Shown here piece by piece: positions 1-64,000 of a DNA stretch of 64,000 nt. How positions within the stretch are numbered: the first letter of the stretch is position 1; each line of letters opens with the position of its first letter. Below the pieces are notes generated by a model. It ran no database searches. It was not told the origin of the DNA and worked only from the letters and a program-made list of their open reading frames with translations. This DNA is from Nocardioidaceae bacterium. Lineage in GTDB: Bacteria; Actinomycetota; Actinomycetes; Propionibacteriales; Nocardioidaceae. The DNA is taken from the NCBI GenBank assembly GCA_035297905.1, contig DATGYO010000083.1, forward strand, positions 11,536-75,535, read 5' to 3'. A program made the translations under genes and the position numbers.

Positions 1-142
1 AGGCACGGTTCGACGGGCTGAGCGGCCTGCATGCTGGCGAGCATAGTGGCCGCGAACCACGTCGCGTATGTGACGAAAGGCCCTTACCCCGGCGCGGTGA
101 CTGGGTGACGCTTGAGGTGGAAGAGTCTCGTGAAGGAGCCTC

Positions 143-844
143 ATGAGCACTGATGCGGCACCGTCGAACGCACTTGAGCGGACGCTACCGAGCTGGGAGC
201 ACGTGTTGGCCGTCGTCGCTCATCCCGATGACGAGTCGTTCGGGCTGGGAGCGATCCTCGACCTGTTCATCGCTCACGGCGCACACGTCACGGTCCTCTG
301 CCTGACCGAGGGCGAGGCGTCAACCCTGGGCTCAGACATCAACCCGAGCGCCAGACGCCGGGAGGAGCTGGCCAACGCCTCACGTCGCCTCGGAGTCACC
401 GGAACCGTCCTGCACCATCACCCGGACGGCGGTCTGCGCACGGTCTGCCGGCATGTGCTGGCCGGCGAGGTGATCGACGAGGTCGGTGCCTCTCGGGCCG
501 AGGGCCTGCTCGTCTTCGACCCGGGCGGTGTCACCGGCCATCCCGACCACGCCGCCGCCACGGCCGCCGGACTGCTCGCTGCAGAGGTGCTCGACCTTCC
601 CGTGCTCGCCTGGAGCCTGCCGACCGCCGTCGCCGAACAGCTGAACACCGAGCTGGGCGAGACGGCTTTCAGGGGGACGCCTCCCGAACAGATCGATCTC
701 TCGGTCGTCGTAGACCGGGCTCACCAGATCTCGGCGAGCCGGGAGCATCACTCGCAGGCAGTGCCGTCGAGCCCGTTGTGGCGCCGGCTCGAGCTCCTCG
801 GAGACTCTGAATACCTGCGCTGGCTGAGGCGCCCGGCCGGTTGA
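143..844 (+). CDS. PIG-L/LmbE family deacetylase
   Basis: 233-aa ORF with high GC3. 'VVAHPDDESFGLG' (AHPDD signature) and a later 'TGHPDH' motif are typical of LmbE/MshB/Mca-type deacetylases. Confidence 0.8.
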   Translation: MSTDAAPSNALERTLPSWEHVLAVVAHPDDESFGLGAILDLFIAHGAHVTVLCLTEGEASTLGSDINPSARRREELANASRRLGVTGTVLHHHPDGGLRTVCRHVLAGEVIDEVGASRAEGLLVFDPGGVTGHPDHAAATAAGLLAAEVLDLPVLAWSLPTAVAEQLNTELGETAFRGTPPEQIDLSVVVDRAHQISASREHHSQAVPSSPLWRRLELLGDSEYLRWLRRPAG

Positions 845-866
845 CTGCCCGTTGCCAGGAGCGGGT

Positions 867-1952
867 TCACTCCTCGTCGACGGTGGCGTCCTCGTCGTGC
901 GTGCCCGGACGCGGCGCCCACGGCAGCTCCTCCGCCGGGCGTACGACGATCAGCTTGTCGCCGCGGGCGAGCTGTGTGACGACCGGCTCGAAGTAGCGGT
1001 GCACCCGGCCGTCACGGATCACCGCGATCACCTGGTCGGGAAGCTGCTGCGGCTGCTTGCCGACCTCGGGCACCAGCAGCTCACGCTCCGCAACCTCGAG
1101 GCCCTCGCCGTAGGTGAGCAGGTCCTCCATGACCGAGCCGAGGTTGGGGCTCAGCGTCGAGAGCCCGAGCAGACGGCCCACGGCGTCGGACGAGGTGATC
1201 ACCGAGTTCGCCCCGGACTGGCGCACGAGCGGGACGTTGTTCTGCTCCCGCACCGCGGCCACCACGTAGGTGTCGGGGTTCAGCTGCCGGACGTTGAGGG
1301 CGCACAGCACCGTGGAGTCGTCACGGTTGGTCGTGATGATCACCTGCCGAGCGTTCTGCACACCCGCCCGGCGAAGCACCTCGCGCCTGGTCGCGTCGCC
1401 CGTCACGACTGCGATGCCGTCTGCGTGCGCGTCGATGAGCGCCGCCTGGCTCGGGTCGACGATGATGATCGACTCCTTGCGCACGCCGTTGTTCACCAGC
1501 GTGTCGACGGCACTGCGTCCCTTGGTGCCGTATCCGATCACCACGACGTGGTCGTTCATGTGCTTCCTCCACCTGGCAGCCCGGAACATCTCCCGGCCCT
1601 GGCTGGCAAGTACCTCGACGGTGGTGCTGATCAGCAGCACCAGGAACGCTATCCGCAACGGTGTGATCACGAAGATGTTCACCAGCCGCGCCTGCGTAGC
1701 GTACGGCGCGATGTCCCCGTAGCCGGTCGTGCTGAGCGTGACCGTCGTGTAGTACATCGCGTCCACGAAGTCCACGGTGCCGTCGGCGGCGTCGTGATAT
1801 CCCCCGCGGTCGGCGTACACGATCGCGATGGTGAGCAACAGGACGCCGAGCGCCATGAGCATCCGTCGCGTCAGCTCCCACCACGGCGAACGCGGGGCCG
1901 CCGGTAACCGCACCCGTGGCAGGGCGGACTCGGTGTCGATCTCGTGGGGCAC
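867..1952 (-). CDS. Potassium channel protein with RCK/TrkA-N domain
   Basis: Pore signature 'TLSTTGYGD' (TxGYGD selectivity filter) lies between TM helices. It is followed by Rossmann 'VVVIGYGTKGRS' of a TrkA-N/RCK domain. Exact start uncertain. Confidence 0.85.
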   Translation of the reverse strand: MPHEIDTESALPRVRLPAAPRSPWWELTRRMLMALGVLLLTIAIVYADRGGYHDAADGTVDFVDAMYYTTVTLSTTGYGDIAPYATQARLVNIFVITPLRIAFLVLLISTTVEVLASQGREMFRAARWRKHMNDHVVVIGYGTKGRSAVDTLVNNGVRKESIIIVDPSQAALIDAHADGIAVVTGDATRREVLRRAGVQNARQVIITTNRDDSTVLCALNVRQLNPDTYVVAAVREQNNVPLVRQSGANSVITSSDAVGRLLGLSTLSPNLGSVMEDLLTYGEGLEVAERELLVPEVGKQPQQLPDQVIAVIRDGRVHRYFEPVVTQLARGDKLIVVRPAEELPWAPRPGTHDEDATVDEE

Positions 1953-1991
1953 GGTCAGAATCTACGGGACAGGTGTCGCTGTACAGCGCAC

Positions 1992-2354
1992 CTACCGCAC
2001 CACGTCGCCGTAGATCAACGTGCCCGATCCGTCGTCGCCTCCGCCACCGGCCGGCGGCTGGTCGACGAGCACCGAGACGAACCGGAACTGGTCGCCCGGC
2101 TTCGGCAGCAGCTCATCCCCCACGCTTCGCCGCCAGGTGCCGCACAGCTTGCCGTCCTGAGTGACGCCCTCCTGGTCGCCGACGGAGTCGCCGCTCAGGC
2201 ACAGCCGCCCGGCGCCCTCGTCGTAGCTCTCCACCACGGCCGTTGTCCGGCTGGGCGTGTCGGGACCGGCCAGCACGCCGACCAGGTATCCGCCGAGGAG
2301 GCACATCGCTCCCCCGGCAAGGGCAACGGGCGTGGGTAGGTTGACGTTTCCCAT
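1992..2354 (-). CDS. Hypothetical membrane-anchored protein
   Basis: 120-aa ORF with a GAAGGGA SD-like sequence upstream. It has a single N-terminal TM helix ('ALAGGAMCLLGGYLVGVLAG'). No family recognised. Confidence 0.5.
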   Translation of the reverse strand: MGNVNLPTPVALAGGAMCLLGGYLVGVLAGPDTPSRTTAVVESYDEGAGRLCLSGDSVGDQEGVTQDGKLCGTWRRSVGDELLPKPGDQFRFVSVLVDQPPAGGGGDDGSGTLIYGDVVR

Positions 2355-2450
2355 CGGGTCCCTTCGCGCTCGTCCTGCTTCCCTCGCGGGGCAAGCATTC
2401 CACGCAGATCGAACACCCGAGCCAGGAGGGTTGCCCGAGCCCGGCCCTGC

Positions 2451-3668
2451 TCAGGACCGGGTGACCATCACGATGCCGAGGCACATCTCGTCGGTGGTGC
2501 CCTCGCCCCAGACGACGTACCGCTCCTGCTGGCCCTTGAACGCCGGCAACAGGTCACGCAGCCCTTGGTCGTGGGTGCAGGTGACCCGAAGCTTGTCGCC
2601 GGGCTTCATGCGGACCGGCCGTTCCAGGGGCCGGGTGCCCTGGTCGTCGAAGTTCCACACCGGGATGTCGAGGAGTGTGCGCGCGTCGGGGCGTCCCGGG
2701 TTGAGCTCGATCTTGATGCTGCGCCCCAGCAGGTGCATGTGTCCGGCGACCGCGCGCACGGTTGCCGGTTCCTGGACCGTGCGGGTGCAGCTCTGGGTGT
2801 TCCCGGGCCGCGGACCCCTGCCCTCCCCGCAGAGGAACTGCAGCCCGGCGACCATCTGGCCGGCGCGCATGCCGAACCGGTCCATGACGTCGGAGACTGC
2901 AGCGTCCCGGTCACAGAGCGGAGCCTTGACCCCCGGGCGGCACGGCAGCTCGACCGGCGCCGGCAACAGGGTGGTTTCCAGCGGCTCGAGCTCTCGTGAG
3001 CCGTCCGCGATCCGGAGCCGGGCGCTGCTGAGGTCCGGCTCGGTGCCCGCGAGCAGGTTGTAGTGGACCTGCATGACGATCCGGGAGCCAGCTTCGAGTG
3101 GGATGCCGATGTCGCCGGGCAGCAGACGTTCGCCGCTGCCGGGAGCCCAGGCCCCGAGCCACGGAGCGTCCTCGAGGGTCCCGCCGGTCTCCTCGAGCCC
3201 GGCGCCGCCGAAGCAGGTCCAGCCCTCGCCCGGTGCGCTCTTGTCCACCGTGCGGGCGGCGGCGACCTGGCCGGGCGGGACACGGAACAGGATCACGTGG
3301 TGCACGACGGCCTCGTTGCCGGGGGCCACGTCGACCCCCGTGACGAACGAGTCGGTGGCCACCTTCGGGTCGAGCAGGAAGCAGCGGTAGTCGTCGGCCC
3401 CCTGTCCCGGGGCCGAAGGCGTGTAGGGCGAAGGCATCGCCACGTCGACGACCCGTTCGCCGGGCCGGAGGGGTGCGCGTCTGCCCTCCGCCTTGCCGCC
3501 GTGTGCCGAGTGAGTCGGGGCGGCCGGCTCGCTGGAGGCGGACTGCGACGCCGGCATTGCTACGGGCCCGGCCTCGGGGTCTGCGCCGGTGGAACAGGCC
3601 GCGAGAAGCAGCAGCATGGCCGCGGCACCGGCCGTCCAGCCGTCGTTCCGCCTCCGGGCAGTCCTCAT
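2451..3668 (-). CDS. Lipoprotein, copper type II ascorbate-dependent monooxygenase-like (PHM/DBH fold)
   Basis: Lipobox 'LLLAAC' follows a basic N-terminus. CuH-like ligands are 'VVHHVILF' plus 'MQVHYN'. CuM-like ligands are 'GHMHLLG' (HxH) plus 'TDEMCLG' (Met). Confidence 0.7.
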   Translation of the reverse strand: MRTARRRNDGWTAGAAAMLLLLAACSTGADPEAGPVAMPASQSASSEPAAPTHSAHGGKAEGRRAPLRPGERVVDVAMPSPYTPSAPGQGADDYRCFLLDPKVATDSFVTGVDVAPGNEAVVHHVILFRVPPGQVAAARTVDKSAPGEGWTCFGGAGLEETGGTLEDAPWLGAWAPGSGERLLPGDIGIPLEAGSRIVMQVHYNLLAGTEPDLSSARLRIADGSRELEPLETTLLPAPVELPCRPGVKAPLCDRDAAVSDVMDRFGMRAGQMVAGLQFLCGEGRGPRPGNTQSCTRTVQEPATVRAVAGHMHLLGRSIKIELNPGRPDARTLLDIPVWNFDDQGTRPLERPVRMKPGDKLRVTCTHDQGLRDLLPAFKGQQERYVVWGEGTTDEMCLGIVMVTRS

Positions 3669-3677
3669 CTCGCGAGT

Positions 3678-4253
3678 CTAGGTCGGCCGGTCCGACACTG
3701 CCGCCTCGCGCAGCCCCACGGCGTCGTGCTCCCAGAACGCGTCGGGGTAGACGAGGGCGCCGGTCATCGAGGGGTCGTACGACGGGAGGGCGACGAACTG
3801 GAAAGCAGCGGGCGGGATCCGGCTCGAGGGTGCCGAGAAGCCGGCCGGTGCTCCCGCCCGGAAGCCGAGCCGGCTGTAGAACGCCGGGGATCCCTCGAGG
3901 AACACCAGGGGCTCGGGCCGGTCCTGCAACAGCTCCAGCGCCCGCCGTACGAGCGTGGACCCCACGCCCCTCCCCTGGGCCGGAGGGTCCACCGAGAGCG
4001 GGCTGAGGACCAGCACCTCGACGAGCCGGCTCCGCGTGTCCAGCCATCCCCGCGTGAACGAGACGTGGCCGACGACGCGGCCGTCGCTGTCGGCCACGAA
4101 GGAGAGGTCCCGCCAGGCGCTGGACCGGCGAAGCGCTGCGAGTAGCTCGGCGACGGGTTCGGGGTCGAACGCCGCCGCAACCAGCTCGTGGACGCGTTCG
4201 ACGTCCGCGGCCTCCTCCGCACGGACGACCACGCCATCCCTGCCGGGAGTCAC
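3678..4253 (-). CDS. GNAT family N-acetyltransferase
   Basis: 191 aa with acetyl-CoA motif A 'QGRGVGSTLVRRALE'. The GTG start overlaps the rsgA stop by 4 nt (GTGA). Confidence 0.8.
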   Translation of the reverse strand: MTPGRDGVVVRAEEAADVERVHELVAAAFDPEPVAELLAALRRSSAWRDLSFVADSDGRVVGHVSFTRGWLDTRSRLVEVLVLSPLSVDPPAQGRGVGSTLVRRALELLQDRPEPLVFLEGSPAFYSRLGFRAGAPAGFSAPSSRIPPAAFQFVALPSYDPSMTGALVYPDAFWEHDAVGLREAAVSDRPT

Positions 4254-5287
4254 GAGGGCTCCGCTCGACGATCGGTGGCAGGCCGCCGCCCGCGGGGCCG
4301 GGAGGCTCTAGGGCGTGCAGCCTTGCGCGCCGCCGCCGACTCCGCCTCCTTGCGAAGCCCTACCCAGCTCTCGTAGCGCCGCAGCGGAAGGCTCCCCGAC
4401 TCCAGCGCCGCACGGACGGCGCAGCCGGGTTCCGTGCCGTGGGCGCAGTCGTCGAAGCGACACAACGAGGCCAGCGCCGCCACGTCCGCGAACGCGCCGC
4501 TGAGCCCGGCGGTGCGCACGACTCCCACACCTCGCAAGCCCGGGGTGTCGATCACCGCGCCACCGCCGGGCAGGATCACCAGCTCGCGCCGGACCGATGT
4601 GTGGCGTCCCCGGCCGTCCTGCCGGATCGCCCGGGTGCCGAGCACCTCTGCCCCGGCCAGTGCGTTGACCAGGGAGGACTTCCCGTGGCCCGAGGCGCCG
4701 ATGAGGGCCAAGGTGCGGTTGCCGTCGACGATCTCGCGGAGACGGTCGATCCCGGCTCCGCTGACCGTGCTCGTGCAGACCACCTCCACGCCCGGGGCCG
4801 CGCACGTGATGTCCTCCGCGACGAAGGCGGCGTCCTGGACGAGGTCGGCCTTGGTGAGTACGACGACCGGGGTCGCCCCGCTCTCCCAGGCCAGCGTCAG
4901 CAGCCTCTCGACGCGCGCCAGGACCGGGTCCGGGTGGAGGGCGACGACCGCGGCCACGTAGTCGGCGTTGGCGCACAGCATCTGGTCGTGGGACTGCTTC
5001 CCCGCTGTCGCCCTGATCACGGCGCTGGTTCGGGGAAGCACCTGCTCGACCGTGTGGCGGTGGTCGGGCCAGTCACGGACCACGACCCAGTCTCCCGTCG
5101 TCGGCGTGGCCGCCGGGTCCCGGGCGACCTGGCCGAGGAGATCTCCGGCGTACCCCGCCCTGAGCAGGCCGCGCTCGGTGAGTACCTCGGCGAGCCCGCG
5201 GTCGACGCGCACAACACGGCCGACCTCGGAGTCCGCAGCCGCGGCCCACCGGGCCATCTGCGGTTCGTAGCCGATGGTCTCGAGCAC
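4250..5287 (-). CDS. rsgA: Ribosome small-subunit-dependent GTPase A
   Basis: Circularly permuted GTPase order: 'VVLTKADL' (G4), then P-loop 'GASGHGKSSLVNALAG', then 'DTPG'. C-terminal zinc knuckle 'CRFDDCAHGTEPGCAV'. Confidence 0.9.
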   Translation of the reverse strand: MLETIGYEPQMARWAAAADSEVGRVVRVDRGLAEVLTERGLLRAGYAGDLLGQVARDPAATPTTGDWVVVRDWPDHRHTVEQVLPRTSAVIRATAGKQSHDQMLCANADYVAAVVALHPDPVLARVERLLTLAWESGATPVVVLTKADLVQDAAFVAEDITCAAPGVEVVCTSTVSGAGIDRLREIVDGNRTLALIGASGHGKSSLVNALAGAEVLGTRAIRQDGRGRHTSVRRELVILPGGGAVIDTPGLRGVGVVRTAGLSGAFADVAALASLCRFDDCAHGTEPGCAVRAALESGSLPLRRYESWVGLRKEAESAAARKAARPRASRPRGRRPATDRRAEPS

Positions 5288-5345
5288 CCTGGGAATGTAC
5301 GGCGGGCGTCGCCGCGGCGCACCCGATTAACCGCAGGGGCGGTCC

Positions 5346-6491
5346 TCACGCGGGCCGGGTGCTCCTCGGGGAGCCTGGCTCAGGATCGTCGGCCACGCGA
5401 GCGTCCGCCTCGACCTCGTCGTGGACCTCCTCGAGCGCCTGGACCCGCTCGTCGTGGTCGGCCGCCTCGTCGTACTCCTGCTCGTCCTCGTCGTCAGCCG
5501 GACCGAACCGGCGCTGCTCGTCGCGGTCGCGACGGAGCCGGGGCAGCATCGCTCGGAGCCGTAGCCGGCGCACGAGCTCCATCCGGGCCCGGGCGGTCTC
5601 GGACTCCGGCCACACCCGGTCGAACGCCGCGTTGACCGCAGCCCCGATCAGCACGGCGATCGAGAGCAGGTACAGCCACAGCAGCACCGCGATCGGTGCG
5701 GCGAGAGGCCCGTAGATGGAGGTGGACTCGCCGGCGGTCGTGGTCAGCACCCACCGCAGGACGAAGGAACCCAGCACCCACATGGCCAGCGTGAGCGTGG
5801 CGCCCGGAAGGTTGTAGCGCCACGAGGTCCGCACCGGGACGGAGGCGTGGTAGAGCGTGGCCAGGAAGCAGATCGAGAGCACCACGACCGCAGGCCAGTA
5901 GAGCTGGTTGACGAACTCGAACCTCGCCGGGACCACCCGTTGCACCAGGGTCGGGCCCGCGACGACCAGCGGGATCGTGACGACGCCGGTGACGAGCCCG
6001 AGGACGTAGAGCACGAAGGAGAGGATCCGGGTCTTGACGATGCCGCGGTGTCCACCGAGGCCGTACATGATCGTGATCGTGTCGACGAAGACGTTCAGCG
6101 CTCTCGAGCCCGACCAGAGGGCGAGCACGAAGCCGATCGAGATCACGTCGTAACGCCCGCCGCGGAAGACGTCGTTGAGCGTGGGCTCGATGATCGTCCG
6201 CACCGTGTCCTCGGTCAGGACACGTGAGGACGCCTCCACGACGGCCGCGCGGACCTCAGCGGTCCGGGCATCGCTGAAGCTCTCGAAGACGTAGCCGATC
6301 GACCCGACCAGCGCGAAGATCAGGGGTGGGAGCGACAGGAGCGCGAAGAAGGCGGCTTCGGCGGCCAGCCCCGTGACCCGGTTCCGGTAGCACGTGCCGA
6401 CCGTGGACACCACGAGACGCCAGGTGGTGTCGCGCACCATCTCCCAGCGGGAAATCTCGGAGGCCGAGCGGCTCCCCGTCTCCCGTGACAT
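5346..6491 (-). CDS. YihY/BrkB (ribonuclease BN-like) family membrane protein
   Basis: Multi-TM protein with 'VTGLAAEAAFFALLSLPPLIFALVGS' and an acidic C-terminal tail. Start chosen at 'MSRETGS'; a later Met is possible. Confidence 0.7.
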   Translation of the reverse strand: MSRETGSRSASEISRWEMVRDTTWRLVVSTVGTCYRNRVTGLAAEAAFFALLSLPPLIFALVGSIGYVFESFSDARTAEVRAAVVEASSRVLTEDTVRTIIEPTLNDVFRGGRYDVISIGFVLALWSGSRALNVFVDTITIMYGLGGHRGIVKTRILSFVLYVLGLVTGVVTIPLVVAGPTLVQRVVPARFEFVNQLYWPAVVVLSICFLATLYHASVPVRTSWRYNLPGATLTLAMWVLGSFVLRWVLTTTAGESTSIYGPLAAPIAVLLWLYLLSIAVLIGAAVNAAFDRVWPESETARARMELVRRLRLRAMLPRLRRDRDEQRRFGPADDEDEQEYDEAADHDERVQALEEVHDEVEADARVADDPEPGSPRSTRPA

Positions 6492-6508
6492 GGAACTACC
6501 GTAACGAC

Positions 6509-8143
6509 ATGCCGATCGATAACCGGGTAGCAACGAACCAGGCCCCGCCACTTGTGGGCTACAACGTCGTGCTGGAAGACCGCGCGCTCGTGGAGGCGGT
6601 CGAGCGGCACGCGTCGCGCGACGTGGTGGAAGACCTCACTGCGCTGGGTGCGATGGCCGGCAGCGAGGAGGCGCGTGAGCACGGCATCCTGGCCAACCGG
6701 TACGAGCCCGAGCTGACCCCGTTCGACCGCTACGGCAACCGGATCGACGAGGTGCGGTTCCACCCGTCCTGGCACTGGCTGATGGAGCGCGGGGTCGGCC
6801 ACGGCCTCCAGGCGGCGCCGTGGGTCTCCGACTCCCCGCACGCCCATGTACGACGAGCGGCCGGCTTCATGGCCTGGTCGCACACCGAGCCCGGACACGG
6901 CTGCCCCATCTCCATGACATACGCCGCGGTGCCTGCCCTGCGCGTCGACGACGCGATCGCGAAGGAGTGGACGCCGCTGCTTGCGTCGACGTCCTACGAC
7001 TTCGGGGTGCGGGCAGCCTCGGAGAAGCGCGGCGCCCTCGCAGGCATGGGCATGACCGAGAAACAGGGCGGCTCCGACGTACGCACGAACGTCACCGAGG
7101 CACGCCCGACCTCCGTGGACGGCGAGTACACCCTGCACGGCCACAAGTGGTTCACCTCCGCACCCATGAACGACGTGTTCCTGGTGCTGGCGCAGGCGCC
7201 CGGAGGCCTCACGTGCTTCCTGGTGCCCCGTGTGCTGGCCGATGGCACCCGAAACCAGCTCGACGTGATGCGCCTGAAGGACAAGCTCGGCAACCGATCG
7301 AACGCCTCCTCCGAGCTCGAGTTCCACGGCACGTGGGCGCAACGCCTCGGCGACGAGGGCCGTGGTGTGCGCACCATCATCGAGATGGTCGCGGCCACCC
7401 GCCTCGACACGGTCCTGGGATCCACCTCGCTGATGCGGCGCGCCGTCGCGGAGGCCTCCTGGCACGTCGCACACCGGTCCGCGTTCGGCGGTGTCCTCGG
7501 CGACAAGCCGCTGATGCAGAACGTGATCGCCGACCTGGCCGTCGAGACCGAGGCGGCGACCGCGCTGGCGATCCGGCTGGCAGCGGCGGTCGACAGCTCC
7601 GCTGACCCGCACGAGGCGGCCTTCCGCAGGATCGCCCTGCCGCTGTCGAAGTTCTGGGTCTGCAAGCGGACGCCGATGATGGTTGCCGAGGCGCTGGAAT
7701 GCCTGGGCGGCAACGGGTACGTCGAGGAGTCGGTGATGCCGCTGCTCTTCCGGGAGTCCCCGCTCAACTCGATCTGGGAAGGGTCGGGCAACGTCAACGC
7801 GCTCGACGTGCTCCGCGCCCTCTCCCGCGAGCCCGAGGCCCTCAACGCCTGGATCGTCGAGGTCGGCAAGGCCCGCGGCGAGGACGAGCGCCTCGACCGG
7901 GCGATCGACGGCGTGCTCGAGCAGCTCGCGGACACGTCGGACCTCGAGTTCCGCGCCCGCCGCCTCGCCGGTCAGATGGCCGCCGTACTCCAGGGGGCGC
8001 TGCTCGTGCAGCACGCTCCCGCCGCCGTCGCAGACGCCTTCTGCGCCACGCGCCTCGGCAACGAGTACGGCGGGACGTTGGGCACGCTCCCCCGCGGCAC
8101 CGATGTCCGCTCGATCGTCGACCGCACCACTCCCGTCCTCTAG
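6509..8143 (+). CDS. Acyl-CoA dehydrogenase family protein, AidB-like
   Basis: About 545 aa. ACAD signature 'GMGMTEKQGGSDV' and C-terminal 'ALECLGGNGYVEES...SIWEGSGNV'. Start is ATG 6509 or GTG 6485. Confidence 0.8.
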   Translation: MPIDNRVATNQAPPLVGYNVVLEDRALVEAVERHASRDVVEDLTALGAMAGSEEAREHGILANRYEPELTPFDRYGNRIDEVRFHPSWHWLMERGVGHGLQAAPWVSDSPHAHVRRAAGFMAWSHTEPGHGCPISMTYAAVPALRVDDAIAKEWTPLLASTSYDFGVRAASEKRGALAGMGMTEKQGGSDVRTNVTEARPTSVDGEYTLHGHKWFTSAPMNDVFLVLAQAPGGLTCFLVPRVLADGTRNQLDVMRLKDKLGNRSNASSELEFHGTWAQRLGDEGRGVRTIIEMVAATRLDTVLGSTSLMRRAVAEASWHVAHRSAFGGVLGDKPLMQNVIADLAVETEAATALAIRLAAAVDSSADPHEAAFRRIALPLSKFWVCKRTPMMVAEALECLGGNGYVEESVMPLLFRESPLNSIWEGSGNVNALDVLRALSREPEALNAWIVEVGKARGEDERLDRAIDGVLEQLADTSDLEFRARRLAGQMAAVLQGALLVQHAPAAVADAFCATRLGNEYGGTLGTLPRGTDVRSIVDRTTPVL

Positions 8144-8195
8144 GCAGATGCGACCGTCGTAGCTCGACAGGCGGGTTGCGCCCGACTCGGGCAGG

Positions 8196-9092
8196 TCACG
8201 CGGCGGCGTCGGCGGCCGACGCCGGGTCTGCCTGTCGAGGTGCGACATCTGCCGCCGCGATGAGGCACTCGCGGACGTAGTCGGGGTAGAACATCACGTC
8301 CTCCCACGCGAACCGGAGCACGCGCCAGTGCAGCAGCACTAGCTTCGTGTACCGCCTGCAGTCGCGCCTCAGAGCGCCGCGCCGGCTGTGCCATGAATGT
8401 GACTCGGCCTCGACGACCCACCGCCTGTTGCAGTCGACCAGGTCGGCCCGGCCACGTCCCTCCTCATCGGCGATGACGACCTGAGGCTTCAGGTCGATTC
8501 CGGGCACGTCGAGGGCGATCGCCCGCAGCACGGACTCGAACGGGTTCGCCGCGAGGTGGGTGGCCTCACGGGTGACCCGGCGTGCCTGCGGAGCACCTGG
8601 CCCAACGATGCCGTCAGCCAGCTGTGCCAGCGGCGCTTTGGTGATGCCTCTGTGCCTCAGCGCCGAGTCCGCCACCGCCAGGGCCTCGTCGAACGGCAGC
8701 GACCTCATGCAGTCGACCAGCGTGCACTCGACCGACGTCACCATGTCGCCCAGCTCGTCAGGCTTCAGATCCGCCCAATGCAGGGCGACGCCGTCGGCCT
8801 GCCCGTCGGCCAGGTGCCGCTTGCGTCGGATGGTGACGTCGGGCAGGTCCGGAACCGTCTTCACCTCCCAGCCCCAGTGCAGTGCGGCGCTTCGGTGCGA
8901 GACCACGCCGGAGAGTCGGTTCGCCGCCCGCCTGGCCTCGTCTGCCACGGGTAGGGCGTAGCGACCGTAGCTGTCGCGGACGATGTCTCCGTGCGCTACT
9001 GCGGCGTCGAAAGCCCTGCGGGAGGAGGCACGGACCAGGCTCGCACGGGTCGCCACGCCGCCGAGCCGGAGGAGGATCTGCGTGAGGGTCAT
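8196..9092 (-). CDS. DUF559-like endonuclease-fold protein with N-terminal wHTH (AbiEi-like)
   Basis: N-terminus 'LLRLGGVATRASLV...HGDIVRDSYGRYAL'. C-terminus 'VVEAESHSWH...LLHWRVLRFAWEDV' resembles the DUF559/Vsr-like fold. Start moved to 'MTLTQ'. Confidence 0.55.
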   Translation of the reverse strand: MTLTQILLRLGGVATRASLVRASSRRAFDAAVAHGDIVRDSYGRYALPVADEARRAANRLSGVVSHRSAALHWGWEVKTVPDLPDVTIRRKRHLADGQADGVALHWADLKPDELGDMVTSVECTLVDCMRSLPFDEALAVADSALRHRGITKAPLAQLADGIVGPGAPQARRVTREATHLAANPFESVLRAIALDVPGIDLKPQVVIADEEGRGRADLVDCNRRWVVEAESHSWHSRRGALRRDCRRYTKLVLLHWRVLRFAWEDVMFYPDYVRECLIAAADVAPRQADPASAADAAA

Positions 9093-9271
9093 GCGACCCG
9101 AGTCTGCTCGACCTCCGACGCCGTCGTCAGCCGTCATCCACAGGGGACGTCCGGACGCCACCCTCGCGACTCAACAGGCACGATCACCAAACCGGCGTAC
9201 GGCGTAGGCGACCCTGACCGTGCTACCCGCGGACCTGCCTGTTGAGTTACGGGCGAGCCAACCGGAGGAGG

Positions 9272-10756
9272 TCAGGTCAGCTCGAGGCCGGGGTAGAGCG
9301 GGTACTTGTCGAGCATCTCCGCCGAGGCGGCCTTGGTGCGGTCGGCGATCCCGTCGGCGAGCGTGTAGTTGGCCTTGGACTGCTTCCCGTCCTTGGTCTG
9401 CTTCGGCGTGGTGTTCGACAGTACGTCGATCATCAGCTCGGCCACGCGGTCGAACTCGTCGTGGCCGAAACCGCGCGAGGTCAGGGCGGGTGTGCCGAGG
9501 CGGATGCCGGACGTGTACCACGCGCCGTTGGGGTCGGCCGGGATCGAGTTGCGGTTCGTCACGACACCTGCGTCGAGGAGGGCCGACTCGGCTTGCCGAC
9601 CGGTGAGGCCGAAGCCGGTCACGTCGAGCAGCACCAGGTGGTTGTCGGTGCCGCCCGTGACGAGCTTGGCACCGCGCTTGGTGAAGCCCTCGGCGAGTGA
9701 CTGGGCGTTGTCCGCGATGTTCTGGGCGTAGGTCGCGAACTCCGGCTGCCGCGCCTCGGCAAGGGCGACCGCCTTGGCCGCCATCACGTGCGACAGCGGC
9801 CCGCCCAGCACCATCGGACAGCCCCTGTCGACCGAGGGGGCGTACTCCTCCGTGGCGAGCACCAGGCCACCGCGCGGGCCGCGCAGGGACTTGTGGGTCG
9901 TGGTCGTCACGACGTGGGCATGAGGCACGGGGTTTTCGTCGCCCGTGAACACCTTGCCTGCCACGAGGCCGGCGAAGTGCGCCATGTCGACCATCAGGGT
10001 TGCTCCGACCTCGTCGGCGATCTCGCGCATCTTCGCGAAGTTCACGCGCCGCGGATAGGCGGAGTAGCCGGCGATCAGCACCAGCGGCTTGAACTCGCGC
10101 GCGGCCGCCGCGACCCGGTCGTAGTCGAGCAGACCCGTCTCCGGGTCGGTGCCGTAGCTGCGCTGGTGGAACATCTTGCCCGAGATGTTCGGGCGGAAGC
10201 CATGGGTGAGGTGGCCGCCCGCGTCGAGGGACATGCCGAGCATGCGCTGGTTGCCGAACTCGTGGCGAAGCTCCTCCCAGTCCGCCTCGGACAGGTCGTT
10301 GACGGTCTTCGCGCCGTACTTCTCGAGGCCGGGTGACTCGACGCGATGCGCGAGGATCGACCAGAACGCCACGAGGTTGGCGTCGATGCCGGAGTGCGGC
10401 TGTGCATAGGCGTACTCCGCGCCGAACAGCTCGCGGGCGTGCTCGGCGGCGATCGACTCGACGGTGTCGACGTTCTGGCAGCCGGCGTAGAACCGGTGGC
10501 CGATGGTGCCCTCGGCGTACTTGTCGCTGAGCCAGTTGCCCATCGTCAAGAGCACGGCCGGTGAGGCGTAGTTCTCGCTGGCGATGAGCTTGAGCGAGGA
10601 CCGCTGGTCGGTCAGCTCGGCCCGGATCGCGTCCGCGATGCGCGGTTCGACCGAGGAGATGACCTCCAGGGAGGAGTTGTAGGCGGCACTGGCGGTGGCT
10701 GCGAGACTTCCACCGGTCGTGGAGGCGGAGATTCCAGGTGAGGTCTGCTCGGTCAT
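9272..10756 (-). CDS. glyA: Serine hydroxymethyltransferase
   Basis: '[15 protein letters not shown]' and the PLP-lysine motif '[16 protein letters not shown]'. The protein has N- and C-terminal extensions relative to about 420-aa enzymes. Confidence 0.95.
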
Positions 10757-10993
10757 GACCGACAGCCTAGTGACCTATCGCGCCACAGGGCGCCCCCATC
10801 GCGTGGTCGGCGTCACATCCGGGCGCTGGAATGACGCGTGACGTCTCGCTATGTGGGCACGCGTCTCACATCATAGGATTCAGGTTTGTGGGACTGCCGT
10901 CCGTTACGTGAGACTCCTCGTCATGATCACTGCAGGTACCGACACGCGCCTCGTGGCTCGCCGCCACGTGGACCTCGGTCGTACCCGCAGCAT

Positions 10994-11069
10994 GATGTGT
11001 ATGCCCAAGCGCGCCGCCTGAACGCCCTCTGCAAACCCAGCCGGGCGCGCGGTCGCCGGCATACACATC
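10994..11069 (+). promoter_or_regulatory. Nested inverted repeat (putative leader stem-loop or operator) upstream of sirA
   Basis: Perfect 12-nt arms GATGTGTATGCC (10994-11005) and GGCATACACATC (11058-11069) enclose an inner GCGCGCC/GGCGCGC pair. The element ends about 60 nt before the sirA ATG. Confidence 0.4.
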
Positions 11070-11128
11070 TCGACAACGGCGTCGGGTGGTCGTCGATTCG
11101 TGCGTCTCTCGTCCCCAGGAACGCATTC

Positions 11129-12892
11129 ATGACTTCGAGCAACACCACCGCGCACAAGCCTGCCGGTCCCGGGAAGCCCACCCCGAGTGGTCCCGGCCGA
11201 GCCGCTCGACCCGCGCGTCCGCGCCGCGGCGAGGGGCAGTGGGCTCTCGGCTACCGCGAACCTCTCAACGCCAACGAGCAGTTCAAGAAGGACGACGACG
11301 CGCTCAACGTCCGCGCACGGATCGAGAACATCTACGCCCACCGCGGCTTCGACTCGATCGACCCGAACGACCTGCGTGGCCGGATGCGCTGGTGGGGGCT
11401 CTACACCCAGCGCAAGCCGGGCTTCGACGGCGGCAAGACCGGCGCGCTCGAGCCGCACGAGCTCGACGACCGCTTCTTCATGATGCGCGTGCGCACCGAC
11501 GGCGCCCTCCTGGGCCCGGAGCAGCTGCGCGCACTCGGGACGGCGTCCACGGAGTTCGCGCGTGACACCGCGGACATCACCGACCGGCAGAACATCCAGT
11601 ACCACTGGATCCAGGTGGAGGACGTCCCGGCGATCTGGCAGCGGCTCGAAGCCGTCGGGCTGGAGACACAGGAGGCCTGCGGCGACTCGCCCCGACCCTT
11701 CCTCGGCTCTCCAGTGGCCGGTGTCGCGGCCGACGAGATCATCGACGGCTCACCGGCCCTGCAGGAGATCAAGCGTCGTTTCATCGGCAACCCGGCGTTC
11801 TCGAACCTGCCGCGCAAGTTCAAGACCGCGGTCACCGGGCACCCGAGCCACGACGTGGCGCCCGAGGTCAACGACGTCGCTTTCGTCGGAACGGTGCATC
11901 CCGAGCACGGACCCGGCTTCGACCTCTGGGTCGGCGGTGGCCTCTCCACCAACCCGATGCTCGCCCAGAAGCTCGGGGTCTGGATCCCGCTCGACGAGGT
12001 CGCCGACGCCTGGGAGGGTGTGGCAGGCATCTTCCGCGACTACGGCTACCGGCGCCTGCGTTCTCGTGCGCGGCTGAAGTTCCTCGTCGCCGACTGGGGC
12101 CTCGAGAAGTTCCGTGAGGTGCTGGAGACCGAGTACCTCCACCGCACCCTGGTCGACTGCCCCTCCCCTGCCTCACCGCGCGTCGCGGGCGATCACGTCG
12201 GCGTCCACCGACAGCTGGACGGCGACTACTACGTCGGCGCAGCCCCTGTCGTCGGCCGGATCTCGGGCACCCTGCTGACCCGACTCGGGGACCTGGTCGA
12301 GGAGTACGACGCCCGAGGCGTCCGGCTCACGGCGTACCAGAAGCTCGTCGTCCTGGGCATCGCCCCGGACAGAGTGGAGTCCTTCGTCGAGGCCCTCGAG
12401 CGGATCGGCCTCTCGGCACGACCGAGCAACTGGCGCAAGAACACCATGGCCTGCACCGGCATCGAGTTCTGCAAGCTCGCGATCGTCGACACGAAGAACC
12501 GCGCTGCTGCCCTGGTCGACGAGCTCGAGCGCCGTTTCCCCGACCTCGACATCCCGATCACCGTCAACGTGAACGGCTGCCCCAACGCCTGCGCCCGCAC
12601 CCAGGTCGCGGACATCGGCCTCAAGGGCCAGCTCGTGCTCGACGCCGACGGCCGACAGGTCGAGGGATTCCAGGTTCACCTCGGCGGCGGCCTCGGCCTC
12701 GACCCGACCTTCGGCAAGAAGCTGCGGGCCCACAAGGTCACGAGCGCCGACCTCGACGACTACGTGACCGCCGTCGTACACGCGTTCCTCGCCGACCGCG
12801 AGGAGGACGAGACGTTCCAGGCCTGGGTGCTGCGAGCCGACGAGTCGCTGCTCCGCGGTGAGTCCCAGGTGGCTGTGGAGGCGACAGCATGA
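11129..12892 (+). CDS. sirA: Ferredoxin-dependent sulfite reductase (nitrite/sulfite reductase family)
   Basis: Siroheme/4Fe-4S cysteine clusters 'CTGIEFCKLA' and 'NGCPNACAR'. Start moved to 'MTSSNTT' (ATG 11129). Sits in a sulfate-assimilation context with cysH. Confidence 0.9.
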   Translation: MTSSNTTAHKPAGPGKPTPSGPGRAARPARPRRGEGQWALGYREPLNANEQFKKDDDALNVRARIENIYAHRGFDSIDPNDLRGRMRWWGLYTQRKPGFDGGKTGALEPHELDDRFFMMRVRTDGALLGPEQLRALGTASTEFARDTADITDRQNIQYHWIQVEDVPAIWQRLEAVGLETQEACGDSPRPFLGSPVAGVAADEIIDGSPALQEIKRRFIGNPAFSNLPRKFKTAVTGHPSHDVAPEVNDVAFVGTVHPEHGPGFDLWVGGGLSTNPMLAQKLGVWIPLDEVADAWEGVAGIFRDYGYRRLRSRARLKFLVADWGLEKFREVLETEYLHRTLVDCPSPASPRVAGDHVGVHRQLDGDYYVGAAPVVGRISGTLLTRLGDLVEEYDARGVRLTAYQKLVVLGIAPDRVESFVEALERIGLSARPSNWRKNTMACTGIEFCKLAIVDTKNRAAALVDELERRFPDLDIPITVNVNGCPNACARTQVADIGLKGQLVLDADGRQVEGFQVHLGGGLGLDPTFGKKLRAHKVTSADLDDYVTAVVHAFLADREEDETFQAWVLRADESLLRGESQVAVEATA

Positions 12893-13068
12893 GCGAGCGC
12901 GCCGTACCTTTCCACTGCCCCTACTGCGGCAACGAGGACCTCCGTCCGCACGAGGCCGCCGAGGGCTCGCCGCACGGCGCGTGGGAGTGCCGGGCCTGCC
13001 TACGCGCGTTCACGTTGAAGATGCTCGGCCTCATCGCGCCGCGGGGCGCCGAGGACGGTGCGCTATGA
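12889..13068 (+). CDS. Small zinc-ribbon protein (59 aa), absent from the ORF track
   Basis: MSERAVPFHCPYCGNEDLRPHEAAEGSPHGAWECRACLRAFTLKMLGLIAPRGAEDGAL, with CxxC...CxxC. Its ATG overlaps the sirA TGA (ATGA), and its TGA overlaps the cysH ATG (ATGA). High GC3. Confidence 0.6.
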   Translation: MSERAVPFHCPYCGNEDLRPHEAAEGSPHGAWECRACLRAFTLKMLGLIAPRGAEDGAL

Positions 13069-13811
13069 CCGCCGCGACGACGATGGCAGCGCGCCGCTTC
13101 CGCGGAACCACGACCGCCGGCCGCTCGCAGGAGGAGCTCAGGGACCTCGTCTCCCACGTCGGAGCCGAGCTGGAGCTCGCGCCGGCCGAGGTGATCATCG
13201 AGTGGGCCGTAGCCACCTTCGGGGAGCGGTTCTGCATCACCTCCTCGATGGCCGACGCGGTGCTCGCCCACCTCGCGTCGCGGGTGGCGCCAGGGGTCGA
13301 CGTGGTGTTCCTCGACACGGGCTACCACTTCGTCGAGACGATCGGGACACGCGACGCGGTCGAGGCCACGCTGCCGGTCAACCTCCGCACGATCAAGCCC
13401 GAGCAGACCGTCGAGGAGCAGGACGCGACGTACGGCAAGGACCTCTTCGCCCGCGACCCCGACCTGTGCTGCGCACTCCGCAAGGTGGCGCCGCTGAAGA
13501 AGAGCCTCGAGCAGTACGACGCCTGGGCGACTGGACTTCGCCGGGCAGAGACCCGTAACCGCGTCATCGCCCCTGTCGTTGGCTGGGACGAGAAGAAGCA
13601 GAAGGTGAAGGTCTCACCACTGGCTCGATGGAGCGACGAGGACGTGGAGCGGTACATCGCCGAGAACGGCGTGCTGGTCAACCCGCTCCAGTACGACGGC
13701 TATCCGTCCATCGGCTGCCTGCCGTGCACCCGCCGGGTCGAACCCGGAGCGGACAAGCGCAGCGGCCGCTGGTCGGGAACCGGCAAGACCGAGTGCGGGA
13801 TCCACGTATGA
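13065..13811 (+). CDS. cysH: APS/PAPS reductase (thioredoxin-dependent, Fe-S cluster type)
   Basis: 'DLCCALRKV' plus 'GCLPCT' cysteines (Fe-S type) and C-terminal 'KTECGIH' catalytic motif. Start at 'MTAATTM' (13065). Confidence 0.9.
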   Translation: MTAATTMAARRFRGTTTAGRSQEELRDLVSHVGAELELAPAEVIIEWAVATFGERFCITSSMADAVLAHLASRVAPGVDVVFLDTGYHFVETIGTRDAVEATLPVNLRTIKPEQTVEEQDATYGKDLFARDPDLCCALRKVAPLKKSLEQYDAWATGLRRAETRNRVIAPVVGWDEKKQKVKVSPLARWSDEDVERYIAENGVLVNPLQYDGYPSIGCLPCTRRVEPGADKRSGRWSGTGKTECGIHV

Positions 13812-13872
13812 ACACCTCATGCACCCGCGACCGGGACCGTAGTGACGCAGCACCGCCTTTCGAAGGGAGCCC

Positions 13873-14622
13873 TTGCTCATGACCGCACCCGCCCTGGTGG
13901 CATTGGCCCACGGCAGCCGTGACCCGCGCTCTGCTGCGACGATCCAGGCGCTCTGCGCCGAGGTCCGGAGCATGCGCCCTGACCTTCGGATCGAGGCGGC
14001 GTTCCTCGAGCACTCCAAGCCGTCGTTCACGACGGTCGTCGACAAGCTCGTTCGCGCGGGCTACGACGAGATCGTCGTCGTACCCCTGCTCCTCGCCCAG
14101 GCCTACCACGCCAAGGTCGACGTGCCCGCTGCCATCGCGGCAGCCGAGGCCAAGCACCAGAACCTCAAGGTGCGGGCGAGCCACATCCTCGGGCTCGAGA
14201 CCGTCTTCCTCGAGGTCCTCGACCGCCGTCTCCGCACAGCGTTGAAGGACGCACGTGTGCGTGAGCTGGACGCTCTCGTGCTGGCGGCGGCAGGCTCCTC
14301 GGACCCGCTCGCAAACCAGGCCGTGGCCCGGCTCGCCCGGCTCTGGGGCACCAAGCACAAGCTGCCCACTGTCGCCGCCTTCGCCTCGGCCGCTCCTCCG
14401 GCAACCGGCGAGGCCGTTCGGCAGTTCCGCGCCGAGGGCCGGCGTCACATCGCGGTCGGGTCGATGTTCCTGGCCCCCGGCACGCTGCCCGACCGGGCGG
14501 CGGAGCTCGCGCTCGAGGCGGGTGCCGTCGCGGTCTCCGCACCGCTCGGCGCCGACACCGAGGTCGCGCGGACGATCCTGGCCCGCTACGCCGTGGGAGC
14601 CGTCGAGCTCGTCCCTGTCTGA
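13873..14622 (+). CDS. Sirohydrochlorin ferrochelatase (CbiX/SirB family)
   Basis: 'LVALAHGSRDP' N-terminal CbiX signature and two-lobe repeat architecture. Lies immediately downstream of sirA-cysH. Confidence 0.75.
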   Translation: MLMTAPALVALAHGSRDPRSAATIQALCAEVRSMRPDLRIEAAFLEHSKPSFTTVVDKLVRAGYDEIVVVPLLLAQAYHAKVDVPAAIAAAEAKHQNLKVRASHILGLETVFLEVLDRRLRTALKDARVRELDALVLAAAGSSDPLANQAVARLARLWGTKHKLPTVAAFASAAPPATGEAVRQFRAEGRRHIAVGSMFLAPGTLPDRAAELALEAGAVAVSAPLGADTEVARTILARYAVGAVELVPV

Positions 14623-14654
14623 TCTGACGCGATGAGGTAGGTAGGCTCTCCCTC

Positions 14655-16049
<1,395 letters not shown>

Positions 16050-16110
16050 GCAGGCCTGCCTCGCAGACCGACGAAGACCGGCCACCCGGTCCGTTGGTCG
16101 ACTCCGGGGT

Positions 16111-16491
16111 TCAGCCAACCAGGCGGTCGAGGAGGTGGTCGAGCTGCCGGGCCGGGTCCGTGGTGAGCCCGCCGTGGATCGGCCCCGGTTGTACGACGGT
16201 GCTCCGGGGGGCGCTGAGGAAGCCGAACCTCGTGCCTAGCGGTGTGCGTCCCGCGGCCCCCACCGACTCGTCCCCACGGCAGACCGCCTCGACCGTGTCC
16301 AGCGCCGAGCGAACGGCGTCGAGGTCGAGCTCGGGGTCGATCGCCGCGAGGCGCCCGGGATCGACGTGGCATCGGGCATCGAGGAAGTCGGCCTGCTGGC
16401 AGTACAGCACCACGCCGACGTTGACGAACTCCTCCCGGTCCACGCGCGGGACGCACCGCAGCACGACGTACTGGAAACCCATGCCGGTCAT
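16111..16491 (-). CDS. DUF3037 domain protein
   Basis: 126 aa, 'MTGMGFQYVVLRCVPRVDREEFVNVGVVLY...'. Its ATG overlaps the stop of the upstream kinase gene (ATGA). The track ORF 16111..17706 is a shadow extension. Confidence 0.7.
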   Translation of the reverse strand: MTGMGFQYVVLRCVPRVDREEFVNVGVVLYCQQADFLDARCHVDPGRLAAIDPELDLDAVRSALDTVEAVCRGDESVGAAGRTPLGTRFGFLSAPRSTVVQPGPIHGGLTTDPARQLDHLLDRLVG

Positions 16492-17258
16492 GCGGCGCTC
16501 TCCGCAGGCAGCCAGGACCGCTCCCCCGACACCCGCGCGTGCAGGAAGTCGACGTAGGCCGAGCGAACCGCCTCGCCGCCGTCGGCACCCGGGGGCACTT
16601 CTAGCCACTCGGCCGGCACCTGCTCCACGACCTCCTGGAGCAAGGCGCGGGTCACGAGGGGCGCCAGCTCGGCATCGACCTCTGGCACCCCACGGAGGTA
16701 GGCCGCGAGCACGTGGTCGGAGGCGTCGTAGGGCTGTCGCGCGAAGCGCTCGGGGCTGCCGATTCCCTGGGACCAGCTGTGGTGGAAGTACAGGCAGGCG
16801 CCGTGGTCGATGGCCCACAGCTCCTTGTGCCAGACGAGGAGGTTCGGGTTGCGCCAGCTGCGGTCGACGTTGGCGGTGAGCGCGTCGAGCCAGATCACCC
16901 GGGCCGCTGCCGAGGGGTCCGGTGTGCATCCCGAGTCGAAGCCGAACGAGCCCGGGAGGAAGTCCACGCCGAGGTTCAGCCCCACACTCGCGGTGAGGAG
17001 ATCCTGGACCTCCTCGTCGGCTTCGTACTTCCCGATCGCGGCGTCGAGGTCGACGGCGACGAGCTCGGGCGTGTGGATGCCCAGGCGGCGCGCGAGCTCT
17101 CCCACGATGACCTCCGCGACCAGCACGCGCAGGCCCTGACCGGCGCCCCGGAACTTGCAGACGTAGGTGCCCAGGTCGTCGGCCTCCACGATGCCCGGGA
17201 GCGACCCTCCCTCGCGCAGCGGCGCGACGTAACGGGTGGCGGACACGGTCGGGATCAC
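16488..17258 (-). CDS. HipA-like (PI3/4-kinase fold) kinase family protein
   Basis: 256 aa with a GTG start. 'KFRGAGQG' is a nucleotide-loop-like segment. 'NVDRSWRNPNLLVW' is a HipA-type catalytic-loop analogue, and 'AIDHGACL' is DFG-like. Confidence 0.7.
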   Translation of the reverse strand: MIPTVSATRYVAPLREGGSLPGIVEADDLGTYVCKFRGAGQGLRVLVAEVIVGELARRLGIHTPELVAVDLDAAIGKYEADEEVQDLLTASVGLNLGVDFLPGSFGFDSGCTPDPSAAARVIWLDALTANVDRSWRNPNLLVWHKELWAIDHGACLYFHHSWSQGIGSPERFARQPYDASDHVLAAYLRGVPEVDAELAPLVTRALLQEVVEQVPAEWLEVPPGADGGEAVRSAYVDFLHARVSGERSWLPAESAA

Positions 17259-17284
17259 GCGGACAACCTACCGGCCACCGGCGC

Positions 17285-18142
17285 TCAGTCGTCGAAGCCC
17301 TCCTCGGCCAGCCGCTTCCGCTGCTCCTTGACGTCGTAGTCGGCCTCGGGCCAGCCGAGGTGCAGCGACTCGAGCGTCTCGAGCAGGATCTGTCCGATGG
17401 CCCAGTTGCGGTACCACTTCCGGTCGCTCGGCACGATGTGCCAGGGCGCGACCTCGGTGTTGGTCCGCTCGAGCGCGATCTCGTAGGCCTTCTGGTAGCT
17501 CGACCAGAGCTTGCGCTCGTCGATGTCTCCGGGGTTGAACTTCCAGTGCTTCGTGGGGTCGTCGAGCCGTGCGAGCAGACGTTCCTTCTGCTCGTCCGCG
17601 GAGATGTGGAGCATGCACTTGACGAGCTGCGTTCCGCCGTTGACGAGCTCGGCCTCGAAGTCGTTGATCGCGTCGTACCTCCGCTCGATCTCCTCCGGCG
17701 GCGCAAGCTCCCTCACACGGCCGATGAGCACGTCCTCGTAGTGCGACCGGTCGAAGATGCCGATCTGGCCGGGCTCGGGGAGCTCCCGACGCACCCGCCA
17801 CAGGAAGTCGTGAGCGAGCTCCTCGTCGGTGGGCTTGCCGAACGCCTTGATGCGCACGCCCTGGGGGTCGACGAGCGCCACCGCGTGTCGCAGCACGCCG
17901 CCCTTGCCCGCGGTGTCCATGCCTTGGAGCACCAGGAGGATCCTCCTGGTCTCACCCGAGCGTCCCTGGGCGAAGAGCATCTCCTGAAGCGTGGACAAGG
18001 AGGGCTCGAGGTCGGCGAGCGCCGCCTTGCCCTCGTCCTTGTCGCCGTCGAAACCCGGCGTCGCGGTGGTGTCGTAGGTGACGAGGGTCACCGGCCCCTT
18101 GGGAAGGGTCAACAGGTCGGTCAGACTTCCAGACGGGCTCAT
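17285..18142 (-). CDS. Polyphosphate kinase 2 family protein
   Basis: Walker A 'LQGMDTAGKGG', 'IFDRSHYEDV', and the C-terminal lid region 'WKFNPGDIDERKLW' typical of PPK2. Start moved to 'MSPSGSL' (18142). Confidence 0.85.
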   Translation of the reverse strand: MSPSGSLTDLLTLPKGPVTLVTYDTTATPGFDGDKDEGKAALADLEPSLSTLQEMLFAQGRSGETRRILLVLQGMDTAGKGGVLRHAVALVDPQGVRIKAFGKPTDEELAHDFLWRVRRELPEPGQIGIFDRSHYEDVLIGRVRELAPPEEIERRYDAINDFEAELVNGGTQLVKCMLHISADEQKERLLARLDDPTKHWKFNPGDIDERKLWSSYQKAYEIALERTNTEVAPWHIVPSDRKWYRNWAIGQILLETLESLHLGWPEADYDVKEQRKRLAEEGFDD

Positions 18143-18308
18143 GAGGCGATGATGCCCGACGAGTCCGATGTCACACCCTCGTACGCGTACAGACCAGTGT
18201 GCGAGGCCGCCGTAGCCTGAAACCACCAACCCTGGTGCGTGTCTCCCCCGTCGCGTGCCGGGGTTGGCTGCTGCTGCCAGACAGGGGTCGTGCGCTCACC
18301 GGGTCCCG

Positions 18309-18470
18309 CTACGTCAAGGACCGGTCACGAGCCAGACCCAGGATCGCGTCGATCTCCGACTGGGTGAGCCTGACGTTCGAGTCGTTCGCGGCGACCATCA
18401 GATGGGCCGTCAGCTCGACCTCTTCTCTGAGTGCGCTGTCGTGGAGGGATACGTTGAGGGAGTCCGTCAT
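18309..18470 (-). CDS. Candidate small protein (53 aa), absent from the ORF track
   Basis: MTDSLNVSLHDSALREEVELTAHLMVAANDSNVRLTQSEIDAILGLARDRSLT. GC3 is mostly G/C, but there is no clear SD. Lies between zapE and the PPK2 gene on the same strand. Confidence 0.3.
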   Translation of the reverse strand: MTDSLNVSLHDSALREEVELTAHLMVAANDSNVRLTQSEIDAILGLARDRSLT

Positions 18471-18552
18471 CACGTGAAGCAACGCTACGTCGGGATATCC
18501 CTACTGTCCTGGTTTCGCCTTGGTGCGTTGACCTCAGCGCCATACTCGACAC

Positions 18553-19566
18553 TCAGTCGCCGAGCCCGGCGCCCTCCCGCGCAAGAGCGTCCAGCCGGCT
18601 GATCGCGCGGTAGTACTTCTTCCGGTACCCGCCCTCGAGGAGCTCCGGTGCGAACATCTCGTCCATGCTCACCCCGCTGGCCACGACGGGTAGGTCGCGG
18701 TCGTACATCCGGTCCGCGAGCACGACGAGTCTCAGGGCGACGTTCTGGTCGCTGACCGTGTGGACGTCCTCGATGCAGACCACGCTGACGCCGTCGAGCA
18801 GAGCGCCGTACTTCGACGGGTGCACGTTGGCGAGATGGCGGGTCAGCGCCATGAAGTCGTCGAGGCTCGCGCCGTGCTGCTCCGCGCGGCTGAGCACGTC
18901 CTCGGGGGAGAACGCATCCGGCGCCTTGGGCAGGCCCCGGTGGCGGTAGTCCTCTCCGTCGATGCGCACCGACTCGAAGGACGCCGAGAGCCCCTGGATC
19001 TCCCGCATGAAGTCGTCGGTGGCGAACCTGCCTTCGCCCAGCCTCCCCGGCAAGGTGTTCGAGGTCGCGGCGAGCCGCACGCCGTGTTCCCTCAGGTTCC
19101 GGAGCAGGGTGGAGACCAGCACGGTGTCGCCCGGGTCGTCGAGCTCGAACTCGTCGATGCACACCAGCCGGTACGACGAGAGCGCGGTCACCGCGTCGTG
19201 GAAGCCGAGGGCCCCCACGAGATGGGTCAGCTCGACGAACGTCGCGAACAGCTTCGGCCCCGGCACGGCATGCCACAGGGACGCCAGCAGGTGGGTCTTG
19301 CCGACGCCGTAGCCACCGTCGAGGTAGACACCTCCGGGGCCACCGGGCTCGGGCGCCTTGCGGAACAGCCCCTTCTTCCTCGCCGGCCGGTTCAGCTCGT
19401 CGGCAAAGCTGCTGAGGACCTCGACCGCCTCCTTCTGCGACGGCTGGTCCGGGTCGGGCACGTAGGAGTCGAAGCTCACCTCGGCGAACCGAGGCGGAGG
19501 CACCAGCTCGGAGACGAGCCGGTCCTTCGACACATGTGGGTTGCGGGAGCTCAGGCGGATCGGCAC
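18553..19566 (-). CDS. zapE: Cell division protein ZapE (AFG1-like ATPase)
   Basis: Walker A 'GGYGVGKTHLLASL' and Walker B 'LVCIDEFELDD'. 337 aa. Confidence 0.85.
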   Translation of the reverse strand: MPIRLSSRNPHVSKDRLVSELVPPPRFAEVSFDSYVPDPDQPSQKEAVEVLSSFADELNRPARKKGLFRKAPEPGGPGGVYLDGGYGVGKTHLLASLWHAVPGPKLFATFVELTHLVGALGFHDAVTALSSYRLVCIDEFELDDPGDTVLVSTLLRNLREHGVRLAATSNTLPGRLGEGRFATDDFMREIQGLSASFESVRIDGEDYRHRGLPKAPDAFSPEDVLSRAEQHGASLDDFMALTRHLANVHPSKYGALLDGVSVVCIEDVHTVSDQNVALRLVVLADRMYDRDLPVVASGVSMDEMFAPELLEGGYRKKYYRAISRLDALAREGAGLGD

Positions 19567-19603
19567 CGCTCCAGCCTACGAGCCCGCCGCTACGCTGCCT
19601 GAC

Positions 19604-20707
19604 ATGCGTCTGCCTGTGATGCCACCCGTGCAACCGATGCTCGCCAAGTCGGTGAAGGGCATCCCCGACCCTGCCAAGTTCGACGGTGGCCTGTCCTTCG
19701 AGCCGAAGTGGGACGGCTTCCGGTGCATCGTCTTCCGCGACGGGGACGAGGTGATCCTCGCCAGCCGGAACACCAAGGAGCTGACCCGCTACTTCCCCGA
19801 GGTCGTCGAGGCGGTGAGACGCTCGTTGCCGCCACGCTGCGTCGTGGACGGCGAGATCTTCGTCGCGATCGGCGAGCGGCTGGAGTTCGAGCGGCTCCAG
19901 GAGCGGATCCATCCTGCCGACTCGCGGGTCAGGATGCTCGCCGAGGCGACCCCGGCGTCGTTCGTCGCCTTCGACCTCCTCGCCGTCGACGACGAGTCCC
20001 TCATGAAAGAGCCGTTCGCGGTCCGACGTACCCGGCTCGAGGAAGCCCTGGCGAACGCGACCGCACCCGTGTACCTGACCCGCACCACCACCGACACCGC
20101 CGAGGCCGAGGACTGGTTCTCGCAGTTCGAGGGTGCCGGCCTCGACGGAGTGGTGGCCAAGCCGATGAGTGCGGCCTACCAGCCGAACGTGCGGACGATG
20201 CTCAAGATCAAGCACGAACGCACCGCGGACGTCGTCGTCGCCGGCTACCGCCTGCACAAGACCTCGACGCCCGACAAGCCGCTGCTCGGCTCGCTGCTGC
20301 TCGGGCTGTACGACGACAAGGGCACCCTCCAGCACGTCGGGGTGTCGGCGTCGTTCACGGCGAAGCGACGGGCTGAGCTGATCGAGGAGCTCGCGCCGCT
20401 CGTCGTGGACACCGATGAGCATCCCTGGGGCGGGTGGGCCGAGGCCGAGCACCACAACGTCACCGGTGAACGGCTTCCCGGAGCCCAGAGCCGATGGAGC
20501 GCCGGCAAGGACCTCTCGTTCGTGCCCCTCGAACCGAGGCTCGTGCTCGAGGTCGGATACGACCACATGGAGGGCACACGTTTCCGCCACACCGCCCAGT
20601 TCAAGAGGTGGCGGCCCGACCGCGATCCCGCGACATGCGGATACGAGCAGTTGGAAGAGCCGATGAACTACGACTTGGGTAGGGTCTTGACCACCAGATC
20701 TTCATGA
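19604..20707 (+). CDS. ligC: ATP-dependent DNA ligase, LigC-type (ligase core only)
   Basis: Motif I 'EPKWDGFR' (KxDG), 'GLDGVVAKP' and 'MLKIKHERT'. About 367 aa with no polymerase or phosphoesterase domains. Start at 'MRLPVMPP'. Confidence 0.85.
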   Translation: MRLPVMPPVQPMLAKSVKGIPDPAKFDGGLSFEPKWDGFRCIVFRDGDEVILASRNTKELTRYFPEVVEAVRRSLPPRCVVDGEIFVAIGERLEFERLQERIHPADSRVRMLAEATPASFVAFDLLAVDDESLMKEPFAVRRTRLEEALANATAPVYLTRTTTDTAEAEDWFSQFEGAGLDGVVAKPMSAAYQPNVRTMLKIKHERTADVVVAGYRLHKTSTPDKPLLGSLLLGLYDDKGTLQHVGVSASFTAKRRAELIEELAPLVVDTDEHPWGGWAEAEHHNVTGERLPGAQSRWSAGKDLSFVPLEPRLVLEVGYDHMEGTRFRHTAQFKRWRPDRDPATCGYEQLEEPMNYDLGRVLTTRSS

Positions 20708-21276
20708 GCGGAGGGCATCACCCCATGAGTGCCTCAGGCGACACCACCTACGACGTCGTGCTCCTCATCGAGCAGCCGCTCTCGGAGCAGGATGCGCGCC
20801 AGGTGCGAGGCCTGCATGAGGAGCTCGAGGAGCACGTCAGGTACCACGTGCTGCTGCCGGTCGAGGACGCCGCGGCGCGAGTCGAGTCCGCAATGGGTTC
20901 CCTGGCGGCCAGCGAGGTGCTCGCCTCGCCCGCGCTGGTCATGAACGAGGAGGACCTCGAGAGCATCCAGCACGAGCTGCTGGACAACGCCCGGCGTGAG
21001 CTGTCCTCGAGCATCGACCGTCTTGTCGCCGCAGGCGGCGACGCGGTCGGCGAGATCGTGGCCATCGACCCCATCGATGCCTTGGCGTCGAAGGTGAAGG
21101 CGGTCGACGGCCGGGAGGCGATCATCCTCACCCGGCCTCACGTGGTCTCGGAGTTCTTCCACATGGACTGGAGCTCGCGCGCTCGCCGCAAGATCGGTGT
21201 CCCCGTGCTGCATCTCCTCGAGCACGAGAGCTTCGACGAGCAGGCCGGTGGCGGCGAGGGTGTCACGGGCGTCTGA
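20704..21276 (+). CDS. Hypothetical acidic protein (weak USP-like C-terminus)
   Basis: 190 aa. Its ATG overlaps the ligC TGA (ATGA). High GC3. The C-terminal 'AIILTRPHVV...KIGVPVLHLLE' is faintly USP-like. No confident family call. Confidence 0.6.
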   Translation: MSGGHHPMSASGDTTYDVVLLIEQPLSEQDARQVRGLHEELEEHVRYHVLLPVEDAAARVESAMGSLAASEVLASPALVMNEEDLESIQHELLDNARRELSSSIDRLVAAGGDAVGEIVAIDPIDALASKVKAVDGREAIILTRPHVVSEFFHMDWSSRARRKIGVPVLHLLEHESFDEQAGGGEGVTGV

Positions 21277-21298
21277 CGCCGCCGCCGAAACCTCACCG

Positions 21299-21320
21299 GC
21301 ACTGCAGAGTTCTGCAGTGC
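21299..21320. repeat. Perfect 10+2+10 inverted repeat GCACTGCAGAgtTCTGCAGTGC
   Basis: Read directly from the sequence. It lies 22 nt after the stop at 21276 and about 180 nt upstream of the M6 protease gene. It could be a terminator hairpin or an operator. Confidence 0.9.
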
Positions 21321-21500
21321 ACAAACCTGCACGCCCGGTTTCACGCTCGACGACCGGCCGTGACTAAACGTTTACCTCCGCTCCTCTGGACTTTTGCTCG
21401 ATCCTCTTGATGAAGTGCCCGAGTTGCGACGAAAGTCGCGAACTGCCACGCCGCTGACAAAACATCGGCGTGCACTCCCTTCACTCACAGGAGGATCTCC

Positions 21501-23843
21501 GTGAAGCGACGCATCCTTGGCGTCCTGGGTGGTGCCACCACGGCCGCCCTGCTCGCAACCGCGCTGCAGGGGCCTGCGGAAGCCGCACCCCCGACCGGCT
21601 CTGACACCGCACGGCAGCAGGGCGCTGCCAACGGCAAGGCCGACGACCGTCCCGACCACCGAGAGGCCGGCCGCCGCCAGCTGAGCAAGCGCGCCGCCGA
21701 GCTCGTGCTCACCGGCAAGCGGCAGGTCGAGGACCGCAACGGCTCCAAGGCGGTGCGTGTCGCGCCGGGCCAGTGGGCACAGTACGGCACCTCGTCCAGC
21801 GACCAGCTGCTCTCGTTCCTCGTCGAGTTCGGCGACGGCTCGACCACCAGGACCGGCAAGGGCACCAAGAAGACTGCCCCCACCACCGACGGGTCCACGA
21901 GCGGGCCGCTCCACAACCAGATCCCTGCTCCCGACCGCGCGACCGACAACAGCACGTACTGGAAGTCCGACTTCAACAAGCAGCACTACATGGACATGTT
22001 CTTCAACGGCATGCCCGAGCAGAACGGCGAATCATTCAAGAACGCCTACGAAGAGATGTCGAGCGGCCGCTACACCGTCGGCGGCGACGTCAGCGACTGG
22101 GTGAAGGTGGACCACCCGGAGAGCTACTACGGCGCCGAGAGCCAAGCCGACATGACCAACTTCATCGACGACACGGCGGAGGCCTGGTACAAGTCCCAGG
22201 TCGCCGCCGGCAAGAGCCGGGCGCAGATCGTCGACTACCTGAAGAGCTTCGACCAGTGGGACCGCTACGACCACGACGGCGACGGCGACTTCAACGAGCC
22301 GGACGGCTACATCGACCACTTCCAGGCCATCCACGCCGGCGAGGGCGAAGAGGCCGGGGCCCCCGAGTGGACCATCTGGTCGCACCGCTGGGCGGTCAAC
22401 CAGAGCGGCACCTACGCCGACGGAACGGGGCCTGCCGACGCACAGTACGGCGGCATCCAGATCGGTGACACCGGCCTCTGGATCCGCGACTACACGACCG
22501 AGCCCGAGAACGGCGGCCTCGGCGTGTTCACCCACGAGTTCGGCCACGACCTGGGACTGCCCGACTTCTACGACACCCAGGGCGGCGACAACGGCACCGC
22601 GTTCTGGACCCTCATGAGCTCCGGTTCGTGGCTCGGCCACGGGGACGGCGCCATCGGCACCACGCCCAACCACATGGGTCCGTGGGAGAAGTTCCAGCTC
22701 GGCTGGCTGGACTACGACGTGGCGCGCACCGGGCAGACCTCGAGTCATGACCTCGGACCGTCGTACCACGCAACGAAGATGGCGCAGGCAGTGATCGCGA
22801 TCCTGCCGAAGAAGAGCCGCAGCTACGACCTCGGCGCCGCAGCAGAGGGCTCGAACTACTTCTACTCGGGCCGCGGCGACGACCGCACGGCGACCTTGAC
22901 CAGTCCTGCCTTCACCGTGCCTTCCGGAGGCGGCCAGGTCAGCACACAGGTGAAGTACGACATCGAGAAGGACTGGGACTACGCCTACACCGAGCTGACC
23001 ACCGACGGCGGCGCGACGTGGAAGCCGATCGCGACGAGCGCGTCGACGACGACCAACCCGAACGGCTCCAACGAGGGCTTCGGCATCACGGGCTCGACCA
23101 GCGGCGCGTGGGTGCCGATGACGGCCACACTGCCGTCCGCGGAGGCCGGTAAGACCGCGCAGCTGCGGTTCCGGATGGTCAACGACGCCGCGGTCAACGA
23201 GACCGGCTTCCTTGTGGACGCGATCAGCGTCGCCGGCGTCGTCACCACCGGCGCTGAGAGCGGCGCGGACGGCTGGACGCTGGACGGGTTCGCCATCGCC
23301 GACAAGGGTGTGGTCCAGCGGCAGTACAGCCACTACTACATCGCCGAGAACCGGACGTACGGCGGTTACGACTCGACGCTCAAGACCGGTCCGTACAACT
23401 TCGGCTGGGCGACGACGGCGCCGAACCGCGTCGAGCACTTCCCGTACCAGGACGGCCTGCTGGTCTGGTACTGGGACACGGAGTTCTCGAACAACAACAC
23501 GAGCGAGCACATGGGCGGCGGCGAGGCCCTGCCCGTAGACGCCCGCGCGGCGTCGCTGAAATGGTCCGACGGCACGATCGCCCGCAGCCGGGTGCAGGCC
23601 TTCGACGCCACCTTCGGGCTCACGCCGACCGACCCGATCTCGCTGCATCGCGAGACCGCCAACGGCATGACCACCCTCACGGCACCCTCGCGGCCGGCTG
23701 TCGCGGTCTTCGACGACACCGACCCGCAGCGGTACTACGACGCCGCGAACCCAGGCGCCAGCGTGGTCGTCGGTGGCACCGGAACCCGGATCGAGGTCAT
23801 CAGCACGACCCAGAACGGGTCGATGCAGGTGGTGGTCCGCTGA
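21501..23843 (+). CDS. Secreted M6 family metalloprotease (immune inhibitor A-like)
   Basis: GTG start preceded by AGGAGG. Signal peptide 'ALLATALQGPAEA'. Zinc motif 'HEFGHDLGLPDFYD'. 780 aa. Confidence 0.9.
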   Translation: MKRRILGVLGGATTAALLATALQGPAEAAPPTGSDTARQQGAANGKADDRPDHREAGRRQLSKRAAELVLTGKRQVEDRNGSKAVRVAPGQWAQYGTSSSDQLLSFLVEFGDGSTTRTGKGTKKTAPTTDGSTSGPLHNQIPAPDRATDNSTYWKSDFNKQHYMDMFFNGMPEQNGESFKNAYEEMSSGRYTVGGDVSDWVKVDHPESYYGAESQADMTNFIDDTAEAWYKSQVAAGKSRAQIVDYLKSFDQWDRYDHDGDGDFNEPDGYIDHFQAIHAGEGEEAGAPEWTIWSHRWAVNQSGTYADGTGPADAQYGGIQIGDTGLWIRDYTTEPENGGLGVFTHEFGHDLGLPDFYDTQGGDNGTAFWTLMSSGSWLGHGDGAIGTTPNHMGPWEKFQLGWLDYDVARTGQTSSHDLGPSYHATKMAQAVIAILPKKSRSYDLGAAAEGSNYFYSGRGDDRTATLTSPAFTVPSGGGQVSTQVKYDIEKDWDYAYTELTTDGGATWKPIATSASTTTNPNGSNEGFGITGSTSGAWVPMTATLPSAEAGKTAQLRFRMVNDAAVNETGFLVDAISVAGVVTTGAESGADGWTLDGFAIADKGVVQRQYSHYYIAENRTYGGYDSTLKTGPYNFGWATTAPNRVEHFPYQDGLLVWYWDTEFSNNNTSEHMGGGEALPVDARAASLKWSDGTIARSRVQAFDATFGLTPTDPISLHRETANGMTTLTAPSRPAVAVFDDTDPQRYYDAANPGASVVVGGTGTRIEVISTTQNGSMQVVVR

Positions 23844-23877
23844 GACCGGTCAGCATCGCCTGAGCTCATGACGGTTC

Positions 23878-23907
23878 GGGGCCGGGGAGAGCGATCTTCC
23901 CGGCCCC
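23878..23907. terminator. GC-rich hairpin between convergent genes
   Basis: GGGGCCGGGGA/TTCCCGGCCCC forms an 11-bp stem (one G-U) with an 8-nt loop, followed by TT. Lies 35 nt after the protease stop. Confidence 0.6.
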
Positions 23908-23928
23908 TTCCCGTCTCGGCTAACGGAG

Positions 23929-24180
23929 CTAGGAGGTAGCCCGCGCAGCGAACGGCGGCGCCAGCTGCCAGGTGGGCAGGGGCAGGTCCTGGCGTCGACG
24001 GAACGCGAGGCCGAAGACCTCGACCTCGTCGGACGCCTCCTCGAGCCACATCTCGAAGCACGACTCGATCACTGCCAGGACGGCCGGGTTGGTGATCCTC
24101 ACGGCGAGAGCAGCCTGCCAGCCGGCGGTGAACGCCTCGCGCAGCATCTCCCGTTCGCGCTCCAGCTCCGCCTCGTTCAT
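23929..24180 (-). CDS. Hypothetical small protein (83 aa)
   Basis: High GC3 and a strong SD (GAGGGGAGGG) upstream of the ATG. No family recognised. Confidence 0.6.
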   Translation of the reverse strand: MNEAELEREREMLREAFTAGWQAALAVRITNPAVLAVIESCFEMWLEEASDEVEVFGLAFRRRQDLPLPTWQLAPPFAARATS

Positions 24181-24589
24181 GGAGCCCTCCCCTCTTTAGA
24201 TCAGGAGAGCACCAGCGGTCCGGCTGCGACATCGACACTTTGGGTGAAGGGCCGCGCAGAGGTGGGCTAGCCCGGACGCCCAGTCGGGTCAGGAGAGGGC
24301 CGCGAGCGCGCCGGGTCCGGCGAACCAGGGGACAGGAGCGGCCGCGGCAAGAGCGAGTCGGTGATTCGCAGGAGACCTCGACTCGCGGCCTTTCCTTTCA
24401 TGGGAGGGCGCCCGGCGCTGCTCGCGGCTGGTTGGCACCACGGCATCCTCGGGGACCAGGAGGCGCCGTGGCCTGAACTGCAACTCCATGGTCGCCGCGC
24501 TCCGGCGATCCCCCGAGAGCCGGATGCGCCAGTCTTTCTAGTGCAGTTGCACCAGCTTTGCCGGAAGAGCCGATCGTGGAGGGCCAGCG

Positions 24590-25288
24590 TCACGTTCCCG
24601 AGTAGAGCCCCCGGCGTACGGCGATGGACAGCGCCTCCAGCTTGCTGTGTGCACCCAGCTTCGCCGAGAGGTTCGAGATGTGGTTCCGGACGGTGTTCAC
24701 GCTGACCGTGAGCTCCTCGGCGATCGCGGCGTTGGAGAGGCCGTGGCCGAGCATGTTCAGCACTTCCTGTTCGCGCTTGGTCAGACAGGGCTCCGGGCCC
24801 GGGGACCGGCTGAGCTTGGGCAGCAGCCGCGACAGCATCTCCGGTGAGATCACAGCCTCCCCCGCGGCGGCGGCGCGTACGGCGGCGGTGACTTCTGCCA
24901 GCCCTCGGGTCTTGGAGACGAAACCCGCCGCGCCGGCCTCGATGGCCTGGACCAGCACGTCGTCCGCCACCGCTGCGGTCAGGACCACGACGTTCATGGA
25001 CGGCCTGATCGCTCGCAGCTCGGGGATGGCAGCTACGCCATCGCCGTCGGGCAGCCTCCGGTCGAGAAGCAGGACATCGGGAGCCGCAGAGACCACCCGG
25101 GCGCGAGCCTGAGCCAACGTCTGGGCCAAACCCACCGAAACCATGTCAGGCTCGTCGTCGAGGACCCTCGCAAGGCTCGCGGCAAGTACCTCGTGGTCAT
25201 CGACGATGAGCACGCGAATCAGCCGACCACTGTCGATCGAGTGCTCGGTCTGCTGTGGTGCGTTCGCCTGGTCCACGTCGACCAACAC
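24590..25288 (-). CDS. NarL/FixJ-type response regulator (REC + LuxR HTH)
   Basis: 'RVLIVDDHEVL', phospho-acceptor region 'VLLLDRRLPDGDG', and a C-terminal LuxR HTH 'LTKREQEVLNMLGHGLSNAAIAEELTVSVNTVRNH'. Confidence 0.9.
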   Translation of the reverse strand: MLVDVDQANAPQQTEHSIDSGRLIRVLIVDDHEVLAASLARVLDDEPDMVSVGLAQTLAQARARVVSAAPDVLLLDRRLPDGDGVAAIPELRAIRPSMNVVVLTAAVADDVLVQAIEAGAAGFVSKTRGLAEVTAAVRAAAAGEAVISPEMLSRLLPKLSRSPGPEPCLTKREQEVLNMLGHGLSNAAIAEELTVSVNTVRNHISNLSAKLGAHSKLEALSIAVRRGLYSGT

Positions 25289-25436
25289 CTCCCCCCGGCG
25301 AGACGCTGCGTGACGGTCGCCACATCTAGTATGCGGGCACTAGTCGCCGGCGTCGCCGGTATGCACGTGCCCTCGAGTCATCTGGTGCATGATGAGAGTT
25401 CCCCGCGGAAGCATGACCTAGTCCTGGTAGAGGGAA

Positions 25437-25910
25437 GTGATGGGACGCATCCGGGTCTTGATCGCCGACGACCACCGCGAGGTGCTGTCGGCTCTGGTGA
25501 GTGTGCTGGAGGACGACCCGCGGTTCACTGTCGTCGGCACCGCGGCAACCGGCCCGGAGGCCTACAGGGCTGCCACCGAGGAGGCGGTCGACCTCGTCCT
25601 GCTCGACGTGCACATGCCCGGCGGTGGGCCCACAGCCGCCAGCGCCATGACCGCCCTCCGCCCTTCGCCCGTGGTGGTGGCCATCTCCGCAGAGTCGGGC
25701 TCGGGCGTTGTCGAGCAGATGCTGCGCGCCGGGGCTGTCGGTTTCCTGACGAAGGGTCGGGTCGGGGACATGCTTCCGGACCTGCTGGTCCGCTGTGCCG
25801 AAGGCGAGGTCATCCTGGCCACCCCGGCGGCCGCAGGCGCGCTCAGGGCGGCGCTCGGGCCGACCACAGTCCCCAGCGACGAGTCCCCGGCATCGGTCGT
25901 CCACACGTGA
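25437..25910 (+). CDS. Single-domain response regulator (REC only)
   Basis: 'RVLIADDH' and 'VLLDVHMPGGG', with no output domain. Start is GTG 25437 or ATG 25440. Its stop overlaps the kinase GTG (GTGA). Confidence 0.85.
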   Translation: MMGRIRVLIADDHREVLSALVSVLEDDPRFTVVGTAATGPEAYRAATEEAVDLVLLDVHMPGGGPTAASAMTALRPSPVVVAISAESGSGVVEQMLRAGAVGFLTKGRVGDMLPDLLVRCAEGEVILATPAAAGALRAALGPTTVPSDESPASVVHT

Positions 25911-28228
25911 GCGCACCCGAGCAAGGTCCCGCGGTCGGCCCGCAGGTGATCTTCGGCTTCGACAGCAGTGGCCTGTGCACGCTGTCGACGGGTGCCGGTC
26001 TAGTCGATCTTGGCCTGCGGCCTGGTCAGCTGGTCGGTCAGAACCTCTTCGAGGTGTACGAGAACGACCCGTCGGCTCTGGCCGCACTGCGACGGGTCCT
26101 GGCCGGCGAGACGTTCAGCACCGAGCGGGAGTTCGACGGACGCATCCTGTCGGTCTACTACGAACCCGTCCGTGACGTGGACGGCACCGTGACCGGCGCA
26201 CTCGGCGTGAGTACCGACGTCACCGAGCAACGGCGTATCGAGAGAGAGGTGCGCGCCTCCCGGGAGCGAGCCAGGCTGCTTGCCGACCTGTCCACGGCGC
26301 TTACCCGGGAGGTTCTCGACCTCGAGGCGCTGCTGCGTGTCGCGGTCCGCTCGGTGACAGAAGCCGTCGCCGACGTCGGCGCCATCTGGCTCTACAGCCC
26401 TGCCAGGGACCGCCTCGACCTAAGGGCGGTGTGGCGGATGCCCCCGGACTCCAGGAGGTCATCGAACGGCCGAGCGCCCAGTGCGCCGCATCGGATGGCG
26501 GCCGTCGACGTGGCTGATGCGGATGCGCTGAGCGGCGCCCGGATCATCGACCTGGCTGCGGCCGGTGACGCCGGATTCGCCGGTGACGAGCTCCTGACAA
26601 GGTGGTCGAAGCGCTTCGGGCTGCAGACAGACCTCCGTGTACCGCTTCACTCCCGTGGGCTCTTGCTCGGCGTTCTCGACGTCGCCAGAGGAAGCCTCCG
26701 GGGCGCCTTCACCGACGAAGACATCAGCCTGGTCACGGACATCGCCGAGAGGTGCGCGCTCGCCCTCGACAACTCCCTGCTTCTGGAGGCACACAAGCAG
26801 TCGCGCGAGGAGCTGGTGAAGTTCCAGGCGCTCGCAGACGCGTCAGGCGATCTCATCGCGATCTCGGACAACGACGGCCACTGGCTGCACGTGAACCCCC
26901 GCATACACGAGTACGGTGTCGAGCTCGTCGAGGACGACGCCTGGTCCACGATCGACACCCACGTGGGCCCTTCGGCCGCCGACGCGATGCGCAGTGCCCT
27001 GGAGGCGGCGGGGCGGTGGTCCGGAGACCTGACGGCGTCGATCTCCGGCGAAGAACTGATCGTGCACGGCGATGTCTTCCGCCTCTCGCACCCCGACACC
27101 GGAGCGGCCCTCGGTACTGCCTGGATCGGCCAGGACGTCACCGAGATCCGGGCAACTGAGGCCGCATTTCGCGGGGCCAACGCTGATCTCAAGCAGTTCA
27201 AGGCGCTCGTGGAAGCGTCCCCCGACTTCATCGCGATCGCGGGCCTGGACGGAAAGGTGAAGTACGTCAACCCGCCGGGCCGAGAGCTGATCGGCATGGA
27301 TCCCGCGATCGACGTCACGACCACCACCATCTCCGACTACCTCACCCCCGAGGGTCTCGTGGCGTCCGAGCAGATCGAGCAGCCAGCGGTCATTGCAAAC
27401 GGCCACTGGGAAGGTGAGTCGACCCTGCGAAACCACCGGGGTCCGCCGATCCCTGTCGCTATCGCGAGCTTCCTCATCCGTGATGCCGCGACCGGCGAAC
27501 CGTTCGCCCTGGCGACCGTGCAGCGAGACATCACCGAACGACTGGCAGCCGAGACCGCGCTTCGCGAGCTGGTGGACCAGCGGGAAGCACTTCTGACGCG
27601 GCTCGTCGACGCCCAGGACGCTGAACGGACGCAGATCGCCGCCGACGTCCACGACGACCCGGTGCAGGCCCTCGCCGCGGTCGACCTGCGCCTCGGACTC
27701 CTGAGACGACAGCTCCGCGAGCAGGCACCCCAGCTCCTCGACACGCTGGAACCGCTGCAGGCAAGCGTCACGGGTGCGACCGATCGGCTCCGGGCACTGC
27801 TGTTCGACCTCGAACCACCGGACCTGGAACACGGGTTGGCCGCGGCGCTGTTGCGAGCCGCCGAGGAGATCTTCGAGAACACCGCGACAAGCTGGTCCGT
27901 GGACGGCGCCGAGGAACCAGACGTGCCGGACGCCACCCGCGCCATCGCCTACAGGATCGGCAAGGAGGCGATGATCAACGCCCGCAAGCACGCCTCGGCG
28001 AGAAACGTCTCGGTCAGCGTGGCCGGCCGCGAAGGCGGGCTCGTGGTGTCCATCGCTGACGACGGGGTCGGTCTGGGCCCTGAACCCATCGAGCCCACGC
28101 CAGGGCACCGGGGGCTCTTCAGCATGCGTGACAGAGCAGCCGTGGCCGGTGGCTGGTGCTCGCTACGCAACCGCCGAGGTGGAGGAACGCGCGTCACGGT
28201 GTGGCTTCCGGGTCCCTCGCCACGCTGA
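25907..28228 (+). CDS. Cytoplasmic multi-sensor histidine kinase (PAS-GAF-PAS-PAS-HisKA_3-HATPase)
   Basis: No TM segments. H-box 'ERTQIAADVHDDPVQAL' (HisKA_3 type). ATPase motifs 'NARKHA' and 'ADDGVGL'. The track ORF from 25193 is an in-frame upstream extension overlapping the REC gene. Confidence 0.85.
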   Translation: MSAPEQGPAVGPQVIFGFDSSGLCTLSTGAGLVDLGLRPGQLVGQNLFEVYENDPSALAALRRVLAGETFSTEREFDGRILSVYYEPVRDVDGTVTGALGVSTDVTEQRRIEREVRASRERARLLADLSTALTREVLDLEALLRVAVRSVTEAVADVGAIWLYSPARDRLDLRAVWRMPPDSRRSSNGRAPSAPHRMAAVDVADADALSGARIIDLAAAGDAGFAGDELLTRWSKRFGLQTDLRVPLHSRGLLLGVLDVARGSLRGAFTDEDISLVTDIAERCALALDNSLLLEAHKQSREELVKFQALADASGDLIAISDNDGHWLHVNPRIHEYGVELVEDDAWSTIDTHVGPSAADAMRSALEAAGRWSGDLTASISGEELIVHGDVFRLSHPDTGAALGTAWIGQDVTEIRATEAAFRGANADLKQFKALVEASPDFIAIAGLDGKVKYVNPPGRELIGMDPAIDVTTTTISDYLTPEGLVASEQIEQPAVIANGHWEGESTLRNHRGPPIPVAIASFLIRDAATGEPFALATVQRDITERLAAETALRELVDQREALLTRLVDAQDAERTQIAADVHDDPVQALAAVDLRLGLLRRQLREQAPQLLDTLEPLQASVTGATDRLRALLFDLEPPDLEHGLAAALLRAAEEIFENTATSWSVDGAEEPDVPDATRAIAYRIGKEAMINARKHASARNVSVSVAGREGGLVVSIADDGVGLGPEPIEPTPGHRGLFSMRDRAAVAGGWCSLRNRRGGGTRVTVWLPGPSPR

Positions 28229-28306
28229 ATGGTGCGTGTGCACTACACAGGTTCGTACCCGTGCACCGGGCGTGGGACGCTTCTGGCCTCACATAATGGA
28301 GACAAC

Positions 28307-28342
28307 GCCGATCGGCCCGTATCCCCCGTCGGGCCGATCGGC
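28307..28342 (+). terminator. Strong hairpin downstream of the kinase operon
   Basis: Perfect 13-bp stem GCCGATCGGCCCG/CGGGCCGATCGGC with a 10-nt C-rich loop (TATCCCCCGT). Lies 79 nt after the stop at 28228. No T-tract. Confidence 0.5.
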
Positions 28343-28695
28343 GGATCCATGTCCTGAGGACGCTGTGCGGCTCTGCCCGGCGCTCCCAGGCTCATCCCCG
28401 CCGGGCCTGCTCCTCGTGTCGTCCGCTGACACGACCTTCGTCGGCCCCAGTCAGTCAGTGAGGCGCGGGTAAGCCACACCCGCTGCTGCTACCTCAAAGC
28501 AGCCTTTCGCTCATACCGCCCAACCACCACTATCGACCCAGAGCTCCGGTCACTGTCTCTTCGGACTTATCCCGAAAAGTTGTCTGGACGTCCCTCAAGG
28601 TGCGTTTTGCGCGTGCCGACGGGTGGCATTTTCCCCTGCGACGGGGGCCGCGATTCAGCTCGAAGTTCGCATTCCCGCCGTCGACTCCTGGGTTG

Positions 28696-29670
28696 GTGAT
28701 CACCGTGGCGCGACCACGCCACAAGCACGTCGCACGCAAGCCGTACCGGCCTCGCATCGTCCGCTTCGGCCTGGCCGCGTCAGCGGTTCTGGCGTTGGGT
28801 ACCCCCGCGACCGCGATGGTCTGGCCGGACGACGGGCGGGTCGAGGCGACACCGATGGTCACGGCGAAGCCGGTCCTGGTGCGAACCTCGCCCGTGCCTA
28901 TGCGCGTGGCGCCGATCACCCGCGCCGAGCCACGTGTGCGCCTCCAGGAGAAACCGCCGGCGGTCGTGGACCACATGTTCGCCACCGCGCCGCTCAACGT
29001 GCGGACCGATCCTTCCGAAAGCTCGAAGCTGCTCGGCGTACTCAGCTGGTCCGACAAGATCGCGGTCACCGGCAACAGCCGAGGTAAGTGGACCGAGGTC
29101 GTCATCGGAGGCAGATCCCGTTGGGTCCACAGCGCTTACCTCGCCGAGAAGAGCCCCAAGCGGGACACCGCGACCGAGACGTCGACGGCGGCCGCGCCGG
29201 CCGCGCAGCCGAGCAAGCAGGCCGACGCCCAGCCCGCCACGCCTGACACTGCTGGTTCCGCGGCAGCGAGCACGGACAGCGCGTCGGCACCGGCGTCGAG
29301 CCTCCTGTCGACGGCACCCTGCGCGACGGGCTCCGACGTGGAGAGCGGGCTAGTCGCCAACGGGGTCACGGTGCACCGCGCGGTCTGCGCGGCGTTCCCG
29401 GCGATCACGACGTACGGCGGGGTGCGGCCGGGTGACCCGGGTGACCATGGGACCGGCCACGCGCTCGACATCATGATCCCCGACTCCTCGACAGGCGACC
29501 AGATTGCTGCCTGGGTCCGCGAGCACGCGACCGAGCTCGGCGTCAGCGAGGTGATCTGGTCCCAGCGCATCTGGACCGTCCAGCGCACCAGCGAGGGCTG
29601 GCGCCTGATGGAGGACAGGGGCTCCACCACTGCGAACCACTACGACCACGTCCACGTCACCGTGTACTGA
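28696..29670 (+). CDS. Signal-anchored SH3b-domain protein with ARB_07466-like C-terminal domain
   Basis: Basic N-terminus plus hydrophobic 'FGLAASAVLALGTPATA'. SH3b-like segment 'NVRTDPSESSKLLGVLSWSDKIAVTG..GKWTEV'. C-terminus 'GDHGTGHALDIM...IWSQRIW...HYDHVHVTVY'. GTG start at 28696 or 28705; the track start 28600 is unlikely because GC3 is low there. Confidence 0.7.
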   Translation: MITVARPRHKHVARKPYRPRIVRFGLAASAVLALGTPATAMVWPDDGRVEATPMVTAKPVLVRTSPVPMRVAPITRAEPRVRLQEKPPAVVDHMFATAPLNVRTDPSESSKLLGVLSWSDKIAVTGNSRGKWTEVVIGGRSRWVHSAYLAEKSPKRDTATETSTAAAPAAQPSKQADAQPATPDTAGSAAASTDSASAPASSLLSTAPCATGSDVESGLVANGVTVHRAVCAAFPAITTYGGVRPGDPGDHGTGHALDIMIPDSSTGDQIAAWVREHATELGVSEVIWSQRIWTVQRTSEGWRLMEDRGSTTANHYDHVHVTVY

Positions 29671-29758
29671 CGCGAACCACGCTTCGACCGCTTGACAGGC
29701 CCTGGGCCGAGCAGGACTCTCGACGTGAGCCCTGGTCAGTCAGAACGGGAGGCGTCCG

Positions 29759-30205
29759 GTGAGCAGCCTGAGGCGCAGGTTGACCCGAACCGGGAACCGG
29801 ATCGGCGTGTGGATGTACCGGACTCTTGACGGGCGACTCGCCAGTGGCAGCAAGGACATCCATGTGCTCATGATCACCACCCCGGGCCGGCGTACCGGAA
29901 TCCCCCGCTCCACGTGTGTGCGCTACCTCGACACCGCTGACGGGTTCCTCGTCTGGGGCACCGGGTCCGGCTCGCCGACAGACCCCGACTGGTTCCGCAA
30001 CCTCCGCCGGGCCGAGCTCGCGGAGGTGCAGGTGAGGGCCAGGCGGCTACAGGTCCGCCCCCGGGAGCTGGTCGGCGGCGACCGGGACGCGATCTGGAAC
30101 AACGTCGTGCTTGCTCATGCGCCGGAAGTCGACAAGTACGCGCGACGCGCCGGCCGGACCATCCCGGTGGCAGTTCTCGAGCCAGTCGACGGTCCGTCCG
30201 TCTGA
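29759..30205 (+). CDS. Deazaflavin (F420)-dependent nitroreductase family protein (Ddn/DUF385-like)
   Basis: 148 aa with 'LMITTPGRRTGIPRSTCVRY...GSGSPTDPDWFRNL' typical of the Ddn family. Confidence 0.8.
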   Translation: MSSLRRRLTRTGNRIGVWMYRTLDGRLASGSKDIHVLMITTPGRRTGIPRSTCVRYLDTADGFLVWGTGSGSPTDPDWFRNLRRAELAEVQVRARRLQVRPRELVGGDRDAIWNNVVLAHAPEVDKYARRAGRTIPVAVLEPVDGPSV

Positions 30206-30221
30206 GGGGCCCCCACTCCCG

Positions 30222-31718
30222 CTAGGGTGCGGCCCCGTAGGAGACGTCGGTGCACGGGTGCGTCGCGGCGGAGCGGGCGCCCACGGTGATGCTCGCCGGC
30301 AACGGCCGGCTCGTGGCGACCGATCGCAGGCTCCGGATCCGGTGTTGCGCCCCCAGCCGCAGTCGCAGTCCTGGCTGAGAGTCGACGCGAGTCCGGGCAC
30401 CGACGAACGCTGCCGCCAGGGCGTGTGCCTGACCCTCGAGGCCTGGTCCGTACTCGACCAGCGTGCGGCGCTCCCCCGGCCCGTTCGCCACGACGCTCAC
30501 CCGGATGCCGGCTTTGCGAAGAACCACCGCTGTCCGAGCCCCGAGGCCGGTGACGGAGGTCCCGTTGAGCACGGTGACCGGCTTCGTCACGGAGGCCAGC
30601 GTCTGTGCGACCGTGAGAGGCCGGGTCTTCGTCGACCGGTCCCCGGAGCTGACCGGCTCGTCGTTACGGAGGGCCGCCCAGAGGCGATCGACATCGGGGT
30701 GCACCAGGGCCACCCGCGGACCGTCGTACCGCCACGGAGTGGTGACGAAGACGATGTCCTCCGGCGACATGTGCCGGAGGCTCACGAGAAACGAGACGAG
30801 CTTGTCCGCGGTGCCGAGCTCCGCGTCGACGGTGAGGTACTTCGTCGCAGCACTGGCCAGCGGAACGATGCGGGTCGGCGTGACCCCTTCGGCACGCACC
30901 TTCGCGACGACACTGCCGAGAAAGGCCTGCTGCCGCCGCATTCGGCCGATGTCCGAACCATCCCCGATGCCGTGGCGCAGGCGCACGTAGTCCAGCGCCT
31001 TCGTCCCTGAAACGGTCTGCAGACCCTTGTGGAAGACCAGCTTGCCCTGCTGCCCGAGGTTGGGGTCGAGGTCGCCCTGGTAGACGGGGTTCGGCACGCA
31101 CACCGGTACACCGCCGACGATCTTGGTCATGGCCGCGAACCCGACGAAGTCCGCCACCACCGTGTGGTCGACGCGCATGCCGGTGAGCTTCTCCACCGTG
31201 TTCACGGTGCACGCGGGGTTTCCGGATGCGGTCTGCCCGACCGAGAAGGCGGCGTTGAACATCGCTTGCCGCTGCGGCTGCGACCAGTTGCCGTCCGGGA
31301 GCCGGCAGGCGGGGATGTCCACAAGAGCGTCACGTGGAATCGACACCGCGACAGCGCGGCGTCCGCCTTCGTAGACGTGCACGAGAAGCGTGGTGTCCGA
31401 CCGCCCGACCGCTGGTCCCGCACCACCCAGGCCGCGGTCGGCCCCGGCTCGAGAGTCCGACCCGATCAGGAGGATGTTCTGTCCGTGGACCGATGGCGGT
31501 GGACGGTGCCTGCTGATCCCGCTGGCGCTGAACGTGTTGATGCTGCGGTCAAGGCTGACGTAGGCGACCACGGAGCCGGCGAGGAGCAGCGACATGAGTC
31601 CCGCCAGCAGTACCAGTACCACCCGAAGGGCGCGCCGACGCCGATGTGGGGCCTCGGGTTGTCGGCCGTCGGCGGGAACGCTCGGGGAGTCACCCGGCAC
31701 GGCAGTGCCCTTCCACAC
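30222..31718 (-). CDS. LCP (LytR-CpsA-Psr) family protein with LytR_C domain
   Basis: N-terminal TM anchor. 'NILLIGSDSRAG', 'RSDTTLLVHV' and 'VSIPRDALV' are LCP core motifs. The C-terminal region resembles LytR_C. Confidence 0.85.
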   Translation of the reverse strand: MWKGTAVPGDSPSVPADGRQPEAPHRRRRALRVVLVLLAGLMSLLLAGSVVAYVSLDRSINTFSASGISRHRPPPSVHGQNILLIGSDSRAGADRGLGGAGPAVGRSDTTLLVHVYEGGRRAVAVSIPRDALVDIPACRLPDGNWSQPQRQAMFNAAFSVGQTASGNPACTVNTVEKLTGMRVDHTVVADFVGFAAMTKIVGGVPVCVPNPVYQGDLDPNLGQQGKLVFHKGLQTVSGTKALDYVRLRHGIGDGSDIGRMRRQQAFLGSVVAKVRAEGVTPTRIVPLASAATKYLTVDAELGTADKLVSFLVSLRHMSPEDIVFVTTPWRYDGPRVALVHPDVDRLWAALRNDEPVSSGDRSTKTRPLTVAQTLASVTKPVTVLNGTSVTGLGARTAVVLRKAGIRVSVVANGPGERRTLVEYGPGLEGQAHALAAAFVGARTRVDSQPGLRLRLGAQHRIRSLRSVATSRPLPASITVGARSAATHPCTDVSYGAAP

Positions 31719-31813
31719 GTCGGCAGGTCGTCTTGGACTAGACGAACGAGCGGGCCGACTCGTTCCCGGGCATCACCGAGCTTGGTCATACCGCTCATCC
31801 AGGCGCCCCGCGG

Positions 31814-33148
31814 TCATACCACCTCGAAGCGCTCCGAGTGGATCCTGCGAACCGGCACGCCACGCTCCTTCAGCTGCTCACCGACGGCCACGACCATCAT
31901 CGGCGGCCCGCAGAGGAAGTAGTCGAAGCGCCCCCGTCCATGAGGGGGCAGCCACCTGTCGAGCAGAGCTCCGTCGATGCGACCGGACTCCCCCGGCCAC
32001 CCCTCAGGCGGCTGCTGGAGCGCGTACACGACCTGTAACGACAGCCGCTCGCCGAGTCGGTCGATCTCCTGGCGCATGACGATGTCGTGCTCGGTGCGGG
32101 CTGAGAGCAACAGCAGGTGGTTGCGGTGGTCATCCCGGTCGGCGAGGGTGCGCAACATGCTGAGCATCGGCGTGACACCGATCCCGCCTGCGATGAAGAC
32201 GAAGCCCCACGACGCGTCGAGACCGTCGATGGTCATCTGGCCGTAGGGCCCGTCCAGGAACACCCGCCGCCCCGGACGCATGCCGCGCAGCAGCTCGCTG
32301 AAGTCCCCGAGCGCCTTGATCGTGAACTGCTTGCGCTGAGGCTCCGTCGCGGTCGAGGCGATGGTGAACGGGTGTTCCTCGAAGACGAAGCACGACGAAC
32401 CGATCTTCAACCATGCGAACTGGCCCGCGCGGAACGGGACACCCGGGTGTCCGTTCGCCCGGAGGTCGAGCGTGACGGCATCGCCGGACACCTCCGTGAC
32501 GCCCTCGACCACGTAGCTGCGCCGACGCGCCCTCAGCGGCAACCACAGCCACCGGCGCAACGCCACCGAGACCACGAGCGCGCCCATCAAGGCGAACCAC
32601 ACACCGAGCGCCAGGTAGTCAGCCAGGTGATGCAGCCACCAGACGTGCAGCCACGCTCCGACGAACACTGTGCCGGCCATGGCGATGTGCAGGAGTCGCC
32701 AGCCCTCGTACCGGGGTTGCCGTCGCTTGCGGCGCAGCGCCAGGCCGACGACCGCGGCGAGAGCGAGGGTCGAGACGACAGCCGCCCGGGCAGCCCAGGT
32801 CGTATGCGGGAGATCGAAGATCGAGAGGCCCCGGGGGTCGCTGACCAGGACCAGGAGGATGTGGGCCACGACCAGCGCCACGCCGGCGACGGCTACCACG
32901 CGGTGTATCCGCAGGATCGTCTCGATGCCGAAGCAGGACAACAGGGATCGCACCCGTGCCATGAGCACGAAGGCGGCGACCAAGAGCGAGAAGGCAACCA
33001 GACCGGTGTTGATCGCCGACATCTCGAGCGCCCCACCGTGCAAGGAGTCGTCGGTAACTGCCCACACAAGGGCTCGTGGGGCGACGAGGATCCCCAGGTA
33101 CCCGAGAATCCACGTCGTTCTTGTCATTCGGGCGGCGGTCCCCTGCAT
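31814..33148 (-). CDS. NOX/FRE-type ferric-reductase-like flavocytochrome (6-TM heme domain + FAD/NAD(P)H domain)
   Basis: Two His pairs spaced by 13 residues in TM helices ('HRVVAVAGVALVVAH', 'HIAMAGTVFVGAWLH'). FAD motif 'HPFTIAS', NAD(P)H motif 'AGGIGVTP', and C-terminal 'LCGPP'. Confidence 0.8.
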   Translation of the reverse strand: MQGTAARMTRTTWILGYLGILVAPRALVWAVTDDSLHGGALEMSAINTGLVAFSLLVAAFVLMARVRSLLSCFGIETILRIHRVVAVAGVALVVAHILLVLVSDPRGLSIFDLPHTTWAARAAVVSTLALAAVVGLALRRKRRQPRYEGWRLLHIAMAGTVFVGAWLHVWWLHHLADYLALGVWFALMGALVVSVALRRWLWLPLRARRRSYVVEGVTEVSGDAVTLDLRANGHPGVPFRAGQFAWLKIGSSCFVFEEHPFTIASTATEPQRKQFTIKALGDFSELLRGMRPGRRVFLDGPYGQMTIDGLDASWGFVFIAGGIGVTPMLSMLRTLADRDDHRNHLLLLSARTEHDIVMRQEIDRLGERLSLQVVYALQQPPEGWPGESGRIDGALLDRWLPPHGRGRFDYFLCGPPMMVVAVGEQLKERGVPVRRIHSERFEVV

Positions 33149-33186
33149 ACTCCACCATTCCCCCCCGGATTGTTGGGTGCCTGAGG

Positions 33187-33456
33187 TCAGGCGGCGGCAT
33201 CCTTCGTGTGCAGGCGCGTGCGGCAGGCGCAGACATGGACGAGGCCACTAGCGAGGCAGGGAGGCGTCACGGGTCGGCAGGACCCGCAGATCGGTGGCGT
33301 CATCGCGCACCAGATGCAGGTCCACACGTGCAGGGTGCACGTGTCGATCGAAGCCTCCGCGTCGCTCGAGGGAGGGTCGAGGTCCACCCGCCAGAGCGCG
33401 GCCGCCCCCGTCTGGGGAATGAGCTGCTGTGGCTCTTGGTCGGGCTGCGCCGTCAT
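33187..33456 (-). CDS. Candidate small Cys-rich protein (89 aa, 8 Cys)
   Basis: MTAQPDQ...TCTLHVWTCIWCAMTPPICGSCRPVTPPCLASGLVHVCACRTRLH. GC3 is clearly high. A GACGGA SD-like sequence lies 6 nt upstream. The gene ends 38 nt before the flavocytochrome gene. Confidence 0.45.
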   Translation of the reverse strand: MTAQPDQEPQQLIPQTGAAALWRVDLDPPSSDAEASIDTCTLHVWTCIWCAMTPPICGSCRPVTPPCLASGLVHVCACRTRLHTKDAAA

Positions 33457-33636
33457 GTGCATTCCGTCTCGGCTGGAAAGGCTGGGTCCCCGTGTCAATA
33501 GAAATCCCCGCCGAATCGGTGATGCGAAACACACGTCTAGACACCAAGTTCCGTTTTCGGGCGCTCCACACGTCTTGTGGCAGACACAGGCCAGCCACCC
33601 GGCGCCGGCGCACCGGGTGGCTGGACGGGGGTCACG

Positions 33637-35115
33637 TCATGAAGGCTGGACGCTCGGTGACGCGCCCTTTGCTGCGCTCTGCTCCTCGAAGACCGCTACC
33701 ACCTCCTCCACCGAGAGGTGCTTGGTCTCCGGCAGGAAGCGGGCGACGAAGGCAACCGCCAGGACGGACAGACCGGCCAGGAGGACCATCACCCACGACA
33801 GCCCCATGGCGGCCGTCAACGCGGGGAAGGCGACGATGACCGCGAAGTTGGCCAGCCAGTCGACACTCGCGCCGATCGACGCTGCGGTCCCTCGGACCGC
33901 CGTCGGGAACACCTCGCCCTGGATCAGCCATCCGGTTCCGCCGACTCCGATCGCGAAGGAGGTGATGAACAGGGAGAACCCCACCATCACCACGACCATC
34001 TTGGGCGCGCCCGTGAGGAACGCTATACCCACCGTCGCGACGAGCATGAACAGCGCCATTCCTGCGAAGCCGCCGAGAGCGAGCGGCCGCCGGCCGTGCC
34101 GGTCGATCCAGCGGAAGCCGAAGTACGTCGCAACCACGTTGACCGCGCCAAGGATGGCCGCAGCCTGGAGACCTGCCATCGAGGCGTCGATCGCGCTCGA
34201 CGACGGGGACTTGAAAACCTCGCCGAGCAGCTGCGGGCCGTAGTAGAAGGGGACGTTGATGCCGGTGATCTGCTGGAAGACGAAGAAGACGCAAACCACC
34301 ATCAGTGCCCTCTTCACGCCGGAAGTCCAGGTGCGCTTGCGCTGGCGCTCTTCACGGGCCTCTCTCGCCTCGAGCTTCTCCGCGGTCTGCCGCGCCTCTT
34401 CCTCGGTGACCTCGATCCCGAGCTGTCCCAGGGCCTTCTTGGTCTCGGCATAGCGGCCCTTGTGGAGCAGCCAGCGCGGTGACTCGGGCATCCGTGCCCG
34501 CAGAGCTACCGCGAGCACTGCAGGCACGGCCCCCAGACCGAGGATGATCCGCCAGTCGGCGCCCTTTGCCTGGTCCGGTGCCAGGTTGAAGATCAACAAG
34601 GCGACCAGGTAGGAGACCAGGATGCCGACGGTGATCATCCACTGCTGGATGATGCTGAGCTGTCCTCGCCGCTTCGCGGGCGCGAACTCGGCGATGTAGG
34701 CGGTGGCGATCGCGGAGTCTGCACCGACCGCGAGGCCGATGAGCGTACGAGCACCGAGGAGCATGCCCGCGTTGATCGTCACCGCCGACAGGATCGCACC
34801 GACCGCGTAGATGAGGGCATCGGCCATCAGCAGGGACTTCCGCCCGAACCGGTCGGTGAGTGGCCCGGCCGCCAGTGCGCCCACCGCTGCACCGAGCGAG
34901 GCCCCTGCGACGAGGTAGCCGGTGGCGAGCGGGGACAGCTCGTAGGGGACGAAATCCAGGACAGAGCCGATGACTGCCGTGTCGTAGCCGAAGAGGAATC
35001 CGCCGATACAGGCCAGCAACGCCAGGTACCAGTAGAACGACGACATAGCCGACGTGTCCAGCCCCGCAAGCACCCCCTCGCTCCTCGTCTGCTCGGATCG
35101 TTCTGACGCGGTCAT
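33637..35115 (-). CDS. MFS sugar porter family transporter
   Basis: 12-TM pattern. 'DRFGRKSLL', 'PESPRWL' and 'LPETK' are sugar-porter signatures. Confidence 0.9.
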   Translation of the reverse strand: MTASERSEQTRSEGVLAGLDTSAMSSFYWYLALLACIGGFLFGYDTAVIGSVLDFVPYELSPLATGYLVAGASLGAAVGALAAGPLTDRFGRKSLLMADALIYAVGAILSAVTINAGMLLGARTLIGLAVGADSAIATAYIAEFAPAKRRGQLSIIQQWMITVGILVSYLVALLIFNLAPDQAKGADWRIILGLGAVPAVLAVALRARMPESPRWLLHKGRYAETKKALGQLGIEVTEEEARQTAEKLEAREAREERQRKRTWTSGVKRALMVVCVFFVFQQITGINVPFYYGPQLLGEVFKSPSSSAIDASMAGLQAAAILGAVNVVATYFGFRWIDRHGRRPLALGGFAGMALFMLVATVGIAFLTGAPKMVVVMVGFSLFITSFAIGVGGTGWLIQGEVFPTAVRGTAASIGASVDWLANFAVIVAFPALTAAMGLSWVMVLLAGLSVLAVAFVARFLPETKHLSVEEVVAVFEEQSAAKGASPSVQPS

Positions 35116-35294
35116 CGGGCACCTCCCAGCTGGATGTTGGACGTCTCCGCGGTGTTACCCAGGTCACATCCGGCAATGCGTGGGGCGGCTCGCTCCGGTC
35201 CAGACACCTCTGAACCCGGAGCTCATTCGCTGCGTGTGAACGGGAGTACGCAGCAACGCCAGAGCGGCCCGCTGCCGGAGCCCGAGGAGGCGCC

Positions 35295-36395
35295 ATGGTT
35301 ACCCACTCCCTGTCCCGAACACTGGCGGTGACAGCAGGTGTCGCCGTCGTAGGGGCCGCCGCTGCGTCCTTCGCCTTGCTCCCCGCGCAGGCGGGTGACC
35401 ACGGCGGAGGAAGCGACAGCTTCCGAGAGGTCAGGCTCGTCGCCGACAGGCATGGCCAGGCCCGGATCACCGATCCGAAGCTGGTCAACCCCTGGGGCCT
35501 GGCCGCATCCCCCACGAGTCCCCTGTGGGTGTCGAACAACGGCACCAGCACCTCGACGCTCTACCAGGGCGCCACGTCCGGGAAGTCGGTCATGAAGGTG
35601 CCGCTGGACGTGAAGATCCCGGGCGGGGGTGCCCCGACAGGGGTGGTGTACAACCCGACCGACGGTTTCAAGCTCACGAGCGACGGCAAGTCCGGGCCTG
35701 CCCTGTTCATCTTCGCCGGGGAGGACGGTGACATCTCGGCCTGGAACAAGTCCGGCGACATCAAGAAGGCAGTCCTCGTCGCGAAGAGCCGGCACACCAT
35801 CTACAAGGGACTCACCATGGTGAGGACCGGCGGCAAGGAGTACCTGCTCGCGGCGGACTTCCACAACAACCGCGTCGACGTGTTCGACGACCACTTCCAG
35901 CACGTCACGGCGCCGAACGCCTTCAGCAGCAAGCACGTCCCCCACGGCTACGCCCCGTTCGGCATCGCCGACCTCGACGGGCGGGTGTATGTGACATACG
36001 CCAAGCAGGACAAGAACAAGAAGGACGACGTCGCCGGCCCCGGTCACGGCTTCGTCAACGTGTTCGACGAGCGCGGTCGGTTCCGCGAGTCGCTCGTGCG
36101 GCGCGGTGTGCTCGACTCCCCATGGGGGCTGGCGATCGCCCCGCACGGCTCCGGCTCCTTCGCGGGCAAGCTCCTTGTCGGCAACTTCGGCGACGGCCGG
36201 ATCCACGTGGTGGACCAGCACGACGGCCGGGTGGTCGCGACGCTGCTCGGGAAAGGACACCACCCGATCGTGATCGACGGTCTCTGGGGCCTTGTGCCAG
36301 GCAACGGCACCTCGGGCGACAGGTCCGACGTCTGGTTCAGCGCCGGTCCGGACGACGAGTCACACGGACTGCTGGGGATCTTGGAGCAGCGCTGA
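35295..36395 (+). CDS. TIGR03118-family secreted protein (NHL/beta-propeller-like)
   Basis: Signal peptide, then 'LVADRHGQARITDPKLVNPWGLAASPTSPLWVSNNGT' typical of that uncharacterised family. Confidence 0.7.
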   Translation: MVTHSLSRTLAVTAGVAVVGAAAASFALLPAQAGDHGGGSDSFREVRLVADRHGQARITDPKLVNPWGLAASPTSPLWVSNNGTSTSTLYQGATSGKSVMKVPLDVKIPGGGAPTGVVYNPTDGFKLTSDGKSGPALFIFAGEDGDISAWNKSGDIKKAVLVAKSRHTIYKGLTMVRTGGKEYLLAADFHNNRVDVFDDHFQHVTAPNAFSSKHVPHGYAPFGIADLDGRVYVTYAKQDKNKKDDVAGPGHGFVNVFDERGRFRESLVRRGVLDSPWGLAIAPHGSGSFAGKLLVGNFGDGRIHVVDQHDGRVVATLLGKGHHPIVIDGLWGLVPGNGTSGDRSDVWFSAGPDDESHGLLGILEQR

Positions 36396-36410
36396 CCCAG
36401 CCCCGAGGAT

Positions 36411-36459
36411 GACAGCCGTCCGCCGGGACGGGCAGGGGCCGTTCCGGCGAGCGGCTGTC
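36411..36459 (+). terminator. Long hairpin after the TIGR03118-family gene
   Basis: 21-position stem (one mismatch, two G-U pairs) GACAGCCGTCCGCCGGGACGG/CCGTTCCGGCGAGCGGCTGTC with a 7-nt loop. Starts 16 nt after the stop. Confidence 0.6.
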
Positions 36460-36600
36460 GGCGTTCCCTGCGTGCCATCCAGGCTGGGGTCACGTGGTGA
36501 ACCCGTGCATGCGTCCATCGTGGTGCCCGCTTCGGCCGGCACCGGTCGTGTCGACGCGGAGACGCGTGCATCGCGGTGCGCAACAGTGCAGGGTGGCCCC

Positions 36601-38400
36601 ATGTACTTCGTCGGCGTCGACCTCGCGTGGGGTCAGGAGAAGCCCAGCGGTGTGGCGGTCGTCGATGACGACGGCCGACTGCTCCACGTGTCGGCACAAC
36701 GCAGCGACGAAGAGATCATCGGCTCGCTGAAGCCCTTCGTGAACTCCGAATGCCTTGTCGCGATCGACGCCCCGCTGGTCGTGGAGAACGCCACCGGCAA
36801 CCGGGACTGCGAGGCGGCGCTCAACCGCGACTTCGCACGTTTCGACGCCGGTGCGCATCCTTCCAACACAGGCAGACCCGAGTTCGCCGTAGGACCGCGG
36901 GGTGCCCGGCTGGCCGACACACTCGGCCTGGACATGGATCCCTCGTCGCGGTCCCGTCGGCGCGCCATCGAGGTCTACCCGCATCCCGCGACCATCGCGC
37001 TGTTCGGTCTCGGACGGACGCTGAAGTACAAGCACAAGCCCGGCCGACGGCTGTCGCAGCTCCAGTCGGAGCTGCTTCGCCTCATGGCGCTGCTCGAAGG
37101 ACTGAAGGACTTCCCGGTCCCGTTGTACGTCGACGTCCACGAGGAGTGGAAGGCTCTCACGCGCCAGGTCGAGTCCGCAGCACGCAAGAGCGACCTACGT
37201 CGAGCCGAGGACCAGGTCGACGCGGTGGTGTGCGCCTACGTCGCGATGTTCGCCGAGCGTCGGCCCGACCTCACCACGACCTACGGCGACTTCCGCTCGG
37301 GGTACATCGTCACGCCGACCCTTCCCCCTGGGCACCAACCGTCACCACGGCTGCGGCGGGCTGCCGATGAGCCCGCCGAAGCCACGGTGGACGAGGATCC
37401 CGTCCGCCGGGCAGTGCGGATGTACGCCGAGATCCAGCCCGAGCTCCGCGAGGTGACGAGCCGGATGGTCGGCCTGGTCACCACGCTCCTCGACGACGCC
37501 GGCATCAACTACCTGAGTGTCACCGGACGAGCGAAGAGCGTCGCGTCCTTCGCGGCCAAGGCCGAGCGGAGCCTGGACGGCCGCCCCCTCTACACGGATC
37601 CCATGGAGGAGATCACCGATCAGGTCGGCCTCCGTGTGATCACCTACCTGCACAGCGACGTCGCGGCCGTCGCGGACCTGCTGGGCGACCAGTTCAAGGT
37701 TCTCGACGACCGGGACATGGGTCAGGAGACCGCGAGGCAGGGACGGTTCGGCTATGCGAGCAGACATCTCCTGGTTGCCCCCGATGCGACGCGGAGCACG
37801 CCTGCGGCGTACGAGGCGCTCGGTGAGCGATGTGCCCAGGTCCAGGTACGCACCGTCCTCCAGCACGCGTGGGCCGAGTTCGAGCACGCGATCCGCTACA
37901 AGGGGACGATCCCCGAGGAGCACGTGCCGGACCTCGACCGGCGGTTCACCCTCGCCGCGGGACTCCTCGAGCTCGCCGACCGCGAGTTCTCGTTGATCCG
38001 CGACCGGTTGCAGGCCACCGTCACGGACCAGCGGCTCGAGGAGGACGTCAGTGACCCGCGGATCAGTCCCCAGGAGCTTGCCGCGTTCCTCGCCGGCAAG
38101 TACGCCGACGCCGGCTGGTCGCGACCTGACCACTACGCATGGGTCTCGGGGTTGCTCCTGGAGCTGGGCGTGACCTCGCTCGACGAGCTCGCCGGCCTCC
38201 TCACCTCCGTGGACGGCGAGATGATCAACGCCCGGATGGCCTACCGGTACCCACCCGGTGCAGTCCGCCGGCTCGACGACGCGCTGCTGGCGATCTTCGG
38301 TGCTCGCTACCTGGAGCTCGACGGGAACTCACACCGCGAGGCTCTGTTGCGGACCCGCCTCGAGAAGCTGCGTATGCCGACCCAGCACCCTGAGCGGTGA
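36601..38400 (+). CDS. DUF429 (RNase H-fold) / RelA-SpoT synthetase-type nucleotidyltransferase fusion protein
   Basis: Continuous 599-codon frame from ATG 36601. The N-terminal half ('MYFVGVDLAWG', 'VAIDAPLVVENATGNRDCE', 'IEVYPHPA') is DUF429-like. The C-terminal half carries 'GRAKSVASFAAK', 'DQVGLRVITY', 'GYASRHLLV' and 'VQVRTVLQHAWAEFEHAIRYK'. Confidence 0.75.
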   Translation: MYFVGVDLAWGQEKPSGVAVVDDDGRLLHVSAQRSDEEIIGSLKPFVNSECLVAIDAPLVVENATGNRDCEAALNRDFARFDAGAHPSNTGRPEFAVGPRGARLADTLGLDMDPSSRSRRRAIEVYPHPATIALFGLGRTLKYKHKPGRRLSQLQSELLRLMALLEGLKDFPVPLYVDVHEEWKALTRQVESAARKSDLRRAEDQVDAVVCAYVAMFAERRPDLTTTYGDFRSGYIVTPTLPPGHQPSPRLRRAADEPAEATVDEDPVRRAVRMYAEIQPELREVTSRMVGLVTTLLDDAGINYLSVTGRAKSVASFAAKAERSLDGRPLYTDPMEEITDQVGLRVITYLHSDVAAVADLLGDQFKVLDDRDMGQETARQGRFGYASRHLLVAPDATRSTPAAYEALGERCAQVQVRTVLQHAWAEFEHAIRYKGTIPEEHVPDLDRRFTLAAGLLELADREFSLIRDRLQATVTDQRLEEDVSDPRISPQELAAFLAGKYADAGWSRPDHYAWVSGLLLELGVTSLDELAGLLTSVDGEMINARMAYRYPPGAVRRLDDALLAIFGARYLELDGNSHREALLRTRLEKLRMPTQHPER

Positions 38401-38428
38401 ACACCGCAGTCACACGGCGCTGACAGTC

Positions 38429-39751
38429 TCACCGGCCGAGCCTCTGGTGAAGGTCGTCGACGGAGGCCTCTATACCGACCGCCAGCTCGTCGATGTCGGG
38501 GACGAGCTGTGGGTCTGCGCACAGACCGACGAACAGCGAACCCTCCAGCGAGATCGCGGCGACCCGCAGGCCGTGATGGGGGGCGACCTCGGCGAGCGAG
38601 TAGAGAGCCTCCACGCGGCGCCCGGCAACGCTGATCGGACCGGCGGGACCGGGGACGTTCGACACGTTCAGCGAGTACTCATGAGGTCCCTGGACGATGT
38701 GCTGGAGAGCGCGGCGCATGGGAGCGGGGGCGTGCACCAGGGACTGTCGCAACGCGTAGATCGCCCTTGCGTCGTGCCGGTTCTTCCGTAGCCGGGTCGC
38801 CTTAGCCACCCCTCGGACCCGGGCGACCGGGTCCGGCTCCGAGAGCGGCAGACTCACGAAGAGGAAGGAGTCCTGGTTGCCGTTCTTGTCAGCGGATGCG
38901 AGCTGCGGGTGCATGCTGACCGGCACCTGCACCTTCATCGGTGTGATCGGCAGCCGCCGGTTCCTCAACCAGGTGCGCAACGCGCCGGCCACGACGGACA
39001 GCAGCACGTCGTTGACCGTGACCTGTGGCCCCACCGCCTTCCCGAGTGCGCGCAGCTCGTCGAGGTCGCAGCGGGCGAACGCGACCGCACGGTCGGATCC
39101 GACCGCTCCGGCCAGCGGCGACAGGTCGCGGACACGTCGGAACTCGCGGAGTAAGAGTCCGCGGTAGCCGGCGAGCCTCAGAAGCCGCATCCCGGCAGCG
39201 ACCTGCGCCCGGGAGCCAGGTGGTGCGCTGCGATTCAAGGGAATCACTCGCGCCTGGGGGACCTCGTCCATCCAGAGCACCTGGGAGCCCACGCGCATGG
39301 TCGTCATGCCGTCGGCGAGGCAGTGATGGACCTTCCAGACCAGTGCGGAACGACCGTCCGCCAGCCGCGGGATGACGTCGAGCGTCCACAAGGGTCGGGC
39401 GCGGTCGAGCGGTGTGCCCATCATGTCGGCCACGATCCGACGCAGCTCCTGGTCATCGACCGGACGGGCTGAGGCCTGGCGGGTCTGCACGTGCCGTGCG
39501 ATGTCGAACTCCGGGTCGTCCTGCCAAGCCAGCCCCGACGGTGTCCCCGAGGCAGGGACCAGTCGCTGCCGCCACCGCCGCTCTGCCGTCAGCCGACGGC
39601 TCATGTCGGCTCGGAGCTCGTCCACGGGAAGCGCCTCTGGAGCTCCCTCGAGCACGAGAACCTTCAGAGTGTGGCCACGGATGGGGCCGGACTCGAGCGC
39701 CAGGATCCGCGCGTCCTCGACACTCATCGGTGTCGCTGTCTGGCTGGACAA
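38429..39751 (-). CDS. Wax ester synthase/diacylglycerol acyltransferase (WS/DGAT)
   Basis: Catalytic 'HHCLADGMT' (HHxxxDG). 440 aa. Confidence 0.9.
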   Translation of the reverse strand: MSSQTATPMSVEDARILALESGPIRGHTLKVLVLEGAPEALPVDELRADMSRRLTAERRWRQRLVPASGTPSGLAWQDDPEFDIARHVQTRQASARPVDDQELRRIVADMMGTPLDRARPLWTLDVIPRLADGRSALVWKVHHCLADGMTTMRVGSQVLWMDEVPQARVIPLNRSAPPGSRAQVAAGMRLLRLAGYRGLLLREFRRVRDLSPLAGAVGSDRAVAFARCDLDELRALGKAVGPQVTVNDVLLSVVAGALRTWLRNRRLPITPMKVQVPVSMHPQLASADKNGNQDSFLFVSLPLSEPDPVARVRGVAKATRLRKNRHDARAIYALRQSLVHAPAPMRRALQHIVQGPHEYSLNVSNVPGPAGPISVAGRRVEALYSLAEVAPHHGLRVAAISLEGSLFVGLCADPQLVPDIDELAVGIEASVDDLHQRLGR

Positions 39752-39798
39752 TCCTGTCCCCTTCCTTGCCTCCGAAGCCGGGCCGCCGACCCGGAAGT

Positions 39799-41046
39799 TC
39801 AGGCTTTCTGACGCCGACGCCGGGAGGGCCTCTGGTACGCCGCGCGGGCGGTGTCGCGCAGCCGGCTCACCCGCAGAGCCCCACTTCGAGCACCGGCCGC
39901 GCTCTCCCAGTGTCGTCGCTGGCGAGCTCGCTCCTCGAGGTCGAGATCGCGCAGGATCCTGCTCACGGCTGCCAGAAGCGTCCCGCTCAACATCCAGTGG
40001 TCCTGGTTCTTCCCGGCGTCGACGATGAGGAGCTCGGTGAGGACAGCACGCGTTTCGTGCAATGCGTCCAGGGCTTCGGCGAGTGCGTCATCGCTCGCGG
40101 CACCGCCCTTGCCGGCATCGGCGCGCACCAGGGCGCCGTACGCTCGGATGCCCCTGGCCAGGTCCTCGAGCAGTACGCCGATCGCGCCGTACAGCTCGGG
40201 GCTGTACTCGAGGGCTTCGTGTTCCTCGTGCAGGCCGTCGGCGATCGCCCGGAACAGCGCGCGGACCGACACGACACTGCGCTCGAGCGCGTCGAGTCCA
40301 CTGCGAAGGATGGGCTCCGTGTCGACTCCCCGGATCGCGCGGGGGTTGAGGCGACGGCTGTCCCGCAGATCAACGACTGCCCGATCGGCAGCGTCGATGT
40401 AGCGGGACAGGCCCCTCACGTCGTGCAGCCAGCCGAGTGCCTGTTCCTCGGATGGCTTGTGGGGTAGCTCGTGGGCCGCTCTGGTCAGCAGCTCAGCGGT
40501 GTGAACCGCGACCTCCTCGACTGCCTGCCCAGCACTGTGCGTTCGGACTGCGGGCGGGAAGACGAGGTTGGTCAGTACGCCGATACCGGCCCCCACCAGC
40601 GTCTCGGCGATCCGGGCGGTCGCGGCGCTGGAGGCAGCAGGCACCCCGAGGATCAGCATGGCGCTGATGGGTACCTCGAGAAGCTGCTCGCCCAGCCGCA
40701 GCATCTGACCGATGACGAGCGACGCCGCGACGACCACTCCGAGGCTCCACCATGTGAGGCCGACGACGTCAGACAAGAACACCGCCACCAGCACGCCCGA
40801 TACGACGCTCGCTACGCGGAGAACGCCCATCCTCAACGTCGAGAACAAGGTCGCCTGGACGACGAGCAACGCGGTTAGCGGCCCGGTCAACGGCTGGGTG
40901 TCAGGGAACAGCGCGTGAGCGACCAGATAGGCCACGACAGCAGCCGCGGTGAGTCGCACGGTGCGAACGACCACCACAGGTCCCCGACGCCCCCACCACC
41001 GGGCGAGGTTCTCAACGCCTGGAAGAGTGCGTCCGTCTATCGCCAC
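39799..41046 (-). CDS. FUSC/aromatic acid exporter family membrane protein
   Basis: The N-terminal half has about 5-6 TM helices. The C-terminal half is a soluble helical region. The family call comes from overall architecture only. Confidence 0.6.
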   Translation of the reverse strand: MAIDGRTLPGVENLARWWGRRGPVVVVRTVRLTAAAVVAYLVAHALFPDTQPLTGPLTALLVVQATLFSTLRMGVLRVASVVSGVLVAVFLSDVVGLTWWSLGVVVAASLVIGQMLRLGEQLLEVPISAMLILGVPAASSAATARIAETLVGAGIGVLTNLVFPPAVRTHSAGQAVEEVAVHTAELLTRAAHELPHKPSEEQALGWLHDVRGLSRYIDAADRAVVDLRDSRRLNPRAIRGVDTEPILRSGLDALERSVVSVRALFRAIADGLHEEHEALEYSPELYGAIGVLLEDLARGIRAYGALVRADAGKGGAASDDALAEALDALHETRAVLTELLIVDAGKNQDHWMLSGTLLAAVSRILRDLDLEERARQRRHWESAAGARSGALRVSRLRDTARAAYQRPSRRRRQKA

Positions 41047-41093
41047 CGGTCAAGCATGCATCCCCTGAGGCCGCGATGGTCCTTTGCTGAGGT

Positions 41094-41129
41094 AAGGGGC
41101 CCTCTCCCCAACCGGGGAGAGGGCCCCTT
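41094..41129 (-). terminator. Perfect 16-bp hairpin downstream of the Asp/Arg-rich secreted protein gene
   Basis: AAGGGGCCCTCTCCCC-aacc-GGGGAGAGGGCCCCTT. Lies 74 nt after the stop at 41203 on the minus strand. Confidence 0.65.
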
Positions 41130-41202
41130 GACTGCGGCTGCGCTCACAGCACCAGAACGCAGCTGTGTCGATACAGATTCGATACAGGCCGCTCGATGAG
41201 TG

Positions 41203-41832
41203 TCAGCCGATCTCGACCGTATCCGACGTGGAACCCTTGATCTGGTCCCGGACGCCCGAGTAGTCGGCGCGCACCTTCACCTCGTCGTGGTGCCTGACCT
41301 TGATCTTGACTGTGACGTCGGCTTCACCGTGCTTGTCGACGTCCTCGGTTGCGAAGGTCTTCCAGTCATGCCTGCGGGTGTCCCAGTACTGGAAGTCCAC
41401 CTCGCCGAGGTCACGGTCGCTCTTGCTGTAGCCGTCCCTGGAGTTGTTGTCCCCGTACCTGGAGTTGTCGTTGCTCCGGTTGCGGTCATCCCTCCGGTCT
41501 CGGTCGTCGGACTTCTTCTGGAAGAAGTCGACATCAGCGCTGAGCTTGACGGTCTTCCAGTCCGACTTCTGGTAGCTGCTGCGATCATCCCTGCGGTTTC
41601 GGTCATCACTGCGGTTTCGGTCATCGCCGCGGCTTCGCTCATCGGCTTCCAGCGTCGTCGTCGACTTGCACTCCTTGTCGTGCCGAGACTCGAGACAGGT
41701 CTTGCCGTCGACTTCCTTGCCGGAGTCGGAGCGGGTGTGATCGGCGACTGCCGGTCCGGCGGCGATCAGACTGCCGCCTAGGAGGCCTAACGAAGCCAGG
41801 CCGAGGGCTGCATTGTGCGCCGTACGGGACAT
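41203..41832 (-). CDS. Secreted Asp/Arg-rich repeat protein
   Basis: Start moved to 'MSRTAHNAALGLASLGLLGGSLIAAGPAVA' (signal peptide). Low-complexity 'DDRNRSDDRNRRDDR' and 'DDRDRRDDRNRS' blocks. An 18-nt tandem DNA repeat spans 41591-41626. The C-terminus is rich in beta-strand-like sequence. Confidence 0.6.
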   Translation of the reverse strand: MSRTAHNAALGLASLGLLGGSLIAAGPAVADHTRSDSGKEVDGKTCLESRHDKECKSTTTLEADERSRGDDRNRSDDRNRRDDRSSYQKSDWKTVKLSADVDFFQKKSDDRDRRDDRNRSNDNSRYGDNNSRDGYSKSDRDLGEVDFQYWDTRRHDWKTFATEDVDKHGEADVTVKIKVRHHDEVKVRADYSGVRDQIKGSTSDTVEIG

Positions 41833-42107
41833 GGCGCTTTCCCTGCTCTCTTCCCCCGTTGTAGGTGCGGACCGTGCTCGACGGGTCCGAGGCCCTGCGC
41901 GGCAGGGGCACCTTTTGGGGCGTCTCTCTGACGCCGCGCCCACTGGCCATGGCGGTCTACGCCGGAGATCGGCCCTGTGGTTGTTCCTCCTCCAGCCTGC
42001 GCCCGTTCCTTTGAAAACCCAATCATCAGACTGGGGGAACCGAGATCGAGGCCTATCGACACCGCGTCCTGGTTGCTCGCCGGTGGAGCGATAAGGGGTT
42101 CGTCCGG

Positions 42108-42488
42108 CTACGGGTTTCGCTTCGCCACGATCGTCGGGCTGGTGGCGGCCTTGCAGCCCGGGACATGGCGAACGCGGGCGAAGAACTTGCCCTCTGTGCC
42201 GGTGTTCCCGGTGGACCACGCGTACACGCCGCCCTGCAGCGAGGCGGTGTCGCTGGCGAACCTGACGTCGTCCCCGCCGCCGCGCGCGCCCTTCTGCTTG
42301 ATGACAATCACCTCGCGGTTCTTCGCGCAGAGCTTCGGCTTCGAGCTCTTCACCAGCCCGGAGAGGTCGGTGCCCTCTGCCTTGATCGTGACGGTGGTGC
42401 TCGCGTCCGTTGCCGCGTCGGCGCCGGCGACAAGGCCTGCCGTGACGGTGACTGCGAGGACCGGCACTGCCAGAAGCTTCCCTCTCAT
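42108..42488 (-). CDS. Small secreted protein (126 aa)
   Basis: Start at 'MRGKLLAVPVLAVTVTAGLVAGADA' with a GAGAGAGG SD upstream. Two Cys residues and a beta-sandwich-like alternating pattern. Confidence 0.6.
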   Translation of the reverse strand: MRGKLLAVPVLAVTVTAGLVAGADAATDASTTVTIKAEGTDLSGLVKSSKPKLCAKNREVIVIKQKGARGGGDDVRFASDTASLQGGVYAWSTGNTGTEGKFFARVRHVPGCKAATSPTIVAKRNP

Positions 42489-42794
42489 GACACACCTCTC
42501 TCGACGTGGTCCCGTTGCCGCGACGGTAGGACTCGTTGTACTTCGGTCGGCACCCCCCATTAGGACCAGACCGTCGCGGGGCCCCGGACAAACGTGGAGA
42601 CAACTGGCATGCGCCGTCGAGGAACGCCGGACCGAGCCTTCATCTGGCTAGACCGACTCCACCGCAGGGCAGCGGGAGGACTATGGGAACTCACCCGGAG
42701 TACCGATTGACCCGGCTCGCTGCCGGGGCGAGCGTTGGCAGGACGGTGAACATCGTCGCGCTCACTACGGGGCGCGAAAGCTCGAGGGGGCACG

Positions 42795-43970
42795 ATGTTG
42801 CTCACGGCACGCCGGCTGTTCGACGGCCGTACCCCCCGGGTATTCGAGGACTGGGTTGTCGAAGTCGAAGATGGCCGGATCCTTCACGTGGGCCCTCGGC
42901 CCGCGTCGTTCTCCGGGACACACCTGACGGACCTCGGCGACGTGACGCTGTTGCCCGGGCTCGTCGACGCCCACGTACATCTGGCCTTCGACGCCTCGGA
43001 CGACCCGGTCGGCCATCTCCAAGCCGACGACGACGCGACGTTGTTGCTCCGGATGCGACTTGCCGCGCAGCGAGCTCTCGCTGCCGGCATCACCACCATC
43101 CGCGACCTCGGTGATCGCAGCTACCTGTCGCTGACGCTTCGAGACTGGTTCCGCGACGGACAGGAGGTCGGTCCTCGGATCGTGAGCTCCGGCCCTCCCA
43201 TCACAGTCACTGGCGGACACTGCTGGTTCCTGGGCGGAGAGGCCGACGGCCAAGACGGTGTCCGCCAGGCGGTCCTCGAACGCGTGGCTCACGGCGTCGA
43301 TGTCATCAAGGTCATGGCAACGGGCGGGAACATGACGCCGACGTTCGGACCGCATGAGTCCCAGTACACCTGCGCCGAGCTCACCGCCGCAGCCGAGGAA
43401 GCACACGCGAACGGCCTCGAGCTCGCCGTGCACGCTCACGGGGCCCAGGGCATCGCCGACGCGATGGCCGCGGGAGCGGACTCGATCGAGCACTGCACGT
43501 TCTTCACCGCAGACGGAGTCGATGCCGACCCCGATCTTCTCGAAGAGCTCGCTCGCGGCAACGCGACGATCTCCATGACGGCTGCCTTCCTGCCGGGCAG
43601 CGAGGCGCCGTACCCGGCGATGCGCCAGCGGCTCGACGCGATCCGAGCCAACTTCGGCATCCTCTTCCGATCGGGCGCACGAATCGTCTGCAGCAGCGAT
43701 GCCGGTGTCGGTCCCAACAAGCCTCACGACGTGCTCCCTTACGGCGTAGCCGCCTTCCTGCCTTCGATCGGTATGAGCAATGCCGAGGCTCTCACCGCCA
43801 CCACGGCTGTCGCCGCTGAGCTGTGCGGAGTCGCGGACACCGCCGGCACGCTCGAGCCGGGAAAGGATGCCGATATCATTGCCGTCTCCGGTAACCCACT
43901 TGCAGACCTCAGCGCCATCCACGACGTCGTGGCGGTGTTCGCCAAAGGTCGGGCTACCGTCGAGACGTGA
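42795..43970 (+). CDS. Amidohydrolase family metallo-hydrolase
   Basis: 'LLPGLVDAHVHL' HxH metal motif. Later 'AVHAHG' and 'CSSDAG' are typical of the amidohydrolase superfamily. Confidence 0.85.
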   Translation: MLLTARRLFDGRTPRVFEDWVVEVEDGRILHVGPRPASFSGTHLTDLGDVTLLPGLVDAHVHLAFDASDDPVGHLQADDDATLLLRMRLAAQRALAAGITTIRDLGDRSYLSLTLRDWFRDGQEVGPRIVSSGPPITVTGGHCWFLGGEADGQDGVRQAVLERVAHGVDVIKVMATGGNMTPTFGPHESQYTCAELTAAAEEAHANGLELAVHAHGAQGIADAMAAGADSIEHCTFFTADGVDADPDLLEELARGNATISMTAAFLPGSEAPYPAMRQRLDAIRANFGILFRSGARIVCSSDAGVGPNKPHDVLPYGVAAFLPSIGMSNAEALTATTAVAAELCGVADTAGTLEPGKDADIIAVSGNPLADLSAIHDVVAVFAKGRATVET

Positions 43971-44140
43971 ACCGCAGGAAGGCCTATTTCCTGATGATGG
44001 GCGTCTGCCTCGGGCTCATCCTTCTGGCCTGGAACGTGGTCCGGTTCTTCTCCGTGCCGCTCGCGGTCGGCATGAGTATCGTCGCGGCGCTCATCCCACC
44101 CGCGGCGGCGATAGTCGCCAACTGGAGCAGAGACGGTTGA
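43967..44140 (+). CDS. DUF3099-like small membrane protein (57 aa), absent from the ORF track
   Basis: VNRRKAYFLMMGVCLGLILLAWNVVRFFSVPLAVGMSIVAALIPPAAAIVANWSRDG, with two TM helices. Its GTG overlaps the amidohydrolase TGA (GTGA). An internal ATG start is possible. Confidence 0.55.
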   Translation: MNRRKAYFLMMGVCLGLILLAWNVVRFFSVPLAVGMSIVAALIPPAAAIVANWSRDG

Positions 44141-44185
44141 TGCGCGCCGGTACCTTTTGCGCGAGGTACGGCCGACCTTTCCCGC

Positions 44186-44596
44186 TCAGGGCGAGGCGAT
44201 CCGGATGGGCAAGCCGGCGCGTTCGAGCTCGAACTCGATCCGTAGGCGTTCCGACTCCCGCTCGATTCCCTCAGGCAGCGAGGCGAGAGAGGTCGGCACG
44301 TCCACCGCACGACAGGCGTCGAGCAAGAGGTCGTCGTAGGCCGCCACCACGCCTCGATGCTTCGCGTGCGTCGTCCCCTCGCGGGGCCGCCGCGCCTCGG
44401 GTTCCAGCCGGCGCAGGTCTCGCACGAGCCGCTCGAGCGGTGGCCCCATCGGCGCGGGCGGGGGCGGCGGAACGAGGTGCAGGCGGCGACCGACCTGGAC
44501 CGCTCGGACAGCGATCTGGCGTGCGTAGAGAACGCCGCCAACGATGATCGATGCGAGCGCTGTACAGCCGAGGATTCGAAGGAGACCTCCGACCAT
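44186..44596 (-). CDS. Hypothetical N-terminally anchored protein
   Basis: 136 aa with high GC3. One N-terminal TM helix followed by a Pro-rich linker. No family recognised. Confidence 0.55.
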   Translation of the reverse strand: MVGGLLRILGCTALASIIVGGVLYARQIAVRAVQVGRRLHLVPPPPPAPMGPPLERLVRDLRRLEPEARRPREGTTHAKHRGVVAAYDDLLLDACRAVDVPTSLASLPEGIERESERLRIEFELERAGLPIRIASP

Positions 44597-44655
44597 GCCT
44601 CGACGCTACGTCGAGGCGGCCGGACGGCACAACACGTGATGTCCGGGGGAACCAG

Positions 44656-46029
44656 TCAGGCGCGGATCTCAGCGCTGATCCTGCTGAGTGCTTCGACGGT
44701 GGCGTCTACGTCCGCCTCCGTCGTGCACCAGTTGCTCAGCGAGATCCGCTGAACCTTCCTGCCCCGCCAGGTGGCAGGTGTGATCGCCGCGGTCCCGTCC
44801 GCGAGGAGTCGGCGTCCGACTTCTTCGGTCTGGTCGTCATCGCCGAAACTGGCCATGACCTGCGTGAACACGACCTCGTTGTGCACGCGGGCGCCCTCGA
44901 TCCTTCGAATTCCCTCGGCCATGCGCACGGCTCGGTCATGGAGCCGGTCGGGAAGCGCGGCCACGCCATCGGCACCCATGGCGCGAAGTGCTGCCCAAAT
45001 CGCGAACCCACGCGCGCGGCGCGACATCTCCGGCGTCTTGTCGTGGGGTTCGGAGGTGCTCCCAGGCATCAGGTAGTCGCCGTGCACACCGAACGCAGCG
45101 ACCATCGCGTCCGCATCCCGCACGATCGCCAAACCACTGTCATACGGGACGTTCAGGGTCTTGTGCGCGTCGGTGCTCCACGAGTCGGCTGCGTCGACCC
45201 CCTCGGTGAGCGTCCGAGCCCGATTCCCGGCACGCGCCCAGAGGCCGAAAGCGCCGTCGACGTGTACCCAAGCGCCGGCTTCGCGAGCCGCCGAGATCGC
45301 CGGGGCGAACTGATCAAACGCACCTGTGTGGACCTCACCGGCCTGCAGGCACACGATCGTGGGTCCTGACCCGTTGGAGAGCCGGCGCCGGAGATCCTGT
45401 ACGTCGATCCGGCCGTCCTCGTCGGTGTCGACAAGCTCCACGTTGTCGGTGCCGAGCCCGAGGTAGCGGACCGCCAGGTCGATGCTGATGTGCCGGTCGG
45501 CGCCGGCCAGGATCCTCACCGGCGGGCCGCCGGCAAGGCCCCGCGCCTCGACGTCGTGGCCGGCCTGAGCCAAGACCCGATGTCGTGCGGCACCCAGGCA
45601 GACGAAACCGCTGACGGTAGCGCCCGTCGTGAACCCCACCGCCGCCTCGCGTGGCAGGTCAAGCAGTTCGAGGATCCATCCTGCGGCCACGGTCTCGGCC
45701 GCTGATGCTGCCGGAGCGAGGTTGAGGAGGCCGGCGTTCTGGTCCCAGGCCAAGGCAAGCCAGTCCGCCCCGAGCGCCGCGGGCTGGGCTCCTCCGACGA
45801 CGAAGCCGAAGTACCTGCCACTGCCGGTCGCCGCGAGGCCCGGGTCGGCCCAGCCAGCCAGCTCCGCGACGACCTGCTCGGCGGGCAACGACTCCCGCTG
45901 GAGGGGACAGCGAAGGCGCTCGACCATCTGTTCATACGGCAACCGCCACCAGACCGGGCGACTCCGCACTCCAGCCAGGTACGAGCCGGCAAGCTCGAAT
46001 GCACGCTCGAGCGCCGGATCCGCGTCCAT
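44656..46029 (-). CDS. PLP-dependent (fold type I) decarboxylase-like enzyme
   Basis: 'STDAHKTLNVPYDSG' is a PLP-lysine motif of group II decarboxylase type. Start moved to 'MDADPALERAF'. Confidence 0.75.
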   Translation of the reverse strand: MDADPALERAFELAGSYLAGVRSRPVWWRLPYEQMVERLRCPLQRESLPAEQVVAELAGWADPGLAATGSGRYFGFVVGGAQPAALGADWLALAWDQNAGLLNLAPAASAAETVAAGWILELLDLPREAAVGFTTGATVSGFVCLGAARHRVLAQAGHDVEARGLAGGPPVRILAGADRHISIDLAVRYLGLGTDNVELVDTDEDGRIDVQDLRRRLSNGSGPTIVCLQAGEVHTGAFDQFAPAISAAREAGAWVHVDGAFGLWARAGNRARTLTEGVDAADSWSTDAHKTLNVPYDSGLAIVRDADAMVAAFGVHGDYLMPGSTSEPHDKTPEMSRRARGFAIWAALRAMGADGVAALPDRLHDRAVRMAEGIRRIEGARVHNEVVFTQVMASFGDDDQTEEVGRRLLADGTAAITPATWRGRKVQRISLSNWCTTEADVDATVEALSRISAEIRA

Positions 46030-46163
46030 GGGCACCACCCACCCAACTCTCGCACACGCCCGTCCCGCACGAGCCAGCTCGCGGGGTTCCTGGGACCCTC
46101 TCCCGCGGGGCGGTGACCTGCTCACGGCTTGCTGATCCGACGCCAAGGGATACCGTCGAGGTC

Positions 46164-47189
46164 GTGCGCGCGATCGAGTACTCCCAGACCGGTGGCCCTG
46201 ACGTCCTCGAGCTCGTGGACCGGCCGAGACCCGAGCCTGGCCCCGCCGAGGTGCGGGTCCGCATCCATCGCTCCGGTGTCAACCCCACTGACTGGAAGTC
46301 GAGACGCGGCGCCGAGGAAGGCACGCCCGTCGATCCACCGCAGGTCCCGAACCAAGATGGCGCGGGGGTGGTCGACGCCGTCGGAACGGGCGTAGAGGCC
46401 GCCCTGCTCGGCCTCAGGGTCTGGGTCTGGGAGGCGGCGCACCTTCGTCCCGCCGGCGGCACAGCGCAGGAGTACGCCGTGGTTCCGGCACGCCACGTCG
46501 TACTGCTTCCGGACGTCGCCTCGTTCGACCTCGGTGCCAGCCTCGGGGTGCCGTTCCTGACCGCACACCGGTGCCTGACCGTGACCGAGGACGGTCCCAC
46601 ACGACTCGGCCCCGGCACGATGCAGGGCCGCACGGTGCTGGTGGCAGGAGGCGCCGGTGCGGTCGGCAACGCCGCGATCCAGCTCGCCCGCTGGTCCGAC
46701 GCCACGGTCATCACGACGGTGAGCAGTCCGGAGAAGGCCAACCTCGCCGCGCGCGCGGGTGCCGATCACGTGATCGACTACAAGCACCAGGACGTCACTC
46801 GTGAGATACGAGCAATCGCGCCGGAGGGTGTGAACACGATCGTCGAGGTCTCACCGGCGGTGAACGCCGCCCTCGACGCGGCCGTCCTTGCCAGGCACGG
46901 ATCTGTGGCGGTCTACGCCAACAACGGCGGCAACACCATGGAGCTTCCCGTGCGTCCCTCGATGGTGCCGAACGTGCGCTGGCAGTTCGTCCTCGTCTAC
47001 AACGCCCCCGACACCTGGCGTGCACGTGCCCTGGAGGACGTTGCCGCAGCAGTCATGGACGGTGCCGTGTGTGTGGGCGAAGATGCGGGCCTGCCCCTGC
47101 ACCACTTCACCCTCGAGCAGGCTGCAGAAGCCCACGCGGCTGTCGAAGGCGGCGCCGTCGGCAAGGTGCTCATCGACGTCCGCCCGTGA
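46164..47189 (+). CDS. NADPH:quinone reductase-like MDR superfamily oxidoreductase
   Basis: GTG start with a GAGG SD upstream. 'VLVAGGAGAVGNAAIQLA' is the cofactor-binding glycine motif. Confidence 0.8.
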   Translation: MRAIEYSQTGGPDVLELVDRPRPEPGPAEVRVRIHRSGVNPTDWKSRRGAEEGTPVDPPQVPNQDGAGVVDAVGTGVEAALLGLRVWVWEAAHLRPAGGTAQEYAVVPARHVVLLPDVASFDLGASLGVPFLTAHRCLTVTEDGPTRLGPGTMQGRTVLVAGGAGAVGNAAIQLARWSDATVITTVSSPEKANLAARAGADHVIDYKHQDVTREIRAIAPEGVNTIVEVSPAVNAALDAAVLARHGSVAVYANNGGNTMELPVRPSMVPNVRWQFVLVYNAPDTWRARALEDVAAAVMDGAVCVGEDAGLPLHHFTLEQAAEAHAAVEGGAVGKVLIDVRP

Positions 47190-47210
47190 CCTCGACGGGC
47201 GGGCGGTCGG

Positions 47211-47999
47211 TCACCCGTCCACAGCACGTGCGGGGGACGCCGCACGCCGCACCGGAGCCACCGTCGGCACCGGTTCCCTCGTGAGGAATTCGACGATGAT
47301 GGCGTTGCACAGGTCAGGCTTCTCCTGAAGAAGGAAATGAGAGGTGCCCGGTACGACGGCGAGCTCTGCGCCGGGTATCCCCTCGTACATCGCGACCACG
47401 TGTTCCATGGTCAGGAGGTCGTCGTCGCCGAACATGACCAGGGTCCGCCTGGTCACCCTGCCGAGGTCCTCGCGCGCAAGTTCGGGCTCCTTGGCGGCCA
47501 TCTCCGCGATCTTTCTGACCACGACCGGGAAGTGCTCCTCGCCGTCGGGTGAGACCTCGCCGTAGGCGGAGCCGAGGAACTGGACCACCTGGTCGACGTC
47601 CAACTCATCCATCCCGGGCATCAGCCCGGAGTGGTGGAACCCGCCGCTGACGAGCACGAGCTTGCGCACCAGGTCGGGCCGCCGCATCGCCACGAGCATC
47701 GCGACGACCGCGCCGTCGCTGTGCCCCACCAAGTGCGCGGAGGTCACTACGACCTGTTCGAGGAAGTCGATGGTGTCGACCGCCATCGCTTCATAGGTGA
47801 TCGGCCCCGGCACGTCAGGGGTGTGCCCGTGGCCACGACGCTCCGGAGTGAAGACATGGAACCGCTCGGCGAGCGGATCGATGTTCTGCACGAAGAACCG
47901 GGCATCGACCAGGCCACCGTGCAGTAGGACGAGAGGCTCGCCGGCACCGACCTCGTCGTACCAGGTCCGGACTGCTGGGAGTTCGGCATAGCCGGGCAT
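47211..47999 (-). CDS. Alpha/beta hydrolase
   Basis: 'LVLLHGG' oxyanion region and nucleophile elbow 'VGHSDGA' (GxSxG). Start moved to 'MPGYAEL'. Confidence 0.85.
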   Translation of the reverse strand: MPGYAELPAVRTWYDEVGAGEPLVLLHGGLVDARFFVQNIDPLAERFHVFTPERRGHGHTPDVPGPITYEAMAVDTIDFLEQVVVTSAHLVGHSDGAVVAMLVAMRRPDLVRKLVLVSGGFHHSGLMPGMDELDVDQVVQFLGSAYGEVSPDGEEHFPVVVRKIAEMAAKEPELAREDLGRVTRRTLVMFGDDDLLTMEHVVAMYEGIPGAELAVVPGTSHFLLQEKPDLCNAIIVEFLTREPVPTVAPVRRAASPARAVDG

Positions 48000-48129
48000 C
48001 GCTCGCTCCCTCCGGGGATCTCCCGTCCACGCTGCAGCACGACACTGGGCGCGCGCAATGGCCCTGGGGCCAGTCGCTGACCGTTGACGAGAGGCGCGAG
48101 CGCAGCCGCCTCGGCCGGGGTTTGCCCGG

Positions 48130-48339
48130 CTACTCCCCCCGACGCTGCTCGGGAATCGTTCCACCGAGCAGCTGCCGCACTTCGGACTCGCGGTACCGCC
48201 GATGTCCTCCGAGGGTCCGGATCGACGTCAGCTTGCCGGCCTGGGCCCATCGAGTGACCGTCTTCGGGTCAACTCGGAACATGGCGGCGACTTCAGATGG
48301 CGTGAGCAGCGCATCGGTCTCCGACGGTCGCACGTTCAT
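48130..48339 (-). CDS. bldC: BldC-like MerR/excisionase-family DNA-binding protein
   Basis: 69 aa, 'LLTPSEVAAMFRVDPKTVTRWAQAGKLTSIRTLGGHRRYRESEV'. Strong SD GGGAGGGA upstream. Confidence 0.8.
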   Translation of the reverse strand: MNVRPSETDALLTPSEVAAMFRVDPKTVTRWAQAGKLTSIRTLGGHRRYRESEVRQLLGGTIPEQRRGE

Positions 48340-48666
48340 ACGTCCCTCCCTCTGTTCGGTATCCGTCCACGACCAGGCGACTGGCCCGTGGTCATGATTG
48401 TTCGAGGGTGGCACGGCACCTGTCGGCAAGCAGGCGATTTCGGATGTTCGCCCCCCATCCGCCGCGAGTCCGCCGCCACGAGGCCAAGGACGTCGACCGC
48501 TGTCCGCGCGCGGTTGACCCGCTCGCACCGCTACCGTAGCGTCGACGCTGCCGAGAGTTCTTCGAGTCCCGCTACCTTCGGGACCGTTCTCGGTTCAACA
48601 CCTCTTACGAGACCCTCGATCAAGCAGCGGTCCGGTCATCTCGGGAAACACCAGGGTGCGACGCCA

Positions 48667-49101
48667 GTGTCGCTAGTCACTTCTTCCTCCGACCGGGTAG
48701 ACCGAACCGCCGACCGCGACTCCTCAGCGCCTGGAATCGGCCCGAAGGCGACAGAGTCACTGACAGTCGAGGTCCGTACCGAGGGCATCCACCATGTCCT
48801 CACCGTCACGGGCGAGATCGACCTCGCTACCGCCCCCGAGCTCAGTGAGGTCGCCAGAGACCTCCTCGACGTCGCGAGCCACGTCGTGATCGACCTGGAC
48901 CAGGTCAGCTTCATCGACTCGACTGGGCTGAGCGTCCTCGTCGCCACCTACCGGAGGATCACCAGTCAGGGCGGCTCGATGATCCTGGTGTGCAACAGCG
49001 CCCCGGTCATGAGGGTCATGGAGATGACCGGCCTCAGCCGTGTGTTCACCTTCCGTACCGCGGACGCAGTAGACGACGGCGGGTCCGCATCCGGCGCCTA
49101 G
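48667..49101 (+). CDS. STAS-domain anti-sigma-factor antagonist
   Basis: 'LTVTGEIDLATAPEL' and 'VSFIDSTGLSVLV' (phosphorylatable Ser context). The start is non-ATG and uncertain (GTG 48667 proposed). Confidence 0.7.
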   Translation: MSLVTSSSDRVDRTADRDSSAPGIGPKATESLTVEVRTEGIHHVLTVTGEIDLATAPELSEVARDLLDVASHVVIDLDQVSFIDSTGLSVLVATYRRITSQGGSMILVCNSAPVMRVMEMTGLSRVFTFRTADAVDDGGSASGA

Positions 49102-49122
49102 GGACAGAACCGCTGACCGCCC

Positions 49123-49500
49123 TCATCTGGTCCCCGGTTCCAGATTCGACATGACGACGGAGATGGCGGCCCCCAGGGAGTCGGTGGGACTGAACTCGAC
49201 GATCCGTGCACCGTCGTGGTGCACCGGGGTATGGCCGGGAGGGACGTAGTAGGCATCGCCGCTGTGGTATCGCTCCGTGCGATCGGCGAACCGGAAGTCG
49301 ATCTGTCCCGAGATGACGTACCCCCAACGCGGGAACTGACAGCGGTCATCGGGCAGACCCCGGAACAGCGGTGCCAGGTCGGCATCCGCGGTGTGCGACT
49401 CGAAGCACACGGTGTATCCGCCTTCGAGGTTCTCCAGGTGGACCTCGAGCCCGTCCAGCATGATCGACTCTGACGCGGATTCCAGCGAGGCGTTCGGCAT
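49123..49500 (-). CDS. Cupin domain protein
   Basis: 125 aa with a perfect AAGGAGG SD upstream of ATG 49500. Beta-barrel-like 'GYVISGQIDFRF...YYVPPGHTPVH'. Confidence 0.65.
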   Translation of the reverse strand: MPNASLESASESIMLDGLEVHLENLEGGYTVCFESHTADADLAPLFRGLPDDRCQFPRWGYVISGQIDFRFADRTERYHSGDAYYVPPGHTPVHHDGARIVEFSPTDSLGAAISVVMSNLEPGTR

Positions 49501-49627
49501 GACGACCTCCTTGATCGGCTGTATCCCGCGGTCGCGGGACGATTCGAGGCTAGGAAGCCGATCGGGTCGCCGCATCGGCGAAGGCACCCACCGCTTGGTC
49601 GACGTACGAGTGGGTGGAAAGGCCCAC

Positions 49628-51265
49628 TCAGATCAGGTCGCACTCGTAGGCGAACGCGGTTGCCGCGGCACGCGAGGGCACGCCCAGCTTCGCAAGGATG
49701 TTGCTGACGTGCCGGTCGACCGTCCTCTCGCTCACCCGGAGCTCTGAGCCGATCGATCGGTTGGTCGCGCCTTGCGCCACGAGTCGCAGGACCTGCACCT
49801 CGCGGGCGGTCAGCAGGTGGTCGACGGTCGAGTCCCGATCGAGGGCCGTGCCGTCCAGCAGCGCCAGGTCAGCCCTCGCGCCGAGGGCCTCGAGGGAGGA
49901 ACGCGATGCCTCGAGCTCGAGGCTCGCTCCGTCTTCGTCGCCGAGAGCTCGGCGCGCGCGAGAGATCAGGAGGCTAGTGCGGGCTACGTCGTACGTCGCC
50001 CAGAGGGTGCGGAACGCGGAGCTGGCTCTGCGCAAGGGTCCAAGCGCAGCTGCAGCGTCCCCTTCCGCCAGGCGCACCACGCCGATCGCCCGATCAGACA
50101 CTGCTGCGAGCATCGGGGAACCGAAGAACCGCGCTAGTTCGTCCAGTTCGTCGCAGGCTGCACGAGCGGCCGGTACCTCGCCGACCGCGAGCATGACCTC
50201 CACGTAGGCGTCCAGCAACTGGGGTCGGCTCACGCGTTCGTCGGCCTCGGCAAGCGCACGGCGGATCCCACGGGCGGCAGCCTCGGCTTGGCCCCGGGCG
50301 AGCCGGAGCAGAGCGAGCCCCGGCTGCGGGTCCCTCCCGTGGTTCGCGGCCCGGCGATAGCTGCGCTCGGCAGCGTGGAAGTCGCCACGTAGCCGGTGCA
50401 GCTCGCCCTGCTGGTAGAACGCAGCGCCGAGCGCGAGCTGGCCCATCGGTGACGACAGCCGATTGCAGGCAAGGCCCGCCTGGGCCATGGCTTCCACCCA
50501 TGCCCCTCTCAGCTGAAGGAACTCTGCGCGATGGACCAGACAGAGTCCTGTGTAGGGCACGAGGTCCGGCTGTCTTTCGCACCACCGTGCGAAGGCCGCA
50601 GTCCACACGTGGCCGCGGCTCACGTCGAAAACGTCATGGCAAGCATCGATGGCGGTGCAGTAGCTGTCTCCCACCACGACCGGCGTTGTCTCCTCGGCGA
50701 CGACGGCGACCATCGCCTCGTCAAGAAGGCGGACACCCCCGCTGACGTCACCACGGAAGATCAGCACACGACCCAGGGCCAGCCGGGCGAGGGTCGAGAG
50801 GTCCACATCGCCCCACCGTTCGGCGATCCGCCCAGATCGTGCGAGGTCGGCCTCCGCCCTCGCCAGGTCGCCCGAGAAGACCGCATGCACTCCCGTCAGG
50901 TAGCTGAGCTGCGCCTGCTCACGCGTGTCATCCGGTGCGTCGCCCAGCATGCGCTCGATCCGTGCGATCCAGCCACTCGCCTCCGGCAGCTCGCCGGCGT
51001 TGAGCAAGCGAAAGGCCAGCCAGAACGCACACCTCACCGCGGCAGGGCGATCCCCTCTTTGCTGGTGGCGCTGATGCGCCCGCAGCCATGCCTGGTCGCT
51101 CGCTCGGTTCTCTCCCACCAGGAAGGCCGAGACGGCCAACCGCTCCAGGTCCGCCTCGGCCAGAGCTGACTCGGAGTCGCAGGCCGACAGGCGCTCCCAC
51201 GCCTCGCGCCAGGCCCGTTGCGAGTAGCACTCGCGGCCGCGCAGCAACCGATCGTCTTCGGACAA
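49628..51265 (-). CDS. LuxR-family transcriptional regulator with TPR-like helical N-terminal region
   Basis: C-terminal 'LTAREVQVLRLVAQGATNRSIGSELRVSERTVDRHVSNI' is a LuxR HTH. The long N-terminal region is helical-repeat-like, with no Walker motifs seen. Confidence 0.8.
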   Translation of the reverse strand: MSEDDRLLRGRECYSQRAWREAWERLSACDSESALAEADLERLAVSAFLVGENRASDQAWLRAHQRHQQRGDRPAAVRCAFWLAFRLLNAGELPEASGWIARIERMLGDAPDDTREQAQLSYLTGVHAVFSGDLARAEADLARSGRIAERWGDVDLSTLARLALGRVLIFRGDVSGGVRLLDEAMVAVVAEETTPVVVGDSYCTAIDACHDVFDVSRGHVWTAAFARWCERQPDLVPYTGLCLVHRAEFLQLRGAWVEAMAQAGLACNRLSSPMGQLALGAAFYQQGELHRLRGDFHAAERSYRRAANHGRDPQPGLALLRLARGQAEAAARGIRRALAEADERVSRPQLLDAYVEVMLAVGEVPAARAACDELDELARFFGSPMLAAVSDRAIGVVRLAEGDAAAALGPLRRASSAFRTLWATYDVARTSLLISRARRALGDEDGASLELEASRSSLEALGARADLALLDGTALDRDSTVDHLLTAREVQVLRLVAQGATNRSIGSELRVSERTVDRHVSNILAKLGVPSRAAATAFAYECDLI

Positions 51266-51382
51266 CGGGATCTCCCGGGTCTCAGGGCCCTCTTCTCAGT
51301 AAAGCCCTCGACCGGCGCCGCCACCACATGGCTGCCAGTCCAACCTTCGCCGACGACACCTGTCGTCGCCACTTCCCGGCGC

Positions 51383-52450
51383 CTAGCGACCCTCCCAGTT
51401 CGCGTGGTTCATCTTGCTCGGCTGAACGCGGGGAGGTTCCCCAGGCATCTTCGGGTAGTCGGGTGGGTAGGGCATCTCGCCCAGGCCCTGTTCCTCGTCG
51501 CGGGCGTAGAGCTCGAGCAGCGGTTCGATGGAGTAGTGCTCGGCATCGATCGTCTCGTGAGGATCCCCGGTCGATGCGAACCGCTCCGGCACCGTGTGCA
51601 GGTTGAAGGCTCGCGGGTCGACCTCGGGAAGCTCGTCCCACGTGACCGGTGTCGACACCGGCGCGCCGGGGATTGCCCGGAGGCTGTACGCGCTCGCGAT
51701 GGTGCGGTCCCGAGAGTTCTGGTTGTAGTCGACGAACACGTTCTCCCCCCGCTCCTCCTTCCACCACGCGGTCGTGACGCCCGGCGTACGACGCTCGAGC
51801 TCACGCCCGAACGCGATGGCCGCATGCCGCACGTCCGTGAAGGTCCAGCGTGGCTGGATCCGAACGTAGATGTGGACACCGCGGTTGCCGCTCGTCTTCG
51901 GGAACCCCCGCATACCGAGGTCCTCGAGCAGCTCACGAGCCACGCCGGCGATCCGGGCAGCATCGGGGAAAGAGGTACCCGGTTGAGGGTCGAGGTCGAT
52001 GCGCAGCTCGTCGGGATGGTCGACGTCGTCCCTGCGGACCGGCCAGGGATGGAACGTGAGCGTGCCCATCTGCGCCGCCCACGCGACCACGGCGGGCTCG
52101 GTCGGACAGACCTCGTCGGCGGAGCGGCCCGAGGGGAACGCGATGGTCGCGCTCTCGACGTAGGACGGAGCACCCTTGGGTATGCGTTTCTGGTAGAACG
52201 CGTCGGCCTGGTCGCCGTAACGGGTGCTCAGCTTGATGCCCTCGTGCACGCCCTTCGGCCAGCGCTCGAGCGTCGTCGGCCTGTGGTCGAGCGCCCGCAT
52301 GATGCCGGGCGCAACCGCGACGTAGTACTCGACGACCATCTGCTTGGTCGCCTCGGCGGTCGAGTTCGTCGCCGGGTAGATGACCCGGTCCGGGTTCGTC
52401 ACCCGGACAGGGCGTCCGTCTACGTCGATCTCAGTGGCTCGCGTCGGCAT
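51383..52450 (-). CDS. Stand-alone LigD-type primase-polymerase (PolDom/Prim-Pol)
   Basis: 'VRVTNPDRVIYP', 'LERWPKGV', 'PDELRIDLDP' and 'KTSGNRGVHIYV' are AEP primase-polymerase motifs as in the LigD Pol domain. There is no ligase domain. Confidence 0.8.
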   Translation of the reverse strand: MPTRATEIDVDGRPVRVTNPDRVIYPATNSTAEATKQMVVEYYVAVAPGIMRALDHRPTTLERWPKGVHEGIKLSTRYGDQADAFYQKRIPKGAPSYVESATIAFPSGRSADEVCPTEPAVVAWAAQMGTLTFHPWPVRRDDVDHPDELRIDLDPQPGTSFPDAARIAGVARELLEDLGMRGFPKTSGNRGVHIYVRIQPRWTFTDVRHAAIAFGRELERRTPGVTTAWWKEERGENVFVDYNQNSRDRTIASAYSLRAIPGAPVSTPVTWDELPEVDPRAFNLHTVPERFASTGDPHETIDAEHYSIEPLLELYARDEEQGLGEMPYPPDYPKMPGEPPRVQPSKMNHANWEGR

Positions 52451-52500
52451 GCGGCCAATCTAGAGGGCTGCGGTTCGCGAAGACACGTGGATCGCCCATG

Positions 52501-54048
52501 TCAGCCAACGGGCGGCACCGGCCCGAAGTCCTGGCGGCAGCCCTTCCCGGAGCAGTGCTTCAGGACCTGGGTGCGCCCTTGCAGCTCTCGCTGCACGGCG
52601 CGGTAGGCCGGATCACCCGCGACATTCGTCAGCTCGTGCGGGTCGCGCCGGCGGTCGTAGAGCTCGACGCCGTACCGGGAGTACTCGACGTACGTGTACC
52701 TCTGGGTGCGCACCCCGCGGTAGGACCAACCCACGCTGTCGGGTTCGCCGAGCCTCGGCCCGTCCTGGATGAGCAGGTCCTGCCAGCCCTCGGCGGCGTT
52801 GTGGCGCGCGAGCGGCAGGAGGCTTCGCCCGTCGAGCGGCACCGTGGGCCGTGCGTCGGCCACATCCACGAACGTCGGCGCCAGGTCGACCGTGGCAACG
52901 GTGTCGTCACGGGTCACGCCCCGCGGGAGCCCGGGCCCCCGGACGATCAGCGGCACCTGCAGCGCCTGCTCGTAGGGGACGTCCTTGCCCTTCCAGCGAT
53001 GCTCGCCGAGCGAGAAGCCGTTGTCGGAGGTGAAGAGGACGACGGTGTTGCGCAGCTGGCCGGTGGCCCGCAGCACGCGGATCGTGCGCGCCACGGCCTG
53101 GTCCACCGACTGCAGCGCCTGGATGCGGCGGGTGAAGTTCAGCTGCAGCTCCTCACGCCGTTGCTGCGAGGTGGACAGACCTGTCAGATAGGCCGGCTTG
53201 TCGCTGACGTCCTGCTCGAGGAAGGCGGGGTCGCGGAAGGACGGCGGCTGCACGGTCCGGAACAGCCCGGCGTGCCGACGCGCGGGGACGGGAGGTCCCC
53301 AGCACGAAGGGCCGCCGTTCGGGACGCAGGCGCTGTGCGGGGCAACATGCGCCTGCCAGAGGAAGAACGGCTGACGCCGTGCGGCGAACTTGCGCACGAG
53401 CCTCGCGGTCTCACCGGCCAGGTAGTCCGACACGTGGACGTGCGGGTGATGGTGGATGACCTTGTTGTCACGCGTGGAGAAGTCGTAGTACTGGTACGCC
53501 CCGCGGTCTTCGAGCAGCGGGTGCCACTCGTTCCACCCCGGAATGCGGCGGCTCTTGCTGCGGTAGCCGTTGAGGAACTTGCCGATGAAGGCGGTGTGGT
53601 AGCCCGCCTTCTGGAGCCACGGGCCGATGGTGTCGCGGTAGCTGTTCATGGCGCGATACCCGCCGTGCGGGTGGCCCTCGTTGGTCCGGACACCGTTGTT
53701 CTGCGCGAACTGTCCGGTGAGGATCTCGGCGCGGGCCGGGCAGCACAACGGGTGAGGCGAGACCGAGTCGGTGAACGTCACCCCGGCGTCCCCGAGGAGA
53801 CGTCTGGTCCGTGGCATCCACCGCATGTCGGAGTCGGCCTCGTCGTCGGTCGTGATCAGCACGATGTTGGGCCGCGTCCTGTGCTGACCCCCCGACGGGT
53901 GGGTCGAGGCCGCCATCGGGCCCTGGGTCGCAGTCGGGTGCGGCGGCTCGACGGGAGGTGCCGCGCTGTGCGTGACCGGTGAGAAGCCGCTGACCAGCGC
54001 GACGGCGGCGACCGCCCCGACCAGACCGATGACTAGGCGACGCGGCAT
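52501..54048 (-). CDS. Secreted Cys-type sulfatase
   Basis: Signal peptide 'MPRRLVIGLVGAVAAVALVSG'. 'VLITTDDE' and the formylglycine motif 'CCPARAEILTG' (CxPxR). Start moved to ATG 54048. Confidence 0.85.
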   Translation of the reverse strand: MPRRLVIGLVGAVAAVALVSGFSPVTHSAAPPVEPPHPTATQGPMAASTHPSGGQHRTRPNIVLITTDDEADSDMRWMPRTRRLLGDAGVTFTDSVSPHPLCCPARAEILTGQFAQNNGVRTNEGHPHGGYRAMNSYRDTIGPWLQKAGYHTAFIGKFLNGYRSKSRRIPGWNEWHPLLEDRGAYQYYDFSTRDNKVIHHHPHVHVSDYLAGETARLVRKFAARRQPFFLWQAHVAPHSACVPNGGPSCWGPPVPARRHAGLFRTVQPPSFRDPAFLEQDVSDKPAYLTGLSTSQQRREELQLNFTRRIQALQSVDQAVARTIRVLRATGQLRNTVVLFTSDNGFSLGEHRWKGKDVPYEQALQVPLIVRGPGLPRGVTRDDTVATVDLAPTFVDVADARPTVPLDGRSLLPLARHNAAEGWQDLLIQDGPRLGEPDSVGWSYRGVRTQRYTYVEYSRYGVELYDRRRDPHELTNVAGDPAYRAVQRELQGRTQVLKHCSGKGCRQDFGPVPPVG

Positions 54049-54248
54049 CTGCAAGGCTCCCCCGGCTCGGGCTCCCGTCCTATCTGGCCCGAGAGGTGGA
54101 GTCGGCGCACTTTCCGCCGACCCCGAGTGCGACTCACAAAGGTCACACCGACACCAATTGTCCCAACCATCACGCGGAAACGGGGGCATTTGTCGAGATT
54201 GCCTGCACCCACACGCCGTGCTTTGCGCGCCTGAGTAGCGTTGAGCTC

Positions 54249-54653
54249 ATGGGTTACCAGGTCAAGAAGAGCGACGAGGAGTGGCGCAAGGAGCTCTCTC
54301 CTCAGGAGTACGCCGTGCTGCGGCAGGCCGGTACCGAACCGGCCTTCACCGGCGAGTACACCGACACGAAGACCACCGGCGTCTACCGCTGCCGGGCATG
54401 CCAGACAGAGCTTTTCCGCTCCGACACCAAGTTCGAGTCCCACTGCGGCTGGCCGTCGTTCTACGCACCGCTGGCCGAGGAGCGTGTGGAGTACATCGAG
54501 GACAGCTCGTTCGGGATGAAGCGCGTCGAGGTGCGCTGCGCCAGCTGCGGCTCCCACCTCGGACACGTCTTCGAGGGCGAGGGCTACGGCACCCCCACCG
54601 ACCAGCGCTACTGCATCAACTCGATCAGCCTGACTCTCGAGCCCAGCGAGTGA
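54249..54653 (+). CDS. msrB: Peptide-methionine (R)-S-oxide reductase
   Basis: Two CxxC zinc pairs ('CRAC', 'CASC'), the resolving/catalytic region 'HCGWPSF', and 'RYCINS'. 134 aa. Confidence 0.95.
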   Translation: MGYQVKKSDEEWRKELSPQEYAVLRQAGTEPAFTGEYTDTKTTGVYRCRACQTELFRSDTKFESHCGWPSFYAPLAEERVEYIEDSSFGMKRVEVRCASCGSHLGHVFEGEGYGTPTDQRYCINSISLTLEPSE

Positions 54654-54658
54654 AGCAC

Positions 54659-54704
54659 GACGTCAGACACCCCGGTCGCAGTAGCGGCCGGGGTGTCTGA
54701 CGTC
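54659..54704. terminator. Bidirectional terminator hairpin between msrB and hemQ
   Basis: 17-bp perfect stem GACGTCAGACACCCCGG/CCGGGGTGTCTGACGTC. It extends by 4 more pairs to an AGTA tetraloop. Starts 6 nt after the msrB stop. Confidence 0.75.
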
Positions 54705-54715
54705 CGCGGAAAGGG

Positions 54716-55450
54716 TCAGGGGAGGTCGTTGACGAGCTCGGCGGGAGTACGGCGCCGCCCGGTGTAGAACGGCACCTCCTCGCGGACGTGCCGCCTGGTC
54801 TCCGATCCGCGGAGGTGACGCATGAGGTCCACGATCCGGTAGAGCTCGTCGGCCTCGAAGGCCAGCATCCACTCGTAGTCGCCGAGTGCGAACGACGAGA
54901 CGGTGTTCGCCCGGACGTCGGGGTAGTCGCGCGCCATCATGCCGTGCTCGGCGAGGAGCCGGCGGCGCTCGGCGTCGTCGAGGAGGTACCACTCGTAGGA
55001 GCGCACGAACGGGTAGACGCAGACGTACTGGCGAGCGACCTCGTCGGCGAGGAACGCCGGGATGTGGCTCTTGTTGAACTCAGCAGGGCGGTGCAGCGCC
55101 ATCTGCGACCACACCGGGTCGAGCCGCGAACCGAAGGCCGTCCGGCGGAACCGGTGGTAGGCCGTCTGCAGGTCGTCGGAGCTCTCCGCGTGCCACCAGA
55201 CCATCAGCTCGGCGTCGGCCCGCAGACCCGAGACGTCGTACAGGCCGCGCACGCGTACGTCGGACGCCTCGAGGTCCTCGAAGAGCTTCTCTACCTCGTT
55301 CGCCTCGCTAGCCCGATCCCCGTCACCGATCACGTCCCGGAGGTGGAACACCGACCACATGGTGTAGCGGATGGTGTCGTTGAGCTCTCGGGCAGCCTTC
55401 CCGCGGTTCGGGCCGCGGCCGCTCTCGGAACTCTGCACGGCTTCAGTCAT
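54716..55450 (-). CDS. hemQ: Coproheme decarboxylase (chlorite dismutase-like, HemQ/ChdC)
   Basis: 244 aa with 'RYTMWSVF' and '[16 protein letters not shown]' typical of the Actinobacteria HemQ family. Adjacent to hemY. Confidence 0.85.
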
Positions 55451-55454
55451 GGGT

Positions 55455-56891
55455 TCATTCTCCCCTCTCCGCCAAGGCGTCGAGCACCTGGGTGACCGCG
55501 GCCTCGGCCGAGGCGATGCAGGCCGGGATGCCGAGCCCGTCGTACGCCGCGCCGCACACCGCGACGGCACCGGCCTTGGCCACCGAGAGCCTGACCTGCC
55601 GGACCCGGTCGACGTGCCCGACGGCGTACTGCGGCAGCCCACCACCCCATCGCTGCACGTGCCAGTCGACCGGGCGGACGGAGAGCCCGATGGCGTCGCT
55701 GAGGTCCTCGAGCGCGACCTGCACGAGGCGCTCGTCCTCCACCTGAAGCACCTGTTCCTCGCGATGCCGACCGATCGAGCACCGCATCACGAGCAGGTCG
55801 TCGCTGGGGTCGTCTCCCCTGCCGGCGTCGGCCACCCATTCCCACTTCGCGAAGGAGTACGTCGCTCCCTTCACCGTGCGCCGGTCGACCGGGGGCACGA
55901 GGAAGCCCGACCCGGCGGTCTGCGGGAACTCCCTGCGCCGGAAGGCCATCGTCACGATCGCCATGGACGCGTACTCGATCTGCGCGAGCTCCAGGGCCGC
56001 GTCGGGTGCGACATCACTCAGCAGTCGGGCGGTCGCCGGTGCCGGAGTCGCCAGCACGACGGCGTCTGCCTGGACGACCTCGGGGTCGTGTGCCGACCCG
56101 ACCACGAGGTTCCAGCCACCGCCGGAGCGGTGTGCCAGGTCGCGCACCATGGCGTTGGTGCGTACCGCGCCGTCGAGGTGCTCCGCCATCGCCTGCGGCA
56201 GCTGGCCGACGCCTCCGACGAGGCCGGCGAAGACAGGTACGTCGGAGGTGGCGGACGTCGCCGCAGCAGCGGCACGAAGCATCGACTTGTCCCGGTCGAG
56301 GAGCGCGACGACCTGGGGCACCGTGGCCCGGGCGGAGAGGTCACGGGCGTGCCCGGCGTAGACACCACCGAGCAGCGGCTCCACGAGGCGGTCGACCACC
56401 TCCTTGCCGAACCTCTCCTCGATCAGCCAGCCGACGCTCACGTCGCTCTCACCGATCCGCGTGGCTGGAAGCACCGCGTCGAGCGCAGCCCTCGCGAGGC
56501 CAGCCTTGGAGATGACACCGCTCTCCGCGAGGGCGCGCGCATCGACCGGGACGCCCATCAGCGTTCGCGGCATCGGGACCATCTGGCCGCGGCTCCACAG
56601 GTTGGCCGAGATCGTCGCCGGATGCACCAGCCGGTCGGCCAGGCCGACCTCCTGCGCGAGCGAGATGGCCTCGGGGCGCCGGTTCAGCATCGCCTCGGCG
56701 CCGACGTCCACGGCGATCCCACCGACCTCGGCAAGTGCCAGCTTGCCGCCGACCGATGCCGATCCCTCGAACACGGAGACGCGGATGCCGGGGGCCCGTC
56801 TCTCGAGGGATGCCGCGGCCGCCATCCCGCTGATGCCGGCTCCGACGACCGCGACATCGAGGGGCTCGGCGGAGACGTGTCCGGGGTTCAC
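55455..56891 (-). CDS. hemY: Coproporphyrinogen/protoporphyrinogen oxidase (HemY/CgoX)
   Basis: FAD motif '[14 protein letters not shown]'. About 478 aa. Start is GTG 56891 or ATG 56927. The gene ends 4 nt before the hemQ start. Confidence 0.85.
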
Positions 56892-57001
56892 AGGTAACAG
56901 GTTCGCAAACCCCCAAGGCATCTCCAAGTCGGACGGAACCGCTCGCGGATGTCGCGCGTCACATCTCCAGATCGCAGAGGAAAGCTCGTCGAGGAGGAGC
57001 C

Positions 57002-57964
57002 ATGCGAACCACGGGTCAGCGCCGGTTGAGGCGGTCGATGACAGCGGGGGCGGTGACGGTGCTGATCGGTCTGGCGGCGGCTTGCAGCGCTGGTTCCGGT
57101 GGTGCGTCCGGAGCCGGGGAGTCGGCGGACGTGATGAGCCAGGACAAGGCCGTCGCGCCAGGATCTGCTTCGAAGTCCCTGGTCGACCGCCAGGGAGGGC
57201 CGGGCGACGCCGGAGGCAAGGATCCGGGCTCCGGCTCCGCGAACCGGCCGGCCATCCAGACCCGAGCGGTGATCCGCACGGGAGAGGTAGCGCTCGTCAC
57301 CAAGGAGATGAACCGGGCGCGGACCGAGATCGACGACCTTCTCGGCCGCCACGGCGGTTACCTCGCCAGCGAGGACACGACCAACGACCGAGCCGGCAAG
57401 CCGGAGCACTCCGTGCTCGTCCTGCGGGTGCCGGAACCGGCCTTCGACACCGTGATGGCCGAGCTCACCGCCATCGGGAAGACCGAGCACGCCGACCGCA
57501 GCTCGGAGGACGTGACGACCGAGGTGATAGACGTGAACACGCGGGTCGCCACCCAGGAGGCCAGCATCGCCCGGCTGCAGCGGTTCCTTCGGCAGGCGCA
57601 GAACGTCGACGACATGATCCGGATCGAGTCGGAGATCGCGAACCGGCAGGCGGCGCTGGAGTCGCTCAAGGCCCAGCAGAAGTACCTCAGCGACCAGACC
57701 GCGATGTCGACGATCACTGTGCGGCTGCGTACTCCGCAGACTCCCCCGCCGCCCGCTGGGAAGCACGCCGGCTTCCTCGCGGGACTCGAGAACGGCTGGA
57801 GTGCCCTCAAGGCATTGCTCGTGGGCGCCGCCACGGTCACCGGCGCGCTGCTCCCGTTCGCCGTGACGGCCGCCATCCTCGGCGTACCGATCTGGCTGCT
57901 CGTGCGTGCTGCCGCTCGGCGGCGGCAGCACACCGCACCCGAGGCGAGCCCGGAGACGAGCTGA
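57002..57964 (+). CDS. DUF4349 domain lipoprotein
   Basis: Lipobox 'GLAAAC'. The central region is coiled-coil-like ('IESEIANRQAALESLKAQQKYL'). C-terminal TM helices are present. Confidence 0.7.
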   Translation: MRTTGQRRLRRSMTAGAVTVLIGLAAACSAGSGGASGAGESADVMSQDKAVAPGSASKSLVDRQGGPGDAGGKDPGSGSANRPAIQTRAVIRTGEVALVTKEMNRARTEIDDLLGRHGGYLASEDTTNDRAGKPEHSVLVLRVPEPAFDTVMAELTAIGKTEHADRSSEDVTTEVIDVNTRVATQEASIARLQRFLRQAQNVDDMIRIESEIANRQAALESLKAQQKYLSDQTAMSTITVRLRTPQTPPPPAGKHAGFLAGLENGWSALKALLVGAATVTGALLPFAVTAAILGVPIWLLVRAAARRRQHTAPEASPETS

Positions 57965-57979
57965 GGGGCGGCAGCGTGC

Positions 57980-59041
57980 TCAGCGCGCGGAGTGCTCGTG
58001 GACGAAGTCGGTCAACCTGGCGAGCTGGTCCGGATCGGTGGAGGGCATCACACCATGCCCGAGGTTGAAGATGTGGCCCGGAGCCGCACGGCCGGCGTCG
58101 AGGATCTCGGCCGCGCGGGAGAGCATCAGCTCGGTCGGCGCGAACACCAGCGACGGGTCGAGGTTTCCCTGGACGGCCCGGCCACCGACCCGTTCGATCC
58201 CCGCGGCGAGCGGCACGCGCCAGTCCACGCCGACCACGTCGGCACCAGCCTCACCCATCAGGCCGAGCAGCTCACCGGTGCCGACCCCGAAGTGGATGCG
58301 AGGGACGCCGAGGGTACCGGCGTGGGCGAGCACCTGGGCGGAGTACGGCATGACGTAGCGCTGGTAGTCGTCCGGCGCCGTCGCGCCGGCCCAGGAGTCG
58401 AACAGCTGTACGGCGGAGGCGCCCGCCTCCACCTGGACCTGCAGGTAGGCCGCCGAGATGCGCGCGATCTTGCGCATCAAGGCGTCCCAGAGGTCGGGGG
58501 CCCCGAACATCATCGCCTTGGTCTTCGCGTGCTCCTTCGACGGGCCGCCCTCGACGAGGTAGGACGCCACGGTGAACGGCGCACCGGCGAAGCCGATCAG
58601 CGGCGTCGCACCCAGCTCGGAGACCAGGCTCTGCACCGACTCGGTGATGAAGCCGACGTGCTCGGGGGTCAGCTCCGGGATCGCCTCGACGTCGGCCAGC
58701 GTGCTGACAGGCTTGGCCACGACCGGGCCGACGCCCGGCACGATGTCGAGGTCGACGCCCACCGCCTTGAGCGGCAGCACGATGTCCGAGAAGAAGATCG
58801 CGGCGTCGACGCCATACCTCCGCACCGGCTGCATGGTGATCTCCACGACGAGGTCGGGCCGCATGCACGACTCGAGCATCGGCACGCCCTCGCGGACCTT
58901 GCGGTACTCGGGCAGCGACCGGCCGGCCTGGCGCATGAACCACACCGGCGTGTACGGCACCTCCTCACCGCGGGCGGCGCGGAGAAAGGCGGAGTCGAGG
59001 ACGTCGGGGTTGGACTGCGAGGCTGCTGGCACGGTCTCATC
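57980..59041 (-). CDS. hemE: Uroporphyrinogen decarboxylase
   Basis: Signature '[15 protein letters not shown]'. GTG 59041 gives 353 aa; the track ORF to 59716 is an upstream extension. Confidence 0.9.
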
Positions 59042-59101
59042 TTCGCAGGTCAGGCGGCGAGTCGAAGTCCGGCCCGACGCAAACCGGCTTAGCATGACCC
59101 C

Positions 59102-59701
59102 ATGGCCGCACGACAAGAGCCCCGTGTGGAGGCACCCGCGACGCCCGAGGAATTCCTCGCGGCGGTCGAGCGGATGCACACCGCGAGGCTGCGCCCGGAG
59201 ATCTTCTGCGAGGAGATGCCGGCACCACAGCGGATAGCCCCCTTCGCCTCGGCGTTGTCCGCGGACGTGACCGTCGAGGGTGAAGACGTCGGCACCGGAC
59301 GCATCGTGCTGCTGCATGACCCCGCGGGCAACGACGCGTGGGAGGGGACGTTCCGGTGCGTCGCCTACGCCCGCGCCGAGATCGACCCGGAGATGGCCAA
59401 CGACCCCCTGCTCGGCGAGGTGGGCTGGTCCTGGCTCACCGAGGCGCTGGAGGCGCACGGCGCTGAGTACGCCGCACCGTCCGGCACGGTGACCAAGGTC
59501 TCGTCGGAGAGCTTCGGGAGCATGGCCGAGGAGGAGGCGACCGCCCAGCTCGAGATCCGGGCCTCGTGGACACCCATCGGTGACATCGCCGACCACGTCG
59601 AGGCGTGGGGCGAGCTGCTGTGCACCGCCGTCGGCCTGCCGCCCGTGCCCGAGGGTGTCGCGCCGTTGCCGAGCCGCCGAGGACAGCGCGGCCGTAGCTG
59701 A
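59102..59701 (+). CDS. DUF3000 domain protein
   Basis: 199 aa, divergent from hemE as commonly seen in Actinobacteria. '[20 protein letters not shown]'. Its stop shares one nucleotide with the rnd ATG (TGATG). Confidence 0.7.
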
Positions 59702-61062
59702 TGCCCTCCGCTCCATTGCCGTCCGAACAGTCAGAGTCGCCCGAGTCGGCGAAGACCGGCAGGCCGACGCCGGCCGACCTGGTGGACCAGACCGACCAGG
59801 CCGAGGCGCCCCAGGCCCCGCTGCTCGAGCTGCGTGACGGCCTGCCTCCGGTCGTCGACTCCGAACCGGCGCTGACCGAGATCGTCGAGGCGATCCGCGC
59901 CGGCTCCGGCCCGGTCGCCGTGGACGCCGAGCGGGCTTCGGGGTACCGCTACTCGGCCCGGGCGTATCTTATCCAGCTGCGGCGAGAGGGTGCCGGGTCC
60001 GCACTGGTCGACCCGATCCCGTTCGACGACATGCGCGCCCTCAACGACGCGATCGGTGACGCCGAGTGGATCCTCCACGCCGCCACCCAGGACCTGCCCT
60101 GCCTCACCGAGCTCGGCATGCGCCCCGCCGCCCTCTTCGACACCGAGCTCGCGGGCCGGCTGCTCGGCTACCCCCGGGTCGGGCTCGCCACGCTCGTGGA
60201 GACCATCGTCGGGCGCCGCATGCGCAAGGAGCACTCCGCGGTGGACTGGTCCACGCGTCCGCTTCCCGAGCCATGGCTGGAGTACGCCGCACTCGACGTC
60301 GAGGCGCTGATCGAGCTCCGGGACGCACTCGCCCAGGAGCTGGATCAGACCGGCAAATGGGAATGGGCCCGCCAGGAGTTCGAGCACCTGGTCCAGGCCG
60401 CCCCCGGCGGCCCACGGCAGGACCCGTGGCGCCGCACCTCGGGCATGCACCGGGCCCGGGGCCGTCGTGCCCTCGCCGCTGTCAAGGAGCTGTGGGAGGC
60501 CCGCGACGCGATCGCGGCCCAGCGGGACGTGACCCCCGGCCGGATCATCCCCGACTCCGCGATCGTCGAGGCCGCCAACGCACTCCCCCGCGACCGCTCC
60601 ACGCTCCTGAACCTGAAGGGCTTCAAGGGTCGAGGCGCCCAGCGCTACGCGAACCGATGGGTCGAGGCGCTCAGGGCGGCCCGGGCGCTGCCCGACGAAG
60701 AGCTGCCGCCCCTGGCCGCCAGGTACGACGGGCCGCCGCCTCCTCGGTCCTGGGCCGACCGTGACCCGGTGGCGGCGGCGCGGCTGAGCACCGCCCGCAG
60801 CGAGCTTGCCTTGCGCGCGAAGGACCTCAACCTGCCGGTGGAGAACCTGCTCACCCCCGACTTCGTGCGGCGCGTGATGTGGGAGCCGCCGGAGGTCGAG
60901 GAGCACGAGCTCGTCGACGCGGTCGCCGAGCGGCTGCGCGGGCTGGGGGCTCGCGCGTGGCAGGTCGAGCTGACCACGGAAATCCTCGCCAAGGCGATCG
61001 TGACGGCCCCCGCGACAGTGGCGACTCAGGCCGAGTCGGCTACGTCGGCCGACGACTCCTAG
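59701..61062 (+). CDS. rnd: Ribonuclease D-like 3'-5' exonuclease with HRDC domain
   Basis: DEDD exonuclease motifs 'VAVDAERAS' and 'ILHAATQDL'. '[12 protein letters not shown]' is followed by an HRDC-like region. Confidence 0.8.
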
Positions 61063-61085
61063 CGTCGCAGGGCGGCGACGCCGTT

Positions 61086-61121
61086 CACTGGGGCCCTCAC
61101 TGGGGCCCTCACTGGGGCTCG
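61086..61121. repeat. 12-nt tandem repeat x3 (CACTGGGGCCCT x2 + CACTGGGGCTCG) spanning the 3' end of the SBP gene
   Basis: Read directly. On the minus strand it reads ...CCC CAG TGA GGG CCC CAG TGA GGG CCC CAG TGA. This gives three in-phase stop codons 12 nt apart. Confidence 0.9.
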
Positions 61122-62452
61122 GGAGCGAGCACCCGCGACGACGTGGTGTCGATCTCGTCGAGCAGGGAGTCGAGGTCGATCACAGGCGCGTAGAACATCC
61201 GGTTCAGGGCCGGCTCGACGGCTTCGGAGAGCTGCGGCCACTGAGGCACGAAGGGCAGGTCCTGCGCCCGGCGTACACCTTCGTTGAAGATGAACGAGCT
61301 CGCCGGCTGCTGGGCCTCCTGGGTGAAGACCGGGGAGTTGGCCACCTTCACGTTCGAGGGCACGACGTACCCGGAACGCGCGGTGATCGCGGCACCCTCG
61401 TCACTGACGGCGAAGGCGAGGAAGTCACCGGCGGCCTCGAGGGCCTGGGTGTCGGCGGAGATGCAGTAACCGGTCATGTCGGCGATCGTGCGAAGGCGGC
61501 CGAGGCTGGGCAGCGGCATGACGTCGAAGCGCAGGCCCTGGGCGGCACGGAACTGCGGGGTGAGCGCGCGAGTGCCGAGGATCATCCCGAGCTTGCCGTG
61601 CTTGAAGCGCGCCACGGCGTCCTGGTTCTCCAGCTGGCGACTGTCGGGAGTCAGCTGCGGGTCGCGCACCACGGCGAGCACCTGCTCCAGTGCCGCCCGG
61701 GAGTCGCTGTCCGCGAGCGTGAGGGTGGTGGGTGCTTGCGGGTCGTCGACGATGTCACCGCCGGCGGACCAGATGAACGGCGCCAGAGAGGCGAGGGACG
61801 GCTCGATGTAGACCCCGCTGGCCGGCCCCCGCGAGGCCTGACGCGCGGCCTTGGTGAACATCTCCCAGGACCACCCGTCCAGTGCGGTCGGCGCCGCCTC
61901 TCCGGCCGTTCCCAGCCGGTTGAGGTCGACGAGGTCCTTGTTGTAGTAGACGACCACCGGCGAGACGTCGTTGGGCATGCACTGCAGGTGTGCGTCCGCG
62001 GCGAAGGCGGTGAGCCCTCCACGCTGGTAGCCGTCGCCGAAGTTCACGTTGCGCGCCTCGAGGAGGCCGTCGACGGGGCGGAGGCGCTTGTCCTGCACGA
62101 GACCGGGTAGGTGGTCGTGGTCCATCACGAACACGTCGGGGGCCTGACCGCTCTCGACCGACTGCAGGACGGCTTCGGCGTCTGGATAGCGCTTCACCTT
62201 CACGGTGACGTTGGGGTGCTCGGCGCTGAACCTGTCGGCGAGGGCGTCGTAGGAGTCGAGACTCCCCTTAGGTCCGTAGACCCCGACGGTGATCGTTGCC
62301 GGTTCGGCAGGGGCAGAGCTCGATGCCGAGCTGCTCGCGGAGGGGTCGGGCGTCCCGCCCTCTGCCCCGGCGCCGGCGGTCGAGCAGCCGGCGACCAGCC
62401 CGCAGAGGACGATGCCGCTGGCCAGCGCCTTGATCCTGCGACCGACCGCCAC
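61109..62452 (-). CDS. ABC transporter sugar-type substrate-binding lipoprotein
   Basis: GTG start at 62452. Lipobox 'LVAGCS'. Length and sequence are typical of family-1 solute-binding proteins. The track ORF to 63688 is an upstream extension. Confidence 0.8.
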   Translation of the reverse strand: MAVGRRIKALASGIVLCGLVAGCSTAGAGAEGGTPDPSASSSASSSAPAEPATITVGVYGPKGSLDSYDALADRFSAEHPNVTVKVKRYPDAEAVLQSVESGQAPDVFVMDHDHLPGLVQDKRLRPVDGLLEARNVNFGDGYQRGGLTAFAADAHLQCMPNDVSPVVVYYNKDLVDLNRLGTAGEAAPTALDGWSWEMFTKAARQASRGPASGVYIEPSLASLAPFIWSAGGDIVDDPQAPTTLTLADSDSRAALEQVLAVVRDPQLTPDSRQLENQDAVARFKHGKLGMILGTRALTPQFRAAQGLRFDVMPLPSLGRLRTIADMTGYCISADTQALEAAGDFLAFAVSDEGAAITARSGYVVPSNVKVANSPVFTQEAQQPASSFIFNEGVRRAQDLPFVPQWPQLSEAVEPALNRMFYAPVIDLDSLLDEIDTTSSRVLAPEPQ

Positions 62453-62626
62453 CTGAACCGCCCTTTCCCAGACCGACGTACCTTGACCTGCAACTGCAAA
62501 CCGTACCGGCAGCCACCCGATGGCCCGGCGGTGCGGTCCAGCGTGGCGCTCGGCCCTGCGGCGTCGGAGGACCCTAGGCTTGGGGAGCGGCGCACGCACC
62601 GCGCCCCTCCCGCCGAAGGACCTGTG

Positions 62627-63463
62627 ATGACGCTCAACCACACCCGGCTCACCCTCGGCCTGGGGGTCTCCGCCCTTGCCCTCGTACTCACCGGCTGCGC
62701 CGGCGCGAGCGACGAGCAGCCGCGCAGCGCATCGGCGGCGGACGACTCCGCCGCTTCCTCGAAGGCGCCGCGCCCGAAGGCCTCCGGGGGTGCGAAGTCG
62801 GCACGGAGCGCGTCTCCGGCCCCCACCAGCTCCCCCGCCAAGTCCTCCGCCAAGGCACCGGCCGCCTCCACCTCGCCGGCAGCTGCCACCGGCCCCGCCG
62901 CGAAGCGGACGCTCCCCGACCGGCTGCTCGCGGCCTCGGAGGTCCCCGGCTTCGAGGACGGGTTCGCGTGGCGGGTGACGTCCACCCGCAGGACCGAGGG
63001 CCAGGAACCGTTCGGGACATGCCACAAGTACGCGATGACCTCCATCGGCGCCATGCGCGTCGCGGTGCGGCAGTTCACCCCGAAGCACGGGTCGGACGCG
63101 GACACGGCCAGCCACCTGGTCGCCGACTTCGCCGACGGGTCGACCGCCCGGCGCGCCTTCGAGGTGCTGAAGTCCTGGCGCGCCCGGTGCGGCGAGGAGC
63201 TGTCGGAGTACCAGCAACGCGACGTCGGCAAGCTCCGGACGGTCGACGTAGCCGGCGGGGTGGCCGGGTGGTACCTGCTGACCTACGGCCCCGCGTCCGG
63301 CGAGAACGACGACGACGCCTACTTCGACGCCCAGGGCATGACCCGGGTCGGCAAGCGCATCTCCCTGCTGGAGATGCGACTCGTGGCACAGGACTACGAC
63401 TACCCGACGGGTCAGGAACCGATGGTCGAGGCGGTCCGCACGGCGGCCGGCAAGCTCGGCTGA
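62627..63463 (+). CDS. Hypothetical lipoprotein with Ala/Ser/Pro-rich linker
   Basis: GAAGGA SD upstream. 'LALVLTGCAG' lipobox. A low-complexity linker precedes a globular C-terminal domain of about 180 aa with no family recognised. Confidence 0.6.
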   Translation: MTLNHTRLTLGLGVSALALVLTGCAGASDEQPRSASAADDSAASSKAPRPKASGGAKSARSASPAPTSSPAKSSAKAPAASTSPAAATGPAAKRTLPDRLLAASEVPGFEDGFAWRVTSTRRTEGQEPFGTCHKYAMTSIGAMRVAVRQFTPKHGSDADTASHLVADFADGSTARRAFEVLKSWRARCGEELSEYQQRDVGKLRTVDVAGGVAGWYLLTYGPASGENDDDAYFDAQGMTRVGKRISLLEMRLVAQDYDYPTGQEPMVEAVRTAAGKLG

Positions 63464-63476
63464 CGCCTCCAGGTCG

Positions 63477-64000
63477 TCAGGCCGCGTCGAGCTTCGCGAG
63501 ATCGTCCTCGTCGAGGTGCAGCCGGGCCGCCGCGACGGAGTCCTGGACCGACTCGACCCGGCTGGCGCCGGGGATCGGGATGACGACCGGCGACTTGGCG
63601 AGCTCCCACGCCAGCGCCACCTGCTGTGGTGACACGCCATACTTCGCGCCGACCTCCGCGAACGGCGCGAACTGGTCCCCGAGCTCACTGGCGCTGCTCA
63701 TGCCGCCCAGCGGGCTCCACGGAAGGAACGCGATGCCGAGCTCGGTGCACAGGTCGAGCTCGGCCTGCGAGCTGCGGAACCGCGGCGAGAACTCGTTCTG
63801 CACCGCGGCCAGCCCGTCGCCGAGGATGTCGAAGGCGAGCAGGATCTGGTCCGGGTCGGCGTTCGAGATCCCGGCGTGGACGATCAGCCCGTCGTCGATG
63901 AGGGCCTTGAGAGCACCCATCGTCTCGGCGTAGTCGACCTCCGGGTCCGGGCGGTGGTGCTGGTAGAGCCCGATCGCCTCGACGCCGAGCCTGCGAAGAG
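63477..64000 (-). CDS. Aldo/keto reductase (3' part; 5' end lies beyond the window)
   Basis: The in-frame translation continues upstream of the track Met ('...LGVEAIGLYQHHRPDPEVDYAETMGALKALIDDGLIVHAGISN'). This is the classic AKR core. Confidence 0.85.
   Translation of the reverse strand, partial: LRRLGVEAIGLYQHHRPDPEVDYAETMGALKALIDDGLIVHAGISNADPDQILLAFDILGDGLAAVQNEFSPRFRSSQAELDLCTELGIAFLPWSPLGGMSSASELGDQFAPFAEVGAKYGVSPQQVALAWELAKSPVVIPIPGASRVESVQDSVAAARLHLDEDDLAKLDAA

What the first reader, a model, noticed from the sequence alone, without database searches (positions are those of the whole stretch)
36601..38400. Monocistronic fusion of a DUF429 RNase-H-fold domain to a RelA/SpoT synthetase-type domain
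Seen directly: this is one uninterrupted 599-codon frame. The N-terminal ~250 aa ('MYFVGVDLAWG', 'VAIDAPLVVENATGNRDCEAALN', 'IEVYPHPA') resemble the DUF429/COG4328 predicted RNase-H-fold nuclease family. After a Pro/Arg linker, the C-terminal half carries the RelA/SpoT nucleotidyltransferase motifs in canonical order: 'GRAKSVASFAAK', 'DQVGLRVITY', 'GYASRHLLV', 'VQVRTVLQHAWAEFEHAIRYK'. A ~170-aa helical tail follows. I see no HD hydrolase, TGS or ACT domains. The Glu of the canonical E-x-Q-x-R-T synthetase motif reads as Gln here ('AQVQVRT'), so the chemistry may differ from (p)ppGpp synthesis. The gene is insulated by a 21-bp terminator hairpin upstream (36411-36459) and a convergent WS/DGAT gene downstream. 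Established knowledge: stand-alone RSH synthetase domains include housekeeping small alarmone synthetases. They also include toxic or defensive enzymes (toxSAS, CapRel-type) that pyrophosphorylate nucleotides or tRNA 3' ends. Inference: pairing such a domain with a nuclease-fold domain suggests a self-contained stress or phage-defence effector, or a nucleic-acid-directed pyrophosphokinase. I do not know of this architecture having been characterised.
Basis: partly seen in the sequence, partly recalled or inferred. Interest (0 to 1): 0.72.

Follow-up and report, generated by a model that had tools for sequence, protein, structure and literature searches.

The report
RelZ-type nuclease–alarmone synthetase gene
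This gene is a genuine fusion of an RNase-H-like nuclease domain to a small alarmone-synthetase domain, but it is an ordinary actinobacterial copy of RelZ, a two-domain enzyme already studied in Mycobacterium smegmatis.

Summary
Window 36601-38400 (+) is one uninterrupted 599-codon gene. Pfam finds DUF429 at aa 5-220 and RelA_SpoT at aa 309-435, followed by a helical tail. No HD, TGS or ACT domain is present.

The interpretation that the architecture is uncharacterised is wrong. The protein is 62% identical and 73% similar over aa 2-591 to M. smegmatis MSMEG_5849. That protein is RelZ, also called MS_RHII-RSD, which NCBI names "bifunctional ribonuclease/(p)ppGpp synthase". [quoted passage not shown] The DUF429 fusion was noted in print in 2011, 2014 and 2017.

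Full-length homologues occur in at least 589 actinobacterial species genomes. None occurs on any plasmid or phage record searched, and there is no conserved neighbour or defence context.

The Glu-to-Gln change in the synthetase motif is real and clade-wide. It is Gln in the Nocardioidaceae-type proteins and Ser in the mycobacterial ones, including RelZ itself. No Glu occurs among about 240 fusions.

Closely related DUF429 domains are fused to SIR2 or HNH effectors in defence-like loci. A defence or altered-chemistry role therefore remains a low-probability possibility.

Verdict: new member of a known kind, low interest.

The parts
36601..38400 (+). relZ-like gene: 599 codons plus stop, encoding a DUF429 RNase-H-like domain fused to a RelA/SpoT synthetase domain
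   Evidence: Uninterrupted translation. Both Pfam domains. 62% identity over aa 2-591 to M. smegmatis RelZ P0515.
36613..37260 (+). DUF429 (PF04250) RNase-H-like, RuvC-type nuclease domain, aa 5-220. Acidic residues D7, D56, E71, E203, D204 and D207 are invariant.
   Evidence: Pfam E=1.6e-29. PADLOC PDC-S44 model E=9e-84. Residues invariant in 30 fusion proteins and in stand-alone relatives. AF2 N-domain model has pLDDT 84.8 and pTM 0.89, with strand/helix order b1-b2-b3-a1-b4. The weak best PDB matches are RuvC, TEFM and terminase nuclease domains.
37321..37398 (+). Pro/Arg-rich inter-domain linker, about aa 241-266. Variable in length and sequence; predicted disordered.
   Evidence: Variable, gapped columns in the alignments. 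pLDDT below 50 at aa 252-264.
37399..38019 (+). Small-alarmone-synthetase (RelA_SpoT/SYNTH) fold, about aa 267-473. The Pfam core is aa 309-435.
   Evidence: Pfam E=6.9e-15. PDB sequence hits to SAS1/RelQ 5DEC, 5DED and 5F2V. Foldseek best hits are RelQ/RelP at E=1e-9 to 1e-6.
37837..37854 (+). Syn4 motif QVQVRT (aa 413-418). The canonical catalytic Glu is replaced by Gln413.
   Evidence: Aligned to EIQIRT of B. subtilis SAS1. The position is Gln in 117 and Ser in 2 of 119 window-type fusions. It is Ser in 119 of 119 mycobacterial fusions, including RelZ. It is never Glu.
38020..38397 (+). Conserved helical C-terminal tail, about aa 474-599, with no Pfam family. It is shared with stand-alone actRel/RelS-like synthetases.
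   Evidence: No Pfam hit. Helices H490-591 in the AF2 model. Highly conserved in the fusions. Present in stand-alone 330-360 aa relatives P0141, P0169 and P0208.
36411..36459 (+). GC-rich hairpin with a stem of about 21 bp, lying 16 nt after the stop of the upstream TIGR03118-family gene. Possibly a terminator of that gene; it has no T-tract.
   Evidence: RNA fold of 36396-36600. Not called by the intrinsic-terminator scan. The upstream gene is identified as TIGR03118.

Best explanation
The gene encodes an orthologue of RelZ (MS_RHII-RSD) in a Nocardioidaceae-like actinomycete. RelZ is the dual-domain member of the actinobacterial 'actRel' group of small alarmone synthetases.

Shown here:
- It has the same two-domain architecture plus tail as M. 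smegmatis RelZ.
- It is collinear with RelZ at 62% identity over the full length.
- The putative nuclease acidic residues and synthetase motifs Syn1-3 and Syn5 are conserved.
- It is chromosomal, has native composition, stands alone, and is widespread in Actinomycetota.

Inferred by homology from published work on RelZ:
- The C-terminal domain transfers pyrophosphate from ATP to GMP, GDP and GTP (in that order of preference), giving pGpp, ppGpp and pppGpp.
- Both activities need the full-length oligomer (a hexamer).
- ssRNA and pppGpp inhibit synthesis.

On this model, the protein couples R-loop removal with alarmone signalling during replication-transcription or UV/antibiotic stress. The Gln (or Ser in RelZ) in place of the Syn4 Glu is a clade trait. 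It may underlie the Mg2+-independent synthetase activity reported for RelZ.
For: - establish the ORF and its domains.
- 62% identity and 73% similarity over aa 2-591 to M. smegmatis RelZ (P0515; ABK73957.1 / I7FLE5). P0515 was identified by name.
- 62% identity to the M. tusciae protein. The review PMC7591505 lists that protein as an RHII-RSD orthologue.
- NCBI names the mycobacterial proteins 'bifunctional ribonuclease/(p)ppGpp synthase'.
- hundreds of full-length homologues.
- D7, D56, E71, E203, D204 and D207 are invariant, as are the GRxKS, DQxGxR, GYASRH and QHAWAEFEH..RYK motifs.
- Searches give the published descriptions and biochemistry of RelZ and the DUF429 fusion.
- the synthetase domain is nearest to RelQ/RelP.
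- the gene is not mobile, not in a defence context, and has native GC3.
Against: - No biochemistry exists for this protein or for any Nocardioidaceae member. All function is transferred from one enzyme at 62% identity.
- The Syn4 Glu is stated to be essential for ppGpp synthesis in Rel_Mtb (E325). It is absent from the whole clade, so the published synthetase activity lacks a canonical catalytic explanation.
- The window-type proteins carry an 11-residue insertion between Syn3 and Syn4 that RelZ lacks.
- By fold, the N-domain is RuvC-like and not a member of the RNase HII family. 'RNase HII' is therefore a functional label only.
- A M. smegmatis rel relZ double mutant reportedly still makes (p)ppGpp, and RelZ is described as a minor contributor.
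Confidence: 0.8

Rival explanations
1. It is an anti-phage or abortive-infection effector. On this view the DUF429 domain senses or cuts invader nucleic acid, and the RelA/SpoT domain acts like a toxSAS or CapRel enzyme, pyrophosphorylating tRNA 3' ends or adenine nucleotides to arrest growth.
For: - The N-domain scores 279 bits (E=9e-84) on PADLOC defence candidate PDC-S44. The RSD domain weakly hits PDC-S33. RelZ itself behaves the same way.
- The closest DUF429 relatives (44-54% identity) are fused to swapped effector domains: HNH, REase-ARP, ThsA-like SIR2 and DUF4268/PDC-S11.
- Two of those fusions sit in defence-like loci. One is next to GmrSD_N. The other is next to an integrase and a PLD-helicase-DUF3427 protein.
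- The canonical catalytic Glu is missing.
Against: - None of the 10 neighbouring genes hits PADLOC.
- No antitoxin-like or other conserved partner gene is found across 81 loci.
- The full fusion is absent from 72,556 plasmid and 50,697 phage records.
- GC and GC3 are native.
- Conservation of 60-85% identity across several actinobacterial orders, with synteny retained within lineages, looks like vertical inheritance.
- The fold is closer to RelQ/RelP (E about 1e-9) than to CapRel (E about 1e-5).
- PDC-S44 is an untested candidate with no experimental paper found.
- Published relZ knockouts are viable and show stress phenotypes.
Confidence: 0.08
2. The synthetase-like domain is catalytically degenerate or repurposed. 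Having lost the Syn4 Glu, it would mainly bind nucleotides, alarmones or ssRNA and allosterically control the DUF429 nuclease. The protein would then be chiefly an R-loop or nucleic-acid nuclease with a regulatory RSD module.
For: - Glu is absent at Syn4 in all sampled fusions, about 240 in total. Complete stand-alone RSD+tail relatives keep Glu.
- Published data say that ssRNA and pppGpp bind and inhibit RelZ and that the two domains are interdependent.
- The related M. tuberculosis SAS Rv1366 is reported to be inactive.
- RelZ is a minor contributor to alarmone pools.
Against: - RelZ, with Ser at this position, is reported to synthesise pGpp, ppGpp and pppGpp in vitro, with measured Km values.
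- All other synthetase motifs are under strong purifying selection: GRxKS, DQxGxR, GYASRH, xQxRT and QHAWAEFEH.
Confidence: 0.1
3. The fusion is an artefact: two adjacent genes joined by a sequencing frameshift or a mis-assembly.
For: Several metagenomic 50%-cluster representatives of this family are visibly frameshifted. Such errors therefore do occur in this GC-rich gene.
Against: The window frame is intact. It is collinear residue by residue with hundreds of independent full-length proteins from isolates and MAGs, including complete genomes.
Confidence: 0.01

Closest known systems
RelZ / MS_RHII-RSD (MSMEG_5849) of Mycolicibacterium smegmatis, which NCBI names 'bifunctional ribonuclease/(p)ppGpp synthase'
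   Same: The architecture is identical: DUF429, linker, RelA_SpoT synthetase, conserved helical tail. The two proteins share 62% identity and 73% similarity over aa 2-591. The same invariant acidic residues and Syn motifs are present, and both lack the Syn4 Glu. Both are stand-alone chromosomal genes in Actinomycetota.
   Different: The window protein is 599 aa against 567 aa. It has a longer Pro/Arg linker and an 11-residue insertion between Syn3 and Syn4. It has Gln rather than Ser at the Syn4 first position. Its genomic neighbourhood differs: purB and a permease flank the gene in mycobacteria, whereas TIGR03118 and WS/DGAT flank it here. No experimental data exist for this clade.
actRel / RelS small alarmone synthetases without the nuclease domain (C. 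glutamicum RelS, M. tuberculosis Rv1366)
   Same: They share the synthetase core plus the C-terminal helical tail. Stand-alone 330-410 aa relatives align to window aa 266-591 at 37-51% identity. They are restricted to Actinobacteria.
   Different: They have no DUF429 domain. The complete stand-alone relatives sampled mostly retain the canonical Syn4 Glu (EIQVRT), unlike the fusion clade.
RelQ/RelP (SAS1/SAS2) of Firmicutes
   Same: These are the nearest solved structures to the C-terminal domain. The order of the Syn motifs is the same.
   Different: They are single-domain homotetramers of about 210-230 aa with EIQIRT. The window protein scores far below the NCBIfam YjbM equivalog cut-off (50 against 320 bits).
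PADLOC phage-defence candidate PDC-S44 and DUF429-effector fusions (DUF429+SIR2, +HNH, +REase-ARP, +DUF4268)
   Same: The N-terminal DUF429 subtype is the same, at 255-288 bits on the same HMM and 44-56% identity.
   Different: Those proteins are stand-alone or carry nuclease or NADase effectors, and two of them sit in defence-like loci. The relZ-type gene carries an alarmone-synthetase domain and sits in housekeeping contexts. The defence role of PDC-S44 is itself untested.
Fused toxSAS CapRel (tRNA pyrophosphokinase defence protein)
   Same: It is a single polypeptide with a RelA/SpoT synthetase-fold domain plus an extra regulatory domain. Foldseek match E is about 1e-5.
   Different: CapRel has a C-terminal antitoxin/sensor domain and no nuclease domain. 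It is prophage or mobile-element associated. The structural match is weaker than the match to RelQ/RelP. No PADLOC CapRel-type hit was found.

Membership tests
RelZ / MS_RHII-RSD (dual-domain actRel SAS) | N-terminal DUF429 (COG4328) RNase-H-like domain | tested here: met
   PF04250 at aa 5-220, E=1.6e-29. The fold model is consistent.
RelZ / MS_RHII-RSD (dual-domain actRel SAS) | C-terminal RelA/SpoT synthetase domain on the same polypeptide, without HD, TGS or ACT | tested here: met
   PF04607 at aa 309-435 and no other Pfam hit. Single ORF.
RelZ / MS_RHII-RSD (dual-domain actRel SAS) | Full-length collinear homology to the characterised M. smegmatis protein MSMEG_5849 | tested here: met
   BLASTP gives 62% identity and 73% positives for query 2-591 against subject 6-566 of 567. 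Identity to the M. tusciae orthologue is also 62%.
RelZ / MS_RHII-RSD (dual-domain actRel SAS) | Actinobacterial chromosomal gene | tested here: met
   All named homologues are Actinomycetota. No plasmid or phage copy was found. Window GC is 0.69.
RelZ / MS_RHII-RSD (dual-domain actRel SAS) | [quoted passage not shown] | not testable with these tools
   The only evidence here is conservation of the putative catalytic D7, D56, E71, E203, D204 and D207. The activity is known from the literature on RelZ.
RelZ / MS_RHII-RSD (dual-domain actRel SAS) | Synthesis of pGpp, ppGpp and pppGpp from ATP plus GMP, GDP or GTP | not testable with these tools
   Motifs Syn1-3 and Syn5 are conserved, and Syn4 reads QVQVRT. 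The activity is reported for RelZ, which has SIQVRT.
RelZ / MS_RHII-RSD (dual-domain actRel SAS) | Hexameric full-length enzyme with interdependent domains | not tested
   Only a monomer model was made. The inter-domain geometry is unreliable (pTM 0.46).
Canonical small alarmone synthetases (RelQ/RelP/YjbM type) | Complete Syn4 motif E-x-Q-x-R-T with the catalytic Glu | tested here: not met
   Gln413 aligns to the Glu of EIQIRT in 5DEC. No Glu occurs in any sampled fusion.
Canonical small alarmone synthetases (RelQ/RelP/YjbM type) | Score above the NCBIfam equivalog cut-off (NF053588) | tested here: not met
   50.4 bits against a cut-off of 320.
toxSAS / CapRel-type toxic or defensive RSH | Adjacent antitoxin gene or fused antitoxin/sensor domain; mobile-element or defence-island context | tested here: not met
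   No conserved neighbour in 81 loci. No PADLOC hit among 10 neighbours. No phage or plasmid copy. The fold is nearer to RelQ/RelP than to CapRel.
toxSAS / CapRel-type toxic or defensive RSH | Growth-arresting pyrophosphorylation of tRNA or adenine nucleotides | not testable with these tools
   This requires biochemistry or a toxicity assay.
RNase HII family proper (RnhB, PF01351) | Sequence or fold membership of the RNase HII family | tested here: not met
   No RNase_HII Pfam hit at E<=1. The best structural neighbours are RuvC, TEFM and terminase nucleases, not RNase HI or HII. Majorek 2014 places DUF429 in the RuvC/YqgF clade D.
PADLOC phage-defence candidate PDC-S44 | Match to the PDC-S44 HMM | tested here: met
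   PDLC05019 at E=9.2e-84, aa 1-244 against 7-253 of 259 model positions. This covers the N-domain only.
PADLOC phage-defence candidate PDC-S44 | Location among defence genes, and a demonstrated anti-phage phenotype | tested here: not met
   The context requirement is not met. The phenotype is untested anywhere in the literature searched.

The most novel reading that the evidence does not exclude
RelZ-type proteins may not primarily be (p)ppGpp synthetases. Three observations together leave this open. First, the Syn4 catalytic Glu is lost across the clade: Gln in window-type proteins, Ser in mycobacterial ones, and never Glu. Second, the N-domain is a RuvC-like nuclease rather than an RNase HII. 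Third, the same DUF429 subtype serves as a swappable N-terminal module on SIR2, HNH and REase effectors in defence-like loci. On this reading the family would be a nucleic-acid-triggered effector with altered pyrophosphokinase chemistry. Examples would be pyrophosphorylation of nucleic-acid 3' ends, or synthesis of a non-canonical nucleotide. The role would be genome-conflict or phage defence, and the reported in vitro alarmone synthesis would be a side activity.
Probability: 0.1. Interest if true: 0.65.

Novelty: new member of a known kind. Interest (0 to 1): 0.2.

Why it matters
As it stands, this matters little. It is an annotation upgrade. Proteins labelled only "DUF429 domain-containing protein" in Nocardioidaceae and related families can be named RelZ-type bifunctional ribonuclease/(pp)pGpp synthetases. 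The reviews I read discuss dual-domain RelZ orthologues almost only in environmental mycobacteria, with one passing mention of Marmoricola in Ruwe 2017. Here the family is seen in at least 589 species-level genomes across several actinobacterial orders.

Two side observations could interest RSH specialists:
- The whole dual-domain clade, including the biochemically studied RelZ, lacks the Syn4 Glu that is considered essential in Rel enzymes. This bears on the unusual Mg2+-independent activity reported for RelZ.
- The RelZ nuclease domain belongs to a DUF429 subtype that elsewhere is combined with classical defence effectors.

Tried and rejected
- Frameshift or mis-assembly. Rejected: the frame is intact and collinear with hundreds of homologues.
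- Upstream TTG 36292 as the start. Rejected from homologue N-termini.
- Searching with the M. phlei 249-aa protein P0155, hoping to reach M. smegmatis RelZ. This returned only stand-alone mycobacterial DUF429 proteins and cost one search. RelZ was reached instead by a longer route: the genome scan, then the M. neglectum ORF, then a homologue search, then a cluster look-up.
- Several 50%-cluster representatives that looked like divergent fusions (P0124, P0126, P0139, P0143, P0145, P0176, P0250). They proved to be frameshifted metagenomic calls and were discarded.
- A conserved operon partner or antitoxin. None found, either by ORF clustering (at most 6 of 81 loci share a neighbour) or by tblastx of the flanks (median 4 loci).
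- A canonical intrinsic terminator or sigma-70 promoter around the gene. None found.
- The primary RelZ papers (PMC3416543, PMC6941523, PMC6941529). They are not held. The biochemistry is therefore cited from reviews.
- A literature search for DUF429. It is contaminated by DUF4297 hits.
- PDC-S44. No functional paper was found.
- Full-length fold search. It returned only synthetase-domain hits, so the N-domain was modelled and searched separately.
Full report
**1. Observation**

Window 36601-38400 on the + strand translates without interruption into 599 residues plus a stop codon. The reading frame stays open upstream to a TTG at 36292. Every homologue nevertheless starts M-[YH]-[FY]-x-G-x-DLAWG, so ATG 36601 is the start.

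Pfam finds exactly two domains:
- DUF429 (PF04250) at aa 5-220, E=1.6e-29.
- RelA_SpoT (PF04607) at aa 309-435, E=6.9e-15.

No HD, TGS or ACT domain is detected. NCBIfam gives only a sub-threshold YjbM match, 50 bits against a cut-off of 320.

An alignment to B. subtilis SAS1 (PDB 5DEC, 5DED, 5F2V) shows the synthetase motifs in order. It also shows that Gln413 occupies the position of the Glu in EIQIRT.

The hairpin at 36411-36459 is real, with a stem of about 21 bp lying 16 nt after the stop of the upstream TIGR03118-family gene. It has no T-tract, and the terminator scan does not call it. The downstream convergent gene is WS/DGAT.

**2. The fusion is real and common**

The 120 best hits among 5.8 billion proteins are all about 580-640 aa long. 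They carry both Pfam domains and are 71-85% identical over the full length. Where named, they come from Nocardioidaceae, Actinopolymorpha or Kineosporiaceae.

The best 80 all cover query aa 1 to about 591 at 60-80% identity. They come from:
- Nocardioides, Marmoricola and Mumia
- Jiangellaceae
- Ornithinimicrobium, Intrasporangium and Georgenia
- Angustibacter and Kineosporiaceae
- Raineyella
- five mycobacterial genomes

A frameshift artefact is excluded.

**3. What it is**

The literature search shows that the architecture is known.
- Atkinson et al. 2011 defined the actinobacterial SAS subgroup 'actRel'. They noted that M. smegmatis, M. gilvum and M. vanbaalenii members carry an N-terminal DUF429.
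- Majorek et al. 2014 placed DUF429 in the RNase-H-like superfamily, in clade D with RuvC, YqgF and the terminases. They noted RelA/SpoT fusions in Actinobacteria.
- Ruwe et al. 2017 noted the fusion in Mycobacterium and in Marmoricola, which is a Nocardioidaceae genus.

The M. smegmatis protein MSMEG_5849 is known as MS_RHII-RSD and was later renamed RelZ. According to the reviews it:
- synthesises pGpp, ppGpp and pppGpp, preferring GMP over GDP over GTP;
- is a hexamer whose two domains are inactive when separated;
- is inhibited by ssRNA and pppGpp;
- is induced by UV.

I retrieved mycobacterial members from the genome scan and used one as a query. NCBI names these proteins 'bifunctional ribonuclease/(p)ppGpp synthase'. 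I then found the M. smegmatis mc2155 protein itself by a cluster look-up (P0515; ABK73957.1 / I7FLE5).

The window protein is 62% identical and 73% similar to it over aa 2-591, against aa 6-566 of 567. It is also 62% identical to the M. tusciae protein, which the review lists as an orthologue. This is membership of the RelZ family by every feature testable in silico.

**4. Anatomy and conservation**

In a 30-sequence alignment of 14 window-type and 16 mycobacterial proteins, several features are invariant:
- the acidic residues D7, D56, E71, E203, D204 and D207;
- the synthetase motifs GRxKS, DQxGxR, GYASRH and QHAWAEFEH..RYK.

The linker, about aa 241-266, is variable. It is predicted to be disordered.

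The full-length AF2 model has mean pLDDT 81.7 and pTM 0.46, so the relative orientation of the domains is unreliable. It shows an alpha/beta N-domain, the SAS fold and a helical tail. Foldseek places the C-domain nearest RelQ/RelP, with E from 1e-9 to 1e-6. CapRel and the long Rel enzymes match more weakly, at about 1e-5.

A separate N-domain model has pLDDT 84.8 and pTM 0.89. It has the RNase-H-like strand order, with D7 at the end of strand 1 and D56 at the end of strand 4. Its best PDB neighbours are weak: the TEFM RuvC-like domain, T. thermophilus RuvC, phage terminase nucleases, phage RuvC and Tex. None is an RNase HI or HII. 'RNase HII' in the RelZ literature therefore describes an activity, not a family.

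The tail, about aa 474-599, has no Pfam family. It is shared with stand-alone 330-410 aa actRel/RelS-like proteins.

**5. The Glu-to-Gln point**

The substitution is not peculiar to this gene. The first residue of Syn4 among full-length fusions is:
- Gln in 117 and Ser in 2 of the 119 window-type proteins;
- Ser in 119 of 119 mycobacterial proteins.

It is never Glu. RelZ itself reads ASIQVRT.

Complete stand-alone relatives of 336-411 aa mostly keep EIQVRT or EVQVRT. A few short ones, such as P0141, have Ser.

A review states that E325 of Rel_Mtb is essential. However, the one characterised clade member lacks the Glu and is still reported to make (pp)pGpp. Its activity is reported to be independent of Mg2+. 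I could not find this point discussed in the searchable literature, and the primary papers are not held.

**6. Context and mobility**

The neighbours in the window are a LytR_cpsA_psr protein, a ferric-reductase-like protein, an MFS sugar transporter, a TIGR03118 protein, WS/DGAT, an ArAE/FUSC exporter and an amidohydrolase. None of them hits PADLOC.

Across 81 homologous loci no flanking gene is conserved.
- At most 6 loci share a neighbour cluster.
- By tblastx, the median locus shares flank homology with 4 others. The window shares only with L004.
- Synteny persists only within close lineages. An example is purB upstream in mycobacteria.

No plasmid record (72,556 searched) and no phage record (50,697 searched) carries the fusion. 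GC and GC3 of the gene match its neighbours, and there is no paralogue in the window. This is the profile of a vertically inherited, stand-alone chromosomal gene, not of a defence island or a toxin-antitoxin module.

**7. The residual defence lead**

The N-domain scores 279 bits on PADLOC candidate PDC-S44. So do RelZ and the stand-alone mycobacterial DUF429 proteins.

The nearest DUF429 relatives, at 44-54% identity, occur fused to other domains:
- HNH, together with a ScoMcrA-type DNA-binding domain;
- REase-ARP;
- a ThsA-like SIR2;
- DUF4268/PDC-S11.

Two of these fusions lie in defence-like loci. One is next to GmrSD_N. The other is next to an integrase and a PLD-helicase-DUF3427 protein. 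This modularity is typical of defence proteins. It concerns paralogous fusions, however, and PDC-S44 has no experimental support that I could find.

**8. Verdict**

The finding is a correctly described gene. It is a new member, from a Nocardioidaceae-like lineage, of the already characterised RelZ/MS_RHII-RSD family.

The mechanism is inferred by homology: RNA:DNA-hybrid and R-loop nuclease activity, plus (pp)pGpp synthesis, in one oligomeric enzyme. I put 0.8 on the combined statement. Family membership alone is about 0.95. Transfer of the function is less certain. The evidence rests on a single enzyme at 62% identity, and the catalytic Glu is missing from the whole clade.

Novelty is 'new member of a known kind' and interest is 0.2. 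The most novel reading still allowed is altered chemistry or a conflict-related role for the whole RelZ clade. I give it about 0.1.

Noticed in passing
window 37837-37839 (Gln413); P0515 (M. smegmatis RelZ); alignment A4: The whole DUF429-RSD clade lacks the canonical Syn4 catalytic Glu. It is Gln in 117 and Ser in 2 of 119 window-type proteins, and Ser in 119 of 119 mycobacterial proteins, including the biochemically studied RelZ. Complete stand-alone RSD+tail relatives mostly keep Glu. I found no discussion of this in the searchable literature.
   Followed up: partly
P0153, P0182, P0234, P0254; loci L082 3975-6383 and L083 6001-7671: The DUF429 subtype closest to the RelZ N-domain (44-54% identity, same PADLOC PDC-S44 HMM) is fused in other proteins to a ThsA-like SIR2, to a ScoMcrA-type DNA-binding domain plus HNH, to REase-ARP, or to DUF4268/PDC-S11. 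The SIR2 fusion lies next to a GmrSD_N gene. The HNH fusion lies next to an integrase and a PLD-helicase-DUF3427 gene. This is a modular, defence-like pattern.
   Followed up: partly
L060 (Mycolicibacterium moriokaense) 6001-7734 and 7770-8609: In M. moriokaense, a stand-alone 279-aa DUF429 paralogue lies immediately downstream of the relZ-type gene, on the same strand and 36 nt after it. Many mycobacteria also encode stand-alone DUF429 proteins of about 285 aa. Some of these are mis-annotated as 'GTP pyrophosphokinase'.
   Followed up: no
window 35295-36395 (+): The upstream gene encodes a TIGR03118-family protein (E=1e-106; NHL/beta-propeller-like, function unknown) with an N-terminal signal-like segment. 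It is the only window neighbour that is also adjacent to relZ in another locus (L004).
   Followed up: no
P0124, P0126, P0139, P0143, P0145, P0176, P0250: Several 50%-identity cluster representatives of this family in the metagenome protein library are frameshifted translations. They show Arg/Pro-rich out-of-frame stretches in the middle of otherwise good alignments. They inflate the apparent diversity of the family.
   Followed up: yes
window aa 396-409 of the protein (about 37786-37827): The window-type (Nocardioidaceae-like) proteins carry an insertion of about 11 residues (TRSTPAAYEALGE) between Syn3 and Syn4. It is absent from all 16 mycobacterial RelZ-type proteins aligned, and its significance is unknown.
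   Followed up: no
P0224 (528 aa): One relative consists of two tandem RelA_SpoT synthetase domains in a single polypeptide and has no DUF429.
   Followed up: no
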